Shown here one piece after another: positions 1 to 38,341 of a DNA stretch of 38,341 bases. How positions within the stretch are numbered: the stretch's first letter is position 1; the number at the start of each line of letters is the position of its first letter. The notes under the pieces were generated by a model. That model saw only the letters and a list, made by a program, of their open reading frames with translations. It made no database searches and was not told the origin of the DNA. The stretch comes from a virus. The translations under genes were made by a program, and so were the position numbers. Location of the stretch: the UHGV virus genome UHGV-0133281. The stretch is one strand, 5' to 3'.

Positions 1-1
1 T

Positions 2-18
2 AAGGTTTTAGCTCTTTT
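2..18. repeat. Left arm of a 17-bp perfect inverted repeat (AAGGTTTTAGCTCTTTT). Its partner lies at 38318-38334. In a circular molecule the two arms form one hairpin with an 8-nt loop followed by a T-run. Candidate attP core or terminator.
   Basis: Reverse complement of 2-18 equals 38318-38334 exactly. A T-rich tract follows at 19-29. The integrase gene is adjacent. Confidence 0.7.
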
Positions 19-129
19 TTGTTTTTCTCTACTTTTCTAAAAATGGAGACGGCGGTCGTATAACCTAGCTTGTAAATGCTGGTTTTGTGGCTGTTTTTAA
101 CTGCTTGATGCAAAAATAATGCAAAAAAA

Positions 130-1260
130 TTATACATACATTTGTTTCATCACTTCATTAACAGCATTACTTTCTTTTTGTTCCATCTCGTCTAGAATGT
201 GTTGATAGGTTTGTAAAGTGGTTACAATATCCTTATGTCCAAGGCGACGAGATACATATTTTATATTTATTCCTTTATACAACATTATTGAAGCATGGGT
301 ATGCCTTAAACCATGACAAGTCAATTCTTTTGTACTGATCTTTCTACAGAATTTACGAAGGACTTTATTTACAGCTGTATTCGATACAAGTTCCATATTG
401 TCATTCAAAAATACTAAATTATTTTCGTTGCGTAGACCAGATTTTAAATAATATTCTTTTTGATGTAACTGTAATTTCTTTAATAAATCGAGCGTATCAT
501 CATCAATAGTGATTATTCTTTTTGATTGATAATTTTTCGTATTAGAGAATGTATTTGTATATTTATAGTCCCATGTTTTATTTACTTTTACAGTTTTATT
601 TTTGAAGTCGATACAGTCCCAAGTCATGCCTATAATTTCTGAAAAACGGCAACCAGTCGCAATACCAAATAGAATAATAAATCGAGAAGTATAAGTGGGT
701 TTTATACCTTCTAATATTTCGTGAACTAGATGGATAGATTCTTGATAATTCAAATATTTCAATTCTTCGTGCTTAGGATTCTTTTTGCCTATAGCTTGTA
801 CTCGATAGGTAGGGTCTCTATGAATAATGCCTTCTTCCAAAGCATCTTTAAGAGCAGCTCGCATATACGTATGATGTTTTTTTACTGAAGCTGTAGCGTG
901 TGTTTCCCCATAGTCATTCAGGGCCTTTTGATATTCTTGTCGAGTCAATTCTTTTAATTTTGTATCAGGAAAATATTTCTCACTAAAATCAACAGCCCGA
1001 CGAATATCACCGTCATTGTCTTGTGATAACTTTCCTTTCCTGTAAACTTCAAACCAGTTTCGAAAATACTCATGAAATAATTTTTCGCCTTCTTTTAGTG
1101 AGTATCCTTTAGAATACCTAGCTTCAATTTCTGATGCTGCCAATTGCGCTTCTTTTTTTGTTGAAAAGCCATTGACGCTTTTTGTTTTATATCGGCCATC
1201 TTTATCTTTATAAGAGACTCGAAATTGCCATCCGCTTTTCAATTTTTTTATGCTTGCCAT
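130..1260 (-). CDS. int: Tyrosine recombinase, phage integrase family
   Basis: 376 aa. C-terminal catalytic region with HGLRHTHASIML...LGH...TYQH (R..H-x-x-R..Y motif set). The N-terminus is typical of phage integrase SAM-like domains. It sits at the genome end next to the candidate attP. Confidence 0.9.
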   Translation of the reverse strand: MASIKKLKSGWQFRVSYKDKDGRYKTKSVNGFSTKKEAQLAASEIEARYSKGYSLKEGEKLFHEYFRNWFEVYRKGKLSQDNDGDIRRAVDFSEKYFPDTKLKELTRQEYQKALNDYGETHATASVKKHHTYMRAALKDALEEGIIHRDPTYRVQAIGKKNPKHEELKYLNYQESIHLVHEILEGIKPTYTSRFIILFGIATGCRFSEIIGMTWDCIDFKNKTVKVNKTWDYKYTNTFSNTKNYQSKRIITIDDDTLDLLKKLQLHQKEYYLKSGLRNENNLVFLNDNMELVSNTAVNKVLRKFCRKISTKELTCHGLRHTHASIMLYKGINIKYVSRRLGHKDIVTTLQTYQHILDEMEQKESNAVNEVMKQMYV

Positions 1261-1352
1261 TGTATCACCTCCAATACTTTATCGAAGTATTATGCATTTT
1301 TTATACTTTATATATTATGATATAAAAGTGTATTCATTGGTAAAGGAGAAAA

Positions 1353-2276
1353 TTATTTTTCAAAGTAGTTTAAAGCTAAATTGAAAATCTCTTGGTAGAT
1401 TAGTTTAGTATCTTGTCGAATGACTCTGCCTTTATTTGCATGTGAAGCAAGATTTCTGAAATCAGCTGCTAGCATTATACGTCGTTTATCCCTTCTGTTA
1501 ATAACTTTAGTTTTACGTAAGCGGCCAGTTAATTCTCCAAGTTCAGTAGTTTCATTTTCAGAAACAGGTGAATTTTCAAGTTCTAAAATACGTTTTATTA
1601 AAGTTTCCATAGCTGTTCCTGCTGTAGCAGTTGCTGCAAGATAAAGAGAATGATCATATGCTGCTAAACTCTCATTTATCGCATATTCAAAATCAGAATC
1701 GTTAACCATTTTAATTATTGGATCGAAATCTAAATCTGAGTATGCATATTTAAAAGCATCCTTGGCATAATAAGAAGAAGGTAAATTTATATGACCTATA
1801 AATTTTCTAGCATCAGTCAGAAGTTTTTCTCTAGCCATATAACCTAACCATTCTTTTTGAATATCGATATATTCCTCTACCGAAGTATCTCCCCATGCAC
1901 CACTCAAGTAATTGTCGAAAAAATTTGAAATAAGATATATATTTTGTATCCCAAACTCTTTGTTTAAAACAAAAGAGATGAAATCATGAGATCCGGAAAA
2001 GTGTTTAAAATCAGAATAATATGAGTTGGGTAATTCCCAAACATCATGTATAATACCAGTTCCTAAATTCAAGATAACAAAAAAGTTACTTGTAAGTATT
2101 CTTTGATCAGTCTTTACCAAATAAATATCAAGTCCTTTTAAATTTGCAAGCGGAAAAGCTTCGGGATTTTCTTTATAAGCTTCAGGATAGAGCAATAGCA
2201 GTCGTTCAACATACTCTTGTGAAAATGCCGGAATTATTTTTTTAATAAATTCCTTCTGTTCCATTTCGTTTAACAA
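1353..2276 (-). CDS. Hypothetical protein with a C-terminal HEPN-like motif (FRNLASH = R-N-x3-H). Candidate abortive-infection or toxin moron.
   Basis: 307 aa between int and the immunity genes, a classic moron slot. The C-terminal helical region carries an Rx4-6H-type motif. No recognisable phage core function. Confidence 0.45.
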   Translation of the reverse strand: MLNEMEQKEFIKKIIPAFSQEYVERLLLLYPEAYKENPEAFPLANLKGLDIYLVKTDQRILTSNFFVILNLGTGIIHDVWELPNSYYSDFKHFSGSHDFISFVLNKEFGIQNIYLISNFFDNYLSGAWGDTSVEEYIDIQKEWLGYMAREKLLTDARKFIGHINLPSSYYAKDAFKYAYSDLDFDPIIKMVNDSDFEYAINESLAAYDHSLYLAATATAGTAMETLIKRILELENSPVSENETTELGELTGRLRKTKVINRRDKRRIMLAADFRNLASHANKGRVIRQDTKLIYQEIFNLALNYFEK

Positions 2277-2374
2277 ATGATCACCTCATGATAAATTACG
2301 TTATATGTTTTAATGTATAACTAAAGCCCCTAGCATGAATCGAACATGCTAGAACTCACCAGAGAAGGGGATAC

Positions 2375-2959
2375 TTATTGCTTCCACATGCCGTCCCCGA
2401 ATGTAACAACATATGGTCCAGAACCTTTTGAAGAAAAGTAAAAAGTTATATTAGCTTTCATTCCGGCAGCTATATCATTAGGTATGTTATTTTGATAAGT
2501 GCTAGCATCAAAATCAGCTAATTCTGAATTGTTATCATACATAGCAAAATTTTGAACATTAAAACTGATAGGTGAACTAGTGGTATTCTCTACAACTGCT
2601 TTTACTTCCACTGGATGTTCACCATCTTTTGGTTCATGCAATTGGTGGTTAGGAGCATCTTCAGCAGAAATTACTGTGATTTTCTCACCACTACCAAACG
2701 TTCCAGATTCATTAAATTTCAAAGTATTGGATGAACCAGTACTATTTTCATCTGATTTGCTAGAATCGGAAGTTCCAAAAGCATCTAGTATTTCATCAAG
2801 CTGACTAGCTTTTGTGCTTAATTTTTTATTTTCCTCTTTTAAACTTGATACAGTTGTTTTTAATTTATTTACTTCTGCCGTGTTATTATTAGTTGATGAA
2901 CACCCAGCTAAAATGGCAAAAGATATTAGTGATACCCCAAACAATTTACCTATTTTCAT
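2375..2959 (-). CDS. Prophage lipoprotein (signal peptide plus lipobox LAGC). Possible superinfection-exclusion or surface protein.
   Basis: The N-terminus MKIGKLFGVSLISFAILAGCSS has a lipobox. S/T/N-rich linker. The lysogeny-module position is typical of Gram-positive prophage lipoproteins. Confidence 0.6.
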   Translation of the reverse strand: MKIGKLFGVSLISFAILAGCSSTNNNTAEVNKLKTTVSSLKEENKKLSTKASQLDEILDAFGTSDSSKSDENSTGSSNTLKFNESGTFGSGEKITVISAEDAPNHQLHEPKDGEHPVEVKAVVENTTSSPISFNVQNFAMYDNNSELADFDASTYQNNIPNDIAAGMKANITFYFSSKGSGPYVVTFGDGMWKQ

Positions 2960-3046
2960 TTTTAAAATTCCTCATTTCTGTTATAATATTTTTATCAGCT
3001 AAATCTCGAAATGAGGTTGAAGTCCGTGTCCCCACGCGGGCTTTTT

Positions 3047-3469
3047 TTATGCAAAATTAATTCTTCGTAGTTTATTAAACAAAAGAGTTCTTATACACTC
3101 TTCATAACGTGCATCAATATCAGCATCTTCTATAAAACGCATATAGTTAACTTGTTCAACAGTTAAACCAGTTTTAGACATATAATCATCTAAGAGATTG
3201 TCAATCATGAATACATCAGCTTCATGCTCCATTTTAGAATGTAAAGAAAAAGCTAAATTATATAATTGGTAGTTATGTTGATGTTCGCTAGCGTGGCCTA
3301 ATTCATGAAGAAGGGTTTTTCTTTTATTCCATTCGTCCAAAGAATCTTTTAAAACGATGGTATTTATCGACGCAATATAATGTCCATCTGCATCTAAATC
3401 CTCTTTTTCTAAGATGATTACACCTAACTCTTTAACAATCATTTCAATTTGTTTCCTCAACAACAACAC
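3047..3469 (-). CDS. ImmA/IrrE-family zinc metalloprotease (anti-repressor protease)
   Basis: HEXXH motif (LLHELGHASEH). Located immediately downstream of, and 1 nt from, the XRE repressor gene, as in ImmR/ImmA pairs. Confidence 0.8.
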   Translation of the reverse strand: MLLLRKQIEMIVKELGVIILEKEDLDADGHYIASINTIVLKDSLDEWNKRKTLLHELGHASEHQHNYQLYNLAFSLHSKMEHEADVFMIDNLLDDYMSKTGLTVEQVNYMRFIEDADIDARYEECIRTLLFNKLRRINFA

Positions 3470-3811
3470 CTACTTATTTTTCTTCTCCAAATACGCTTCA
3501 ATAATGCCTGACAAAATTTCTCTATCATTTTCAGTCAGCGGTTTTCCGTCACTACTCATAACAGATGATAAAGCTTCTTCGACTGTTAGTTGATTTTTGT
3601 CGACTGGATTGGGGTTTTCAGTTCTACCAAGTAAATAGTCTACAGACACGTTAAAATAGTCAGCTAATTCTTTTAATTTTTCAGCCGATGGCTGTTTGCC
3701 ACTTTTTAGACTATAGAAATAGTTTTCACTATATCCTAAATCTAATGTTACTTGTTTCATAGTTTTTGATCGATTTTTTGCAAGTGTTTTGACACGTTCA
3801 AATACTGTCAT
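3470..3811 (-). CDS. XRE-family HTH transcriptional repressor (cI-like)
   Basis: N-terminal HTH_XRE (KTLAKNRSKTMKQVTLDLGYSENYFYSLKSG). Divergent from the cro-like gene across an operator-rich intergenic region. Confidence 0.85.
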   Translation of the reverse strand: MTVFERVKTLAKNRSKTMKQVTLDLGYSENYFYSLKSGKQPSAEKLKELADYFNVSVDYLLGRTENPNPVDKNQLTVEEALSSVMSSDGKPLTENDREILSGIIEAYLEKKNK

Positions 3812-3877
3812 ATCAGCATTCTCCTTAAATTCTTACAAAAAACAATAAAAAAGTGTAGTTTTTTATTTACAAATACA

Positions 3878-3889
3878 ACACTATAGTGT
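3878..3889. promoter_or_regulatory. Operator-like 12-bp palindrome ACACTATAGTGT, copy 1. A partial half-site AGTGTAG lies at 3852-3858.
   Basis: Perfect palindrome in the cI/cro divergent intergenic region. A second copy is at 4014-4029. Confidence 0.6.
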
Positions 3890-4013
3890 ATATTGTTCTT
3901 GTAAGTTAATTGGATAGAAAAAAGCAAACTAAAAACACACCTTATAGCATTAAGTTTGGCGACCGAGTGCATAATAAAGGTTTTGTTATAGGCTTATTTC
4001 GTATGTCTATATA

Positions 4014-4029
4014 CTACACTATAGTGTAG
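4014..4029. promoter_or_regulatory. Operator-like 16-bp perfect palindrome CTACACTATAGTGTAG, copy 2, overlapping a TATACT -10-like hexamer
   Basis: Perfect dyad symmetry. Same core as 3878-3889. About 70 bp upstream of the cro-like start. Confidence 0.6.
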
Positions 4030-4099
4030 TGTTCAGTCAACAATTTTATACAATTCTATCTAATTAACTTACTAACTATTAAAAGGAGGGATAAATAAT

Positions 4100-4291
4100 A
4101 TGCCAGACACAACGACAGGCAGAACTAAAATTCGTGAATACTTTGATAAAAAAGGAATTTCTTTAGTTACTGTAGCAACATACTTCAATATTCCAAAACA
4201 AGACTTGAATGATTATCTTTCTGGGAAAAATCAAAGTAAAAAGGCTCATGAAACGCTAACCGCAATTATTGAATACTACAAAATTAGATAG
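4100..4291 (+). CDS. Cro-like small HTH DNA-binding protein
   Basis: 63 aa, first gene of the rightward early operon, opposite the repressor. Strong RBS AAGGAGGG. The HTH-like segment is ISLVTVATYFNIPKQDLNDYLSG. Confidence 0.6.
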   Translation: MPDTTTGRTKIREYFDKKGISLVTVATYFNIPKQDLNDYLSGKNQSKKAHETLTAIIEYYKIR

Positions 4292-4303
4292 GGGGTCAGT
4301 AAG

Positions 4304-4633
4304 ATGACGCAACTGATAGAATCAAAAATTTCAATTGAGATACCGTCTAATTTGATTCTGATTGAAAAGGCAAAGATTTTAGAATTAGAAAATCAAACCT
4401 TAATTGGTCAGACGTGGAATGCAAAAGATGTTACTAACCGCCTAGGTGGGAAAGATATACGTGACTGGAAACTCGTTTTCTATAAATATCGCGAAGAGGT
4501 AGATTTAAGAAACGGCGGATTCGTAAAGTTCCCAACTAGTAAAGGGATGCCTTGGAAGTTTCATGCTAAGATGACCGCTCATTTTATAGATATTCATTGG
4601 AAAGAATTCATGGAGACGAAAGATCGTTTTTAA
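4304..4633 (+). CDS. Hypothetical early protein (possible DNA-binding or excisionase-like)
   Basis: 109 aa ORF with RBS, tightly packed after the cro-like gene. Confidence 0.45.
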   Translation: MTQLIESKISIEIPSNLILIEKAKILELENQTLIGQTWNAKDVTNRLGGKDIRDWKLVFYKYREEVDLRNGGFVKFPTSKGMPWKFHAKMTAHFIDIHWKEFMETKDRF

Positions 4634-4640
4634 AGAAAGG

Positions 4641-4829
4641 ATGATCACATTGAGAAAAATCTATCATTTAAGACGTATAGCGGCATTGCTAATCGTTTTT
4701 GGCTTGGGGCTTTTAGTAGGCGGCAATATTGGTCCATTAATCCAAAACATATATATAGCAGCTTTTATCATTTGGTTGCTCTACTACGATTTAGCGTTGG
4801 AAGATCGAGAAGTAAAAAAACAAAAATAA
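4641..4829 (+). CDS. Small membrane protein (two predicted TM helices)
   Basis: 62 aa with two hydrophobic stretches (AALLIVFGLGLLVGG and IAAFIIWLLYY). Confidence 0.4.
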   Translation: MITLRKIYHLRRIAALLIVFGLGLLVGGNIGPLIQNIYIAAFIIWLLYYDLALEDREVKKQK

Positions 4830-4895
4830 AGACCCACTTCGACGGCCATCAAAGTAGGTCAGTTACAAATATCAAATTCAAGGAGAGTGTACCAC

Positions 4896-5195
4896 ATGAA
4901 TAGAAAAATTGAAAGAATGATTATTGAACTTGAAAAAGAATGTAAGGCACAGAATGTTGAACTTCTTCTATGTGCTACAAATTTTGAAACAGGCCAAGGA
5001 AGTACTGCGTTTTGTGGTTCAGTTATCGGGTTAGCTATACTCTTGCAAAAACTTGTAGGTGATCTAAAAGAGCAATTAAATATAAGCGAACCTTGTGATT
5101 GTCCAGAATGCGTAGCAGAAAAATCCGAAGATGCTGCAAATGAAAAATCTATGGATGAACTACTAACTGCATTTTTACGAGGTGAACTGCAATGA
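4896..5195 (+). CDS. Hypothetical protein (CDCPEC cysteine motif)
   Basis: ATG at 4896 sits 8 nt after AGGAGAG. The listed GTG at 4887 overlaps the RBS. Confidence 0.45.
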   Translation: MNRKIERMIIELEKECKAQNVELLLCATNFETGQGSTAFCGSVIGLAILLQKLVGDLKEQLNISEPCDCPECVAEKSEDAANEKSMDELLTAFLRGELQ

Positions 5196-5416
5196 TTGAA
5201 GTAAGAGGTTTAAGTGATGATGTTTACGAATTAATGTTAGCAAATGCTCAAAATAGAATTGTTCAATCAATTCGAACTGCAGCATCAAATGGTAATACAA
5301 GTTGCGTGGTGAATAGTAAAGGTCTTACATCAACGTTTTTATCTCAATTAGAAACAGAAGGATTTGATCACGTTGAACTTGAAGAAAACAAAACGAAAAT
5401 ATTCTGGGAGTGGTGA
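5192..5416 (+). CDS. Hypothetical protein
   Basis: 74 aa ORF whose start overlaps the previous stop (ATGA). Early operon context. Confidence 0.4.
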   Translation: MIEVRGLSDDVYELMLANAQNRIVQSIRTAASNGNTSCVVNSKGLTSTFLSQLETEGFDHVELEENKTKIFWEW

Positions 5417-5518
5417 AAATGCCTGAATTTGATTCGTTAGGAGCTAGACAAGAGGCGCTAGAAGAAAAAGAAGCATTAGAGCCAACGTGGGAATATGACG
5501 AAGAAAAGGAGAATGACA

Positions 5519-6535
5519 ATGAGTAACGATTTAACACAAATGACACAACGATCTTTAGATGAACAAGTCATCGGAAATTTAAATAGATTGCAAGAGCAGG
5601 GATTAGAAATGCCGCCAGGCTATAGTCCACAGAATGCATTGAAAAGTGCTTTCTTTGAACTAACTAACAATTCAGGAGGGAACCTTCTTCAGTTGGCAGC
5701 TAACAACCCAGAAACTAAAACATCTATTTCTAATGCCTTACTAGATATGGTCATCCAAGGATTATCACCTGCGAAGAAACAATGCTATTTCATTAAATAT
5801 GGAAATAAAGTTCAGCTTATGCGCTCATATTTTGGAACCATGGCTGTGTTAGATCGAGTAACAGGAGGGGCAGATATCACGCCTGTTGTAGTCAGAGAAG
5901 GCGATGTATTTGAAATTGCTATGGACGGACCAGACTTAGTCGTGGCTAAACATGAAACATCCTTCGAAAACCTAGACAACGACATCAAGGCTGCTTATGT
6001 GGTTATTAAGCTAGCAAATGGTAAAGAAGTAACAACGGTCATGACTAAAAAACAAATTGATAAGTCATGGAGTAAAGCAAAAACAAAAAATGTTCAAAAC
6101 GATTTCCCAGAAGAAATGGCAAAAAGAACTGTCATCAATCGAGCTGCTAAATACTTAATCAATACTAGTAACGATAATGATTTATTTGTGCAAGCTGCTA
6201 AAGACACACTCGAAAATGAATTTGAACGAAAAGATGTGACACCAGAGCGAAAAGAGCAAGCTGTGGTACTTGAAGAAAAACTATTTTCCAACAATATAAA
6301 AGCTGTTGATCAAGAAAACGAGAATGAACAAATTACACGTGTAGCTGATGTACCAGGGCAACCCGATATTGAACAAGCCAAACCAATTGAAAAAGAAGAT
6401 TTAACGAAAGTGGCGGACCAAATTTTAGAAGAACCAGTTCAGGAAACTTTGGATGTAATGGCTGGTTATGAAACCAATCAGAAAGAGAGTGAATCTGATG
6501 TCTCAACGATTGAAGAAGACGATTATCCTTTCTGA
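5519..6535 (+). CDS. recT: RecT-family single-strand annealing protein
   Basis: RecT-like core (GNKVQLMRSYFGTMAV...). Start chosen at the ATG 7 nt after AGGAG. Followed by a nuclease gene, the classic RecT/exonuclease pair. Confidence 0.75.
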   Translation: MSNDLTQMTQRSLDEQVIGNLNRLQEQGLEMPPGYSPQNALKSAFFELTNNSGGNLLQLAANNPETKTSISNALLDMVIQGLSPAKKQCYFIKYGNKVQLMRSYFGTMAVLDRVTGGADITPVVVREGDVFEIAMDGPDLVVAKHETSFENLDNDIKAAYVVIKLANGKEVTTVMTKKQIDKSWSKAKTKNVQNDFPEEMAKRTVINRAAKYLINTSNDNDLFVQAAKDTLENEFERKDVTPERKEQAVVLEEKLFSNNIKAVDQENENEQITRVADVPGQPDIEQAKPIEKEDLTKVADQILEEPVQETLDVMAGYETNQKESESDVSTIEEDDYPF

Positions 6536-7313
6536 TGAAAATTATTATTCACAAGAAGCGGACCTATCTTATATGTCTGTCTCTCAATATAAAAAATTTC
6601 TGGAATGTGAAGCTGCAGCTCTTGCCAAGTTAAAAGGCGAATGGACACCAGTTAGTGATCCAAAAGCATTGCTAGTTGGTAATTATGTTCATTCTTACTT
6701 TGAATCACCAGAAATTCATGAAGCATTCAAAGAAGAAAACAAAAGCAAGATGTTTTCTTCAAGAAAACCGTTTGGCCTATTGAAAGATTTCCAAATTGCG
6801 GAGCAGATGATTGAAAGATTAAAACAAGAAGAAGCCTTTTTAAATATTTATCAAGGCGAAAAAGAAGTGATCGTCACAGGTGAAATTGGCGGTGCAATGT
6901 GGAAAGGGAAAATTGATTGTTTAAATTTAGAGGAAAAGTACTTTGTAGACATCAAGACAACCAAAGATATACACGAGAAAAAGTGGGATGAACGTCTAAA
7001 CAGAAAAGCAAACTTTATTGAACGCTTCGGTTACGTGTTGCAAATGGCTGTTTATTGCGAACTGCTTCGGCAACAATATGATAAAAATTTTCTTCCTCTC
7101 ATTGCAGCCGTTTCGAAACAAACACCTAGTGAAGCAAAACTAATCACTCTTAGCGAAGAAAAAATGATTTACGAATTAGAAGAATTAAAAGAAAACATCG
7201 AGCATGTTGTGCGAGTGAAAAACGGCGAAGAAGAACCAGTTAGTTGTGGGATTTGTGAATATTGTAGAGGACACAACAAAATTACAAATTTTACCAGTAT
7301 GGACGATTTATAG
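6498..7313 (+). CDS. PD-(D/E)XK family nuclease (YqaJ/Cas4-like exonuclease partner of RecT) with a C-terminal Cys cluster
   Basis: Motif GKIDCL...YFVDIKTTK (D..E.K) and C-terminal CGICEYC. Overlaps the recT 3' end. The start is uncertain: 6468, 6498 or 6573. Confidence 0.65.
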   Translation: MSQRLKKTIILSDENYYSQEADLSYMSVSQYKKFLECEAAALAKLKGEWTPVSDPKALLVGNYVHSYFESPEIHEAFKEENKSKMFSSRKPFGLLKDFQIAEQMIERLKQEEAFLNIYQGEKEVIVTGEIGGAMWKGKIDCLNLEEKYFVDIKTTKDIHEKKWDERLNRKANFIERFGYVLQMAVYCELLRQQYDKNFLPLIAAVSKQTPSEAKLITLSEEKMIYELEELKENIEHVVRVKNGEEEPVSCGICEYCRGHNKITNFTSMDDL

Positions 7314-7327
7314 GAGGTGCATAACGA

Positions 7328-8083
7328 ATGAATGCTGGTTACGTCAAATTGTATCGTAAGGTAATGGATTCATTCGTATGGACTAATCCTTACATGTACA
7401 AATTGTGGAACTTGTGTTTGATGAAAGCTAGCCACGAAAACAGAAAATTTCTTTTTAATGGAAAAGAAATATGGTTGCACAGCGGAGAATTCGTCACAGG
7501 GCGCGACGCAATAACGTTTGAGATGAATAAAGGTGTCAAACGTGAACATCAAGTGAACAGCGGTTCTGTATGGAGATGGTTAAAACGATTTGAAAAAGAA
7601 GGAATGTTGAACATCAAATCAACTACGAAATACAGCATCGTATCAATAAATAACTGGGATGATTATCAAGCAAGTGAACATCAAGTGAACATCAAACGAA
7701 CAACAAGTGAACAACAAGTGCACACAAACAAGAATGAAAAGAATGATAAGAATGAAAAGAATGTTGTAGTAGTAGAAGAGCAGCAGTCAGTTTTTCAACT
7801 TTATCAATCAATTTTTGGAATGCTAAATTCGGTCACTACTCAAAATTTAGAGTACTGGTGTAATGATTTATCAACTGAATTAGTAAGTGAAGCTTTAAAA
7901 ATTTCCGCAAAATCAAATGCTAGAAATTTCAAATACACTGAAAGTATTTTGAGAAATTGGGAACAAGAAGGCGTTAAAACTTTAGATGATGTAAAAGCAT
8001 TAGCCGTAAAAAGAGAACGTACTACAAGCAAGCAACAGAAATCAAACACAGGTCATTCGGATTACGATGATCTTGGATTTTAG
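7328..8083 (+). CDS. Replisome organiser or replication initiation protein with a DnaD-like C-terminal domain
   Basis: N-terminal phage replisome-organiser-like region. C-terminal DnaD/DDBH2-like segment (LYQSIFG...ILRNWEQEGVKTLDDV). Iterons lie inside the gene. Confidence 0.75.
   Translation: MNAGYVKLYRKVMDSFVWTNPYMYKLWNLCLMKASHENRKFLFNGKEIWLHSGEFVTGRDAITFEMNKGVKREHQVNSGSVWRWLKRFEKEGMLNIKSTTKYSIVSINNWDDYQASEHQVNIKRTTSEQQVHTNKNEKNDKNEKNVVVVEEQQSVFQLYQSIFGMLNSVTTQNLEYWCNDLSTELVSEALKISAKSNARNFKYTESILRNWEQEGVKTLDDVKALAVKRERTTSKQQKSNTGHSDYDDLGF
7541..7726. repeat. Iteron cluster, candidate origin of replication. Two 11-mers at 7541-7560, one at 7604-7616 and five tandem 11-bp units (AAGTGAACA[T/A]C-like) at 7672-7726.
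   Basis: Direct tandem repeats with one-helical-turn periodicity inside the replisome organiser gene. 9-bp AAGAATGAA-type repeats follow. Confidence 0.65.
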
Positions 8084-8094
8084 GAAGTGAAAGA

Positions 8095-8934
8095 ATGCAG
8101 TCAGCATCAGATGGATTTTCGAAAATGATTAAAACGTTGCTTTATATCACACCTGATCCATGTCCTGAATGTGGAGAAAATCTTTATGCTTGGCGTGCAA
8201 AAAACAAAGATGGGTCCGATAGATGTCCGCCAACTTGCATGGAATGTGGCTATAAAGCACGCAAAAAAGCAGAAGACCTTGAAACAGAGAAAATGTTTAA
8301 CGATAGTTTGAAAGCCAGAGCGATTAATTACCTGAAATATAGCTCGCTTTATACCGACAAAAATTTAATTAATTGTCGTTTTAAAACTTACAAAACAGTA
8401 GACACAGAAACTAAGCTTGCTTTTGAAATTGCCAATCGAGCCACGACTGAAATTCTTTTGAATAAACCAATTCATATGATTCTTTCAGGCAAAAGTGGTG
8501 TTGGGAAAAGTCATTTAGCTATGTCAACGGCTTGGGAAGTGTTGGAGAAATCAAACTATGATAAACGCTGCTTATTTATTAGCTATGCGGAACTCTTAGA
8601 ACAGCTAAAATTTGCGATGAAAGATGAACAAGCCAGAAAGACAATAACAGGAACCTTAATGGCAGAGATAAAAAGCGCTGATTTAGTTGTTTTAGACGAC
8701 TTAGGGGCCGAGTTAGGTGTTAAAGGGAATGACAGTACCAACTTCAATAATGACACCTTAAACCGCATTGTAGAGGCTCGGCAGAATAAAGCAACAGTGT
8801 TTACTACCAATTTAACTGGTAAAGAAATGAGTCAAGCCTATGGTGAGAGAATCCTTTCTCGCATCATGAGTAATTCACAAGGATTCGTGATGAAAATTGA
8901 GGGGACATCAGACAAACGAGTAGCAGGCATCTAA
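8095..8934 (+). CDS. DnaC/IstB-like AAA+ helicase loader with an N-terminal zinc ribbon
   Basis: Walker A GKSGVGKSHLA, Walker B LVVLDDLG, N-terminal CPECG...CMECG. Confidence 0.8.
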   Translation: MQSASDGFSKMIKTLLYITPDPCPECGENLYAWRAKNKDGSDRCPPTCMECGYKARKKAEDLETEKMFNDSLKARAINYLKYSSLYTDKNLINCRFKTYKTVDTETKLAFEIANRATTEILLNKPIHMILSGKSGVGKSHLAMSTAWEVLEKSNYDKRCLFISYAELLEQLKFAMKDEQARKTITGTLMAEIKSADLVVLDDLGAELGVKGNDSTNFNNDTLNRIVEARQNKATVFTTNLTGKEMSQAYGERILSRIMSNSQGFVMKIEGTSDKRVAGI

Positions 8935-9072
8935 AATATTATTTTTAGCGAATATATTCAGCTTAGAGCAGTTTTACAATCAAGTGAATATAAATAGATA
9001 TAAAGAAAGAAAAACGGCTTAAAACGCATTTTAAAGCCTTAAAAACAAATTGATAGAAAGGGGAATCATTCA

Positions 9073-9342
9073 ATGCCATATGTAGTGAAAATTTCAGCCT
9101 ATCTTGGCAAAGATGGTCGACCAGTAGCCAATTTAAAAGATGCTGTGCTATTTGAGCATAAAGAGACAGCAGCTATCGCAACAATCGTATCTGGCGGAAC
9201 CGTTTCAGAAGTAAAGGAAGCCATTATAATGCCAGAAAAACCGAAGAAACATATAGGGAAATCTATTAAACGGATTGATAAGAAGGAACCGACCGAAAAA
9301 GCTACCAAAAGTAATCAAGCCTGGATGAAAGGGGCTAAATAA
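9073..9342 (+). CDS. Hypothetical protein
   Basis: 89 aa ORF with RBS AAAGGGG. Confidence 0.4.
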   Translation: MPYVVKISAYLGKDGRPVANLKDAVLFEHKETAAIATIVSGGTVSEVKEAIIMPEKPKKHIGKSIKRIDKKEPTEKATKSNQAWMKGAK

Positions 9343-9344
9343 GA

Positions 9345-9512
9345 ATGAAGTGTGTTAGATGTCAAGATCAGCGCGTGATTTGGGGCAAAGATAGATTTAA
9401 TTATGCAACGCCCGTTCCATGTCCTGAATGCAATAAAGATGGAAAAGCAGTTCGAGCGGAAACTGCGACCAAGGAAAGGGAGTTAAAACAATGCAATCCC
9501 CAACAGCACTGA
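9345..9512 (+). CDS. Small zinc-ribbon protein (CxxC...CPEC), not in the supplied ORF track because it is below the 60-aa cutoff
   Basis: 55-codon ORF starting 10 nt after AAGGGG. Two Cys pairs. The 3' end overlaps the start of the next gene. Confidence 0.4.
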   Translation: MKCVRCQDQRVIWGKDRFNYATPVPCPECNKDGKAVRAETATKERELKQCNPQQH

Positions 9513-9961
9513 ATAAGCGAGGAAATAAAGTCACGATTGATGGTTACACATTTGATAGCCAGAAGGAAGCTAACTTTTATACAAAATTTGTCAAAAATTG
9601 TGGGTTACCTTTTGAAGTTCATCCGCGTTTTAAACTAACCGAACTTACACCAACTGCGGATGGTATAGGCAAAATTTCGGCGATAGCTTATTCACCTGAT
9701 TTCATCATAAAAAACTTAGATGGGAGTTGGAGACATGTCATTGATATTAAAAACTCTTTTGGCGTGTATGGTATTGACCAATCCGTTAAGCTTCGTTTTC
9801 GTCTATTTGCCCTTCGATATGGTCATCCAGTTGAAGCGATTGTTGTTCGTGCTAGAGATTTTAAAGTGATCACACAAGGTGTAACTAAGCCTTTAAACGA
9901 AAAAAGACCATTCATAACCGATAATTTCGATTACGAATGGAAAGATGCAACTAATTATTAA
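9491..9961 (+). CDS. DUF1064-family phage protein (resolvase- or nuclease-like)
   Basis: N-terminal NKRGNKVTIDGYTFDSQKEANFY...HPRF matches the DUF1064 signature. Confidence 0.6.
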   Translation: MQSPTALNKRGNKVTIDGYTFDSQKEANFYTKFVKNCGLPFEVHPRFKLTELTPTADGIGKISAIAYSPDFIIKNLDGSWRHVIDIKNSFGVYGIDQSVKLRFRLFALRYGHPVEAIVVRARDFKVITQGVTKPLNEKRPFITDNFDYEWKDATNY

Positions 9962-9980
9962 ACGAAAGTAGGAAAATAAA

Positions 9981-10586
9981 ATGACAAAACAAGTAAATTT
10001 CAGACCAGAAGTGAAAAAAGTGACATCTAAATCAAACGGAAATATCGAAGTGCTATTAGTGGTTAGCAACGCTTCATTAAAAGGGAAATATGAGAGTTTA
10101 AACGAATTTTTAGGCAAAACAGTGTCAACGACTATTGAGCCAGAAACAGTAGAATACAAGGTGCCAGTTAACAAGCAGACCAATAAGCCGAATGTCGAAT
10201 ATGTTGTAAATAACGACGGGACAGTTGAAGTTCTAAAAGAAGAACAAACTTCTTTAGAAATGGGCGATGATGTGCAAGAAGTCGAAGAAGTTGCTGTGCA
10301 AGTATCGAAAGAAACCATTGACGAATTCATAAAGAAAGCAACGACTATCGAATGGCCAGAATCAGTAACAATCAACGTTCGTGGCGTATTGCATCGAATC
10401 GATGAAGGGGAAACGCTAGAAGAAATTGCGGCTGATCATGATGTTTCAGTTGAAAATCTAATCAACCAAGTTGAACTTGCACGCCAACATTTTGCACCGT
10501 TTGCAGATTCTTGGAGCAAAAACAAAGAGAACATCATTTTCCCTGAAAAGACAGTTGAAGATGATGAAGAAGAAATCGAAGAATAA
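9981..10586 (+). CDS. Hypothetical protein with an acidic C-terminal tail
   Basis: 201 aa with RBS. Ends DDEEEIEE. Confidence 0.45.
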   Translation: MTKQVNFRPEVKKVTSKSNGNIEVLLVVSNASLKGKYESLNEFLGKTVSTTIEPETVEYKVPVNKQTNKPNVEYVVNNDGTVEVLKEEQTSLEMGDDVQEVEEVAVQVSKETIDEFIKKATTIEWPESVTINVRGVLHRIDEGETLEEIAADHDVSVENLINQVELARQHFAPFADSWSKNKENIIFPEKTVEDDEEEIEE

Positions 10587-10601
10587 TCTCGTAGAAAGTG
10601 A

Positions 10602-10814
10602 GTGTTCATTTTGCTTGAGATTTATTATACGCCAACATCCGCAATAATTGCGGATGCATTGGCTAAAACATATGAAGTTGTTTCTTTAGAAACAGCTAGA
10701 AATATTGCCAAAAATTTTAAGGCTAGTTTGAAGCAGAAAACGGACCTTTATGTAATTGAAAGCATTTTGATTGATGCTGGTTATAAAAAAGAGCCAATAG
10801 AGTTTAAGCTTTAG
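10602..10814 (+). CDS. Hypothetical small protein (GTG start)
   Basis: 70 aa. Weak RBS. Confidence 0.3.
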   Translation: MFILLEIYYTPTSAIIADALAKTYEVVSLETARNIAKNFKASLKQKTDLYVIESILIDAGYKKEPIEFKL

Positions 10815-11154
10815 AAGAAACCTTAATCGATAATGTTAGGTGAATTATACATGATTTTGGAAATCTATAATAAAGGCGTAGGTCAATTCTTAACAGCATA
10901 CTATGTAGATCATCTAATGGCAGAAATGAATTTTACCTAAAAGAGTGAACAATTGAAAAAGATAGAGCCATTATAAATTAATTGGACTTTATTTCATGAA
11001 TCAAAAGGTGCAGTGAAAATTAAGCATCGTTAATATAAAAACAACACACAGATTGTTTCTATCCAAGTAACGACAGATACTGTCAAAAAAAGAAGTGACT
11101 GAAATTGTGAAATAGCCACAACATCCGATTCAAGAATTTCAACCAGGGGCATTT

Positions 11155-11200
11155 TAAAATAAAAATCCCTCAACTTTATAGATCTTAGTTGAGGGTAAAT
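11155..11200 (-). terminator. Rho-independent terminator for the reverse-strand DUF4145 gene
   Basis: 9-bp perfect stem CCCTCAACT/AGTTGAGGG (11167-11175 and 11187-11195) with an 11-nt loop. A T-run follows on the minus strand. Confidence 0.6.
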
Positions 11201-11203
11201 GTT

Positions 11204-11935
11204 CTAACTATCTCGTTTTTGAATTGCTTTTAATGCTCCTTCAGGGAGAGTCTGGAAAATGGCATCGATTTTATTAGGCTGAGAAATCTGATTATCAACA
11301 ATAAAATTAACTAATTCTAATAGATTTACAGCTATGTCTTTGTTATCCGTTAAGTCAATTTCTCCAGGATGTACAGCATTGTTTCCAACGACTCTCACTA
11401 TATCTAACGCTTTTTGGACTTGAGCACTTAGACCTTTAGCTACTAGGTTTTTTATTCGATCATTTAAATTAATGCCATCAGGGTCTAATTTTTTAGTTAA
11501 CTTATCAATGGCTAGTCTAGATAAAGCCGCTGAAGCTCTAGGGGAGTCATTTAAAATATTTCGTGCTTCTTCGTATACGGTACGTATATCTTCGGGCATA
11601 TCAGTATTAGGCAAGGGTAATGAAGTAAGATTTCTTGGATAGATTTGCCGTTCTTTGTTAGATCCGTTATCTTTTATCCATATTGATATTTTTTTACAAG
11701 ATTTACATGTAGCTTTTATCAATGTGTATTTCAGGACCGACGATTCATAATCACCACCTAGACCATATGCCCATTGTAACCCAGTAAAAGCTCCACATTG
11801 TGGGCAAATTGTCCCTCGAGTGACAGCATTTGGATTATATGAGCCCAATGAATATCCTGATTCTTTTTCTTTCCAATCTATAAAAGAATGGTCAAAAAGC
11901 GACTGATTTTGTTTGTCAAATACAATTCTTTCCAT
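11204..11935 (-). CDS. Zinc-ribbon plus DUF4145 (HEPN-type) domain protein. Candidate abortive-infection or defence moron.
   Basis: N-terminal CPQCG...CKSCKK. The C-terminal region YEEARNIL...RLAIDKL...VRVVGNNAVHPGEID...VNLLELVNFIV is typical of DUF4145. Opposite strand to its neighbours, with its own terminator. Confidence 0.6.
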   Translation of the reverse strand: MERIVFDKQNQSLFDHSFIDWKEKESGYSLGSYNPNAVTRGTICPQCGAFTGLQWAYGLGGDYESSVLKYTLIKATCKSCKKISIWIKDNGSNKERQIYPRNLTSLPLPNTDMPEDIRTVYEEARNILNDSPRASAALSRLAIDKLTKKLDPDGINLNDRIKNLVAKGLSAQVQKALDIVRVVGNNAVHPGEIDLTDNKDIAVNLLELVNFIVDNQISQPNKIDAIFQTLPEGALKAIQKRDS

Positions 11936-12097
11936 CTATAATCACCTCTTTAATCTTTTACCTAATTATATCAATAAAGAAAGGGAATTTCTATGGCACT
12001 TAGACCATACCAAGAAGAAGTTCATTCTACTGTCCAAATTGAGTGGCAGAATAACAAAAAGAAAACATTATGAGTTTTGCGTATAGGAGGAATCTGA

Positions 12098-12313
12098 ATG
12101 AAACTATATCGATATGAAAGTTCAAAAAATACTGGGTGTTGGACAGAAAGCCTAAATCACTCAAATAAAAAATTCGAAGAGGAAAAAGGCTACTTAATGG
12201 TTGACGATCCTGAGGAAGATGAAACAGTAAAACTAGTCACAATTGAGGTGATAAACGTTTTAAAATCCGTAAGAATGACCGTAACTATCAAAAAGGCGAT
12301 ATCTTACGCTTAA
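12098..12313 (+). CDS. Hypothetical protein
   Basis: 71 aa ORF with strong RBS AGGAGG. Confidence 0.45.
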   Translation: MKLYRYESSKNTGCWTESLNHSNKKFEEEKGYLMVDDPEEDETVKLVTIEVINVLKSVRMTVTIKKAISYA

Positions 12314-12433
12314 ACGAATATCCAGACGGACAGTATACAGGTGATGTTCATGTCGCATAAATAACATACATTACAGATTATATTCAACAAGATGGTTATG
12401 TAGTGTTAGGAATTAAGTGAGGAGGACGGATAA

Positions 12434-12712
12434 TCAAGTTTTAAGAGATTTAAACCAATTCCTAATAATGTCTATAATCAAACCCAGAGAAAAGTATGAA
12501 ATAAAATGAATTAAAGATGAAATAAACATTCTTACAGAATAAGGTTGATTCATATAAAATTCATCTAACTTAGGGGATTTGATAAGCAGATTCGTACCTA
12601 TAAAATCTGTAATAGCAAATAGGAATCCCTTATTGTCATAACCACTAACCCAAGTAGTTATAACGATAAGACTGAACAAGCTTAATAGAATAGTGAATAA
12701 ATACTTTTTCAT
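12434..12712 (-). CDS. Small membrane protein (2-3 TM helices)
   Basis: 92 aa with a hydrophobic N-terminus (LFTILLSLFSLIVITTWV) and C-terminus. Reverse strand within the moron island. Confidence 0.45.
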   Translation of the reverse strand: MKKYLFTILLSLFSLIVITTWVSGYDNKGFLFAITDFIGTNLLIKSPKLDEFYMNQPYSVRMFISSLIHFISYFSLGLIIDIIRNWFKSLKT

Positions 12713-12866
12713 TTCACAGCCTCCTTACAAATTCCGTTAATTATTCTAGAGAGATACATTTATAGTATAGGGAAATGGAATTTAAGACAACAAAAAAGCC
12801 GGATTCCTCCGACTGTTGGTAATATTCTCGACACGAATATTATACCACAAACGGGGGAATCAAGGG

Positions 12867-13334
12867 ATGGTACTTTTTGACGTAAAGAAATATGAAACGC
12901 CAGCTGCAAAAGATGTAGACATGGAACAAACTAAACATAACGTCAGTGTGTTCCTATCTGCCTATCTTGCTGCTAGATGTCGTGTTGGCCAGCCGAGGGA
13001 ACCAAAAGTAACAGCTTCATTCTCTTTGGTTCCACCATCAACGGCCAATAACGTTTTCGAAGCCGAACAAATGTTAATCCAGAAAGAAGAAGCACAAGAA
13101 GAGTTTGATTACCTTCACAAGCTTTTTGTTAGAGGTTATTCTGCGATCCAACATCCGCACAAACCAGATGTAACGGAGAGAAGAAAAAGAATTTTCTATG
13201 ACCGCTATATCAACGGCAATCCAATATATCTAGCAGCGCAACGAAACTGCATCAGCGAAGAATCAGTGAAACAAGAATCTAATATGATCATTGTTCAATT
13301 TGCTTCAGCACTGGAACTGGTTGCTTTTAAGTAG
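12867..13334 (+). CDS. arpU: ArpU-family late transcriptional regulator (RinA/LtrC-like phage late activator)
   Basis: Size and sequence features of the ArpU family. Canonical position just upstream of the packaging genes. Start at MVLFD, preferred over the upstream in-frame ATG because of a GGGGG..AAGGG RBS. Confidence 0.6.
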   Translation: MVLFDVKKYETPAAKDVDMEQTKHNVSVFLSAYLAARCRVGQPREPKVTASFSLVPPSTANNVFEAEQMLIQKEEAQEEFDYLHKLFVRGYSAIQHPHKPDVTERRKRIFYDRYINGNPIYLAAQRNCISEESVKQESNMIIVQFASALELVAFK

Positions 13335-13554
13335 CCATTTATTACACTTTTTATACCTCTTTTATACACTTTATCTGCACATCATATACCTTCAAAACGA
13401 GTTATTATGATAGTGTCAAAAAAATAAGAAATGCGACACACTTACACAAATACATTAACGGAACGATTGCCTACTTATTTTTTTGATTTGAGATTACAAG
13501 GAAGTAAAAAAATTCTACTTTCTTCGTTTAGTCACTTGTGATCTCATTTAGATT

Positions 13555-13629
13555 CTCTCGCAAACCACAAATTAAAACTAAAGAAGTGAGGTGAATTTCC
13601 TCTCTCTTTTTTCTACAGGTTTGCGAGAG
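13555..13629. repeat. 12-bp perfect inverted repeat (CTCTCGCAAACC / GGTTTGCGAGAG) with a 51-nt spacer. Large hairpin or operator. Flanked by an 11-bp direct repeat GTTTAGTCACT (13516-13526 and 13634-13644).
   Basis: Read directly from the sequence. Located in the 765-bp ORF-free region. Confidence 0.6.
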
Positions 13630-13638
13630 TTAAGTTTA

Positions 13639-13768
13639 GTCACTGTGGCGGAATAGGTAGACGCTCGTACGTGAGATTAGACATTGGAACAACGTATAAG
13701 TTCGTATGTAGGGCTTTGGCCCATCGGATAAATCTAATCATGCGAGGTGCAAATCCTTGCCAGTGACA
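13639..13768 (+). ncRNA. tRNA-like structured RNA of about 130 nt. It has a 7-bp terminal acceptor-like helix, a tRNA-Leu-like D-arm, a GGGCTTTGGCCC variable-arm-like hairpin and a T-arm-like CGAGG-TGCAAAT-CCTTG. It does not fold as a canonical cloverleaf and may be a degenerate or unusual tRNA or a novel ncRNA.
   Basis: 5' GTCACTG pairs with 3' CAGTGAC followed by A. TGGCGGAATAGGTAGACGC is near-identical to bacterial tRNA-Leu D-arms. An internal 7-bp helix GATTAGA/TCTAATC is present. Confidence 0.3.
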
Positions 13769-13888
13769 TAATCATTTTAGCCGTGAAAGTCTGCGAAAGC
13801 TACGTACTGATGGGAAAACATTCTGACGAGAGTGTGTAAAGGTTAATTTGATTTATTAGCAATTGCTAGAAGGTAGCTCCTTCTGGTA

Positions 13889-13962
13889 TGGCGTGTAGCT
13901 CAATTGGTGAGAGCGGTTGATTTTTAATCAAGTAAATGCAGGTTCGACTCCTGTCACGCCAA
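13889..13962 (+). tRNA. tRNA-Lys (anticodon UUU)
   Basis: Manual cloverleaf. Acceptor TGGCGTG/CACGCCA. D-arm GCTC-AATTGGTGA-GAGC. Anticodon arm GTTGA-TTTTTAA-TCAAG with one G:G at positions 27:43. T-arm GCAGG-TTCGACT-CCTGT. Discriminator A. No CCA encoded. Confidence 0.7.
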
Positions 13963-14042
13963 TAAGTAGCAAATGCTGCTTAAATAAAATAGATCGTCAC
14001 TAAATGTTCGGACAAACAAATTGGCGCTACTACCTTTCACGA

Positions 14043-14070
14043 GGGCTGCATTTCTATGCAGTCCTTTTTA
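14043..14070 (+). terminator. Rho-independent terminator closing the RNA island, just upstream of the late operon
   Basis: GGGCTGCAT-TTCT-ATGCAGTCC stem-loop followed by TTTTT. Confidence 0.55.
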
Positions 14071-14099
14071 CATAATTTTATAAGGAGGTTGTTACATCT

Positions 14100-14414
14100 A
14101 TGAGTAAAAAAGAACAGATTAAAAAGCAACAAGCACAGTTCTTAGAAATCATGAAGAAGGTTCGTGAAGAGAAAGATATAGATGCGCTTGCAGAACTGTT
14201 TATTGAAATCATTTCGGTATATGGGCTGAAGATGGATGAGACATCAGCATTACTTTATTACGTTCAGAAAGAAACACTTGAAGCAGATCACAATGCACAG
14301 TTCTTAAAAAAACGATTGAAACTTGATGTTAAGTCGCTAGGTATTGAAGGTGTGCTGCAAGTACAACGTGCGTTGGTTAACACTTATATAGATGGATTGA
14401 AGAAAGGGAAGTGA
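14100..14414 (+). CDS. Hypothetical protein (first gene of the late region)
   Basis: 104 aa. RBS AAGGAGG. Confidence 0.5.
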   Translation: MSKKEQIKKQQAQFLEIMKKVREEKDIDALAELFIEIISVYGLKMDETSALLYYVQKETLEADHNAQFLKKRLKLDVKSLGIEGVLQVQRALVNTYIDGLKKGK

Positions 14415-14975
14415 ATGGATATGACGGATAGAATTTTCACGTTAGAAGTCAAGGATGAGTATTCAGACACTAAAACAAACGTTGATGAAACATTCAATGA
14501 TGATGTAAATTTTGTTGTTTTATCTAATGGCACGATGATCGTTAAGAATCCAAAAGTCACAAAGTATATTGAGAAATTGATTGAACAAGCAACACGAAGA
14601 ACAATACTAAACGATGGTTATTTCACTTCTTATTGTAGAGATAAGCCGTGGGAAAGAGATACAGATTGCCTTAAATATGATGCGGAAATTCAAAAGAAGA
14701 TGAAAAAACACTCTCAAAAAGAAAGTTCAGATGTACCATTACTGAAAGAAACAACGGCTGATTTGCTTGAAATCAAACTAAAAGATACTGATTCAGTTCC
14801 AGAAGTTTACTACAAAGGCGAACGTATAGACGAGATGCCAAAAGGATTAGTAGATGTATATTTTTATTGGAGAACAAAAACAGCGGATAGTTTAGGCGAT
14901 GCCCAAGTTAGAGTTAAATATTGCGATAACTTAGAAGAAATAACTTGTATACACAATAAATTAACTAATGATTGA
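14415..14975 (+). CDS. Hypothetical protein
   Basis: 186 aa. Translationally coupled to its neighbours. Confidence 0.5.
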   Translation: MDMTDRIFTLEVKDEYSDTKTNVDETFNDDVNFVVLSNGTMIVKNPKVTKYIEKLIEQATRRTILNDGYFTSYCRDKPWERDTDCLKYDAEIQKKMKKHSQKESSDVPLLKETTADLLEIKLKDTDSVPEVYYKGERIDEMPKGLVDVYFYWRTKTADSLGDAQVRVKYCDNLEEITCIHNKLTND

Positions 14976-15279
14976 TGTCACATCAAAGCAAGCGCGAGCG
15001 AAGTTCTATGGTTCATCAGAGTGGAGAAGATTAAGGCAGCAGTGTTTAGAGAGGGACCATTACGAATGCCAGTGGTGCAAACAAGAAGGTAAGTTAACAA
15101 CTCAATATGATTCTATTCTTGAAGTGGATCACATTAAAGAGTTGGAACATTATCCTCAGCATGCCTTGGATATAGACAACTTACGCACGTTGTGCAAAGA
15201 CTGTCACAATAAAAGACATGGAAGATTTAACTATAGAGAATCGAAAAGAAAAAGAAAGTGGGATGATGAATGGTGGTAG
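14968..15279 (+). CDS. HNH endonuclease (packaging-associated)
   Basis: CQWC...DHIKELEHYP...LCKDCHNKRH HNH motif. Immediately upstream of cos/terS. Confidence 0.85.
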   Translation: MIDVTSKQARAKFYGSSEWRRLRQQCLERDHYECQWCKQEGKLTTQYDSILEVDHIKELEHYPQHALDIDNLRTLCKDCHNKRHGRFNYRESKRKRKWDDEWW

Positions 15280-15483
15280 AGGACAGTTTCAAATCGTTTG
15301 ATAAAGTAAGTTTTGGTTTGTCGAATCAATCAGACGTAACTAGTTATTTTGCACCGATTCTTATTCCTGAGGGTTACTTAAACGAATTCGTTAGCGTTTG
15401 TAGTGAAAATAATCCATTGAAAGAACATTTTGGAGTCGTGGGAGAAACACAGCTTAAAACTAAAGAAAGTGGTGGACAGCATA

Positions 15484-15600
15484 CCCCCCATCGAAATATT
15501 TTTCCCTAAAGTGGGGACTGCGGGAACCGGTGGATGGGGTCGACTAGAAAGAAAAATACAATTTTTTCACACGTGACCCCCCTCCCCCTATATAAGAAAA
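15484..15600. other. Candidate cos site. A GC-rich element (CCCCCCATCG...GTGGGGACTGCGGGAACCGGTGGATGGGGTCGAC...GACCCCCCTCCCCC) lies between the HNH and terS genes.
   Basis: Strong local GC spike in an AT-rich genome, at the HNH-terS junction typical of HNH-dependent cos phages. Confidence 0.5.
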
Positions 15601-15615
15601 GAAAGAGGTGAGTTA

Positions 15616-15969
15616 ATGAGTAGGTTAGAAGAGCGTGAGAAGCTTGTTAAGAAAGAAAAAAATCGTTTGAAAAAATTATTTAAAACCATACCGAAAGAGA
15701 AACTAAAGGCTGTTGATGGACTTTTAATGCAAGCAGCAAGATTAAGAATTTTATTGGATGAAATGTGGATAGATATTTCTGAAAATGGCGATGTAGAAAT
15801 GTTTAGTCAATCTGATAAGCAAGAACCTTATGAACGTGAACGCCCTATAGCCAAGCTTTTTAACTCACGTGATATGAGTTACCAACGAATTATCAAACAA
15901 CTAACTGACTTAATCCCTGTCGAAAGAGAGAATGATGACAGCGAAAATGATAGTAGCGATTTATTATGA
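15616..15969 (+). CDS. terS: Terminase small subunit (P27-family-like)
   Basis: 117 aa immediately upstream of, and overlapping, terL. Sequence features of P27-type TerS. Confidence 0.7.
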   Translation: MSRLEEREKLVKKEKNRLKKLFKTIPKEKLKAVDGLLMQAARLRILLDEMWIDISENGDVEMFSQSDKQEPYERERPIAKLFNSRDMSYQRIIKQLTDLIPVERENDDSENDSSDLL

Positions 15970-17606
15970 TACAAGCAAAATACTTTGAAGAATACAAATG
16001 GCTTATTTATTCAGGAAAACACATTGCGTGTAAAGAGCAATTTTTATTAATTAAATATTTGGAAACAAAAATATTGAGCAGAGATGATCTTTATATAGAC
16101 GAAAAAATGCTCGGAAATTATATTAAATTTTCCGAAAAATACTTCTTTCCATTATCAATTTATCAAAAATTCATAGCTACTTTTGTTTTCATGTACTGGA
16201 AAAATAAAGATCGAGTGGTTTTTCGTGAATTTTTAGTAACGCTTGGCCGTGGTGGTGGGAAGAATGGTTTTCTTTCAACGCTAGGCGCTTTTTTTATTTC
16301 AGAGTTGCACGGAATCAGAGGATACAATTCAACAATTACAGCAAACTCAGAAGATCAGGCAAAAATGTCTTTTGATGAAGTCTATAATGTAATTCTTTCC
16401 AGGAATTTAAAAAAACATTTTAATGCTAAGAAGTCAGTAATTACAGGTAAAGCTATGGCGGCGGAATTTAAATTCAGAACTAATAATCCAAAAACAATGG
16501 ACAGTGCAAGAGATGGCTGTCTATTTTTTGATGAAATACACGGGTTTATAAATAATAGTCCTGTTAAAGTTCAGCGTTCTGGATTAGGAAAAGTTAAGCA
16601 CGCAAGGACTTGGTATTTTGGTACTAATGGCTATGTCCGTGAAGGTTTCTACGATAAACAAATTGAACGTTCAATGAAGATACTCACTGGTAAGACTGAT
16701 CGAATTGGGTATTTTCCGTTTATTTGTAAACTCGATAGCATTGATGAATTGAACGACATGAACATGTGGGCAAAAGCCAATCCAATGTTCAATGAAAAAA
16801 CAGAATATGCAGAACAAATTTTTGAAGAGGTTAAAGAAGATTATCTTGATTTAGAGGAGGAACCTAGCGGTCGTCAAGAATTTGTTATAAAACGTATGAA
16901 CTTTACAGAAGGAAATGATGAGCGAGATGTAACCACTCCTGAAAAATTACTTGCAACAAACCAAGAAATACCAGAATTAAAAGGAATGTCTTGTGTTGCT
17001 GGTTTTGACTACGCAAGTATTAGTGACTTTGCTAGTATAGGTTTGTTATTTAAAAAAGAAGATAAATATATATGGTTAAGCCATAGTTTTGTCCGAAAAG
17101 GTTTCTTAGAAAAGGTTAAGGTCAAAGCCCCAATTGAAGAGTGGGAGGAACAAGGATTTATAACGATTGTTGATGGCCCATCAATTGATCCGCAACATTT
17201 AATAAACTGGCTTAATAATAAACGTTCAACGTATAACATTGAGTTAGTCTGTGCAGATGGGTTTCGTATGGATTTATTAAAGCCTTTGTTAGATAAAGAA
17301 GGGTACGAGAATGAATTTTTAAGGAATCCTAGAGGTGTGCAAGCAAAAGTAGCGCCAATAATCGAAGATGGATTTGCAAATGAGCGATTCATATTCGGTG
17401 ATGATCCACCAATGCGATGGTTTACTAATAATACGTATGTTAAAGAAGATAACCAAGGAAATCGAACATTTTTGAAAAAAGAACCAATCAGAAGAAAAAC
17501 AGATGGCTTTCATGCTTTTTTGGCGGCACTTTATAAAAGAGAAGCGATTAGTGAATATGTCGATTATTCAGAAGCGTTTGATATTTTAAATGAATTAGAC
17601 TTTTAA
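15966..17606 (+). CDS. terL: Terminase large subunit
   Basis: 546 aa. ATPase region (LVTLGRGGGKNG Walker A-like, LFFDEIH Walker B) plus a C-terminal nuclease domain. Confidence 0.85.
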   Translation: MIQAKYFEEYKWLIYSGKHIACKEQFLLIKYLETKILSRDDLYIDEKMLGNYIKFSEKYFFPLSIYQKFIATFVFMYWKNKDRVVFREFLVTLGRGGGKNGFLSTLGAFFISELHGIRGYNSTITANSEDQAKMSFDEVYNVILSRNLKKHFNAKKSVITGKAMAAEFKFRTNNPKTMDSARDGCLFFDEIHGFINNSPVKVQRSGLGKVKHARTWYFGTNGYVREGFYDKQIERSMKILTGKTDRIGYFPFICKLDSIDELNDMNMWAKANPMFNEKTEYAEQIFEEVKEDYLDLEEEPSGRQEFVIKRMNFTEGNDERDVTTPEKLLATNQEIPELKGMSCVAGFDYASISDFASIGLLFKKEDKYIWLSHSFVRKGFLEKVKVKAPIEEWEEQGFITIVDGPSIDPQHLINWLNNKRSTYNIELVCADGFRMDLLKPLLDKEGYENEFLRNPRGVQAKVAPIIEDGFANERFIFGDDPPMRWFTNNTYVKEDNQGNRTFLKKEPIRRKTDGFHAFLAALYKREAISEYVDYSEAFDILNELDF

Positions 17607-17618
17607 GGAGTGATAGTC

Positions 17619-17786
17619 ATGTATAAACCGCAATACCTAAATATTGTTAGGGCAACGAATTCAGCTTATGGAAACAATATTGCTTATTTCAGAAAGACAT
17701 TAGTTACTCATAACGGCTATAAATGGAATGCGCCAGCAAAAAAAGAAAATAAATCGGGTCGTCATTTTTTAGGAAAAATAAAATAA
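17619..17786 (+). CDS. Small hypothetical protein (55 aa) between terL and portal, not in the ORF track
   Basis: ATG sits 8 nt after AAGGAG. Clean 56-codon ORF. Confidence 0.4.
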   Translation: MYKPQYLNIVRATNSAYGNNIAYFRKTLVTHNGYKWNAPAKKENKSGRHFLGKIK

Positions 17787-17821
17787 ATAGTACTAGATGT
17801 CGACGGAAAGGGGGTGAATAA

Positions 17822-18997
17822 GTGAGTTTATTTGACTTGTTAAAAGGTACGTCAGCTAAAAACAAAGCTATTCAAGAAATGTTGGATTTTGAGTTTATAA
17901 ACGACGTATCTACTAGAGCATACTTAAAGCGCTGGGCTTTAGATTCTGTTTTAAATTTTGTCGCTAGGACCATGTCAACAATGCAGGTACAAATAAGAGG
18001 TGCCACGAAAGAAGAATGGGACTATCTACTAAACGTACGCCCCAATAAAGACATGTCAGCGAATGATTTTTGGCAAAAGTTCTTTTATACACTTTTAAAA
18101 AATAACGAAGTGCTAGTAGTTGTTTCCGATGATAATCAGTTATTAATTGCAGATGATTTTTATAGGAATGAATATGCACTATACGAAGATACATTCTCGG
18201 AAGTGACTATAAAAAACTACACCTATCAGAGAAATTTTAAAATGTCGGAGGTTATTTACCTTCAATATAACAATGAAAAATTAGATAAGTTCACCGATGG
18301 TCTTTTTAATGATTATGGTGAACTTTTTGGTCGTATCTTAGAAGTTTCTATGCGAAATAATCAAATTCGAGCAGGTGTTTCCATTGATCAAACAGGTAGT
18401 TATGGAGATAAAAAGGACGGAAACGGAAGAACCGATCAAGAAAAAATACAGGCATTCGTTAATAAGATATACAAATCTTTTAGAAATAACTCGGTAGCAA
18501 TAGTTCCACAACTGAAAGGTTTTAAATACGAAGAGTACACAAATAAAACGGGCTCGTCTAATCAATCTTTGGAAGAATTGGACCAAATGAAAAAGTCATT
18601 AATCAATGATGTTTGTCGTGCCATTGGTGTTCCTTCTGCATTAGTACATGGAGAAATGGCCGATCTAGAATTTAATCTAAAAGCCTATCAAAAACTTTGT
18701 ATTACTCAATTGAAGGACAAACTACAATCAGAACTTAATAATAAAATTTTGGAAAAATACGAGTACCAACAAGGTCAACGAGTGGTGCTTAAGAATATTC
18801 TTAAACGTGATCCTTATGAACAAGCTGTTCAAATTGATAAATTAATTGCTTCTGGAGTATTCACGCCTAACCAAGTGTTAATTGATTTTGAGTATGAAGA
18901 ATCAGAGGAAGCATTTATGAATGAGCATCATATTACTAAAAACTATGAAAAATTGAAAGGGGGTGAAGATGAAGATGACAGTGAAAATCAAGGTTAA
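17822..18997 (+). CDS. Portal protein (HK97 family)
   Basis: 391 aa. GTG start after AAAGGGGGTG. Position and size match; acidic C-terminus. Confidence 0.8.
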   Translation: MSLFDLLKGTSAKNKAIQEMLDFEFINDVSTRAYLKRWALDSVLNFVARTMSTMQVQIRGATKEEWDYLLNVRPNKDMSANDFWQKFFYTLLKNNEVLVVVSDDNQLLIADDFYRNEYALYEDTFSEVTIKNYTYQRNFKMSEVIYLQYNNEKLDKFTDGLFNDYGELFGRILEVSMRNNQIRAGVSIDQTGSYGDKKDGNGRTDQEKIQAFVNKIYKSFRNNSVAIVPQLKGFKYEEYTNKTGSSNQSLEELDQMKKSLINDVCRAIGVPSALVHGEMADLEFNLKAYQKLCITQLKDKLQSELNNKILEKYEYQQGQRVVLKNILKRDPYEQAVQIDKLIASGVFTPNQVLIDFEYEESEEAFMNEHHITKNYEKLKGGEDEDDSENQG

Positions 18998-19739
18998 TGG
19001 GCCAATCATTTCTAATGATGATAAATGGTTCTATGAGTTGTTTGACATGGAAGCAACATCCCCAAAAGATGTTTTCGATTTGTTACCTGCAAATAATGAA
19101 GATGTTGAAGTGACTATCAATTCATATGGCGGACTTGTGGATATGGGAAATGAAATATACACAGCTTTACGTACCTATGAAGGACATGTAAAAGTAAACG
19201 TTGTTATGGCAGGAAGTGCTGCTAGTGTCATTGCAATGGCTGGTAATACAGTTTCTATTAGTCCAGTTGGTCGAATTATGATTCACAATGTCGCAATGAG
19301 TACGGGCGGTGATTATCATGAAATGGACAAAGCAAGCGAAATTTTACAGAAAGGCAATAGTGCTTTGGCTAATGCCTATGTTGCTAAAACGGGTAAAACT
19401 AAGGAAGAAATTTTAGCGTTGATGGACAAAGAAACATGGCTAACCGCAGAAGAGGCTGTTGAAAATGGTTTTGTGGATGAAATCATGTTCGAAAACACTG
19501 AACGTCCATTATTAGTTGCCGATGGAGGAAGTGGTCTTATTTCAAAAGACATTATCAATGAAGTGAAAAAACTAAAAAATCAGCAGAACGAACCAGTAGT
19601 GATGGTCAATAAAAAAGAATTAAAAGAAATGATTGCTGAAGCTATCGTTGAAGTGAAGCAAAATGAAATTACAATTGAACAAATTATCGAACCAAAAGAA
19701 CCAACGAACGAATCGCCGTTTGCTAGGTTCTTATTTTAA
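18963..19739 (+). CDS. ClpP-like (S14) prohead protease
   Basis: GGLVDMGNEIYTAL...MAGSAASVIAMAG...IMIHNVAMS ClpP signature. Confidence 0.85.
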   Translation: MKMKMTVKIKVNGPIISNDDKWFYELFDMEATSPKDVFDLLPANNEDVEVTINSYGGLVDMGNEIYTALRTYEGHVKVNVVMAGSAASVIAMAGNTVSISPVGRIMIHNVAMSTGGDYHEMDKASEILQKGNSALANAYVAKTGKTKEEILALMDKETWLTAEEAVENGFVDEIMFENTERPLLVADGGSGLISKDIINEVKKLKNQQNEPVVMVNKKELKEMIAEAIVEVKQNEITIEQIIEPKEPTNESPFARFLF

Positions 19740-19765
19740 TACACATTTTTAGGAGGAATTTAAAT

Positions 19766-20911
19766 ATGACAATCAATTTAAAAGGAATGGTCAATTACCA
19801 AGAAAAGCGTAAAGCTTTTATTGCATCTGTAAAAAATGGTGATCCACAGGAAAAACAAAATGAATTATATGAAGTATCTATGAATGCTCTAGCAGAAGAC
19901 ATGGTAGCAGAGGCTAAAAAAGAAGCTCGTATGGAAGCAGAAGAATTTATCAATGCTTCAAAAATGGATAAAGGCATTACGCCCAAAGAAGTTAAATTCT
20001 TTAACGCGGTCACTGAAACAGGCTGGAAAGATGAAGAACTACTTCCTGAAACAACAGTGGATGAAATTTTTAATGATTTAACAAGAGAACGTCCATTATT
20101 AAAAGAATTAGGATTAAAATATACAGGATTACGATTGAAAATCTTAAAATCTGATCCAAAAGGTGCCATTGTTTGGGGTAAAATTTTCGGCGAAATTAAA
20201 GGTCAGTTAGATGCAACCTTCAGCGAAGACGATGCAAAACAAAGCAAAGCAACAGCATTTGTTGTATTACCAAACGATCTATTAGAATATGGTCCTGTTT
20301 GGATTAAACGTTATGTAACTACTCAAATTAAAGAGGCATTTGCTGTTGGCTTCGAAGATGCTTTCCTAAATGGCGATGGAAACGATAAGCCTATTGGTTT
20401 AACTCGTGACTTAGCAAAGGGAGCTACTTCAAACGGTGTGACTACTTATCCAGAGAAAGAAGCAGCAGGAACTTTAACTTTTGCCGATGAAAAAACAGCG
20501 ATTAAAGAATTAAAAGAAATGCGTAAATACCATTCTGTTAAAGAAAATGGCAAACGTATTTCTGTCGCTGGTAAAGTAGTTATTGTTGCGAGCCCAGATG
20601 AAGCTTTGGATATTGAAACAGAGTTTACTTCTCGTAATGCAATGGGGGACTGGGTTACGAAATTACCGTTTGGATTGCGGATTGTGGAATCTGATTTCCA
20701 AAAATCTGGAAAAGTTACCACTTTTGTTAGTGGTCGTTACGATGCATTTGCTGCAGGAGCATTAGTGATTAAAGAATACGATCAAACATTAGCTTTAGAA
20801 GATTGTCGGTTATTCACTGCAAAACAATTTGCGTTTGGTAAAGCACAAGACAACAAGGTTGCAGCTGTATGGACATTATCAATTAATGGAGACCCAGAGA
20901 CGGGGAAGTAG
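19766..20911 (+). CDS. Major capsid protein (HK97 fold). A -1-frame C-terminal extension is open to 20973.
   Basis: 381 aa following the protease with an N-terminal delta-like region. Extension frame ..GEVAIPVIEKVTSTTDGAVVNLK*. Confidence 0.85.
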   Translation: MTINLKGMVNYQEKRKAFIASVKNGDPQEKQNELYEVSMNALAEDMVAEAKKEARMEAEEFINASKMDKGITPKEVKFFNAVTETGWKDEELLPETTVDEIFNDLTRERPLLKELGLKYTGLRLKILKSDPKGAIVWGKIFGEIKGQLDATFSEDDAKQSKATAFVVLPNDLLEYGPVWIKRYVTTQIKEAFAVGFEDAFLNGDGNDKPIGLTRDLAKGATSNGVTTYPEKEAAGTLTFADEKTAIKELKEMRKYHSVKENGKRISVAGKVVIVASPDEALDIETEFTSRNAMGDWVTKLPFGLRIVESDFQKSGKVTTFVSGRYDAFAAGALVIKEYDQTLALEDCRLFTAKQFAFGKAQDNKVAAVWTLSINGDPETGK

Positions 20912-20988
20912 CAATCCCCGTGATTGAAAAAGTCACGTCAACAACAGACGGGGCTGTTGTAAATCTGAAATAACAGGGGAGGTATTCA

Positions 20989-21294
20989 ATGACTAATGAA
21001 CAAGCATTAGAGTTAGCCAATCTGAACCTAGAAAAATTTAAGAAGCGGATGAAAATTTTTGGAACGTCGGAAGATGAATCGTTAACGGAAATTTTAGCCG
21101 CTTCTTTTTTGCGCCTTGATTCTTTGATCAATCCAGTTAAACCAGAAAGTGATTTAACCTTCATAGAACTTGTATTTGAGCGCAGCCGATATGCCTATAA
21201 CGATTCATTAGAGTTTTTCGAAACAAATTTTCAGCCAGATATATTAGCGCAGTCTTTAAAATATGCGGAGGTGTTCAACGATGATACACCCTAA
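20989..21294 (+). CDS. Head-tail connector (gp6-like)
   Basis: 101 aa. Conserved position after the capsid gene. Confidence 0.6.
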   Translation: MTNEQALELANLNLEKFKKRMKIFGTSEDESLTEILAASFLRLDSLINPVKPESDLTFIELVFERSRYAYNDSLEFFETNFQPDILAQSLKYAEVFNDDTP

Positions 21295-21655
21295 TTATAA
21301 AAAGCCTAAAATTAATAGTGGTAGTTTGAAAACACGTGTAGAATTTTGGGGATTTGTTCCAAATGATGGACCAGAGCCAGGAGAAGAAAAAAACGAAAAG
21401 CTATATGAATGCTTTTCTTTAGCTTACAATCCATCAATGAAAGACATGGAAATATTGAACGCAAAAGGAACTAAAGAGGGGCTGACAATTAAAATCCGTG
21501 ATCCACACCAAGACTATATCCCTAGCAACAAACATAAAGTTGTTATCGACGACTATAGAGCTTTACCAGTGGGCAAAGAATGGGAAATCGTAGATGTTTC
21601 ACCAGATTTTGAAGATAATCGTTTTATCAAGATTGTTCTAGGGATAACGTCATGA
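21263..21655 (+). CDS. Head closure protein
   Basis: 130 aa. Position. Confidence 0.55.
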   Translation: MRRCSTMIHPNYKKPKINSGSLKTRVEFWGFVPNDGPEPGEEKNEKLYECFSLAYNPSMKDMEILNAKGTKEGLTIKIRDPHQDYIPSNKHKVVIDDYRALPVGKEWEIVDVSPDFEDNRFIKIVLGITS

Positions 21656-22044
21656 GCGAAGTGACAGGGTTAGAAGAAATTCTCAAAAATATGGAAGATA
21701 AACTAGGTCAAGCACGAGTAAATAGAATTTCAAACAAAGCTTTAAAAAAACAAGGCGAAAGAAACAAGCAGACTGTAAAAAAATACATGGCTAGTTATAT
21801 AGATTCAGGAAAAACGCATGACTTAGTTATAAGTAGTGGTGTGAAAAGTAATCCAAAACGAGTTGAGACTGGCTGGGCTTCAAAGGAACGTGCGCCTATC
21901 GTCCATTTAAATGAGTTCGGCTATACGCGCTATGGTACTTATGTACGACCTCGTGGAATGGGAAAACTACAAGCTGCAGCTGATGAAATTCAAGCGAAAG
22001 CATTTGGAGAGATGAAGCCGGATATGGAGGAATTAGCTAAATGA
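21652..22044 (+). CDS. HK97 gp10-like head-tail joining protein
   Basis: 130 aa. Position and size. Confidence 0.55.
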   Translation: MSEVTGLEEILKNMEDKLGQARVNRISNKALKKQGERNKQTVKKYMASYIDSGKTHDLVISSGVKSNPKRVETGWASKERAPIVHLNEFGYTRYGTYVRPRGMGKLQAAADEIQAKAFGEMKPDMEELAK

Positions 22045-22436
22045 AAGATATGATGATGGAAGTTTACAATGCCTTGATTGAAAATGAAACAATTAAAGAG
22101 CTTGTGACACCTCAAAGAATTAAATTTTATGAAGTACCAGAAACTTTGGATACTACCAAGCCTTTCATTATCATTGATAACTTTTTTGGTCCACAAACCA
22201 ACGCTTATTTTGCCAACAATAAAGCTTTATCAATTAGGTTTAATTATCAAATCAACGTTGAGAGCATGGATAGAATGACAACTAAGCAAATTTCTAAAGC
22301 AGTTGAAGAAACAATGAAACAAATTGGTTTTGGTCGCTTAGATGGTGGCTTAGATCAGTACTTTAACGAAACAAAACGTTTTGTAGATGCAAGACGTTAC
22401 AGAAAAAATACACAAATTCACGACACCGACTATTAA
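22041..22436 (+). CDS. Tail completion or tail terminator protein
   Basis: 131 aa. Position before the major tail protein. Confidence 0.5.
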   Translation: MKDMMMEVYNALIENETIKELVTPQRIKFYEVPETLDTTKPFIIIDNFFGPQTNAYFANNKALSIRFNYQINVESMDRMTTKQISKAVEETMKQIGFGRLDGGLDQYFNETKRFVDARRYRKNTQIHDTDY

Positions 22437-22468
22437 GTTGGTGTCTATTTTTTAGGAGGAAAAAATTT

Positions 22469-23062
22469 ATGCAAACATACGGATTTAGCAGAATCACTAT
22501 TCAACAATTGGACAATGAATTAAAGCCAGTCGCTGGTAAGAAACATGTCATTGATGGCAAGCCAAAAGAAGGGGCCGCAGCAAGCTTTGAAATTACAGGA
22601 CTAACCAAAGAACCGTCAAAAGTTTTCGGTTCAAACATTGCATATTACGTTGCACGTAAAGGGCACGGAGATATTGCAGCAAACTTAGGTATCTTAGATG
22701 TACCATCAGCCATTGAACATGAAATGTTAGGGCATAAAAAAGCTAGCGAGGAAAGCAAAGTTTATCATATTGGCGAGGATACAGAGCCACCTTACTACGC
22801 AGTATTAATCGAATCAGAAGATTTATATGGTGAAAAAATTGGCTTCGGCATGTATGCAGGCACATTCTCATTAGATGGTGTCAAAGGCGAAACATTAAAT
22901 GATGACGACTTTACGCCAGAGCCTGGCGAATATGTTTATTCTGCTGTTTCTCGTCAAATTAACGGTAAAAAAGTTACTGTCGGTTTTGCAGATAATTCAG
23001 AAGCTCTAGCAGAATTGACAACAGAATTATTTGGTGAAGAAACACCAGCGCCGGAAAAGTAG
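22469..23062 (+). CDS. Major tail protein. A -1-frame C-terminal extension is open to 23124.
   Basis: 197 aa. Position. Extension frame ..GKVASPTVGAVTPTTDGANIELS*. Confidence 0.75.
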   Translation: MQTYGFSRITIQQLDNELKPVAGKKHVIDGKPKEGAAASFEITGLTKEPSKVFGSNIAYYVARKGHGDIAANLGILDVPSAIEHEMLGHKKASEESKVYHIGEDTEPPYYAVLIESEDLYGEKIGFGMYAGTFSLDGVKGETLNDDDFTPEPGEYVYSAVSRQINGKKVTVGFADNSEALAELTTELFGEETPAPEK

Positions 23063-23135
23063 CAAGCCCCACAGTGGGAGCTGTTACTCCCACCACAGAT
23101 GGGGCCAATATTGAATTAAGTTAGGAGGACAAGAA

Positions 23136-23609
23136 ATGTCGTTTATTCCACCAGAAAAATTTAGACTTTATAAAAAAGGTGAAACTAGTCCTGTTGCAGA
23201 AGGTATTTCGCCTTTAGCTATTACAGGAATTACCGCAAACACAGATGTTTTAGCTGGTGACTTTACTGTCACAGGTGTTGCCACCGTTGACGGTGAAGAA
23301 AAAGAATCTGATCATGTTGATGTACCAGCATTTAAAACATTACCTATTGCAGTAACAGGAATTACCTTGGATAAGACTGAATTAGCTTTAAAAGTTGGTG
23401 AAACAGCAACGTTAACACCTACAATCATGCCAGAAAACGCAACAAACAAAGCGTATAGATTCAGTTCTGAAGATGCAGCGATTGGAACGGTAACGCCAGT
23501 GCAAGGAAAAGTAACAGGCGTTTCGGAAGGTATTACAAAACTTGTTGGCACAACTGAAGACGGTAATTTTACAGCAGAATGTACTTTGACTGTATCAGCA
23601 GCAGAATAA
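23136..23609 (+). CDS. Ig-like (Big_2) domain tail protein
   Basis: Big_2-like repeats (ITGITLDKTELALKVGETATLT...GTVTPV...ITKLVGTTEDG). Confidence 0.65.
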   Translation: MSFIPPEKFRLYKKGETSPVAEGISPLAITGITANTDVLAGDFTVTGVATVDGEEKESDHVDVPAFKTLPIAVTGITLDKTELALKVGETATLTPTIMPENATNKAYRFSSEDAAIGTVTPVQGKVTGVSEGITKLVGTTEDGNFTAECTLTVSAAE

Positions 23610-23632
23610 AAATTTATTGATTAAGGACGGCT

Positions 23633-23662
23633 TTAGTTAGTCGTCCTTTTTTTGGAGGTTAA
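23633..23662 (+). terminator. Intra-operon rho-independent terminator or attenuator
   Basis: AGGACG-(12 nt loop)-CGTCCT followed by TTTTTTT. Confidence 0.6.
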
Positions 23663-23665
23663 AAA

Positions 23666-24013
23666 ATGGAACGTAAAATTGAACTAACTTTACGCATTGA
23701 TGGCGAAGAAAAAACTTTTACACAGGACTTTGTGCCGTTTTCTAAGCGTACAGACTATATAAAAAAAGAAAATTCACTTAGAGAAGAAAAAACAAGCGAA
23801 GGATTAGAACCAACAGCTGACGAGTATTTAGAAATGCAAATTCAATTCGTCGCCGATTTATTCGATGAAAAGGAACTTACTAAAGAAGCAATTCTTAACG
23901 GTATTGATGCTTTAGACATTGATAAAATATGGGAAATTATCAGCTATCGAGTTCTTGGTCTATCTAAGACAGATGTGGAAGAGTCAAAAAAGGAAAAGGC
24001 GGAGGAAATCTAA
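23666..24013 (+). CDS. Tail assembly chaperone (gpG-like)
   Basis: 115 aa, acidic, immediately upstream of the TMP. The slippery A AAA AAG lies near its end. Confidence 0.75.
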   Translation: MERKIELTLRIDGEEKTFTQDFVPFSKRTDYIKKENSLREEKTSEGLEPTADEYLEMQIQFVADLFDEKELTKEAILNGIDALDIDKIWEIISYRVLGLSKTDVEESKKEKAEEI

Positions 24014-24216
24014 GTTGGTCTGAATTTTATGACCTGCAGGTTGGTTTTGTCCGTGATTCAGTTACAGAACTTGGGTGGACGATTCGGGATTTCATGAATA
24101 CTGACTGCTTGGATATTGATGAAATCTTATTGAAAGCACCAAAGAAAAAGAAAACTAAAAAGAAAAAACAAGAGGTGCGACCACTAAGTGAATTAGTCAA
24201 GCGTAGTGGCGCATAA
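23666..24216 (+). CDS. Tail assembly chaperone frameshift product (gpGT-like), made by a -1 ribosomal frameshift at A AAA AAG (23986-23992)
   Basis: The -1 frame is open from the slip site to a TAA at 24214-24216. Canonical X XXY YYZ heptamer. This arrangement is conserved in siphoviruses. Confidence 0.65.
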
Positions 24217-24234
24217 AGGGAAGGAGGTAACTAA

Positions 24235-27200
24235 ATGAGTGGTGGAACGCCGTTAGGAAATATGGTCATTAAGTTGGGCTTGGATAGTTCTGATTTCGGT
24301 CGTGGTGCAGCAAATGCTAAAAAAGAAGTCCGTTATTTAGCCAAAGAAATGCAAGCTAATGCAAAAATCGCTGATATGGCGGGCAATCAAATGGGCAAGC
24401 TTGGCACTCGTTTTGATGGTTTAACTAAAATCATTGGAGCACAAGAGAAACAAGTTGCTGCGCTGAAAAAAGCTTATGACGAATCTTTTGTAGATGGAAA
24501 AGCGACAGAATCCACCAAAAGGCTAGCAACTCAATTGCAAGATGCCAATGGAAAACTAGCAAATTATCGATCTCAATTAATTCAAACAGCTGGTCAGATG
24601 GCAGAAATGCAAGTCAAAACCACTGGTGCCACTGGCGCCATTTATAATGCCAGCGAAAAAATGATTTCTAGTGGGCAAAAAATGGAAAAAGTGGGCGGAG
24701 CTTTAACAAAAGGTATAACTTTGCCAATTCTTGCTGGGGCTGCAGCAGTAACAACGGCCGCTGTGAAATGGGAATCTGATTTTGCAGGTGTGAAAAAGAC
24801 CAATGATGAAGTTGTGGATTCGACAGGTAAGGTTGTTTACTCATACAAAGATTTAGAAAATGGTCTTCGTGGACTAGCCAAAGAATTACCTTCAAGTCAC
24901 ACGGAAATTGCAAACGTTGCAGAAGCAGCAGGGCAGTTAGGGATTAAAACTAAAAATGTAGTTGGCTTCACCAAGACAATGATTGACTTAGGCGAGTCAA
25001 CGAACATGAGCGCAGAAGAAGCAGCAACTGCTTTAGCTCGATTGGCCAACATTACAGGAATGCCACAAACGGAATTTGACAAGTTAGGTTCTGTGATTGT
25101 TGATTTAGGGAATAACTTTGCGACAACCGAGTCAGAAATAACCGCAATGGGATTACGTCTTGCTGGTGCTGGTCACCAAGTGGGAATGAGTGAAGCTCAA
25201 ATCATGGGATTTGCGGCTGCATTGAGTTCGGTTGGTATTGAAGCAGAAGCAGGCGGTTCTGCATTTTCTAAAGTGATGGTTGAAATGCAATTGGCTGTAG
25301 AAAATGGAGCCAATGCATTTGCAGGGTTAGAGAGTTTAAGCCAACAAACTGGTGTATCTATGGAACAGGTTTCTAGCGCTGTTAGAAATGGCGGTAAAGA
25401 GTTAAAAAACACTGCTGATGCAATGGGATTAACTAGCAAAGAATTAAAAACAATGCATAAAGAAGCCACCGATGCATCAGGAAAATTAAATGATTTTGCA
25501 GAAGTAGCTGGAATGTCTGCAGAACAATTTTCTAAAGCTTTCAAAGAGGATGCTTCAGGTGCTATTATCAAATTTATTGAAGGGCTAGGAAAAACGAAGG
25601 AACACGGACAATCTGCAATTGCTGTTTTAGATGATATGGGGATTACCGAAGTTCGTCTTCGTGACAGTTTGCTACGTGCAGCTGGTGCCAGTGATGTATT
25701 TAAAAGTGCTGTAGATCGTGGAACTAAAGCATGGGGAGAAAACACCGCTTTAACAGAGGAAGCTAACAAGCGATATGAAACTACTGAATCTCAATTAAAG
25801 ATGCTTAAAAATGAAGCGGTTGACGTAGGTATCACGTTTGGTGGTCCTTTAGTAAAAGCATTGAGAGATGCGCTTCAAGCAACTAAACCAATGATTAAAA
25901 TGGTTACGAATTTGGCGGAATCTTTCTCAAATGCTGATCCTAAAACGCAACAAACAATCGTGAAATTGTTAGCTTTTGCAGCAGTAACGGGTCCAGTTAC
26001 TAGCAAAGTAGGAACGTTAACAAAAACTATGGGCCATTTAGGTAAAGGATTCATTGATACAATGGCTGCTATGTCTAAGAAAAGAGCGATTGAAGATGTT
26101 ACAAAAGCTTTTGCAGAAGGTAGCTCTGTTTCTCTTGGATTCGGAAAAGACATTGCTTCTTCTGGTTCGGCATTAGGCGGATTAACAGCTAAAATTGGAG
26201 GAACCACAACACAAATTGGTTCATTGACTAAAGGATTTAGTTTATTGAATCCTTGGGTATTGGGCGCAACTGCAGCGATTGGTGCAGGCGTTGCGGTTTG
26301 GAAATTGTGGGGAGAAGAAGCCTGGAATAGTTCTCAACGGACACAAAGATGGGGAACTGATGTAGGAAAAGCAACTGATGAAGCCTTAACTAAATTTCAA
26401 GGATATAGCAGAGGCGCTAGCGGAGAGCTTGATTTGCTAGAAAAAGGCGTTTCTGGGAATACCGATACCATTGCTAATAATTTCTCTAAGATGGGTCAAT
26501 CAATCGAAGAAAATATGACGAAAAAGATTGAGACACTGAAAGGCATTGTTAATAAGTTGCCAGATGATATAAAAGAAGCTGGAGATAAGCTAACCAAAGA
26601 AGAAGTGCTCAATCAGGAAAAATATTTAGATGTAGTGAAAGAAAATAATCAAAAAATAACTCAAATTAAACAAGAAGCTTCAAACAATAACCGCAAAATA
26701 AGTTATGAAGAAGCGATAAGAATTAAATCATTAGCTAAAGAAAGCGCAGAAGCTTATGTTAATTCTTTAGGTAAAAGCGAAACTGAAACCAAAGAAATTT
26801 TATCTGCAATGACAGGAAATGTAGCAGAAGCATCAGAAGATCAAGCAAAAACGTGGCTGCAATCTTTAGGAAAGCAAAGGCAACAATCCAAAATAGAATA
26901 TACTAAGATGCAGGACGATTTGAAAGCAAAATTAGTAGATGCCGGTTATGATTTAAACAGTAAATATGCCAAAGAAATGCTATCCTTATTAAAAGAAAGT
27001 GGCGATAGTGCCACGCAGATTACAGAAGATCAGATGTCAACTATTCTAGCCAAATATCCAGAATTGGCTGATCAAGTATTTTTAGCCAATGGACAATTAA
27101 TTAGTTCAATGGGTGAAGCTGGTCAAGCGGCAGTTGGTCAAAATAAAAAAATGATGGATTCCTTCACCGATATGGCAGAAAAAGTATCAAAAACTGCCGG

Positions 27201-28983
27201 AGAAAACGCAAAAAAAATAGAACTTATTGCAGATGAAGCAAATGAGTTTGGCGAATTCTGGAATCAATTAATCTTAGATACGAAAACAGGTGAAGTCAAA
27301 ACAAATGCGCAAGAAGCAGTTAATGAAGCTGCAAGCTCTGAAAAAGGTTGGAATCAACTTATTTATGCTTCTAAAAACGCAGATTTAAAGAGTAATGCTA
27401 AGTTGATGATTGCAGAAGCTGCCATCGCTAATGGACGTTGGGAAAAAATGACGTTTACCGAACAACAAGCTTTGTTAGATAGTAACGTTACAAAAACAAT
27501 GACACAAGCATTGCAAGCAAAAGGCAGCTGGGGTAAATTGAATTTTGAAGAGAAAAAAGCTGTTCTTTATTCAAATACACCAGAAGTAATGGCTGAAACA
27601 ATGCTTAATTTAGGGTTGTGGAAAGACTATCAGCCACAAGTTAAAGAATTAAAAGCTAAAAATCAATCTTTTCTTGATGTGTTAAGTCAATCTCAAGATA
27701 AAATTGTACACTGGTCGCAAGTTCCAGTAGATATAAAGGAAATTCTTGGTGATAATTACGATTTACTCTCAAAAATATATGGATCAGAACAATCATATAA
27801 CCGTTGGAAAAATTTACCAGATACAGAGAAAAAACTTCTAGCTAATAATTCTGATGTACTACAAAAGATTATGACTTCTGATACTAGTTTAAAACAATGG
27901 AATGCCTTGCCAGCTGATCAGAAAAAAATGCTTGGAGACAATACCGACTTATTAACAAAAGTTATGGCATCGGAAGAAAGCTTTAACGCTTGGAAGGCGT
28001 TACCCGATCCAGTAAAAAAAATGTTAGGTAATAACGAAGATTTAAAAGCTAAGATAGCAGAAGGTAGTTTGAGTGTTGAAACTTACAATCAAGTTAAGCC
28101 ACTTCTAAAACAATTATTAGGAGATGCTTCCAATGTATCAAATCAATCACAGGTAGGTATTCAAAACTTAAATGCATTTAACGCGAACAATCCAGCACAG
28201 AAAATACTACGTGGAGATTCTTCAAATGCGCAAGCTGCAGCTCGACAAGGTGGCAATGCATTGAATACCTACAATGCCAACAATCCAGGAACGAAAAACC
28301 TGCGAGGAAATGCAGGTGGAGTTGTCGGTGCGGCTTCAAGTGGTAATAGTAGCTTAAATATTTTCGCAGCAAACAATCCAGTTGAAAAACTATTAAGGGC
28401 TAATGATCAAGCGAGTGGCCCAGCATCTCAAGCGAAAAATGCAGTAAGTGACTTTAATTCTGGCCCTTCGGTAATTACCAAAACTTTAAACGTAGTAGCT
28501 AATTTAGGTGCTGGCGTAGCAAAAATTTTAGGACTAGAAACAGGAACCAATAATCATATTGGTGGTCCGGCAATCGTCAATGACCAAAAAGGACGTACTT
28601 ATAAAGAATTGGTTATTCCAAAAGGCGGTGTTCCTTTCATTCCAGAAGGTAGAAATGTATTCTTACCAGATTTACCAAAAGGATCAAAAGTAATCAAAGC
28701 TTCAGAAACAAAGAAACTAATTCCTCATTATGAAAACGGCGTGGGAGTTCCGAGAAACTCTTCAGTTGTTAAAAATCTAATTGCTGTTCAAGATTCACAT
28801 GAATCGAATGACTTTAGCGAACTTGCTTCTCTAATGCGTGAAATGGTTTCTTACTTGAAAGATGGAAATATTAAAAACATGGAAGTAACACAATATATCA
28901 CAGGTGCTGACACGAAAACACCGAGAGAGACGGCGATGGAAACAAAACGCCAACTTCGTGACTTGGCTAGGGGGTTTAAATAG
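24235..28983 (+). CDS. Tape measure protein
   Basis: 1582 aa. Coiled-coil and helical repeats. Internal tandem repeats of about 33 aa, and NANNP..LRG repeats near the C-terminus. Confidence 0.9.
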   Translation: MSGGTPLGNMVIKLGLDSSDFGRGAANAKKEVRYLAKEMQANAKIADMAGNQMGKLGTRFDGLTKIIGAQEKQVAALKKAYDESFVDGKATESTKRLATQLQDANGKLANYRSQLIQTAGQMAEMQVKTTGATGAIYNASEKMISSGQKMEKVGGALTKGITLPILAGAAAVTTAAVKWESDFAGVKKTNDEVVDSTGKVVYSYKDLENGLRGLAKELPSSHTEIANVAEAAGQLGIKTKNVVGFTKTMIDLGESTNMSAEEAATALARLANITGMPQTEFDKLGSVIVDLGNNFATTESEITAMGLRLAGAGHQVGMSEAQIMGFAAALSSVGIEAEAGGSAFSKVMVEMQLAVENGANAFAGLESLSQQTGVSMEQVSSAVRNGGKELKNTADAMGLTSKELKTMHKEATDASGKLNDFAEVAGMSAEQFSKAFKEDASGAIIKFIEGLGKTKEHGQSAIAVLDDMGITEVRLRDSLLRAAGASDVFKSAVDRGTKAWGENTALTEEANKRYETTESQLKMLKNEAVDVGITFGGPLVKALRDALQATKPMIKMVTNLAESFSNADPKTQQTIVKLLAFAAVTGPVTSKVGTLTKTMGHLGKGFIDTMAAMSKKRAIEDVTKAFAEGSSVSLGFGKDIASSGSALGGLTAKIGGTTTQIGSLTKGFSLLNPWVLGATAAIGAGVAVWKLWGEEAWNSSQRTQRWGTDVGKATDEALTKFQGYSRGASGELDLLEKGVSGNTDTIANNFSKMGQSIEENMTKKIETLKGIVNKLPDDIKEAGDKLTKEEVLNQEKYLDVVKENNQKITQIKQEASNNNRKISYEEAIRIKSLAKESAEAYVNSLGKSETETKEILSAMTGNVAEASEDQAKTWLQSLGKQRQQSKIEYTKMQDDLKAKLVDAGYDLNSKYAKEMLSLLKESGDSATQITEDQMSTILAKYPELADQVFLANGQLISSMGEAGQAAVGQNKKMMDSFTDMAEKVSKTAGENAKKIELIADEANEFGEFWNQLILDTKTGEVKTNAQEAVNEAASSEKGWNQLIYASKNADLKSNAKLMIAEAAIANGRWEKMTFTEQQALLDSNVTKTMTQALQAKGSWGKLNFEEKKAVLYSNTPEVMAETMLNLGLWKDYQPQVKELKAKNQSFLDVLSQSQDKIVHWSQVPVDIKEILGDNYDLLSKIYGSEQSYNRWKNLPDTEKKLLANNSDVLQKIMTSDTSLKQWNALPADQKKMLGDNTDLLTKVMASEESFNAWKALPDPVKKMLGNNEDLKAKIAEGSLSVETYNQVKPLLKQLLGDASNVSNQSQVGIQNLNAFNANNPAQKILRGDSSNAQAAARQGGNALNTYNANNPGTKNLRGNAGGVVGAASSGNSSLNIFAANNPVEKLLRANDQASGPASQAKNAVSDFNSGPSVITKTLNVVANLGAGVAKILGLETGTNNHIGGPAIVNDQKGRTYKELVIPKGGVPFIPEGRNVFLPDLPKGSKVIKASETKKLIPHYENGVGVPRNSSVVKNLIAVQDSHESNDFSELASLMREMVSYLKDGNIKNMEVTQYITGADTKTPRETAMETKRQLRDLARGFK

Positions 28984-29882
28984 TGAAACTAGAATTAGTT
29001 TATACGAATCAAAATGGGGAGCAACTCGTTTTTAATGAGGAAGCTCCTTATTTTTTGCAAAATGTGGAAGGTTTAGAAGCACCAGAAAATGTCGTTCTAG
29101 CAGAAGAAGTATTTGGAGAAGATGGCGCAAAAGTTGTTGGAATCCGCTTAAGCACTCGGAAACCTTTGCTAGAAGGCACTTTAATTGGAAAAACAGAAGA
29201 AGAAATTTATCAGTTGCGCCGAGATATGATTCAAAAAATCGATCTAAAACAAACAGGTAAGCTAACGCTTAAAGTCTATGATAAGGAATATGAAACCGAC
29301 GTTCTACCAATTCAAGCGCCTAGCTTCAAGCTGTATGAAGATAATCCTTATAAGGTTGACGAATGGAACTTATTTTCTTTACAGTTTGAAGCATTTGATT
29401 CTTATTTCCGTGATGTGTCGTTTTATAACTCACTGGTTCCTTTGGCAACATTGAAGCCAACGCTTATTTTTCCAATGGTTTTTGTTCAAGGCGAGAAGCA
29501 TACGTTTGGTCGCTTTGAATCAGGGAATATTGAAAAGATTGTAAACAATGGAGATGTGCAGGTTGGAGCAGTTTTTCATATGAAATGTGTAACAACTGTG
29601 ACTGATCCGCAGATTTACGATGTGACAAAACAAACCTTCTTTGGATTTAAAGGAACCTTTGAACCTGGAACAAGATTCGAACTTTCAACGGTACGTGGAA
29701 AGTTGTATGCGAAAAAAATTGTTAATGGTGTAGAAACTAATGCTGTTCCAGAACGTATGGAGGGTAGTAGTTTCTTTCGATTATCTAAAGGAGATAACTA
29801 TTTACAACTAAAAGCGGCCAACAATTCTCAAAATGGAATTACATGTGAAATGCAATTTACACCATTAGTTAGCGGGGTGTAG
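28983..29882 (+). CDS. Distal tail protein (Dit)
   Basis: 299 aa directly after the TMP. Siphovirus tail-component family features. Confidence 0.7.
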   Translation: MKLELVYTNQNGEQLVFNEEAPYFLQNVEGLEAPENVVLAEEVFGEDGAKVVGIRLSTRKPLLEGTLIGKTEEEIYQLRRDMIQKIDLKQTGKLTLKVYDKEYETDVLPIQAPSFKLYEDNPYKVDEWNLFSLQFEAFDSYFRDVSFYNSLVPLATLKPTLIFPMVFVQGEKHTFGRFESGNIEKIVNNGDVQVGAVFHMKCVTTVTDPQIYDVTKQTFFGFKGTFEPGTRFELSTVRGKLYAKKIVNGVETNAVPERMEGSSFFRLSKGDNYLQLKAANNSQNGITCEMQFTPLVSGV

Positions 29883-29884
29883 CT

Positions 29885-31009
29885 ATGGATTTTATGCCAT
29901 TACCTTTTGTAGAGGTGTTTCGAAGAAAGTCTGGCTTTAATTATGAGTCAACGGCAGTTCTGGACATATGGAAATCAATGAGTGTCAAAGAAAATTTCAA
30001 GTCAGCCAATACTTTTGAAACGGTTGTTCTTTTAAAGTACATGCCAAAAGAATTAATGGACGAAGATACAGTGCTATTAATTAATAATTGCTTTTACTAC
30101 ATTGATTCTATTATTTGCGACGATTTGAGCAGTGGATTAATTACAATTTCTGGGAAGTCTCTTTTTGCAAAATCTGGTAAGAGAATTGTTTATCGAATTT
30201 ACAATCAAACAAAAAGACCAGAGCTGATTTGCTACGATCACTTACGGAACGAAGTGGTCTCTCCGTCAGATGCAAAAAGAAAAATAAGTTACTTATCTGT
30301 TGAACAACCGCCAGCAATTACTAATTCAAACATTAGTTATCAAAACAGTTATGGGAATGTTGAAGAAGAAATAGAGGGACTGTGTGAAAGTTACAATTTT
30401 GGTTTTGGCGAAATTCCTATCTCGAATGGGCGTATTGGCTCAACATCAAACGGCCAAGTTGGAACAACTATTCGTTTTAGAAAAAGTGAAGATGTTTCCA
30501 GTGTAGTTCAATTTAGTGCAGAGTTTGAAAATGTCACTAATGAATCATTAGAAAAGAACAACTATGATGAAGCGACTACAGCCCTTATTTATGGAGAAGG
30601 CGAAGGAAAAGCTCGGAAGCATACTCAAGTAAATAACAATTTGAGTGGCCTCGAACGAAAAGAAATATATGTCGATGCTCGTGACTTACAACAGACTGTT
30701 GATGATGTAAAAATGCCAGATGCACAATATATTGCCACATTGCAATCAAGAGGAAAAGAAAAATTAACTGAACAACCAAGAGTTTTGGCATTGAATGGGA
30801 CTATCAATTTGAATGATAGTCTTTTTGTTTATGGTCGAGATTATAAATTGGGGGATCGTGTAAAACGTATTTCTTCTTTTGGCTATTCAGATACAGTGGT
30901 TCTAAATTCTGTAACGCAAACATGGGATGAGAAGGGATACCATATTGACGGTGAATTTGGTAACCAAAGTAAAACAATTATTGATGTAATCAAGAGAAAA
31001 GGAAAGTAG
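29885..31009 (+). CDS. Tail-associated lysin or baseplate hub (Tal, Sipho Gp37-like N-terminal domain)
   Basis: 374 aa following Dit. Confidence 0.6.
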   Translation: MDFMPLPFVEVFRRKSGFNYESTAVLDIWKSMSVKENFKSANTFETVVLLKYMPKELMDEDTVLLINNCFYYIDSIICDDLSSGLITISGKSLFAKSGKRIVYRIYNQTKRPELICYDHLRNEVVSPSDAKRKISYLSVEQPPAITNSNISYQNSYGNVEEEIEGLCESYNFGFGEIPISNGRIGSTSNGQVGTTIRFRKSEDVSSVVQFSAEFENVTNESLEKNNYDEATTALIYGEGEGKARKHTQVNNNLSGLERKEIYVDARDLQQTVDDVKMPDAQYIATLQSRGKEKLTEQPRVLALNGTINLNDSLFVYGRDYKLGDRVKRISSFGYSDTVVLNSVTQTWDEKGYHIDGEFGNQSKTIIDVIKRKGK

Positions 31010-31019
31010 GTGGTTATTT

Positions 31020-32018
31020 TTGGCGGAATTAAGTTTATTTTATGATGCCGTTTTGCAAGATGATGGCACATACGATCGTGCTTATACATCGGCAGACTGG
31101 GCAAAATACTTTGAAAATATTTTTCGCAATGGAGTAATGATGTCAGTCGGTGAAGCATTAAGAGTGACTGCAGCTGATTCTGTTGGAATGAGAATTGTTG
31201 TAAAAGCAGGTTCAGCAAGCTTAAAAGGTTATCAATATATAAATACGTCTGCTTTTGCAGTACCTATTGACGTTGCTTCTTCAACACAAGATCGAACAGA
31301 TTCAATTGTTGTTCGTCATGATTTGAATGCTAGACAAGCTTATGTAGCAGTCAAAAAAGGCAATGTGACAGTCGAACGCACGCCAGATGTATTTGAAATT
31401 CAGCTGGCCACTGTCAGAGTACCGAGAAACAGCACAGCTATTACAGCAGATTTAATTACAGATAAGCGACCAGATGCAAAAGTTTGTGGCTATTCAACAC
31501 CGTTTGAGAATGTTTCAGTATCTGGAATGGAAAAGCAATACGAAGAAATGTTAAAACAAGTATTTAATCAATTTAAAATTTTAGCAGATGAAAAGAATAG
31601 AAAAATGGAACAGTCTTTAAATGATATGTCTGTTCTATTTAATGATTGGTTTAAGAATCTGAAAAACTTATTAGATGAGAACCAAGCAGCAAATTTACAA
31701 AACCAAATTAATGAATTAACAGCTAATATCGAGTTAGGAACGATTAACCATGAATTAAAAGGATTTCCTAGAGTTAGAGCTTTAACTTGGGATTATGGAG
31801 CAGGAGTTGCTCCAGTAGGCCAAGAACCAACAGGGGCAGGTGGAGGACCTCCAATTACAATTCCTGTAAATGTAGAGTATTTAAGTAGGAAATCTCTAAA
31901 AGTGAAGGTATCTATTGATTATGGATTAATCACCCCAAAATACCAAAGAATCGATGAATATCACCATAGATTTATTTCTGGTGTAAAAACAATAGAAATC
32001 ATTTTAGGAGGGTTTTAA
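31020..32018 (+). CDS. Putative receptor-binding or baseplate protein
   Basis: 332 aa with a central coiled coil and a Gly/Pro-rich linker (GAGVAPVGQEPTGAGGGPP). Located after Tal. Confidence 0.5.
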   Translation: MAELSLFYDAVLQDDGTYDRAYTSADWAKYFENIFRNGVMMSVGEALRVTAADSVGMRIVVKAGSASLKGYQYINTSAFAVPIDVASSTQDRTDSIVVRHDLNARQAYVAVKKGNVTVERTPDVFEIQLATVRVPRNSTAITADLITDKRPDAKVCGYSTPFENVSVSGMEKQYEEMLKQVFNQFKILADEKNRKMEQSLNDMSVLFNDWFKNLKNLLDENQAANLQNQINELTANIELGTINHELKGFPRVRALTWDYGAGVAPVGQEPTGAGGGPPITIPVNVEYLSRKSLKVKVSIDYGLITPKYQRIDEYHHRFISGVKTIEIILGGF

Positions 32019-32498
32019 TTGAGCAAGATAAAGAAGATTAATGAAGGCGATCCATTATGGCATGAACCTATCAATGAAAATTTTGAAGTTGTTGAACAGT
32101 TAATGCAAAATCAAAAAAGATATATCTATAAAAAATCAGGCCTAGATGAAGCGGAGGCGGCGTATAAAAGTGCTTTTGGAGAAGAAACGAATATTCTTCT
32201 TATTCGTGAAGGAAGTAAGGTCGATGCCTATTTACGGGTAAACGTGACGGATGCAGCAAAACTAAAGACAGCCATGGCTCTACTATTTAAAATTCCTGAA
32301 GGGTTTATGATTGATCAAGAAATGAGAGCAGGATATTGGAATACCGCATTAACAACTGTACAGTATACGTATCCTCAAGGTAATTATGGAGCGTTATACG
32401 AGGAGGGTACGAAGGGAATTAGATTTTGTAGCGACAGAAAAGGAAATCATTATGTTTGTGGTAGTTGGTACACTGCAGATGCTTTCCCAGAAACATAA
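32019..32498 (+). CDS. Hypothetical tail-associated protein (possible RBP head or accessory protein)
   Basis: 159 aa. Translationally coupled to the previous gene. Confidence 0.4.
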   Translation: MSKIKKINEGDPLWHEPINENFEVVEQLMQNQKRYIYKKSGLDEAEAAYKSAFGEETNILLIREGSKVDAYLRVNVTDAAKLKTAMALLFKIPEGFMIDQEMRAGYWNTALTTVQYTYPQGNYGALYEEGTKGIRFCSDRKGNHYVCGSWYTADAFPET

Positions 32499-32576
32499 AT
32501 GATAATGGAATAAATGAAAGATAAACCGTTTAGCGAAAGCTAAGCGGTTTTATTGTAAGTAGAAAGTAGGTGCAGG

Positions 32577-32795
32577 ATGAACTTAACAATAGAACAATGG
32601 TTAGCGCTAATTACATTTTTAGGCGGAATTATCTTCGCATTAATGAAATTTTATCATGTCTTCTCTCAATTAGAGGATAGCATGAAAGAACTAAAACAAG
32701 CTGTTGACCGATTAAATAACCATGAAGTGCGCATTAGTCGATTGGAAGAACAAAATAAAACTCTCTTTCGGGGAATTGGAGGAAACAAAAAATGA
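32577..32795 (+). CDS. Holin-like or holin-associated small membrane protein (N-terminal TM plus coiled coil)
   Basis: 72 aa. TM LALITFLGGIIFALM. Lies within the lysis cassette. Confidence 0.5.
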   Translation: MNLTIEQWLALITFLGGIIFALMKFYHVFSQLEDSMKELKQAVDRLNNHEVRISRLEEQNKTLFRGIGGNKK

Positions 32796-33025
32796 TAGAT
32801 TGGAAATCAAGAATAAAAAATAAACAATTCTGGTTGTCCCTAATTCCTGCAGTTTTGCTACTTATTCAAGTAGTCGCAGTACCTTTTGGGTATAAATTTC
32901 AAATTGATGTGATTAATCAGCAGCTGTTAGATGTCGTCAATGCAGTGTTTGCTGTATTAACTATTTTAGGAATTGTGACAGACCATACAACGCCTGGATT
33001 ATCAGATAGAAAAGGAGACAAATAG
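32792..33025 (+). CDS. Holin (phage_holin_1-like, two TM helices)
   Basis: 77 aa with two TM helices and a conserved DHTTPGLSD-like tail. Overlaps the previous stop (ATGA) and abuts the endolysin gene. Confidence 0.7.
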   Translation: MIDWKSRIKNKQFWLSLIPAVLLLIQVVAVPFGYKFQIDVINQQLLDVVNAVFAVLTILGIVTDHTTPGLSDRKGDK

Positions 33026-34327
33026 ATGAAAAAGAAAATTTTAGCAGGAGCGCTTGTCGCTCTGTTTTTTATGCCTACAGCTGTACTTGCCGCTAAAGGA
33101 GATCAAGGTGTGGATTGGGCGATTTATCAAGGCGAACAAGGCCGTTTTGGCTATGCACATGATAAATTCGCTATCGCTCAAATTGGTGGATACAATGCCA
33201 GCGGTATTTATGAACAATACACATATAAAACGCAAGTAGCAAGTGCTATTGCCCAAGGCAAACGTGCGCATACCTATATTTGGTATGACACTTGGGGAAA
33301 CATGGACATTGCAAAAACAACAATGGATTACTTTTTGCCACGTATTCAAACGCCTAAAAATTCCATCGTTGCATTAGATTTTGAACATGGAGCGTTGGCT
33401 AGTGTTCCAGATGGATATGGAGGATATGTAAGTTCAGATGCCGAAAAAGCAGCAAATACAGAGACAATTTTGTACGGTATGCGCAGAATCAAACAGGCTG
33501 GTTATACTCCAATGTATTACAGCTATAAGCCATTTACACTAAATCATGTAAACTATCAACAAATCATCAAAGAGTTTCCTAACTCTTTATGGATTGCTGC
33601 GTATCCTATCGATGGTGTGTCGCCATATCCATTGTATGCTTATTTCCCAAGCATGGATGGTATTGGCATTTGGCAATTCACATCCGCTTATATTGCAGGT
33701 GGTTTAGATGGTAACGTTGATTTAACAGGTATTACGGATAGTGGTTATACAGATACCAATAAGCCAGAAACGGACACGCCAGCAACAGATGCAGGTGAAG
33801 AAATCGAAAAAACACCTAATTCTGATGTTAAAGTCGGCGACACAGTTAAAGTGAAATTTAATGTAGATGCATGGGCAACTGGCGAAGCTATTCCGCAATG
33901 GGTAAAAGGCAATAGTTACAAAGTGCAAGAAGTAACTGGAAGTAGAGTATTGCTAGAGGGCATTTTGTCATGGATTAGCAAAGGTGATATTGAACTATTG
34001 CCAGATGCAACAGTTGTCCCTGATAAGCAACCAGAAGCAACCCATGTGGTACAATACGGTGAAACGTTATCCAGCATTGCTTACCAACATGGCACAGACT
34101 ATCAAACATTGGCGGCATTAAATGGATTGGCAAATCCAAATCTTATCTATTCTGGCCAAGCATTGAAAGTCAATGGATCAGCTACAGTCAATGTTTACAC
34201 GGTTCAATACGGTGATAATTTATCTAGCATTGCAGGTAAACTAGGCACGACTTATCAAACCTTAGCTTCCTTAAACGGATTAGCAAATCCTAACTTGATT
34301 TATCCTGGTCAAACATTGAACTATTGA
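33026..34327 (+). CDS. Endolysin with an N-terminal Sec-type signal peptide, a GH25-like muramidase domain, an SH3b-like domain and two C-terminal LysM repeats
   Basis: MKKKILAGALVALFFMPTAVLAAKGD signal peptide. Two LysM repeats (VVQYGETLSSIA...LNGLANPNLIYSGQAL and YTVQYGDNLSSIA...LNGLANPNLIYPGQTL). Confidence 0.8.
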   Translation: MKKKILAGALVALFFMPTAVLAAKGDQGVDWAIYQGEQGRFGYAHDKFAIAQIGGYNASGIYEQYTYKTQVASAIAQGKRAHTYIWYDTWGNMDIAKTTMDYFLPRIQTPKNSIVALDFEHGALASVPDGYGGYVSSDAEKAANTETILYGMRRIKQAGYTPMYYSYKPFTLNHVNYQQIIKEFPNSLWIAAYPIDGVSPYPLYAYFPSMDGIGIWQFTSAYIAGGLDGNVDLTGITDSGYTDTNKPETDTPATDAGEEIEKTPNSDVKVGDTVKVKFNVDAWATGEAIPQWVKGNSYKVQEVTGSRVLLEGILSWISKGDIELLPDATVVPDKQPEATHVVQYGETLSSIAYQHGTDYQTLAALNGLANPNLIYSGQALKVNGSATVNVYTVQYGDNLSSIAGKLGTTYQTLASLNGLANPNLIYPGQTLNY

Positions 34328-34354
34328 TGTTTTTGTAAAACCAGTTGAAATTTA

Positions 34355-34388
34355 GAGGTACCTCATTTACGATGGAGTTACCTTTTTA
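34355..34388 (+). terminator. Terminator after the endolysin gene
   Basis: GAGGTA...TACCT stem followed by TTTTTAT. Confidence 0.45.
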
Positions 34389-34420
34389 TATTATGACTCT
34401 TTTCGATTTAGAAAAGAGGT

Positions 34421-34464
34421 GCTCCTATCTTATGCAAAGTCATTAGATAGGAGCGTTTTAATTT
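34421..34464 (+). terminator. Second hairpin after the endolysin gene (10-bp perfect stem GCTCCTATCT/AGATAGGAGC, 14-nt loop, T-rich tail)
   Basis: Read directly from the sequence. Confidence 0.5.
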
Positions 34465-34863
34465 CATGTATATGTTGCTTAGGTTTAATGCTATCTTATT
34501 ATATAAAGAAAACACCTACCAAATATGCACAATACTTCCCCGAGTTGTGTATGTTTAGTAGGTGTTTTTAATATGGTAGAATATCTTTATCAAACAATTT
34601 TATTTTCATTTTTTATTATCTCTTGCTGCCCCTTCCGAATTAGGTGAATTTTTTTACATAAAATATTGTAAATGTAACGTATTAGAAAATCGAACAAGTA
34701 TTTATATTCAAGTTGTAGCGAATGATGGAAATCTATTAATACATGAGGGAATGGATATTAAGAATAAACTGTTTCGAAATTTACTTACTCTAAGGGAGAG
34801 TTCATAAAAAACTTGTATTAAAATAGTTAATTTGGTTTAATTATATTAATAAAAAGATTTGGA

Positions 34864-37497
34864 GTGATAGTTGTGATTAGGTTTAATCTAAATAGTAGAA
34901 TACTCATGTTTGCTATTTGTTCTTCTATTGAATATGATTTAAGACAGTATTTAATTACAAACCCTGTGAGTGTTTCTCTGCCTGATGAACTTTATAAAAA
35001 GGCTGTGAAAAGAAATGATAATATTCGTAATTTTTGCAATGCAAGTAGTATAGAAGAAATATTAATTGAACTAGACATGGGTGATTTAATAAGTATTATA
35101 AATTCAAAAGCTCCTAAATTTGGAATTAATATCGAAAATAAAAAGCGATTAAGCACAATCTTTGATAAAATAATCCCAATTAGAAATAAAATTATGCATA
35201 CTAGACCTATAGAATTTTCAGATAGAGGAATTTTAGAAGAAGCTTTATATAAAATTGATGAAGAGATACCATTCATCGATTGGAACGAGCTGTCTAGAAC
35301 TAGAGAAAAAGTAAAAAATAATCCTCAAAAATTAATAGTAGAAACTACTTTCAATCCAGAACCTGACAATACAACTAATATATATCATAACCTTCCTGTT
35401 CCAGAATTTGATGATACTGGATATATTGGTAGAAAAAAAGAAATAAAGGAATTACACAATTTAATTAATTCAGATAAAAATCAAATTATAACAGTAGTTG
35501 GAAATGGTGGGATTGGAAAAACTGCTATTGTAGTAAAAAGTTTATATGAGTTACTAGATGGCCCCAATCCATATAAGTTTGAAGCAATTATTTGGATTTC
35601 ATTGAAAACAAAAACGTTATCAAATGGAGAATTTATTAATATAAATGATAGTATAAATGAGCTTGGGAAAATGTATTCTGAACTTCATAAAAATACAGTA
35701 GATGATACTGAAGATTCAAAAAAAGACATTTTAAATTTTATGAATGAGTTTAAAACGCTACTAGTTATTGATAACCTAGAAACAATACCTACGGAAGAAA
35801 TAATAGATTTTTTAAAAGATATACCTTCTAAATCAAAAGTTTTGCTTACTTCAAGAAGTGGATTAGGTGAATTAGAAAACAGATATTCTCTTCAAGAGAT
35901 GAGTAAAGAAGATGCAAGGCAGTATTTTATATCTTTATCAAACTATTATCAATTAGAACTACACAAACAAGACCATGATAAATTAGACAATCTTATTAAA
36001 AATCATTTATATTCAAGCCCGTTATCAATCAAATGGTATATAACAAGTGTGTTTTATGGAGCAGATCCTATATCGGTTCTGAATGATAAAAACGATTTAG
36101 TTGAATTTGCAATGTCAAATATAGTAGATCATTTGACAAGAATGGAAATAGAAATTTTATGGCTATTATTAATTGAAGGAAAATCATTAAGTTATGGCGA
36201 AATAGATTACTATTTAGAACCCAAAGATGTACAAACTCTTATTACTAGTATAAATAAACTATCTTCTACTAGTATGTTGCGTTCCCATTATAGTGGTAGT
36301 TATGAAATTAATGGAATGGCTAAAGATTATTTAAAAACTTACAAAGCTCCGAATGGCGAATTTATAAAAAATATAAGTAAAAAAAGAACTTTTTTAAATA
36401 GTATGATGCAAGAAATAAAAACAAAGAATGAAGCTGAGCCTTTTAATCCTAAATCTCTGTTTAGTAATATGAAGAATGAGAATACTAAAATAGCATCTTA
36501 CTATTTAATAAAAGCTTTAGAATATAGTGGAAGAAGAGATTGGGAAAACGCAGAATTGATGATAAAAAAAGCAGAGAATGTCGCTCCAAATTATTTCGAA
36601 GTATATAAAATCAAAGCATTCATAAGTGCTGAGAACAATAATTTATTGGATGCAATTACATCATATAGAATTGCGATTGAGAATACACAAACAGAATTAG
36701 AGCTAGCCTCTGTTTACTATTTGTTTAGTGTGTTTTACACGATTAAGTTAACTGACTATATTTTGGCCAAAGAATTTATTGAGAAAGCAGATGAACTTTC
36801 AAAAAATCAACCTATAATTACTTTAGAAAAAGGTAGAGTATATATGTATTTAGGAGAGTATGAAAATGCAAGAGAAGTTTTTGAAGGAATCAATAAATCT
36901 GATTTGAAAACTGATAAAATATTAAATCAATATGCAAGTAGATTGTCAGACTTATATAGAAGAATGGCCGGAAATTATAATAATAGAGATAAGGAAAAAA
37001 AACATTTTTATTTAAAAAAGGCTATAGATGTAATTAATGAGTTAACAAATGTAGATCCAAAAACAGGTGTTACACTAATTAGAACTTTAACGGATTTAAC
37101 ATACAACCTATCTTATGAACCATCTTTAGATTTATTTAACTCAACATTTAATAGATATATAGGGATTATACAAAATAATAAAAGTAATTACATTAAAAAC
37201 CTGCGTAAACAGGTTATTTATAATAACACGTTATTACCAAAATTAGTTGTTGAAAAAGCATCTAATTTAGGCGTGAGTTTTTCAAGAAAAGCTAATGAAA
37301 TTACAGAAAATAACAAAGGAATAATTATTAAACTAACTGAAACATTTGGATTTATAAAAAACGCGCATCAAAATTTTTATTTTAAAGTTTATGATATTAA
37401 GTATTCTGATCCTAATTTAGGAGACAAAGTTTCGTTTGAAATTCGTGAAAATGAAAGAGGAGATGAAGCAACTCATATAGAAAAATGTATTGACTAA
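34864..37497 (+). CDS. HEPN / NB-ARC-type STAND NTPase / TPR-like repeats / C-terminal cold-shock-domain protein. Candidate single-gene Avs-like antiviral or abortive-infection system.
   Basis: N-terminal IPIRNKIMHTRP (R-N-x3-H HEPN motif). GRKKEI..ITVVGNGGIGKTAIV (Walker A), LLVIDNLE (Walker B), VLLTSRS (hhhTTR sensor), SSPLSIKW (GLPL-like). C-terminal helical repeats. The C-terminus has FGFIKNAHQNFYFKVYD...VSFEI (CSD RNP1- and RNP2-like). Very AT-rich. The start could instead be 34873 or 34906. Confidence 0.7.
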   Translation: MIVVIRFNLNSRILMFAICSSIEYDLRQYLITNPVSVSLPDELYKKAVKRNDNIRNFCNASSIEEILIELDMGDLISIINSKAPKFGINIENKKRLSTIFDKIIPIRNKIMHTRPIEFSDRGILEEALYKIDEEIPFIDWNELSRTREKVKNNPQKLIVETTFNPEPDNTTNIYHNLPVPEFDDTGYIGRKKEIKELHNLINSDKNQIITVVGNGGIGKTAIVVKSLYELLDGPNPYKFEAIIWISLKTKTLSNGEFININDSINELGKMYSELHKNTVDDTEDSKKDILNFMNEFKTLLVIDNLETIPTEEIIDFLKDIPSKSKVLLTSRSGLGELENRYSLQEMSKEDARQYFISLSNYYQLELHKQDHDKLDNLIKNHLYSSPLSIKWYITSVFYGADPISVLNDKNDLVEFAMSNIVDHLTRMEIEILWLLLIEGKSLSYGEIDYYLEPKDVQTLITSINKLSSTSMLRSHYSGSYEINGMAKDYLKTYKAPNGEFIKNISKKRTFLNSMMQEIKTKNEAEPFNPKSLFSNMKNENTKIASYYLIKALEYSGRRDWENAELMIKKAENVAPNYFEVYKIKAFISAENNNLLDAITSYRIAIENTQTELELASVYYLFSVFYTIKLTDYILAKEFIEKADELSKNQPIITLEKGRVYMYLGEYENAREVFEGINKSDLKTDKILNQYASRLSDLYRRMAGNYNNRDKEKKHFYLKKAIDVINELTNVDPKTGVTLIRTLTDLTYNLSYEPSLDLFNSTFNRYIGIIQNNKSNYIKNLRKQVIYNNTLLPKLVVEKASNLGVSFSRKANEITENNKGIIIKLTETFGFIKNAHQNFYFKVYDIKYSDPNLGDKVSFEIRENERGDEATHIEKCID

Positions 37498-37552
37498 ATT
37501 ATCTAGGACATGTAATATATAACTTATAATAAGAGTGACGCAAATAGTGTAG

Positions 37553-37582
37553 AAAGGGTGGCTTTAAGCTAGCCCTTTTTTG
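37553..37582 (+). terminator. Rho-independent terminator after the STAND gene
   Basis: AAGGGTGGCTTTAAGCTAGCCCTT hairpin followed by TTTTTTG. Confidence 0.6.
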
Positions 37583-37897
37583 TTATATGAACTATTTGTA
37601 ATGTGTAAAAAATGTTTTAAGGAAAAAATATTTTCCATTAATAGGATGCTTATCTGGGAAAATGCAGGTGTATTAATTTTGGCATAAAAAATAAGCCGTT
37701 TGTTTCATATTTACTGTATTTACCGATGCAATAAATATATGGTCGATATAGAAGGATAATGGAATGAAAGCGTACAATTTGAAGTACAACATATGAAAAT
37801 AGTCAATATTTATGAATATATTTCCGTAACTGGTACGCCAGAATAAAAAAACAAACCTAGCTCCCAGATGAGAGTGAGGCTTATTTTCTATACATGT

Positions 37898-38026
37898 TTA
37901 TTTAGGTTCACGAATGATATAAATCATATCGCTATCAATAAATTGTTTTTCTTTGTATTCAAAGTCTTCACCGTCATATTGTTCTAAATATTCAACGTCC
38001 TTCTCGGTTACGATCAAGCCGCACAT
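37898..38026 (-). CDS. Small hypothetical protein (42 aa), not in the ORF track
   Basis: On the minus strand, an ATG sits 6 nt after AAAGGAG. ORF MCGLIVTEKDVEYLEQYDGEDFEYKEKQFIDSDMIYIIREPK. Confidence 0.35.
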   Translation of the reverse strand: MCGLIVTEKDVEYLEQYDGEDFEYKEKQFIDSDMIYIIREPK

Positions 38027-38255
38027 CTTTTGCTCCTTTCATTGTTAGTTGTAAGTCACTAATTAACTTACATGTTTTTTATATCTTTATAGGGATATAA
38101 AAGTCAACAGGTTTTCCAAAGAAATTTAAACTTTTTTGAAAATAAGAACAAATATAAATGCTCTACTTCTCAATCATGGAAAGTAGAGCTTTTTTGTATG
38201 TAAAATATGCGAATAGTATTTGATGAAATAAAAATAGACTTTAAAATGATCAGAA

Positions 38256-38334
38256 TGCAAAACCAGTGCAAAATATTTTGCATTTCTCTTCTTTTTTATC
38301 CTTTTCTTATAGAAATTAAAAGAGCTAAAACCTT
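38256..38334. repeat. Right-side attP-proximal elements. TGCAAAA repeats at 38257-38263 and 38267-38273, including the 16-bp palindrome TGCAAAATATTTTGCA at 38267-38282. The right arm of the 17-bp inverted repeat is at 38318-38334.
   Basis: The same ATGCAAAAA motif occurs twice at 108-127 on the integrase side. 38318-38334 is the exact reverse complement of 2-18. Confidence 0.6.
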
Positions 38335-38341
38335 TATTTTA

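Follow-up and report, generated by a model that had tools for sequence, protein, structure and literature searches.

Several described RNAs are built on parts of the tRNA fold. Ponchon and Dardel are said to have engineered a "tRNA scaffold," a tRNA body whose anticodon stem is fused to an arbitrary structured RNA and which makes use of tRNA processing and stability. Among natural RNAs, tmRNA (RF00023) forms an acceptor stem from its two ends, has a T-arm, and carries, in place of the anticodon arm, a long helix that leads to its other domains. YrlA (RF02553) is a tRNA-mimicking non-coding RNA (ncRNA) with D- and T-arm modules that occurs in phages beside tRNA genes, and the mascRNA of MALAT1 and the t-elements of plant mitochondria are tRNA-like RNase P/Z cleavage signals within longer transcripts. 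In phage T4, the stable RNAs rnaC and rnaD (species 1 and 2, ~120–140 nt) end the tRNA cluster, and the 3′ end of rnaC is a canonical T-arm. Other prior work concerns the region between late activators and late genes. Listeria phage phi10403S encodes the ncRNA rliG in the interval from the ArpU-type activator llgA to terS; lysogens express it strongly, and virions can be produced without it (PMC7397523). In phage phiFL2A, three 7-nt direct repeats just downstream of arpU serve as binding sites for ArpU, and the terminator of the ltr-terS intergenic region, which has the ArpU-bound repeats at its 5′ end, was located experimentally (PMC3753634).

We analyzed the virus genome UHGV-0133281 (38,341 nt, hereafter the window), which has a 130-nt tRNA-like element at 13639–13768. 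It belongs to a widespread, tRNA-Leu-derived phage family, which covariation strongly indicates to be real, and it is probably the gene for a stable ncRNA. It is so far unannotated: we found no description of it in Rfam or in the literature that we searched in full text, and the paper that re-annotates SPP1 is silent on the element.

The element lies downstream of a gene for an ArpU-family late-gene activator (12816–13334; NCBIfam TIGR01637 phage_arpU, E = 1e-12) and upstream of the first late gene ORF (14100–14414, start codon at 14100); these and all features below are on the plus strand. Between the two genes, at 13335–14099, neither strand has an ORF of ≥60 aa, and the longest is 39 aa. 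The original prediction of a protein-free gap was therefore correct, and its reading of the region as an RNA island is supported. At the 5′ end of the gap, two direct repeats TTTTATAC identified by eye (13349–13356 and 13360–13367) are candidate ArpU boxes by analogy with phiFL2A. At its 3′ end, the terminator predicted at 14043–14070 corresponds to a terminator-like feature at 14041–14069, consisting of a hairpin (14041–14066, −16.9 kcal/mol, z = −7.1) followed by U5 and ending 30 nt before 14100. A simple terminator scan did not include this hairpin among its calls.

The element is followed by a conserved 120-nt spacer (13769–13888), which folds at its end into a hairpin (13864–13888, loop UAGCU) that abuts a tRNA-Lys(UUU) gene (13889–13962). 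This tRNA has no encoded CCA, and it is as canonical as predicted, with a cloverleaf, a UUU anticodon, an ARAGORN call, and an Rfam tRNA score of 68.3 bits. The spacer is almost the same in ~35 Enterococcus phage loci, and its small hairpin covaries elsewhere. Sister phages carry different tRNAs beside the element, some of them with aberrant anticodon loops. We rejected a hammerhead or other ribozyme in the spacer, where CUGANGA- and GAAA-like strings form no ribozyme core and Rfam gave no match. We also rejected a T-box-like pairing of the tRNA acceptor end with sequence downstream of tRNA-Lys, as it is not kept in IME197.

The anatomy of the element follows that of tRNA-Leu at both ends. The 5′ acceptor strand GUCACUG (13639–13645) pairs with 13761–13767 and is followed by U8 and G9 (13646–13647), a D-arm GCGGAAUAGGUAGACGC (13648–13664), and a linker UCGUACGUGA (13665–13674) of the kind that joins D-arm and insert helix across the family. 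The variable insert (13675–13739) is predicted to fold into a closing helix, GAUUAGA (13675–13681) with UCUAAUC (13733–13739), around two small hairpins. An A-U then precedes the T-arm (together 13740–13760), in which G13742:C13760 and CGAGG/CCUUG form 6 bp around the loop UGCAAAU (13748–13754). The 3′ acceptor strand CAGUGAC and discriminator A13768 complete the element (13761–13768), and UAA follows. The acceptor stem and T-arm are assigned by covariation, the 3′ end also by end statistics across the family, the D-arm by its match to phage tRNA-Leu genes, and the limits of the whole element by its identity to Schiekvirus and its family membership. The predicted 7-bp stem GTCACTG/CAGTGAC followed by A, the Leu-type D-arm, and the T-arm CGAGG-TGCAAAT-CCTTG are thus all present, and the suspected near-identity to tRNA-Leu D-arms is real, since the D-arm 19-mer TGGCGGAATAGGTAGACGC is identical in 12 ordinary phage tRNA-Leu genes. 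By contrast, two internal features require a different reading. The hairpin GGGCTTTGGCCC, taken for a Leu-type variable arm, is only a piece of the hypervariable insert and is missing from other members, and GATTAGA/TCTAATC, thought to be an extra helix that blocks the cloverleaf, is the family-typical closing helix of the insert. We also rejected a mini-ORF starting at the conserved AUG (MQGANPC...), because in many members AUG is followed by a UAA stop (CATGTAAGG).

The element shares with tRNA-Leu (RF00005) the core that forms the L shape and elbow, namely the 7-bp acceptor stem, U8, the Leu D-arm with its 19-mer (A14, A15, and G18G19), U48, and the T-arm (U54, C56, and A58), and it has no encoded CCA, as in many Bacillota tRNAs. 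It therefore has the acceptor stem, D-arm, T-arm, and conserved tertiary nucleotides of a tRNA core. However, it lacks the Leu variable arm and the anticodon stem with its 7-nt loop, in place of which stand the 10-nt linker and the 65-nt branched insert. The T stem has 6 bp, with one extra G:C pair, position 55 is G instead of U (in UGCAAAU), and the discriminator varies across the family. Standard tRNA searches pass over it: ARAGORN called only tRNA-Lys in the window, and Rfam returned no tRNA match at 13639–13768, either at gathering (29 bits for tRNA) or at E ≤ 10.

Comparison with the other RNAs again revealed partial likenesses. The resemblance to tmRNA extends to the presumed parent synthetase of the element, which ignores the anticodon, but the element lacks a tag ORF, has C3:G70 in the window in place of G3:U70, keeps a full Leu-type D stem, is much smaller, and carries an unconserved insert; the tmRNA covariance model found no match in the window. 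YrlA differs in being circularly permuted, with a loop-closed acceptor, and in ending in a Ro-binding stem with a conserved Ro-binding helix. It did not match the element, and its single weak match in the window (18 bits) overlaps tRNA-Lys; sub-threshold YrlA matches also occur near the Schiekvirus locus. The mascRNA and t-elements are most like a mini version of the element, described below, but they are eukaryotic or organellar, have no sequence relationship to the family, and lack a variable insert. T4 rnaC and rnaD have neither a Leu-type D-arm nor the UGCAAAU loop, and we rejected them as homologues because they show no sequence similarity. The engineered scaffold is man-made, whereas the phage element would use a similar design naturally.

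The relationship to rliG (RF02415) is one of position. Both occupy the slot between an ArpU-type activator and terS, and in Listeria phage LP-LmcIH1-9 rliG directly precedes a family member, with the tRNA-like element beginning at the end of the rliG match. Yet the rliG model comprises the upstream hairpin and a different 3′ part rather than the tRNA-like scaffold. In Listeria phage L159, the rliG match covers only the upstream flank of the element, and there was no rliG match at E ≤ 10 in 13300–14120 of the window. The only RNA of this locus with expression data is rliG, and those data come from a phage whose rliG model excludes the tRNA-like part.

We defined the family by a 7-bp covarying terminal stem, UG, GCGGAAUAGGUAGACGC, an insert, AUG, a 6-bp T stem with the loop UGCAAAU, and a 3′ acceptor strand directly after it; the window element agrees at every position. 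Exact-pattern scans and parsing recovered 107–167 distinct elements (at least 167 members, as a lower bound), with 59 different acceptor stems and lengths of 61–285 nt. They occur in phages and prophages of Enterococcus, Listeria (PSA, P100), Bacillus (SPP1, Goe3), Leuconostoc, Lactobacillus, and Paenibacillus. The family also extends to Clostridia, Fusobacterium, and CPR genome bins, and both lytic and temperate phages carry it. Because well above 150 independent loci show the architecture together with compensatory changes, its recurrence is not due to chance, and conservation of the block in related phages is likewise supported.

Among 65 scaffolds set by D-arm and T-arm anchors, all seven acceptor pairs showed double changes and 98.5–98.9% of cells were paired, vs. 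27–40% in slid controls. In a sample anchored on the D-arm only, the T stem was 97% paired, with double changes at 5/6 pairs. The D-arm pair 11:25 alternates between CG and UA across the family, most members preserve the T-loop UGCAAAU, and U8, A14, A15, G18, G19, U48, U54, C56, and A58 are invariant in alignment A1. The scaffold is under clear purifying selection. A degenerate tRNA-Leu, one of the possibilities raised originally, is unsupported because the acceptor and T-stem pairs have been compensated in this way, and a functional RNA derived from tRNA-Leu, another of those possibilities, is supported instead. At the 3′ end, the discriminator is A in 60% of members, U in 28%, and G or C in 12%, the next base is U in 63% (UAA, UUA, or UUG), and the first base is never C. 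These ends resemble those of a CCA-less tRNA.

The inserts, by contrast, range from 9 to ~260 nt and are unrelated in sequence between sub-families. Their placement is nevertheless regular: in 45/63 members exactly 3 nt separate the closing helix from the T stem, linkers from the D-arm to the helix peak at 10–11 nt, and an A usually stands just before the helix. Compensatory changes occur inside insert classes (L095 vs. L140; L187 vs. L099), and one class is common to Paenibacillus, Fusobacterium, and Listeria phages. The anchored helix, the compensatory changes, and the shared class suggest that inserts are selected structures. Folding energies barely beat those of shuffled sequence (mean z = −0.8). 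The commonest version in Enterococcus phages is a "mini" element of 52–54 nt, which has no insert and no G18G19. Some inserts hold tRNA fragments or an entire tRNA, and they have no terminal repeats.

An intron-like insertion into a tRNA-Leu, also proposed for this element, did not hold up, as family-type inserts are not followed by the 3′ half of an anticodon stem or a Leu variable arm. In most members only A-U-G separates insert and T stem, and the anticodon arm is wholly absent from members with 9–24-nt inserts. Member L117 (78 nt) is the exception that keeps an anticodon arm with a 6-nt loop. By contrast, L293 keeps both anticodon-stem halves around a 290-nt insertion; we considered L293 as a group I intron control and rejected it because Rfam calls no intron there at gathering threshold. 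No known RNA family overlapped the inserts in the window and 27 loci searched with Rfam. We also rejected the insert as an antisense regulator of the phage's own genes, since the longest match antisense to the window insert in its own phage genome was 10 nt, within the 10–12 nt of shuffles. The motif UAAG could be a relic of a Leu(UAA) anticodon loop, but this is only a suggestion because UAA|G stands at the linker–helix junction in only ~1/6 of members.

Upstream of the element, a repeat search and folding identified a long hairpin (13555–13629) that encloses a weak hairpin with U6 (13588–13612). Its outer stem is the 12-bp perfect inverted repeat with a 51-nt spacer that had been predicted (13555–13566 and 13618–13629; −26.6 kcal/mol, z = −4.6). 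This stem carries compensatory changes in L141 (CACTCACAAA/TTTGTGAGTG) and IME197 (GTCACTTGCA/TGCAAGTGAC), and these arms, GTCACTTGCA/TGCAAGTGAC in both IME197 and phiFL2A, are similar to the acceptor stem of the element itself. In Listeria phages, the rliG hairpin fills the equivalent relative position. The window has exactly two copies of the 11-bp direct repeat GTTTAGTCACT, vs. 0.01 expected by chance. The second copy (13634–13644) begins where predicted and overlaps the 5′ acceptor strand. The first copy was found at 13526–13536, so its predicted start at 13516 was a coordinate slip. We do not find that the repeat is a target-site or att-core duplication: the upstream copy lies 5′ of the stem of the conserved hairpin, as part of its 5′ side, the other copy overlaps the 5′ end of the element rather than flanking it, and nothing mobile lies between the two.

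Across the family, the commonest slot is between an ArpU/RinA late activator and HNH/terS, with RinA upstream in 32 loci, ArpU upstream in 40, HNH downstream in 25, and terS downstream in 48. Other members stand before endolysin or terL genes, between genes 9 and 11 in SPP1, or within tRNA arrays in Herelleviridae; P100 and Goe3 both carry members, that of P100 inside its tRNA array. In Schiekvirus (150-kb lytic phages), the element is in a tRNA array 2 nt after the phage tmRNA, and its 97–99% identity to the window is confined to 13637–13772. That the identity stops at the edges of the element supports its being an autonomous unit, as judged from these alignments. Same-strand tRNAs lie ≤300 nt away from 33/167 distinct elements. 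Other RNAs were also seen near family members or at the early/late boundary, including rliG, the mcrA motif, tRNAs whose identity changes, an EAR/epsC antiterminator RNA 140 nt upstream of the element in one Paenibacillus prophage, and an abiF RNA motif 13 nt upstream at one locus.

We consider the chances about even that the element is a natural tRNA scaffold, which would be excised like a tRNA by RNase P/Z and would display a variable effector RNA. Placed between late activator and late genes, it would be transcribed together with the hairpin RNA before it and the tRNA after it, in a leader or an RNA "moron"; in large lytic phages it would be transcribed within the tRNA array. Cleavage by RNase P at G13639 and by RNase Z after A13768 would release it, as with the adjacent CCA-less tRNA-Lys, and the tRNA-like fold would give the excised RNA defined ends and nuclease resistance. 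The working part would be the insert, binding a host or phage partner that varies by phage. Several points count against this scaffold. Because of G55 and the 13-bp stack of acceptor and T stems, RNase P, RNase Z, or the CCA-adding enzyme might recognize the RNA less well, and pure display of cargo does not explain the mini version without an insert. The inserts fold only slightly better than shuffled sequence, that of the window has no significant antisense match in its own phage genome, and the marked positional association with late activators and terS could reflect a cis role instead.

Such a cis role is somewhat unlikely in our estimate. The element would then be a processing or regulatory part of the late-operon leader and its fold mainly punctuation, as in mascRNA and the plant t-elements, with RNase P/Z cleavage setting where the upstream hairpin RNA ends and where the late mRNA begins, or with a role in read-through of the flanking terminators. 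This would suit the mini version, the terminator-like hairpins on either side of the island, the experimental ltr-terS terminator with ArpU-bound repeats at its 5′ end (PMC3753634), the antiterminator upstream in the Paenibacillus prophage, and the repeated pairing, over many acceptor lineages, of RinA, ArpU, or another sigma-like activator upstream with HNH/terS downstream. Still, members in tRNA arrays (Schiekvirus, P100), at endolysin and terL genes, and between SPP1 genes 9 and 11 are far from late leaders, conservation between temperate and lytic phages ends at the edges of the element, and punctuation leaves selected lineage-specific inserts unexplained. Alternatively, the element could be an aminoacylatable tRNA-Leu mimic, to which CCA is added and which LeuRS, ignoring the anticodon, would charge with leucine. 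The charged RNA would then divert LeuRS as a decoy or sink, or donate leucine in a tmRNA-like or non-ribosomal way. Bacterial LeuRS identity lies in A73 and core tertiary elements, and minimal tRNA-Leu without anticodon and variable arms is reportedly charged, according to work by Asahara (1993/1998) and Larkin (2002). The family keeps exactly the tRNA-Leu D-arm and A15/U48, as well as A73 in most members, and one member closely follows a tmRNA. However, we regard this as quite improbable: the discriminator is not A in 40% of members, the extra T-stem pair lengthens the stack to 13 bp, position 55 of the T loop is G, G18G19 is missing from the mini version of Enterococcus phages, and there is no tag ORF, G3:U70, or match to tmRNA or any other Rfam family.

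A role against host defences, with the core or insert acting as a decoy for or sequestering a host factor such as a tRNA-targeting nuclease or Abi toxin, and with the adjacent, often swapped tRNA replacing host tRNAs cleaved by defences, seems very doubtful. Hypervariable lineage-specific inserts recall an arms race, the shifting identities and aberrant anticodon loops of the neighboring tRNAs would fit, as would the nearby abiF motif, and the Listeria locus behaves as an accessory unit that is expressed in lysogeny and without which lytic growth is fine (PMC7397523). Yet all of this evidence is circumstantial, the element is not linked to any defence gene, and one scaffold serves from Bacillota to CPR bins despite differing defence repertoires. 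Even less probable, and strongly disfavored, is a non-functional relic, either a phage tRNA-Leu broken by insertions or a DNA recombination site with a target-site duplication. The missing anticodon arm, the lack of an ARAGORN or Rfam call, the nearby 11-nt direct repeat, and the tRNA pieces in some inserts could all be read in this way, but a relic would not show covariation in its T and D stems and across 59 different acceptor stems, nor keep its tertiary positions invariant, nor be maintained across phyla in lytic and temperate phages; moreover, inserts have no terminal repeats and the GTTTAGTCACT copies do not flank the element.

The scaffold proposal also has a broader form, which we consider unlikely: a multi-phylum system of modular RNA display, in which a tRNA-Leu chassis processed and protected like a tRNA would carry cargos recombined at the conserved arms, and these would act as effectors (aptamer, decoy, or sponge) against factors of the host or rival phages. 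In a bolder variant, a LeuRS-charged chassis would act on the ribosome or with a transferase, comparable with tmRNA and alanine.

If the family is real, long-studied model phages (SPP1, PSA, P100, and phiFL2A) carry an unrecognized RNA gene. Annotation of phage genomes would benefit from a covariance model of the scaffold. With its built-in variable domain, the element is an example of natural tRNA mimicry that lends itself to study, and its chassis could guide the design of RNA expression scaffolds for Gram-positive bacteria. It also marks an RNA-rich boundary between early and late genes, a locus that may matter for late-gene control or for phage–host conflict. In some annotated genomes, small ORFs have been placed over the element (SPP1 "gene 10," B054 gp75, and B025 gp64), and these may be spurious.

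The window comes from a temperate Enterococcus phage, and the gap between its ArpU-family late activator gene (ending at 13334) and first late gene (starting at 14100) had been predicted to be a protein-free RNA island. ORFs of at least 60 aa were indeed absent from both strands of this gap. The predicted 12-bp inverted repeat (13555-13566/13618-13629) was present, as was a terminator before the late genes, seen as a strong terminator-like hairpin at 14041-14066 followed by U5. The 11-nt direct repeat GTTTAGTCACT was found at 13526 and 13634; the position 13516 first reported for its upstream copy was wrong. ARAGORN and Rfam, two of the tools proposed for checking the region, agreed on one canonical tRNA in the window, the expected tRNA-Lys(UUU) at 13889-13962 (68.3 bits in Rfam). 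The same check left the 130-nt tRNA-Leu-like element at 13639-13768 uncalled, with no match in ARAGORN or any of 4227 Rfam models even at E ≤ 10. Its stems and arms were nonetheless present as described.

In a BLAST search of phage genomes, also suggested earlier, lytic Schiekvirus phages with genomes of about 150 kb matched at 97-99% identity, and the match was confined to window 13637-13772, which is the element plus 2-4 nt per side. The Schiekvirus copy lies within a tRNA array, 2 nt 3′ of the phage tmRNA end. At the same site as in the window, sister temperate phages such as IME197 and phiFL2A carry a mini version of 52-54 nt, with the same acceptor stem and T-arm, a shorter D-arm, and nothing between the arms. 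We collected the family by exact-pattern scans of IMG/VR, using a T-arm pattern and, independently, a D-arm pattern, and parsed the hits. This yielded at least 167 distinct elements that share a single architecture. Each opens with seven 5′ nucleotides of free sequence, followed by U-G and GCGGAAUAGGUAGACGC; an insert, 9 to about 260 nt long, then leads to (C)AUG and a T-arm whose loop is UGCAAAU; and the element closes with seven 3′ nucleotides that are complementary to the first seven, plus one more base. This last base, the discriminator, is A in 60% of elements and is followed by U in 63%, and no element has C as its first base; in these ends, the element resembles CCA-less Bacillota tRNAs. 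Enterococcus phages hold the mini and at least seven unrelated inserts, their insert-bearing elements measuring 92, 115, 130 (two kinds), 138, 160, and 205 nt. The element is portable as a unit among unrelated phages. The family is not described in Rfam 15 or in the literature searched, which left out much subscription literature, and it appears to be undescribed.

To assess pairing, we set acceptor positions from the D-arm and T-arm anchors alone, and complementarity played no part in selection. Across 65 distinct scaffolds with 47 different 5′ strands, 98.9% of cells were paired and all seven acceptor pairs changed on both sides, while sliding the partner by 1-3 columns gave pairing of 27-40%. 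D-stem pair 11:25 alternated between C:G and U:A in the same scaffolds. Because the T-arm sequence was fixed by construction in this first sample, the test was repeated on a sample anchored on the D-arm, in which the 6-bp T stem was 97% paired. Five of the six pairs of this stem showed double changes, among them the outer G:C, which is an extra pair relative to the T stem of tRNA. The tRNA-core positions U8, A14, A15, G18, G19, U48, U54, C56, and A58 were invariant. The element thus has a conserved tRNA-core fold with its free ends in the acceptor stem, and this covariation contradicts the suggestion that it is a degenerate tRNA-Leu. The D-arm 19-mer also occurred in 12 ordinary phage tRNA-Leu genes in the D-arm scan (UAA, UAG, or CAA anticodons); therefore, descent of the family from tRNA-Leu, as originally proposed, is well founded.

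The insert between the D-arm and T-arm is variable and closed by a helix. Among the 63 members with inserts of at least 30 nt, 45 had a closing helix of 5-9 bp whose 3′ strand was separated from the T stem by exactly 3 nt (AUG). Its first pair was mostly G:C, and the linker from the D-arm to its 5′ strand was typically 10-11 nt. In the window, this helix is GAUUAGA (13675-13681)/UCUAAUC (13733-13739), which had been noticed and taken for an extra internal helix. It may replace the anticodon stem or the class II variable arm. Inserts differed wholly in sequence between lineages and were conserved with compensatory changes within them (locus L095 vs. L140, L187 vs. L099), and one insert class was common to Paenibacillus, Fusobacterium, and Listeria elements. 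Some inserts contained additional T-arm-like hairpins, and in one 202-nt element (L075, IMG/VR contig 2619618821_000002), ARAGORN called a complete tRNA-Lys(UUU) nested in the insert. None of the inserts searched matched an Rfam family, and folding energies barely beat those of shuffled sequence (mean z = −0.8). We also observed a sub-class (L228, L238, L264, L276, L280, L291) with a second helix-closed insertion in the T loop directly after G55, bearing the conserved motif GGGUGAC-UAUACGAGU...CUCGU-CAAAUCCC. In the otherwise near-identical elements L094 and L078, an insert hairpin loop was inverted (AACGTATG vs. CATACGTT) with its stem retained.

The element works most like tRNA-mimic non-coding RNAs, yet it lies outside each class compared, and it failed the Rfam covariance models of tRNA, tmRNA, YrlA, and rliG up to E ≤ 10. 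It differs from tRNA in having no anticodon arm, from tmRNA in having neither tag nor G3:U70, and from YrlA in not being permuted; with T4 rnaC/rnaD, it has no more in common than the broad notion of a stable RNA ending a phage tRNA cluster. An intron-containing tRNA-Leu, one of the original readings, was excluded because neither an anticodon 3′ half nor a variable arm follows the insert. Separately, the scans returned a 374-nt tRNA-Leu(UAA)-like gene (L293) retaining both anticodon-stem halves, the variable arm, and a canonical T-arm, with an insertion of about 290 nt splitting the anticodon loop. This gene has the appearance of a tRNA-Leu with an intron, but Rfam called no group I intron in it at the gathering threshold.

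We consider the chances about even that the element is a natural “tRNA scaffold”: RNase P and RNase Z would excise it from a precursor, the tRNA fold would make the RNA stable, and the insert would be its lineage-specific working part. The earlier reading of the element as possibly regulatory was judged right. The main rival is a role in cis, as a mark for processing or regulation within the leader of the late operon. This would account for the bias in position and for the mini, which has no insert, but leaves members in tRNA arrays and the selected inserts unexplained; we regard it as unlikely. LeuRS ignores the anticodon, so a leucine-accepting mimic is attractive, but the discriminator varies and both G55 and the 13-bp stack also weaken the case; we consider it distinctly improbable. 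An anti-defence decoy, for which the evidence is purely circumstantial, seems to us a slim prospect. A dead relic or att site is contradicted by the covariation and is very improbable indeed; the related reading of the direct repeat as a target-site duplication was judged wrong.

A scaffold query matched 200 phage records (Listeria 70, Bacillus 50, Enterococcus 36, then Leuconostoc, Lactobacillus, and others). Inspected by eye, the element lay between genes 9 and 11 in SPP1, overlapping the doubtful “gene 10”; after gp53, a putative activator, in Listeria PSA; as a variant in a tRNA array in Listeria P100; and within a small annotated ORF (gp245) and just 5′ of it in Bacillus Goe3. Among the listed matches with annotation, the only RNA features over them were ordinary tRNA-Leu genes, and the paper that re-annotated SPP1 is silent on the element. 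The exact T-arm 22-mer occurred in 41 species-level genomes, mostly Bacillota; the others were Fusobacterium, three CPR lineages, Thermodesulfobacteriota, Pseudomonadota, and Bacteroidales bins, whose binned contigs are possibly mis-assigned phage DNA. Across 172 loci, the commonest upstream neighbors were RinA (32), ArpU (40), or another sigma-like activator, and the commonest downstream neighbors were an HNH endonuclease (25) and the small terminase (48); some members sat before endolysin or large-terminase genes. tRNA genes are often beside or around the element, with a same-strand tRNA within 300 nt in 33 of 167 distinct elements.

In phiFL2A, which carries the mini, ArpU binds three 7-nt direct repeats immediately 3′ of arpU, and the intergenic region between arpU and terS contains a terminator (PMC3753634). 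At the corresponding position, the window carries two TTTTATAC repeats. Its long hairpin (13555-13629) contains a weak hairpin plus U6 and has an outer stem that changes compensatorily in the related phages L141 and IME197. This hairpin may be the terminator to which the phiFL2A experiments pointed; it also matches the rliG hairpin of Listeria in position. In Listeria phage LP-LmcIH1-9, rliG (Rfam, 160 bits) spans the hairpin just upstream and ends at the element start, and Rfam also called an mcrA RNA motif downstream of the element, a motif seen there in Listeria phages (L159 2274-2323). In phi10403S, rliG occupies the interval from llgA, an ArpU-type activator gene, to terS; it is highly expressed in lysogeny and can be deleted without impairing virion production (PMC7397523). 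The Rfam rliG model lacks the tRNA-like part, and matches in A118-type phages are limited to the upstream portion; therefore, rliG expression is indirect evidence for the element.

In PSA (L203 650-760), the activator gene is followed by two direct GACCCGTTT repeats, a promoter close to consensus (TTGACA, spacer, TAATAT), and an rliG-type hairpin, in that order. Together with lysogenic rliG expression, this layout resembles lambda Q/pR′/tR′, and by analogy it raises the question of whether Ltr proteins might act partly by read-through. An EAR/epsC processive-antiterminator RNA lay 140 nt upstream of the element in a Paenibacillus prophage (L174 6306-6424), and a contig from a Faecalibacterium bin had an abiF RNA motif (L163 1941-1977) 13 nt upstream of its element. 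Just 3′ of the SPP1 element, a hairpin annotated as a Rho-independent terminator (L158 2620-2651) is in fact a minihelix resembling a T-arm, CGGGTTCAATTCCCG, with complementary strands on either side, and it weakly matches the tmRNA model (13.8 bits).

In the window, a small hairpin with the loop UAGCU (13864-13888) abuts the tRNA-Lys 5′ end, and its stem covaries across phages (AGAAGG/CCUUCU, GAGGG/CCCUC, GGAGG/CCUCC). The tRNA itself, ~120 nt 3′ of the element, was compared across window 13889-13962, L002 1938-2011, L003 1936-2010, L004 1645-1717, and other Enterococcus phage loci. Its acceptor stem (TGGCGTG/CACGCCA) was constant in the phages whose sequence was read, and its identity differed among sister phages (Lys-UUU, Glu-UUC, Arg-ACG, Arg-UCG, Ile-AAU). 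The Glu-UUC version is an unchanged body with one anticodon base altered, and some versions had aberrant anticodon loops and were called “tRNA-???” by ARAGORN. The tRNA array of the Schiekvirus Enterococcus phage phiSHEF16 held a phage tmRNA (130 bits, tag AKNEELLAVA) and three sub-threshold YrlA-like (Y RNA-like) matches of 29-47 bits (L001 2653-3003, 4626-4726, 5727-5834, and 5905-6027).

Follow-up and report, generated by a model that had tools for sequence, protein, structure and literature searches.

The genes for the major capsid protein and the tail-tube protein of an Enterococcus prophage (UHGV-0133281; the window analysed is the whole stretch of 38,341 nucleotides) both carry a tag of about 21 residues out of frame at their 3' end. 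We consider it likely that recoding places this tag, in all probability half of an FN3 domain, on some of the capsid and tube subunits, and that an Ig-like protein docks there by fold complementation. Programmed recoding at both genes is well supported by comparison of sequences, because the tag is kept behind unrelated genes, is reached by four access routes and shows codon periodicity in its own frame; we infer slippage in this phage itself, as well as its efficiency. The initial annotation had recognized the recoding, and this part of it stands. It had overlooked the gene at 23136-23609, whose product would complete the domain begun by the tag and is the key to function.

Table 1. Features of the capsid, tail-tube and decoration genes in the window.
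Feature	Position	Strand	Description
Major capsid protein gene	19766..20911	+	381 aa, HK97-type, 0-frame end ..PETGK; Pfam Phage_capsid E 3e-14, NCBIfam major_cap_HK97
Capsid shift site G_GGG_AAG	20902-20908	+	Abuts stop TAG 20909-20911; from the sequence
Capsid tag, -1 frame	20902..20973	+	G(E/K)VAIPVIEKVTSTTDGAVVNLK, stop TAA 20971-20973; tag HMM 41.8 bits; predicted FN3 strands A and B
Predicted RNA structure behind capsid site	20916..20960	+	Hairpins 20919-20937 and 20941-20960
Major tail (tube) protein gene	22469..23062	+	197 aa, 0-frame end ..PAPEK; Pfam Phage_TTP_1, TIGR01603 maj_tail_phi13, phrog_88
Tail shift site G_GAA_AAG	23053-23059	+	Abuts stop TAG 23060-23062; from the sequence
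Tail tag, -1 frame	23053..23124	+	GKVASPTVGAVTPTTDGANIELS, stop TAG 23122-23124; tag HMM 48 bits
Predicted tail stem-loop	23066..23105	+	Starts 6 nt past heptamer; outer stem GCCCC/GGGGC, inner stem GUGGGAG/CUCCCAC
Decoration ('catcher') protein gene	23136..23609	+	157 aa, RBS GGAGGA 23124-23129
Decoration N-domain	~23136-23345	+	Predicted FN3 strands C-G
Decoration Big_2 Ig-like domain	~23346-23606	+	Pfam Big_2, residues 72-150
Terminator-like hairpin	23623..23648	+	10-bp stem followed by a T-run; closes the tail-tube and decoration gene pair

The capsid gene follows those for the portal and the Clp protease, and its reading frame ends with the residues ..NGDPETGK. Behind it the -1 frame has no stop between a TAA at 20884-20886 and the TAA at 20971-20973; this open stretch begins at 20887 and reads WRPRDGEVAIPVIEKVTSTTDGAVVNLK, which bears out the open frame described in the initial annotation. 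The tail-tube frame ends with ..TPAPEK and a TAG, and its -1 frame continues to a stop codon that shares sequence with the RBS of the gene behind it. We rejected the idea that another frameshift links the tail tag to this following ORF, there being no slippery site and the frame being wrong. Predicted masses of the 0-frame products are 42.3 kDa for the capsid and 21.4 kDa for the tube protein. The likeness of the two gene ends, also noticed at the outset and held unlikely to arise by chance, proved real on both counts: the two tag peptides of 23 aa each are identical at 13 positions, and the nucleotide string AAGTAGCAA.CCCC is common to both contexts. We searched the six-frame translation of the window with a tag profile that drew on 11 tags, all from other phages, and left out the window's own two. 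It matched exactly twice, at 23038-23124 (48.0 bits, E 8e-14) and 20887-20973 (41.8 bits, E 7.5e-12). The third-best match reached 5.5 bits and the top score over 30 shuffled windows was 9.0 bits. The tag consensus reads V-x-x-P-x-V-x-x-V-T-P-T-T-D-G-A-x-I-x-L. With 21–22 aa the extension amounts to two strands only and not to a complete Ig-like/FN3 domain.

The protein encoded behind the tail-tube gene matched phrog_341 ('major tail protein') over 23136-23606 (E 7.7e-47, profile positions 3-150 of 154), and an NCBIfam scan returned nothing for it. In all of its homologues the sequence begins precisely with strand C, and on its own such a protein would lack part of the sandwich. As judged from sequence alignments, homology of tag plus N-domain to one contiguous FN3 domain is shown directly by unsplit FN3-Big_2 modules found elsewhere. 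A composite of tail tag and decoration protein aligned with residues 575-739 of the unsplit protein P0087 at 38% identity (E 2e-26) in a single HSP running through the junction, and a composite with the capsid tag aligned, likewise through the junction, with the unsplit P0083 (E 5e-10). Internal segments of P0087, P0083 and P0080 matched the composite profile from positions 3-5 to 92-93. These unsplit homologues were found by exhaustive HMMER search, a word-indexed search having given none.

Structure prediction pointed in the same direction. AF2 models of the decoration protein with the tail tag (pLDDT 93.6) and of the N-domain with the capsid tag (pLDDT 92.1, pTM 0.81) showed the tag as two strands, at residues 7-14 and 17-23 in the latter; in the underlying alignments the tag was covered by no homologous row. 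The models are single chains with the tag fused to its partner and hence show fold compatibility, not a complex in trans. For the composite they predict a seven-strand sandwich of FN3 topology, and the tag looks like strands A-B, the missing first two strands of the decoration N-domain. In a Foldseek search of the PDB with the model of tag plus N-domain, the best 50 hits were essentially all FN3 domains, aligned over the full length with TM 0.5-0.68. A PDB profile search ranked a fibronectin FN3 first, with an alignment across the junction (E 0.063). A Pfam scan of tag plus N-domain gave no significant match to any family, fn3 included, the best being an RGI_lyase FN3-like domain at positions 34-80 of 86 (E 0.04). 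We propose that tag and partner associate in trans.

Decoration gene and tags were found together in every locus examined. More than 90 related loci have a tag of about 21 aa out of frame behind the capsid and tail-tube genes, and its frame is open. About 46 close relatives retain both tags, two diverged capsid-tag variants being among them. In another set of 41 diverged loci, 38 have two tags, and without exception these stand at the 3' end of an ORF of capsid or tube size. In prophages of Oceanobacillus, Cytobacillus, Siminovitchia and Atopostipes the decoration gene is located behind the capsid gene instead, and all three parts are kept. No tags were detected in loci L047-L053, where Big_2 is fused directly to the tube protein without an N-domain, and Listeria phage B025 has neither tag nor decoration gene, though its capsid gene shows about 65% nucleotide identity. 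Homologues of the N-domain were retrieved by tblastn from 604 cultured-phage records (486 from Staphylococcus, 114 from Enterococcus), a handful of which were checked for tags.

This distribution bears on the alternative that recoding is real and the tag acts alone, as a C-terminal arm for contacts between capsomers or tube rings or as an assembly signal, the Ig-like protein binding by another surface or to the tail only. The tag is short and resembles an amphipathic strand, publications annotate the partner as a 'major' or 'minor tail protein', and the complex of the two is a prediction from sequence and models, all of which would suit such a role. It leaves unexplained, however, why loci lacking the N-domain lack tags too, why tag and N-domain together are homologous to a single contiguous domain, and why the partners begin at strand C. 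We regard this alternative as unlikely, although it is the strongest competitor of docking by fold complementation.

The cassette also occurs behind genes of other descent, which answers the question, raised by the initial annotation, of its conservation in related phages. Capsid and tube proteins of EFC-1 show no detectable similarity to those of the window (BLASTP E 0.21 and 11), yet both genes end in the cassette, and the same holds for the capsid and tube genes of phiEf11 and of Brochothrix phage BtpYZU02. Weighing against our reading, tag similarity is only slightly higher within a genome than between genomes (0.58 vs 0.52), the samples being not independent. Together with the coding evolution of the shifted frame and the interchangeable routes described below, this conservation lends strong comparative support to the earlier proposal of programmed recoding in both capsid and tail genes.

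We compared the sites at which the tag frame is entered. Across the genomes, -1 shift sites are G_GGA_AAG, G_GGG_AAG, G_GAA_AAG, G_GGG_GAG, A_AAA_AAA or C_CCA_AAA, and in most members of the cassette family the 0-frame stop abuts the heptamer. Relatives with G_GGA_AAG, G_GGG_GAG or A_AAA_AAA followed by UAR have them in the position and architecture of the window's capsid site. The canonical G_GGA_AAG takes the position of the tail site in three close relatives (the L008 group) and stands at the corresponding position in the EFC-1 and BtpYZU02 cassettes. The window's own heptamers do not follow the canonical X_XXY_YYZ pattern: in each, re-pairing is perfect for one tRNA and involves one G.U-type mismatch for the other, Lys-tRNA having to re-pair on GAA in G_GGG_AAG and Glu-tRNA on GGA in G_GAA_AAG. 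In loci L144 and L145 and in phi12, both genes carry +1 shift sites instead (CCC_UAA or CCC_AGC). UGA readthrough to the tag was seen in one case, the L060 tail, and in-frame fusions of the tag in the phiEf11 tail, in L142 and in the L065 tail.

Downstream of the shift sites hairpins are predicted with z-scores between -2.9 and -4.3. In the window the structure behind the capsid site has an MFE of -15.9 kcal/mol (z -2.9) and the tail stem-loop one of -22.1 kcal/mol (z -3.4), equal stability being reached by 1 of 200 shuffles in either case. In the capsid cassette an alternative long-range clamp is predicted, in which CCCCGU at 20916-20921 pairs with ACGGGG at 20948-20953. The CCC and GGG columns are paired in 16 of 16 cassettes, and in the common register 64% of the cells pair compared with 34-50% when the register is slid. 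Covariation for a hand-specified two-helix model was weak (18 of 500 shuffles reached the observed score) and confounded with the Pro and Gly codons; RNAalifold on the 16 cassettes left a 3-bp CCC/GGG stem as the sole survivor, and an Rfam search of 20700-23700 gave no match. The CCCC..GGGG segments, suggested at the outset as a possible stimulatory hairpin, lie in stable predicted folds with weak covariation, and a downstream hairpin is a probable, not a proven, stimulator of slippage.

We propose the following course of events. A fraction of the ribosomes arriving at G_GGG_AAG|UAG in the capsid gene or at G_GAA_AAG|UAG in the tube gene would slip back by one base, with help from the stop codon alongside and probably from the downstream hairpin. 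They would then read GUA (Val, 20908-20910 in the capsid gene) and about 20 more codons, which would put the tag on a subset of subunits. The predicted junction peptides are ..PETGK/VAIPVIEK or ..PETG/EVAIPVIEK followed by VTSTTDGAVVNLK for the capsid, and ..PAPEK/VASPTVGAVTPTTDGANIELS for the tail tube. The tag would supply FN3 strands A and B and the 23136-23609 protein strands C-G, followed by Big_2; by completing the N-domain in trans the tag would hold the Ig-like protein, through non-covalent contact, to the capsid and to the tail tube alike, and the efficiency of recoding would set the copy number of the decoration.

Published protein data from relatives were considered in this light. 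Virions of phiEf11 contain two bands of the ORF10 capsid protein at about 41 and 38 kDa, explained in the paper by a proposed -1 shift at AAAAAAA that would lengthen the protein by 21 aa; extension peptides were not found by mass spectrometry and the authors called the proposal speculative (PMC5221750). It was presented as an isolated case, and neither the homologous in-frame tail tag nor the link to ORF16 was noted (Stevens et al. 2016, PMC5221750). In S. aureus phi12 the capsid protein runs as bands of 29.5 and 32.6 kDa, the larger of which was left unexplained (PMC8569155); our calculated masses are 30,375 Da without and 32,310 Da with the tag, and 25,205 Da for the long form of the phi12 tube protein. 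Both doublets fit the recoding reading and have the right size. Gp38, the decoration homologue of phi12, is an abundant free band of 16 kDa (PMC8569155), running at about 16-20 kDa. The long capsid forms of phiEf11 and phi12 are larger by 2-3 kDa and not by 16 kDa on SDS gels, and there is thus no sign of an isopeptide bond locking the tag covalently to its partner. The cryo-EM paper on the phi12 capsid makes no mention of decoration density (PMC8569155), which is weak evidence against the docking proposal, because sub-stoichiometric, flexibly tethered domains would average out.

The same proteins would result if RNA polymerase slipped on the G/A run and added one base. Homopolymer runs do occur in some cassettes (A7 in the phiEf11 capsid gene, G5 in many Bacillaceae prophages), and it is a single extra base relative to EFC-1 that puts the tail tag of phiEf11 in frame. 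In the window, however, the runs are only G4 and A4, and the runs known to support productive transcriptional slippage are far longer. Features of a ribosomal shift are present: a 0-frame stop next to the site, a GUA codon that never varies and a hairpin 6-7 nt downstream. The sister subfamily with CCC_UAA or CCC_AGC uses a classical +1 ribosomal site. We therefore hold polymerase slippage to be improbable.

Still less credit is due to a second recoding event, by readthrough or hopping, that would join the tail tag in cis to the partner and yield a tube-FN3-Big_2 fusion like SPP1 gp17.1* or A118 Tsh-L, with the capsid tag as an orphan. Past a single stop the partner ORF is indeed in the frame of the tag in EFC-1, phiEf11, BtpYZU02, L058 and L060, but the frames differ in L059, L063 and L064, and five in frame out of nine is not far from chance. 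The window's partner starts at an ATG (23136) out of frame with the tag, and 23115-23124 holds no slippery site. All partner genes come with a strong RBS and an ATG of their own, tags that do not neighbour the partner gene, be it on capsid or tube, are equally conserved, and the free gp38 band of phi12 again speaks against a fusion.

That the stretch is an untranslated RNA or DNA element (attenuator, RBS-masking hairpin or recombination scar) with an incidental open frame, as the stable predicted hairpins and the overlap of the tag stop with the next RBS might suggest, is the least credible reading, as divergence at the third codon position of the tag frame is twice that at the first two (0.36, 0.29 and 0.62 at positions 1, 2 and 3; pS 0.64, pN 0.34) and the other two frames of the region show no codon-position bias of this kind, the tag is in frame with a structural gene in several genomes and reached by four recoding routes, intact domains contain a homologue of its peptide as their strands A-B, no Rfam family matches, and phiEf11 and phi12 show capsid doublets.

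Recoding at the 3' end of structural genes is known from other phages. Lactobacillus phage A2 (gp5A/gp5B), with the heptamer C_CCA_AAA, and T3/T7 (10A/10B) resemble the window in having a -1 shift near the 3' end and two forms of the major head protein, A2 also of the tail protein. The extensions of A2 and T3 differ in being long and holding a complete Ig-like domain, and we know of no split domain or separate partner protein in A2 or T3/T7. In A2 and T3/T7 the extensions are displayed on the outside, and for Ig-like extensions of phages in general -1, +1 and in-frame access are interchangeable among relatives (PMC5009743). The window's tags resemble this class (Fraser et al. 2006) in their position at the 3' end of major capsid and tube genes and in the interchangeability of routes. 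In SPP1, 3'-end recoding likewise puts FN3 on a fraction of the tube subunits (gp17.1/gp17.1*), about one in four; this FN3 is dispensable and thought to bind cell-wall carbohydrate (PMC8718954). SPP1 differs from the window by adding a whole FN3 in cis through a +1 shift, whereas the window appends strands A-B only, obtains the rest and Big_2 from a separate gene and has the tag on the capsid as well. The capsid gene of phiEf11, ORF10, is closer and a member of the cassette family: its slippery run stands directly before UAG, the extension has 21 aa (IEAPKVESVIPTTDGASIVLS), a stem-loop follows downstream, and the capsid bands are about 3 kDa apart (PMC5221750). Its heptamer is A_AAA_AAA, unlike those of the window, and by annotation and length (342 aa, separate scaffolding gene) its capsid is apparently of another type.

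The initial annotation had drawn a parallel to Listeria phage PSA. As a concept it holds, since in PSA, A118 and A500 the capsid (Cps) and tail (Tsh) genes of one phage are both recoded at the 3' end. The Listeria shift is reportedly +1, made by Pro-tRNA at a CCC next to a stop or pseudoknot, a kind of site used by the +1 subfamily (L144, L145 and phi12), whereas the window's tag frame is -1 and its shift sites contain no CCC. Identity with the PSA and A118 cassettes was rejected: their 3'-end translations are HeH/SAP-like (Cps), a complete Big_2 (A118 Tsh) or an acidic tail (PSA Tsh), with no shared tag and no split domain, so neither shift sites nor extension content are related. Brochothrix NF5 gp6/gp6.1 was likewise rejected as an instance of the cassette, its long extension being of another kind. 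Lambda G/GT shares with many members of the cassette family the canonical heptamer G_GGA_AAG, where Lys-tRNA moves back from AAG onto AAA; in protein context and role G/GT is unlike the window cassettes, the lambda product being an assembly chaperone that is not found in virions. The window has a separate chaperone shift site, A_AAA_AAG, at 23986-23992. The proposed docking itself is reminiscent of donor-strand complementation in chaperone-usher pili, in which an Ig-like sandwich is completed by foreign strands, and of the engineered pair SpyTag/SpyCatcher with its short tag as a portable handle. It would differ from pili in that two N-terminal FN3 strands are supplied rather than one C-terminal strand, and from SpyTag by the lack of any isopeptide sign and by dosage through recoding.

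Taking these observations together, we lean towards viewing the module as a natural 'tag-and-catcher' system, in which a dosed half-FN3 is presented on the HK97-type capsid as well as on the tail tube, lattices unrelated to each other, and a free catcher snaps on. The module would be portable and its payloads interchangeable, and it would be present in phages of Enterococcus, Staphylococcus (including phi12-like Triavirus, Sa2int), Brochothrix and Bacillaceae. Payload domains of the catchers are one or two Big_2 or PF20622, and the Ig-like domain probably serves in weak adhesion to cell-surface carbohydrate, by analogy with what has been proposed for other phage Ig-like domains. Some catcher proteins carry a C-terminal tag of their own, an arrangement that would allow chains. 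In the openly accessible literature searched, neither a split FN3 domain nor a tag shared by capsid and tail was described, though subscription-only papers may do so. If the reading is true, this would be the first described virus to attach a decoration protein by split-domain complementation.

One mechanism would then join short recoded extensions, 'major/minor tail protein' genes hitherto without an assigned role, and the capsid doublets of phiEf11 and phi12. The system appears to be widespread, and current annotation pipelines miss the tags entirely. Should fold complementation be confirmed, it would represent a new viral way of adding and exchanging surface domains while the lattice proteins remain untouched, with translational recoding setting the stoichiometry of decoration. 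The tag would in that case be a natural docking peptide of 20 residues, and as such a handle for phage display and for the engineering of therapeutic phages against enterococci and staphylococci.

The initial annotation of the window had described an open -1 frame behind the capsid stop codon, paralleled at the major tail gene. Translation confirmed both, and the two encoded peptides of about 21 aa, here called tags, share 13 of 23 residues. That two structural genes carry like cassettes by chance was considered improbable, and a profile of 11 tags, all taken from other phages and none from the window, bore this out: searching the six-frame translation of the window yielded only two matches, the tail tag with 48.0 bits and the capsid tag with 41.8 bits, while the third-ranked match reached 5.5 bits and the maximum in 30 shuffled windows was 9.0 bits. 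At 23122-23129 and 20971-20985 in the window, and at the corresponding place in most loci, the tag ends with a stop codon that overlaps or immediately precedes the Shine-Dalgarno sequence of the following gene (TAG GAGGA, TAA GGAGGG, TAA CAGGGGAGG). Frameshifted ribosomes therefore terminate on the ribosome binding site of that gene, and where the decoration gene comes next its translation could be coupled to tag production.

Features of the structural module in the window
Feature	Position	Strand	Remarks
Capsid gene	19766..20911	+	Pfam Phage_capsid; 0-frame end ..PETGK-TAG
Capsid shift site	heptamer 20902-20908	+	ACG GGG AAG UAG (from sequence)
Capsid tag, -1 frame	open from 20887 to TAA 20971-20973	+	encodes ..GEVAIPVIEKVTSTTDGAVVNLK
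Terminator-like hairpins with T-runs	22422-22445, 23623-23648		flank the pair of tail-tube and decoration genes
Tail-tube gene	22469..23062	+	Phage_TTP_1; 0-frame end ..PAPEK-TAG
Tail shift site	heptamer 23053-23059	+	CCG GAA AAG UAG (from sequence)
Tail tag, -1 frame	stop 23122-23124	+	encodes GKVASPTVGAVTPTTDGANIELS
Partner (decoration) gene, 157 aa	23136..23609	+	directly 3' of tail tag; own RBS GGAGGA 23124-23129
Tail assembly chaperone gene	23666..24013		Pfam Phage_TAC_19

The window is an Enterococcus prophage-type sequence; a fragment of IME_EF3 is 97-98% identical to it and close protein relatives are labelled E. faecalis. Comparison with the capsid and tail gene 3' ends of related phages showed that both tags are kept in about 46 IMG/VR relatives, among which the capsid tag occurs in two diverged versions, GEVAIPVIEKVTPTTDGAVVNLK and NKVNTPVVNKINPTTDGATIDLK. 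Enterococcus phage EFC-1 matches the tail region over the cassette of about 100 nt only, and BLASTP detected no similarity of its capsid and tube proteins to those of the window (E 0.21 and 11). Its tail gene ends CCG GGA AAG TAG, leading to the tag GKVDSPSVGSVTPTVDGASIELS, and its capsid gene GCG GGG GAG TAA, leading to GGVTSPVVGKVTPTTNGATIELT. The same arrangement is found in phiEf11 and Brochothrix phage BtpYZU02, and the cassette is also present in prophages of Oceanobacillus, Cytobacillus, Siminovitchia, Atopostipes and a second Enterococcus species. Another 41 diverged viral contigs carry two tags (38 contigs) or one (three contigs), invariably at the 3' end of an ORF of capsid size (275-403 aa) or tube size (147-217 aa). 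Listeria phage B025, whose capsid gene is about 65% identical to that of the window at the nucleotide level, lacks both the tag and an open shifted frame. Judged by these sequences the cassette is a portable module that has been conserved.

Compared pairwise in the tag frame, 14 diverse tags diverge on average by 0.36 at the first codon position, 0.29 at the second and 0.62 at the third (pS 0.64, pN 0.34); the two remaining frames lack such a bias. The tag is reached by several routes. Observed -1 heptamers are G_GGA_AAG, G_GGG_AAG, G_GAA_AAG, G_GGG_GAG/GAA, G_GGA_AAA, A_AAA_AAA, A_ACA_AAG and C_CCA_AAA, and a UAA or UAG stop adjoins nearly all of them, which makes GUA or AUA the first codon read after the shift. 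There is one case, in an Atopostipes MAG prophage (L060, 8250-8440), where ..METV-TGA closes the tube gene and the tag TEEPEVLNIEPTVDGADVGLE continues in frame behind it, so that it would be reached by UGA readthrough and not by frameshifting. A sister subfamily, comprising loci L144 and L145, the L065 capsid gene and S. aureus phage phi12, uses a +1 shift at CCC_UAA or CCC_AGC in both capsid and tube genes and has the tag pattern P-Q-N-V-E-V-x-A-N-S-K-S-x-T-I-S-A-E; in phi12 (L147, NC_004616; 2680-2860 and 4840-5020) both genes end TTA CCC AGC TAA and the +1 frame encodes the tag. Finally, phiEf11 (L055, 4476-5069, ORF15), L142 (7380-7970), L065 (7865-8518) and L113 have the tail tag as an in-frame fusion, so that every subunit would carry it. 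Relative to EFC-1, the phiEf11 tail has one additional base in a G/A run, and its tag TPTFDGASTELS shows unusual substitutions; these in-frame tags may be either real constitutive fusions or sequencing errors. The same indifference to the route has been reported for Ig-like domains appended by recoding (PMC5009743), and it fits poorly with a non-coding element. The tag is under selection as a protein, by whichever route it is decoded.

Each heptamer of the window is one A/G transition away from the canonical G_GGA_AAG and is near-canonical, not canonical; at each site one tRNA re-pairing is perfect and the other requires a G.U-type pair. From established work on 'shifty stops', the stop codon adjoining each window heptamer should make the ribosome pause while its A site is empty. 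In the L008 group, compared with the window at locus position 5918-5927, the tail heptamer is G_GGA_AAG in three close relatives and G_GAA_AAG in most. Such variants in near-identical prophages alter the 0-frame residue (Gly/Glu) and leave the tag unchanged, providing a natural experiment on heptamer efficiency. A stimulatory hairpin had been suggested downstream. Stable hairpins are indeed predicted at both genes (capsid -15.9 kcal/mol, z -2.9; tail -22.1 kcal/mol, z -3.4, beginning 6 nt 3' of the heptamer), and in a common two-helix register of 16 cassettes 64% of cells are paired versus 34-50% in slid registers. Covariation is weak, the observed score being reached by 18 of 500 shuffles, and the stems coincide with Pro and Gly codons. 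A role of the hairpin as frameshift stimulator is plausible, not established. An Rfam search of 20700-23700 gave no match. The chaperone gene contains a canonical A_AAA_AAG heptamer (23986-23992) with the -1 frame open to about 24216, just 5' of the tape-measure gene (24235..); this corresponds to the usual G/GT-type chaperone frameshift and gives the structural module a third recoding site. Terminator-like hairpins flank the pair of tail-tube and decoration genes, and annotated terminators likewise lie 3' of the tsh genes in Listeria phages A118 and PSA.

The partner gene is present in every tag-bearing genome, 3' of either the tube or the capsid gene. Its product, a member of phrog_341 (annotation: 'major tail protein'), consists of an N-domain of about 65 aa followed by a Big_2 domain. 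In seven loci another kind of tube protein carries Big_2 as an in-frame fusion; these loci have neither N-domain nor tags. The payload varies between one Big_2, two Big_2 and PF20622, the latter replacing Big_2 in the E. faecalis prophage proteins P0016 and P0028 (190-191 aa; N-domains 61% and 54% identical to that of the window), which points to a constant anchor with exchanged payload domains. The N-domain always starts 0-8 residues from the initiator Met, and an exhaustive HMMER search placed the start of 38 of the 42 family representatives at profile position 24-34, just past the tag. On visual inspection the tag looks like FN3 strands A-B and the N-domain like strands C-G. Two metagenomic homologues (P0012, P0040) terminate in a tag-like sequence, ..EPENVQVETTEDSADVSAE, and could bind each other head-to-tail or complement themselves; in P0056 a split N-domain precedes two intact homologous FN3 repeats. 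By tblastn, N-domain homologues occur in 486 Staphylococcus phage records, with tags inspected in phi12 alone.

AlphaFold2 models of fused single chains reached a mean pLDDT of 93.6 for tail tag plus partner and 92.1 (pTM 0.81) for capsid tag plus N-domain. Both show two strands in the tag (residues 7-14 and 17-23, pLDDT 83-96), the tag being covered by zero homologous sequences in the alignments. In a Foldseek search of the PDB with the single-domain model, the top 50 matches were essentially all FN3 domains aligned over their full length, including NCAM FN3-1, fibronectin FN10 and monobodies, and tenascin-derived binders. When nine tag plus N-domain composites were combined into a profile, the best PDB sequence match was human fibronectin FN3, spanning the junction with E 0.063, which alone is not significant. 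The most important evidence for tag and N-domain as a single putative FN3 domain is sequence relatives in which it is unsplit: P0087, P0083, P0080 and P0085 match internally from profile position 3-5 onward, the first three to position 92-93 and P0085 in its best stretch to 60. A single HSP (E 2e-26, 38% identity) covers the window composite and residues 575-739 of P0087; it crosses the junction (SPTVGAVTPTTDGANIELSMSFIPPEKFRLYKK versus SPTLTELTPTKDGFTVKLTGSN-EDSTFRIYDK) and extends into the Big_2 domain; the capsid composite aligned likewise with P0083 (E 5e-10).

Recoding at the 3' end of major capsid and tail genes of Firmicutes phages, often adding Ig-like domains, is already known (SPP1, A2, T3/T7, PSA, A118/A500, NF5), and the phiEf11 capsid-gene cassette has been described once. 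In the searchable, non-subscription literature we found no description of a tag shared by capsid and tube, of a split FN3 domain with the tag as one half, or of the tag's pairing with a phrog_341 protein. Protein data published for two relatives fit such recoding. ORF10, the major head protein of phiEf11, gives a doublet from virions, at about 41 and about 38 kDa. Its discoverers suggested that 21 residues are gained by a -1 shift at AAAAAAA, an idea that they called speculative; their MS detected no extension peptides, and they drew no connection to the tail protein or ORF16 (PMC5221750). For phi12, bands of 29.5 and 32.6 kDa and a main ESI mass of 30,374 Da were reported for the processed capsid protein, the larger form being left unexplained, together with an abundant 16-kDa band of gp38, labelled 'minor tail protein' (PMC8569155). 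We identified gp38 as a partner homologue. The short capsid form computes to 30,375 Da, and the 32.6-kDa band matches the predicted +1 product ..GPLP-AKPQKVNVTAKAKSAVISAE of 32,310 Da.

Display at the C terminus should be possible; recoded extensions on the HK97-fold capsid proteins 10B of T7/T3 and C-terminal Ig-like domains on the tube proteins lambda gpV, SPP1 gp17.1* and T5 pb6 are exposed (PMC5009743, PMC8718954). The link between tag and partner is probably non-covalent, since the long capsid form of relatives is larger by 2-3 kDa, not 16 kDa, on SDS gels. By analogy with other phage Ig-like domains, the displayed Big_2 domain would probably adhere weakly to cell-surface carbohydrate. 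In the proposed mechanism some of the capsid and tube subunits would gain strands A-B through recoding; the partner, whose FN3 domain would lack these strands, would be completed by the tag in trans, and this completion would anchor its Big_2 domain on head and tail.

Follow-up and report, generated by a model that had tools for sequence, protein, structure and literature searches.

What is encoded past the ends of the major capsid and major tail protein (MTP) genes of an Enterococcus phage, and how does it relate to the Ig-like gene that follows the second of them? The question arises in the window, by which we mean the whole 38,341-nt stretch of viral DNA analysed here (UHGV-0133281), in which the region of interest is the structural module of an Enterococcus siphophage and has its closest public match in a 2.2-kb fragment of IME_EF3 (96.7% identity). 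The MTP gene was identified by Pfam PF04630 (Phage_TTP_1, E 6e-9) and phrog_88 (E 9e-39), and the genes and signals around it are collected in Table 1. Two terminator-like hairpins bracket the MTP gene and the gene downstream of it, here called the partner gene, as one unit.

Table 1. Features of the capsid and tail region, numbered on the whole window.
Feature	Position	Strand	Remarks
Major capsid protein gene	19766-20911	+	381 aa, stop TAG 20909-20911; PF05065 E 3e-14, phrog_10 E 7e-44
Candidate capsid slip site G_GGG_AAG	20902-20908	+	From sequence; identical site in 40+ relatives
Predicted capsid -1 extension, VAIPVIEKVTSTTDGAVVNLK + TAA	20908-20973	+	Ends shortly 5' of the Shine-Dalgarno sequence and ATG (20989) of the next gene
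Predicted capsid hairpin, CCCCGUGA.../...ACGGGG	20916-20953	+	3' of slip site; MFE -15.8 kcal/mol, z -2.5
Terminator-like hairpin upstream of MTP gene	22422-22445	+	Consensus scan only
MTP gene	22469-23062	+	0 frame, 197 aa, stop TAG 23060-23062
Candidate tail slip site G_GAA_AAG	23053-23059	+	From sequence; one base off canonical G_GGA_AAG
Predicted -1 frame extension of MTP, VASPTVGAVTPTTDGANIELS + TAG	23059-23124	+	From translation, profile matches, conservation and coding signature
Predicted tail hairpin	23066-23105	+	6 nt 3' of slip site; putative frameshift stimulator
Shine-Dalgarno sequence AGGAGGA of partner gene	23123-23129	+	From sequence; overlaps stop codon of tail extension
Partner protein gene (Big_2 protein)	23136-23609	+	157 aa
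Terminator-like hairpin 3' of partner gene	23623-23648	+	Consensus scan only
Tail assembly chaperone gene	23666-24013		
Tape measure protein gene	24235-28983		

The MTP gene ends in ...CCG GAA AAG TAG. Across this end the -1 frame reads GKVASPTVGAVTPTTDGANIELS (from G K V A S P to I E L S) up to a TAG at 23122-23124, in agreement with the first-pass annotation of this DNA, which had the frame pass the MTP stop and reach the same TAG. That annotation had also taken the frame to be open from 22996, which translation rules out: 22996-23124 is read as FRSSSRIDNRIIW, a stop and then RNTSAGKV..., the stop being a TGA at 23035-23037. The open stretch at the MTP 3' end is 23038-23121, and any shift into it is therefore confined to 23038-23059. 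By our estimate, an open run of 21 codons past a stop is not unusual where the DNA is AT-rich; what makes the extension significant is not its open length but the similarity of the capsid and tail peptides, their conservation in relatives and the pattern of variation over codon positions.

The capsid gene, which ends in ACG GGG AAG TAG, has a counterpart. Its -1 frame reads (G)EVAIPVIEKVTSTTDGAVVNLK up to a TAA at 20971-20973, and the extension so encoded is a homologue of the 21-residue tail extension; we refer to both peptides as the tag. The two candidate recoding regions span 20902-20973 and 23053-23124. They share a nucleotide cassette, as had been proposed from the first reading of the sequence: an exact 14-mer, AAGTAGCAAKCCCC, occurs at the 3' end of the capsid gene (20906-20919) and of the tail gene (23057-23070) and nowhere else in the window, and no such pair arose in 100 shuffles. 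Downstream of the capsid extension lies a head-tail connector gene and not the partner module. A frameshifted capsid protein would yield the peptides VAIPVIEK and VTSTTDGAVVNLK.

Both window sites differ by one base from G_GGA_AAG, a canonical heptamer of the X_XXY_YYZ type, and would leave a G.U pair after the slip; six relatives of the L026 type, identical to the window elsewhere, read GCG CCG GGA AAG TAG and possess the canonical heptamer. In the window and its relatives, every recoding site falls on the final sense codon or the final two, the -1 sites being G_GGA_AAG, G_GGA_AAA, G_GGA_AAC, G_GGG_GAG, G_GGG_AAG, G_GAA_AAG, C_CCA_AAA or A_AAA_AAA and the +1 sites CCC_TAA or CCC_TAG. Of these, G_GGA_AAG, G_GGA_AAA, G_GGA_AAC, C_CCA_AAA and A_AAA_AAA are canonical and occur in many relatives besides the L026 type. 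The first-pass annotation had envisaged a stop codon in the ribosomal A site at the moment of slippage, an arrangement that is common but not required, because the 0-frame stop of L043 lies five codons downstream of its position in the window, and because one further sense codon comes after the heptamer at C_CCA_AAA and A_AAA_AAA sites. For the tail protein, a slip of the P-site tRNA-Lys only and tandem slippage give an identical product. The phage tRNA-Lys(UUU) at 13889-13962 was considered as a 'shifty' tRNA, but a consistent link was rejected, as relatives with the same slip site have tRNA-Trp, tRNA-Arg, tRNA-Ser or no tRNA at that place.

Downstream of each site an RNA hairpin is predicted. 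In the tail gene it consists of an outer stem, GCCCC/GGGGC, and an inner stem, GUGGGAG/CUCCCAC, with a folding energy of -22.1 kcal/mol (z -3.2), and its 6-nt distance from the heptamer falls within the spacer of ~5-9 nt that, together with a stable stem-loop, is expected of a -1 frameshift site. Hairpins occur in most of 31 non-redundant cassettes, that of L043 with a compensatory GUAGG/CCUAC. With 23 cassettes aligned on one register, pairing holds in 63% of cells and drops to 32-45% if the partner columns are shifted; 8 of 500 shuffles reach the covariation score, and one wobble-position pair shows six pair types. Covariation thus lends the hairpin moderate support, and only moderate, because its stems are made of the tag's Pro, Val-Val-Gly, Pro-Thr-Thr and Asp-Gly codons and are entangled with coding.

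To survey the tag in relatives, we took every stop-to-stop segment in the six frames of 149 loci and searched its last 40 residues with a profile of 24 extension peptides. All 253 matches lie on the coding strand, and 117 of the 136 tag-bearing loci have exactly two, one at the capsid gene and one at the tail gene. Relative to the gene, the -1 frame accounts for 241 of the 253, true +1 shifts at CCC_TAA for four and in-frame versions for another four; the match in L120 is a -1 site counted apart from the 241. The tag is reached by +1 CCC_stop sites in SANTOR1, Staphylococcus SpP, L069, L212 and L213, and in frame in phiEf11 and L126. The 13 loci that gave no match are distant MTP relatives, which are also devoid of a Big_2 gene, and the extension is kept in all IMG/VR relatives of the MTP at 86% identity or more. 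Capsid and tail tags are more alike within a genome (58% identity) than between genomes (37.5%), a value that was as high in none of 10,000 permutations. A scan of genome collections confirmed only two Staphylococcus prophages with tag and module, so that the host range rests on the phage and IMG/VR matches. In the four annotated records that we inspected (phiEf11, SANTOR1, BtpYZU02 and SpP), none of the tag-bearing genes is annotated as recoded.

The way in which the tag varies indicates that the -1 frame is under purifying selection and conserved as coding sequence. Compared with the window, L043 differs in 13 tag codons, seven of the differences being synonymous in the -1 frame and six conservative. 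In 23 divergent cassettes of equal length, entropy at the three positions of the -1-frame codons is 0.85, 0.79 and 1.52, and the synonymous share of single-base codon differences is 0.71 when read in the -1 frame, against 0.20 in the 0 frame and 0.06 in the +1 frame. None of the 23 contains a stop in the -1 frame, as opposed to 22 in the 0 frame and all 23 in the +1 frame. Conservation of the extension frame was one of two points on which the first-pass annotation had let its reading stand or fall, and with 72 distinct tag cassettes, largely synonymous variation and an uninterrupted frame, the frame is conserved. Its central proposal, a -1 shift at the MTP 3' end with an equivalent in the capsid gene, gains strong comparative support from these cassettes, the signature of selection, the slip motifs and the hairpins. 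Read-through of the 0-frame TAG was also considered and rejected: the continuation (QAPQWELL... in the tail gene, QSP and a stop in the capsid gene) is unconserved, and early stops interrupt it in all but one of the 23 cassettes.

Could the region be conserved without the -1 frame being translated? A hairpin acting in mRNA stability or translational coupling would account for the stable fold and its partial covariation, and the CCCC and GGGG stems do derive from the tag's Pro and Asp-Gly codons. However, variation is concentrated at third positions of -1-frame codons, mostly silent and never producing a stop, also beyond the hairpin, in the 3'-terminal third of the tag; moreover, in cassettes of the +1 type a different RNA specifies this peptide, and in-frame versions exist. 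We therefore regard conservation as RNA only as very improbable. Slippage during transcription, and not on the ribosome, would produce the same long forms, and runs of seven A at the site in L133 and L117 are suited to it, but the longest runs at the window sites are A4 and G4, most sites are two-base heptamers with a positioned hairpin, and CCC_stop is a classical ribosomal +1 site, which leaves the transcriptional route with hardly any probability. A ribosomal -1 frameshift at the ends of both the capsid and the MTP gene is, by contrast with these readings, strongly supported by the comparative sequence evidence, and the tag is very probably translated.

The partner protein offers a possible use for the tag. 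Its residues 1 to ~72 make up a module that resembles FN3 but begins only at strand C, and residues 72-150 form a Big_2 domain. Profile searches found at least 359 homologues, which have in common an N-terminal module of 65 residues (approximately M..F[RK]IYKG...SPL.ITGL..NT.V..G.Y......ES.KVD[VI]PAFKT), while their C-terminal parts vary: a Big_2 domain or two, Ig-like domains of other types, sequence of low complexity, or nothing at all. Among the best 120 of these at least 359 homologues the acceptor module is devoid of strands A-B and none carries an N-terminal in-frame tag, the match covering at most 77% of a tag-partner chimera and stopping short of the tag, so that these 120 share one starting point; in most small representative proteins the match begins at residue 1-5. 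Two family members of 89 aa are named fibronectin type III domain-containing protein by NCBI, and a module-only homologue of 7.0 kDa was detected by mass spectrometry, with 94% coverage, in virions of the Efquatrovirus vB_EfaS-271 (PMC7503890).

Tag and partner go together. Among loci with MTP homologues, the partner gene is present in 45 of 45 that bear a tag and in 0 of 13 that do not, counts that refer to loci found through the MTP or the partner and that are not phylogenetically independent of one another. The pair also occurs beside unrelated capsid and MTP families, namely in L060, phiEf11, SANTOR1, Brochothrix BtpYZU02, Staphylococcus SpP, TPWB-09 and the two Staphylococcus prophages. 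The partner gene lies 3' of either the tail or the capsid gene, and both structural genes bear the tag either way; in SANTOR1 and L119 it follows the capsid gene, and the tail gene 2.5 kb away has the tag alone. In nearly all relatives 4-17 nt separate the stop codon of the tag from the start codon of the partner, and each partner gene has its own Shine-Dalgarno sequence. Many partners (SpP, TPWB-09, P0012, P0160 and P0235) themselves end in a tag-like peptide, P0235 having the arrangement [C-G]-[A-B + C-G]-[A-B], which suggests head-to-tail chains or self-closure.

Several lines of evidence support the view that the tag represents the first two strands, A and B, of a domain resembling FN3, the partner supplying the remainder from strand C onwards. 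When the tag was fused to the window partner, AlphaFold2 (AF2) predicted a sandwich of strands A, B, C, C', E, F and G followed by the Big_2 domain (mean pLDDT 95.2), in which the tag forms strands at E7-14 and E17-23 (pLDDT 86, 97 and 82 per 10-residue block) and tag and N-terminal module together make a seven-strand sandwich superposable on FN3 structures. This model is a single-chain covalent fusion built with an alignment of natural partner proteins that covers the partner part only, and AF2 may complete a sandwich by its own bias; the chimera modelled without an alignment reached a pLDDT of 38 and was uninformative. Natural proteins point in the same direction, since P0173, P0190 and P0198 carry a tag-like segment (for example PPTVESVTPTDTTASIEM) 11-18 residues N-terminal of an internal module copy within a single chain, and the first module copy of P0173 begins at strand C. 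Against cellular tandem FN3 proteins the module scores E 1e-4 to 1e-10 in phmmer, and in these proteins strand C reads 'GFKIYR' and is preceded by 'P.AP.NL....T.NSATLTW'. The Pfam model PF00041 did not reach its gathering score (12-14 bits compared with 25, at fn3 model positions 42-80 of 84), and a Pfam search of the window chimera returned Big_2 only and no FN3. In a Staphylococcus chimera a Big_6 match spans the junction of tag and module, the module alone having no match. A chimera profile gave weak matches to PDB sequences (E 0.5-1), four of the six being fibronectin chains, one a chitinase and one a phage structural protein. The 21-residue extension by itself holds two strands and not a complete Ig-like or FN3 domain. 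The first-pass idea of a decorated tail subunit needs correction: the Big_2 gene does adjoin the tail gene, but the extension contributes two strands only, and the Ig-like protein is a separate product, most likely one that binds the extension.

We propose the following model. Some ribosomes at the end of the MTP gene would slip by -1 on G_GAA_AAG, aided by the hairpin 6 nt downstream, and read 21 further codons to produce MTP-L, a protein of 218 aa ending in ...PAPEK-VASPTVGAVTPTTDGANIELS; the equivalent slip on G_GGG_AAG would add VAIPVIEKVTSTTDGAVVNLK to the capsid protein. The partner, translated separately, would then use the A-B hairpin exposed by frameshifted subunits to complete the half-domain at its own N-terminus, so that the Big_2 domain becomes anchored non-covalently to head and tail at an occupancy set by the efficiency of frameshifting. 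In those relatives whose partners end in a tag-like peptide, further copies could be recruited head to tail. We consider docking of the Ig-like partner on the tag by fold complementation probable, and we hold the model as a whole, from frameshifted tag to partner docking on head and tail, to be the best explanation and a probable one. With slightly less assurance, we favour its generalisation, a natural split-FN3 'tag and catcher' that is deployed by -1 or +1 recoding in many Enterococcus, Staphylococcus and Brochothrix phages to display Ig-like domains and possibly to chain them.

The tag might instead be made and act alone, as an arm to neighbouring subunits or as an assembly mark, with the Ig-like protein binding otherwise or not at all. 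Such a role has a parallel in Tsh-L of Listeria phage PSA, which has a short acidic extension and no partner gene, and it shares with docking, which is an inference, the premise that the tag is translated, common to all models considered here. We nevertheless think it unlikely, because tag and strand-C-first module strictly co-occur across unrelated capsid and tail families and lie next to each other in natural multi-domain proteins, the AF2 model of the completed fold has high confidence, and partners often end in a tag-like peptide. Alternatively, a second recoding event could join the extension to the downstream reading frame and create an MTP-FN3-Big_2 fusion, a classical arrangement already described for Ig-like domains attached by frameshifting. 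The partner lies next to the extension and the two combine into one domain, and in L064 the partner frame is that of the extension with one TAA between them; yet the frame offset between tag stop and partner start varies among relatives (+1, +2 or 0) and the partner has a start of its own a few nucleotides on. Together with the connector gene behind the capsid tag, the partners located elsewhere in the genome and the module-only protein found at 7 kDa in virions, this makes a covalent fusion very unlikely. Docking of a separate partner on the frameshifted tag remains the reading that we prefer.

If this model is true, it would assign a docking function to short frameshift extensions, which have been known since the work on Listeria phages, and account for the mid-domain starts of small proteins, hundreds in number, that carry the annotation 'major tail protein' or 'Ig domain'. 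One decoration protein would serve two unrelated lattices at tunable occupancy, and the compact natural pair of peptide and protein could be used in phage display and engineering. In the literature that we searched, subscription papers being outside its scope, there was no description of a split FN3 domain, of strand complementation in phage decoration or of frameshifting in capsid or tail genes of Enterococcus phages.

Recoding as such is already known; it is the content and the likely use of the extension that the literature searched does not describe. In Listeria phages PSA, A118 and A500, cps and tsh each contain a programmed frameshift at the 3' end (PMC5009743); 'ribosomal slippage' is annotated in the PSA record AJ312240, and the same two types of site are present in A500. 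As proposed for the window, the major capsid and major tail genes of PSA and A500 both undergo recoding at the very end, so that each protein has two alternative C-termini, and even the sites correspond: G_GGA_AAC_stop (-1, A500 cps) resembles those of L127 and L120, and CCC_stop (+1, tsh) those of SANTOR1, SpP and L069. The extensions, however, are unrelated to the tag. In PSA and A500, Cps is lengthened by an HeH/SAP-like stretch of ~45-55 aa, while Tsh acquires an acidic 24-mer in PSA and an entire Big_2 domain in A500. The annotated structural regions of PSA and A500 contain no strand-C-first partner gene, whereas the window would place one homologous 21-aa peptide on both capsid and tail proteins. 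In Lactobacillus phage A2 the major head and major tail proteins each occur in two forms through -1 frameshifting (PMC5009743). The recoding proposed for the window resembles this in that the head gene and the tail gene of a Firmicute siphophage would both shift by -1. The A2 site is reportedly a C_CCA_AAA heptamer with a downstream stem-loop, the heptamer also present in L060, and the A2 extensions are said to be long, ~85 aa on the head protein, and to include no half-domain with a separate partner.

Ig-like domains are attached to phage structural proteins by frameshifting in T3 10B and SPP1 gp17.1*, and in frame in the C-domain of lambda gpV (PMC5009743). As in these systems, some of the capsid or tail-tube subunits would display an Ig-like domain in our model, and the capsid gene of L064, which has a whole Big_2 domain in its -1 frame, is the only case seen here that resembles T3 and SPP1 directly. 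Our model differs in that the frameshift would add just two strands, and a separate polypeptide would contribute the remainder of this domain together with Big_2. Completion of a strand-deficient Ig-like fold by a peptide from another polypeptide is the principle of chaperone-usher pili and of engineered tag/catcher pairs. The P0160, P0235 and SpP proteins, which start with a half-domain and end with a tag, could chain in a pilin-like manner; unlike in donor-strand pili, two strands (A-B) and not one G strand would be donated, by a donor that arises through recoding and with neither chaperone nor usher, and the isopeptide chemistry of tag/catcher pairs would be absent. The capsid decoration proteins T4 Hoc and T5 pb10 likewise combine an anchoring module with Ig-like domains (PMC10385173, PMC5292684), and the partner family resembles them in pairing a conserved N-terminal module, the proposed virion anchor, with variable C-terminal Ig-like display domains. 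Hoc and pb10 bind the folded capsid lattice, whereas the receptor that we propose here is a frameshift-encoded tag borne by capsid and tail subunits alike.

In some of the loci compared with the window, the tag, the C-terminal peptide of about 21 residues that usually lies in the −1 frame and is predicted to form strands A-B of an FN3-like domain, is continuous with the frame of the major tail protein gene (phiEf11, locus L149, 4400-4479; L126, ~3690-3752; and L130). The sequence CCG GGA AAG TAG of relatives corresponds to CCA GAA AAA GTA in phiEf11, and this phage would then carry the tag on every subunit, unless the additional base is a homopolymer sequencing error.

Tag-like peptides also occur in frame at the C-terminus of partner proteins, whose N-terminal FN3-like part, the module, begins at strand C and runs to G. 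We found such ends in Staphylococcus phage SpP (L154, 4510-5028), in locus L152 and in the representative partner homologues P0012, P0115, P0160, P0169 and P0235, one example being ...PENVQVETTEDSADVTAE. P0160, with 89 aa, consists of the module and the tag and nothing else, and P0235 has the layout [C-G]-[A-B + C-G]-[A-B], such that its repeat register is displaced by two strands. Together, the tag-ending partner proteins suggest head-to-tail chaining or circular permutation. Moreover, in the 140-kb Staphylococcus myovirus UHP46 (Herelleviridae; L153, 5343-7120), module-bearing genes are located among replication genes and are neighbored on both sides by proteins with in-frame tag-like ends, for example ...PQPPTDVEVTPGEEDAEVGTE.

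In GenBank, 'major tail protein' is a common label for module proteins, as is 'tail tube protein' (SANTOR1, phiEf11, BtpYZU02, SpP and many Efquatrovirus genomes), and a recoding mark on the capsid or tail regions was absent from all four annotated records inspected (phiEf11, SANTOR1, BtpYZU02 and SpP).

In the window itself, the position of the major tail protein and partner genes between two terminator-like hairpins suggests, from the sequence, that the pair could form a separately tuned transcription unit.

Features located in the window
Feature	Position	Strand	Context
tRNA-Lys(UUU), phage-encoded	13889-13962	+	between early genes and packaging genes
terminator-like hairpin	22422-22445		flanks major tail protein gene and partner gene
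terminator-like hairpin	23623-23648		flanks major tail protein gene and partner gene

The tRNA slot equivalent to that of the window holds Trp(CCA) in most relatives (L157-L210), and otherwise Arg(UCU) or no tRNA. At L167 the gene called 'Ser(CGA)' has the Trp scaffold with a single anticodon base altered, and at L171 and L197 a Lys scaffold with one additional T has an 8-nt anticodon loop. ARAGORN also called four-base anticodons (gata, aata) in tRNA-like genes of L202, L203 and L205, which lie ~5 kb upstream of distant relatives of the major tail protein. The L171 variant shares one prophage contig with L017, where the capsid gene has a CAA to TAA change (~1940-1945), 15 codons ahead of the usual stop and just upstream of the putative frameshift site. 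The early stop and the 8-nt-loop Lys-tRNA on this contig may be a coincidence or may reflect a defective prophage.

The module is also found without an Ig domain. L121 and L126 (~3760-3950) have a stand-alone module gene of 60 aa followed by a second module gene, and in Efquatrovirus SANTOR1 the module-only gp06 (73 aa) directly follows the capsid gene. Finally, the tail gene of L064 has a short tag followed by a module-protein gene, and the −1 frame of its capsid gene codes for an entire Big_2 domain (2623-2885), which is the classical arrangement.

Follow-up and report, generated by a model that had tools for sequence, protein, structure and literature searches.

[quoted passage not shown] 2013, PMC3710099). 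In Table 1 of that work, by Anantharaman, Makarova, Burroughs, Koonin and Aravind, "STAND-ATPase, TPR, S1" fusions appear under Swt1-like HEPN; the examples include Npun_F6454, MED222_16016, Desac_1927 and B. cereus gi 229028907. The protein described here, encoded by an Enterococcus faecalis prophage integrated in ssrA, and its homologues share with this set the order of Swt1-like HEPN, STAND NTPase, TPR and C-terminal OB-fold RNA-binding domain, as well as the predicted role in conflict or defence and the "mostly active" Rx4-6H motif. Judging from the descriptions, the two probably represent one family. The 2013 set is a computational listing of architectures, without a name, trigger, target or phenotype. 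HEPN effectors and S1/cold-shock OB folds are also mentioned among the accessory domains of bacterial STAND proteins in the supplementary discussion of the bNACHT preprint, which places some effector domains at the extreme C-terminus. The gene is therefore not a new class of system, as its architecture was catalogued in 2013. The initial annotation had proposed a candidate new system, which is also at odds with a family of 838 clusters in several phyla, and had taken the cold-shock domain (CSD) to lie outside the described architectures. The latter is contradicted by the C-terminal cold-shock-like OB or S1 domains of both sources and by the analogous SAMD9 and Avs9.

Avs1-24, bNACHT and bacterial NLR-like proteins possess an N-terminal effector, a central STAND NTPase and a C-terminal helical-repeat sensor, the organization found here (PMC13581612, PMC9122126). 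Avs and bNACHT proteins are encoded by single genes in defence islands and prophages and lead to abortive infection (PMC13581612, PMC9122126); the present gene is likewise single and found in such settings. In Avs families with identified triggers, phage proteins are sensed via the repeat region, and STAND oligomerisation activates the N-terminal effectors (PMC13581612). Many non-defence regulators are interspersed among the defence clades of STAND proteins (PMC13581612). Compared with Avs, the present protein has an NB-ARC/AP-ATPase-like NTPase and an extra CSD after the repeats, and its effector is a predicted HEPN RNase, whereas the characterised Avs effectors are DNase, SIR2, TIR or protease domains. 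PADLOC v2, including the Avs1-5 models, gave no AVAST/Avs match at E <= 1; its sole matches were CSD_V, PDC-M34B and mad8, all weak, and none of its defence models covers the protein. The term "Avs-like" is thus not supported in the sense of membership.

Animal SAMD9 and SAMD9L have the domain order RNase-SIR2-STAND-TPR-OB, and Avs9 has been reported as a bacterial structural analogue. The present protein follows the same N-to-C succession of RNase effector, STAND NTPase, TPR and C-terminal OB fold. With the full-length model as query, human SAMD9 ranks among the top Foldseek matches (E 1.4e-8, 897 aligned columns), but the TM-scores of about 0.15 indicate an architectural likeness that is no evidence of orthology. 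In addition, the SAMD9 effector is AlbA_2/Schlafen-like, not HEPN, and SAMD9 carries SAM and SIR2 domains. The solo or prophage HEPN Abi RNases (AbiF/AbiD of the Abi_2 family, HepS and Tha) lack the NTPase switch, the repeats and the CSD; AbiF is controlled by an ncRNA and HepS by direct tetramer remodelling. HepS and Tha nevertheless serve as precedents, both for the activation of HEPN dimers and for Abi proteins of the HEPN type on prophages (PMC13043305). Our literature search turned up no experimental study of a HEPN-NB-ARC-CSD protein or of any member of the family.

Domain architecture of the predicted protein

The window, which is the whole 38,341-nt stretch of DNA analysed, contains the plus-strand ORF 34864..37497, originally read as an 877-aa protein. 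The ORF was verified, with 34864 as its mechanical start. However, the true start is most likely GTG 34873, located 9 nt further downstream, which gives 874 aa. This GTG lies 8 nt after a GGAG Shine-Dalgarno sequence, and 36 homologues open at an equivalent MxxFNL. The motifs quoted in the initial annotation (RNKIMH, GNGGIGKT, LLVIDNLE, VLLTSRS, SSPLSIKW and FGFI) are all present at the coordinates checked, and profile searches and AF2 modelling uphold the four modules, the HEPN domain with moderate confidence. The features are listed in Table 1.

Table 1. Positions of the gene, its encoded modules and motifs, and the neighbouring prophage elements in the window
Feature	Position	Strand	Details
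att core, 55 bp	1..55		second copy at L001 3181-3235, at the opposite end of the prophage, within the 3' end of the host tmRNA gene
Two strong hairpin terminators after the endolysin gene	34416-34459, 34508-34569	+	U-tracts; z -5.6 and -7.8
Cargo island, 27% GC	34576..38140		approximate; between lysis module and att-proximal backbone
Promoter-like site and Shine-Dalgarno	34818..34864	+	TTAAAA-18-TATATT at 34818-34847 (putative); GGAG 34861-34864
HEPN-NB-ARC-TPR-CSD protein CDS	34873..37497	+	874 aa, GTG start (most likely), TAA stop
N-terminal HEPN domain, predicted all-alpha, Swt1/Abi2 clade (moderate confidence)	34885..35343	+	residues 5-157
Rx4H catalytic motif RNKIMH	35182..35199	+	R104, N105, H109
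Invariant-like linker YHNLPvPEFDDTGYIGRKKE	35383..35442	+	nearly invariant; ends in STAND-type hhGRxxE before the P-loop; low pLDDT
NB-ARC nucleotide-binding domain	35428..35907	+	residues 186-345
Walker A GNGGIGKT	35500-35523	+	residues 210-217
Walker B LLVIDNLE	35758-35781	+	D300
Sensor-1 TSR within VLLTSRS	35839-35859	+	R328
Helical and winged-helix domains of the STAND module	35908..36354	+	residues 346-494
GLPL-like SSPLSIKW	36013-36036	+	inside the helical/winged-helix region
TPR-like alpha-helical repeat region, presumed sensor	36355..37272	+	residues 495-800, ~300 aa
C-terminal cold-shock (OB-fold) domain	37312..37488	+	residues 814-872
RNP1-like TFGFIKN	37342-37362	+	G826, F827 invariant
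RNP2-like FYFKV	37375-37389	+	F837 invariant
Intrinsic terminator of the STAND gene	37551..37586	+	GC-rich hairpin 37551-37580 and U6

For the NTPase, the NB-ARC model (PF00931) has a cutoff of 23.5 bits and scores 46.3 (E 4.3e-12), while the NACHT and nSTAND Pfam models score lower with the window protein and fall under their own cutoffs. The STAND class, as defined by Leipe et al. in 2004, is said to combine GxxxxGK[ST], hhhhD with a second acidic residue, hhGRxxE, a sensor-1 arginine, and helical and winged-helix domains. Among 37 sequences, the invariant positions include G210-G213, G215 and K216 of Walker A, G186 and R187 of the hhGRxxE equivalent YIGRKKE, and R328 of the sensor TSR, together with R104, N105 and H109 of the HEPN motif. 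In Walker B, D300 is followed by an asparagine, N301, and then by E303, all three invariant in the same sequences. Walker B is thus DN family-wide, rather than DD or DE, so ATP hydrolysis may be weak or absent; ATP binding is likely. The GLPL-type motif has invariant P383, L384, I386, K387 and W388, and in the AF2 model the NTPase core is followed by helices (345-465) and a beta-hairpin (469-479). The best Foldseek matches in the PDB are plant CNL resistosomes, CED-4, Apaf-1 and SAMD9, and the alignments cover the NB-ARC modules of CED-4, Apaf-1 and plant NLRs. On these sequence and structural features, the NTPase is placed in the NB-ARC/AP-ATPase clade.

The N-terminal domain is assigned to the Swt1/Abi2 type of HEPN with moderate confidence. 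Residues E20 and D22 (encoded within 34930-34938), R104 and H109 are strictly conserved across the large, multi-phylum family, as are the residues of the P-loop and Walker B. Among 30 highly divergent N-termini from the family, every one has R104 and H109, and at least 90% have N105. The HEPN profile matches each of 138 full-length representatives, of which 133 retain both RxxxxH and the P-loop. Against the Pfam models HEPN_Swt1 (PF18731) and Abi_2 (PF07751), the window protein remains below the gathering score (12.2 versus 27.5 bits); family members reach E 4e-6 (21/30) and 5e-4 (14/30), sub-threshold and consistently HEPN. Comparison of N-terminal profiles with the PDB returned one spurious Cmr7 match (E 0.05), and a second search was empty. 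Foldseek of the N-terminal model against the PDB gave nothing significant. The hhalign comparison of the N-terminal profile with one Abi_2 protein was not significant either, and the only segment that it aligned places one RNxxxH motif over the other.

The TPR-like region has only sub-threshold Pfam matches, but AF2 predicts a helical-repeat solenoid over residues 495-800 and Foldseek retrieves designed consensus-TPR proteins. For the CSD, the window protein alone scores 18.1 bits against the Pfam model PF00313, below the cutoff of 27. The family profile, in contrast, matches solved CSDs, namely UNR/CSDE1 (E 9e-12) and CspA/CspB (E 1e-4 to 1e-5), and hhalign to E. coli CspA gives 95.7% (E 1e-8). 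The model shows a five-stranded beta-barrel at 815-871 (strands 815-821, 825-829, 834-838, 852-860 and 863-871), with block-mean pLDDT of ~76-91 over residues 811-874. The RNP2 histidine is missing in the window protein and is found in distant members (FFH/FAH). Profile searches of the kind proposed earlier therefore place NB-ARC above its Pfam cutoff and leave CSD, TPR and HEPN below it for the window protein, the CSD gaining support from the family profile. AlphaFold and Foldseek recover the NB-ARC, the CSD barrel and the TPR solenoid, but not a significant PDB match for the N-terminal model. The full-length model has a pTM of 0.57, and the relative positions of its domains are uncertain.

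Family, gene neighbourhoods and prophage context

The family is large and old. It comprises 838 clusters at 50% identity (E <= 1e-30) from several phyla with the same four modules, and the B. cereus members belong to it. The nucleotide-binding domain is the most conserved module; the TPR region and the CSD are the most variable (mean pairwise identity 0.40).

The homologues occur in defence islands as well as on prophages and on satellite-like or ICE-like elements. All five homologue contexts inspected, and three prophage contexts in addition, show a mobile-element or defence-island setting; this tally is a small sample and carries no statistical defence score. In one integrase-bearing element, a Gabija-like OLD-TOPRIM and UvrD pair lies about 2.5 kb downstream. 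Another locus is an island with Wadjet JetC/JetD, TIR, PLD, SymE and R-M genes, and others are a B. cereus prophage, a Leuconostoc element with integrase and Prim-Pol, and an ICE-like region of L. lactis. The position after the endolysin occurs in three prophage lineages, in one of which the gene adjoins an Abi_2 gene. No neighbour is conserved, as each flanking ORF family is limited to at most 3 of the 49 loci. The neighbourhood check thus yields mobile and defence contexts without a recurrent partner.

In the window, the STAND gene lies between the endolysin and the att site. It was described as isolated between terminators, and this is confirmed by two hairpins upstream and one downstream. 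It was also said to be the last gene before attP, which is nearly correct, except that a 42-aa reverse-strand ORF (37898-38026) intervenes. The gene has 26.7% GC, compared with 36.4% for positions 4000-34327; together with the recurrent carriage on mobile elements, this bears out the suggestion of horizontal acquisition. The edges of the cargo island are inferred from the points at which similarity to other Enterococcus phages breaks off and picks up again. The putative promoter is a bare consensus match (9/12).

We considered whether, by analogy with AbiF-type systems, the upstream hairpins might serve the HEPN protein as an RNA antitoxin or regulator, and rejected this. Phages without the STAND gene also have the hairpins (34416-34569) conserved after their lysin; therefore, they are phage backbone terminators and mark the left edge of the island. 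The 42-aa ORF was likewise rejected as a partner or antitoxin, since it has no PHROG match and no homologue beside any other family member.

Proposed function and alternatives

We propose, with a probability of about 0.6, that the gene encodes a stand-alone, prophage-borne, NLR-like STAND immune protein of the NB-ARC clade, which shields the lysogen from other phages through abortive infection. The context lends good support to a role in defence, although it does not prove one. The earlier suggestion of a solitary prophage STAND defence candidate with an RNase effector agrees with the domains, the lack of a conserved neighbour and the mobile and defence contexts. In the resting state, the protein would be a monomeric, nucleotide-bound, autoinhibited switch. 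The C-terminal TPR-like solenoid and the CSD would bind an infection-specific ligand, probably a phage protein by analogy with characterised Avs, and the CSD may add RNA or ssDNA contacts or recruit the substrate. Ligand binding would lead to NTP-dependent oligomerisation through the NB-ARC module, allowing the N-terminal HEPN domains to pair as dimers, the arrangement needed for the composite Rx4-6H active site of HEPN RNases. The active RNase could then cut cellular and/or phage RNA (tRNA, rRNA or mRNA), halting translation and aborting the infection. In this scheme we infer the trigger, the RNA that is cut and what the CSD does.

A further possibility, which we hold only tentatively, is that the protein is a nucleic-acid-coupled bacterial NLR. 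The CSD would activate or target the HEPN RNase on phage ssDNA or RNA, or dock it to translating mRNA or ribosomes. If true, this would give prokaryotes an equivalent of the RNase-STAND-TPR-OB design seen in SAMD9, with sensing unlike the protein-fold recognition of every Avs family with an identified trigger.

It seems rather unlikely that the CSD is the primary sensor of phage nucleic acid, such as an ssDNA replication intermediate, ssRNA or a structured transcript, with the TPR region serving mainly in autoinhibition or oligomer packing. The retention of the CSD is consistent with such a role: it is kept in at least 95 of the 138 representatives by profile and in most others by eye, with members in Bacteroidota, Proteobacteria, Myxococcota and Chloroflexota. 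The conserved aromatic positions of RNP1 and RNP2 and the C-terminal OB fold of SAMD9/9L point the same way. So does the likeness to retron-associated CSD effectors, with weak matches to NCBIfam retron_eff_Se72 (E 2e-4) and PADLOC CSD_V (E 2e-5). These defence-associated proteins show that CSDs are used in immunity, although the retron Se72-family effectors are stand-alone proteins of ~60 aa that act with a reverse transcriptase and msDNA, whereas the present CSD forms the C-terminal end of a STAND protein. Conversely, the short ssRNA or ssDNA bound by a single CSD is recognised with little sequence specificity, which would make the domain a poor discriminator of self from non-self. Moreover, the Avs families with known triggers all sense phage proteins through their repeats (PMC13581612), and a fast-diverging TPR solenoid of 300 aa is hard to account for as a spacer.

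The gene was always cargo of a mobile element or island in the contexts inspected, and HEPN RNases are frequent toxins of toxin-antitoxin systems (PMC3710099). It could accordingly be a conflict or addiction module serving the mobile element, through post-segregational killing, shut-off of host RNA at prophage induction, or competition between elements. We consider this improbable because the 49 loci contain no conserved antitoxin-like neighbour, the small downstream ORF does not accompany the family, and several loci adjoin bona fide anti-phage systems. An 874-aa ligand-gated STAND switch is also unlike addiction toxins. The location after the lysin and near att argues in the same direction, as this site is the usual home of lysogeny-expressed morons. 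Finally, a non-immune STAND regulator, like MalT, AfsR or GutR, that controls RNA metabolism or cold/stress responses via the CSD and whose HEPN domain binds RNA without cleaving it, is very improbable: many STAND clades are non-defence regulators (PMC13581612) and CSDs are classic RNA chaperones, but the catalytic HEPN R and H are invariant family-wide, the Pfam search found no HTH or other output domain, and the distribution is patchy, on mobile elements and in islands, with atypical composition.

If the proposed immune function is confirmed, the protein would be the first experimentally characterised member of a large NB-ARC-type bacterial NLR family with a HEPN RNase effector. As a natural E. 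faecalis prophage gene, it would then offer a tractable case for asking what a C-terminal OB/cold-shock module adds to a STAND sensor, a question that applies equally to human SAMD9/9L. A confirmed prophage abortive-infection gene in E. faecalis would also be relevant to the host range of therapeutic phages.

A 777-aa NCBI entry with 100% identity was considered as a shorter isoform and rejected; it results from truncation at a contig end. About 50 nt around the terminator at 37551-37586 are also conserved 3' of the E. casseliflavus homologue.

Domain architecture of the STAND protein

The STAND protein adds a new member, from an Enterococcus prophage, to a family of NB-ARC-type bacterial NLR-like proteins that is widespread and already catalogued, but uncharacterised. 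Its frame is open without interruption (34864..37497, + strand of the window). GTG 34873 is preceded, at a distance of 8 nt, by a GGAG Shine-Dalgarno (34861-34864), and 36 homologues open at the equivalent position, with MxxFNL. The product is therefore most likely an 874-aa protein starting at GTG 34873, from which residues are numbered here. Every motif quoted in the initial annotation was located in the window and its coordinates verified.

The NB-ARC domain is the only module that passes a curated cutoff with the protein sequence alone (Pfam PF00931, 46.3 bits vs a cutoff of 23.5, E 4e-12). The full-length AF2 model (mean pLDDT 81.7, pTM 0.57) shows an alpha/beta NTPase together with helical and winged-helix domains. 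Foldseek ranks plant CNL resistosomes (Sr35, ZAR1, NRC), CED-4, Apaf-1 and human SAMD9 as its best PDB matches, with Avs3 no higher than rank 47. The profile score and the NLR-type fold agree with the NB-ARC STAND NTPase proposed earlier. Its Walker B (window 35758-35781, residues 296-303) reads hhhhD-N-x-E family-wide instead of the usual DD/DE, with D300, N301 and E303 invariant. This substitution suggests that the switch binds NTP and may hydrolyse it poorly, or may use E303 for hydrolysis.

Residues 495-800 form a helical-repeat solenoid in the model, and Foldseek also matches designed consensus-TPR proteins; the Pfam TPR matches are below threshold. The TPR-like repeats first read from sequence are supported by the predicted structure. 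At the C-terminus, residues 815-871 fold into a five-stranded barrel in the AF2 model. A profile built from 19 family C-termini matches solved cold-shock domains (CSDs), with UNR/CSDE1 down to E 9e-12 and bacterial CspA/CspB at 1e-4 to 1e-5, and the alignment to E. coli CspA (95.7% probability) places FGFI on RNP1 and YF on RNP2, in agreement with the cold-shock assignment.

The N-terminal domain is the least secure of the domain calls. Foldseek found no significant match for it, sequence-profile searches of the PDB were empty, and no scanned family member reached the Pfam HEPN-family cutoffs. The HEPN assignment made from the motif nevertheless stands as probable, within the Swt1/Abi2 clade. 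The linker YHNLPxPEFDDTGYIGR (window 35383-35433, residues 171-187) is near-invariant in the family and has a pLDDT below 50 in the model; it may serve in regulation or as an interface between the HEPN domain and the NTPase.

Family distribution and described relatives

A word-indexed search returned 342 homologues, the best 120 of which are mostly ~870 aa, with near-complete coverage, and chiefly from Bacillota. When 1.84 billion representatives were searched exhaustively with a profile, 838 proteins scored E ≤ 1e-30; for the top 150 every E-value is below 1e-122, and 138 of these are at least 780 aa. All 138 full-length representatives match the HEPN profile, 133 retain RxxxxH as well as the P-loop, and 95 match a Firmicute-derived CSD profile, most of the remainder visibly ending, by eye, in GFI...FFH...G..V.F. 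Mean pairwise identity is highest in the nucleotide-binding domain (0.56) and lowest in the TPR region and CSD (0.40). Reference genomes extend the family to Bacteroidota, Alpha- and Gammaproteobacteria, Myxococcales and Chloroflexota, and these members likewise end in CSD-like tails and have RNRVMH ~110 aa N-terminal to the P-loop. The PHROGs entry, phrog_24039, is of unknown function.

The initial interpretation was right in kind but overstated the novelty. The HEPN-STAND-TPR-OB architecture is not new. Anantharaman et al. 2013 (PMC3710099) catalogued 'STAND-ATPase, TPR, S1' fusions under Swt1-like HEPN, as well as B. cereus-type proteins that combine a STAND NTPase with HEPN at the N-terminus and a cold-shock-like OB domain at the C-terminus. 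The claim that a CSD falls outside the described Avs architectures is not supported either: HEPN RNases and S1/cold-shock OB domains both figure in the bNACHT preprint as effector/adaptor domains of bacterial NACHT proteins, with certain effector domains placed at the extreme C-terminus. SAMD9/9L has the order RNase-SIR2-STAND-TPR-OB; its structural analogue in bacteria is reported to be Avs9. No PADLOC v2 model covers the STAND protein, a HEPN-CSD family is absent from the main text of a 2026 census that counts at least 90 Avs families, and we found no experimental study of the family in the literature. Its existence will not surprise specialists.

No flanking ORF family recurs within 4 kb in more than 3 of 49 loci, so the gene probably works alone. 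The homologues inspected lie in an E. casseliflavus integrase/Rep element (a Gabija-like OLD-TOPRIM and UvrD pair ~2.5 kb downstream), an L. lactis ICE-like region, a B. cereus prophage, a Leuconostoc integrase/Prim-Pol element and an island with Wadjet JetC/JetD, a TIR protein, PLD, SymE and R-M genes. In two viral contigs the homologue is again 3' of the endolysin. In one of them, Streptococcus-like (L013, 2854-7743), an Abi_2 gene (AbiD/F-type HEPN) intervenes, apparently stacking two HEPN-based systems at the post-lysin hotspot.

Proposed activation mechanism

The protein joins this architecture to conserved catalytic and nucleotide-binding residues, in a solitary gene carried by mobile elements and defence islands; the mechanism we propose draws on what is established for STAND/NLR proteins and for HEPN RNases. 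A ligand bound at the C-terminal TPR-CSD end would license nucleotide-dependent oligomerisation, which would bring the HEPN domains of the N-termini together in pairs, forming composite Rx4-6H sites whose RNA cleavage would abort infection. HepS and Tha are documented cases of HEPN dimers activated by phage proteins (PMC13043305), and Avs families of effector activation driven by oligomerisation (PMC13581612). The CSD could act in sensing, in substrate recruitment or in autoinhibition; it makes nucleic-acid coupling in STAND immunity a real question, and the family is a good target for experiments.

Prophage setting and cargo island

The window corresponds to an E. faecalis prophage in its entirety. 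An E. faecalis contig carrying the other prophage end (L001) matches window 35162-38341 at 99.8% identity up to the window's last base, and its next 55 bp are identical to window 1-55, this copy running into the 3' end of the tmRNA gene (L001 3181-3587). The prophage thus sits in ssrA, with an att core of 55 bp. The window's last ~25 and first ~18 bases form an inverted repeat, a hairpin once the element circularises.

Features of the prophage relevant to the STAND gene
Feature	Position	Strand	Remarks
Integrase	130-1260	-	
243-aa ORF, early region	11204-11935	-	DUF4145 (PF13643, E 5e-16)
Endolysin	33026-34327	+	
Two tandem hairpin terminators 3' of endolysin	34416-34569		-22 and -31 kcal/mol; z -5.6 and -7.8
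42-aa acidic ORF, between STAND gene and att site	37898-38026	-	

Matches to other Enterococcus phages end at ~34575 and restart at ~38141, bracketing a cargo island of 3.6 kb and 27% GC. The AT-rich composition noted initially is borne out (26.7% GC in the STAND gene vs 36.4% in the element body), as are terminators on both sides. The tandem hairpins, unusually long and stable, are kept in phage IME197 and relatives and are phage backbone; the gene's own terminator is also conserved beside the E. casseliflavus homologue. The gene lies near the att site but is not the last before it, as the 42-aa reverse ORF intervenes. This ORF lies within the low-GC island, between a strong ribosome-binding site (AAAGGAG) and a terminator hairpin of its own (~37852-37889); it has no PHROG match and is absent beside other family members.

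DUF4145 is counted as a HEPN family in the 2013 classification (PMC3710099), and the 243-aa ORF is a candidate second HEPN defence moron in the same prophage. A local GC-skew flip occurs around it, at window 11001-12000.
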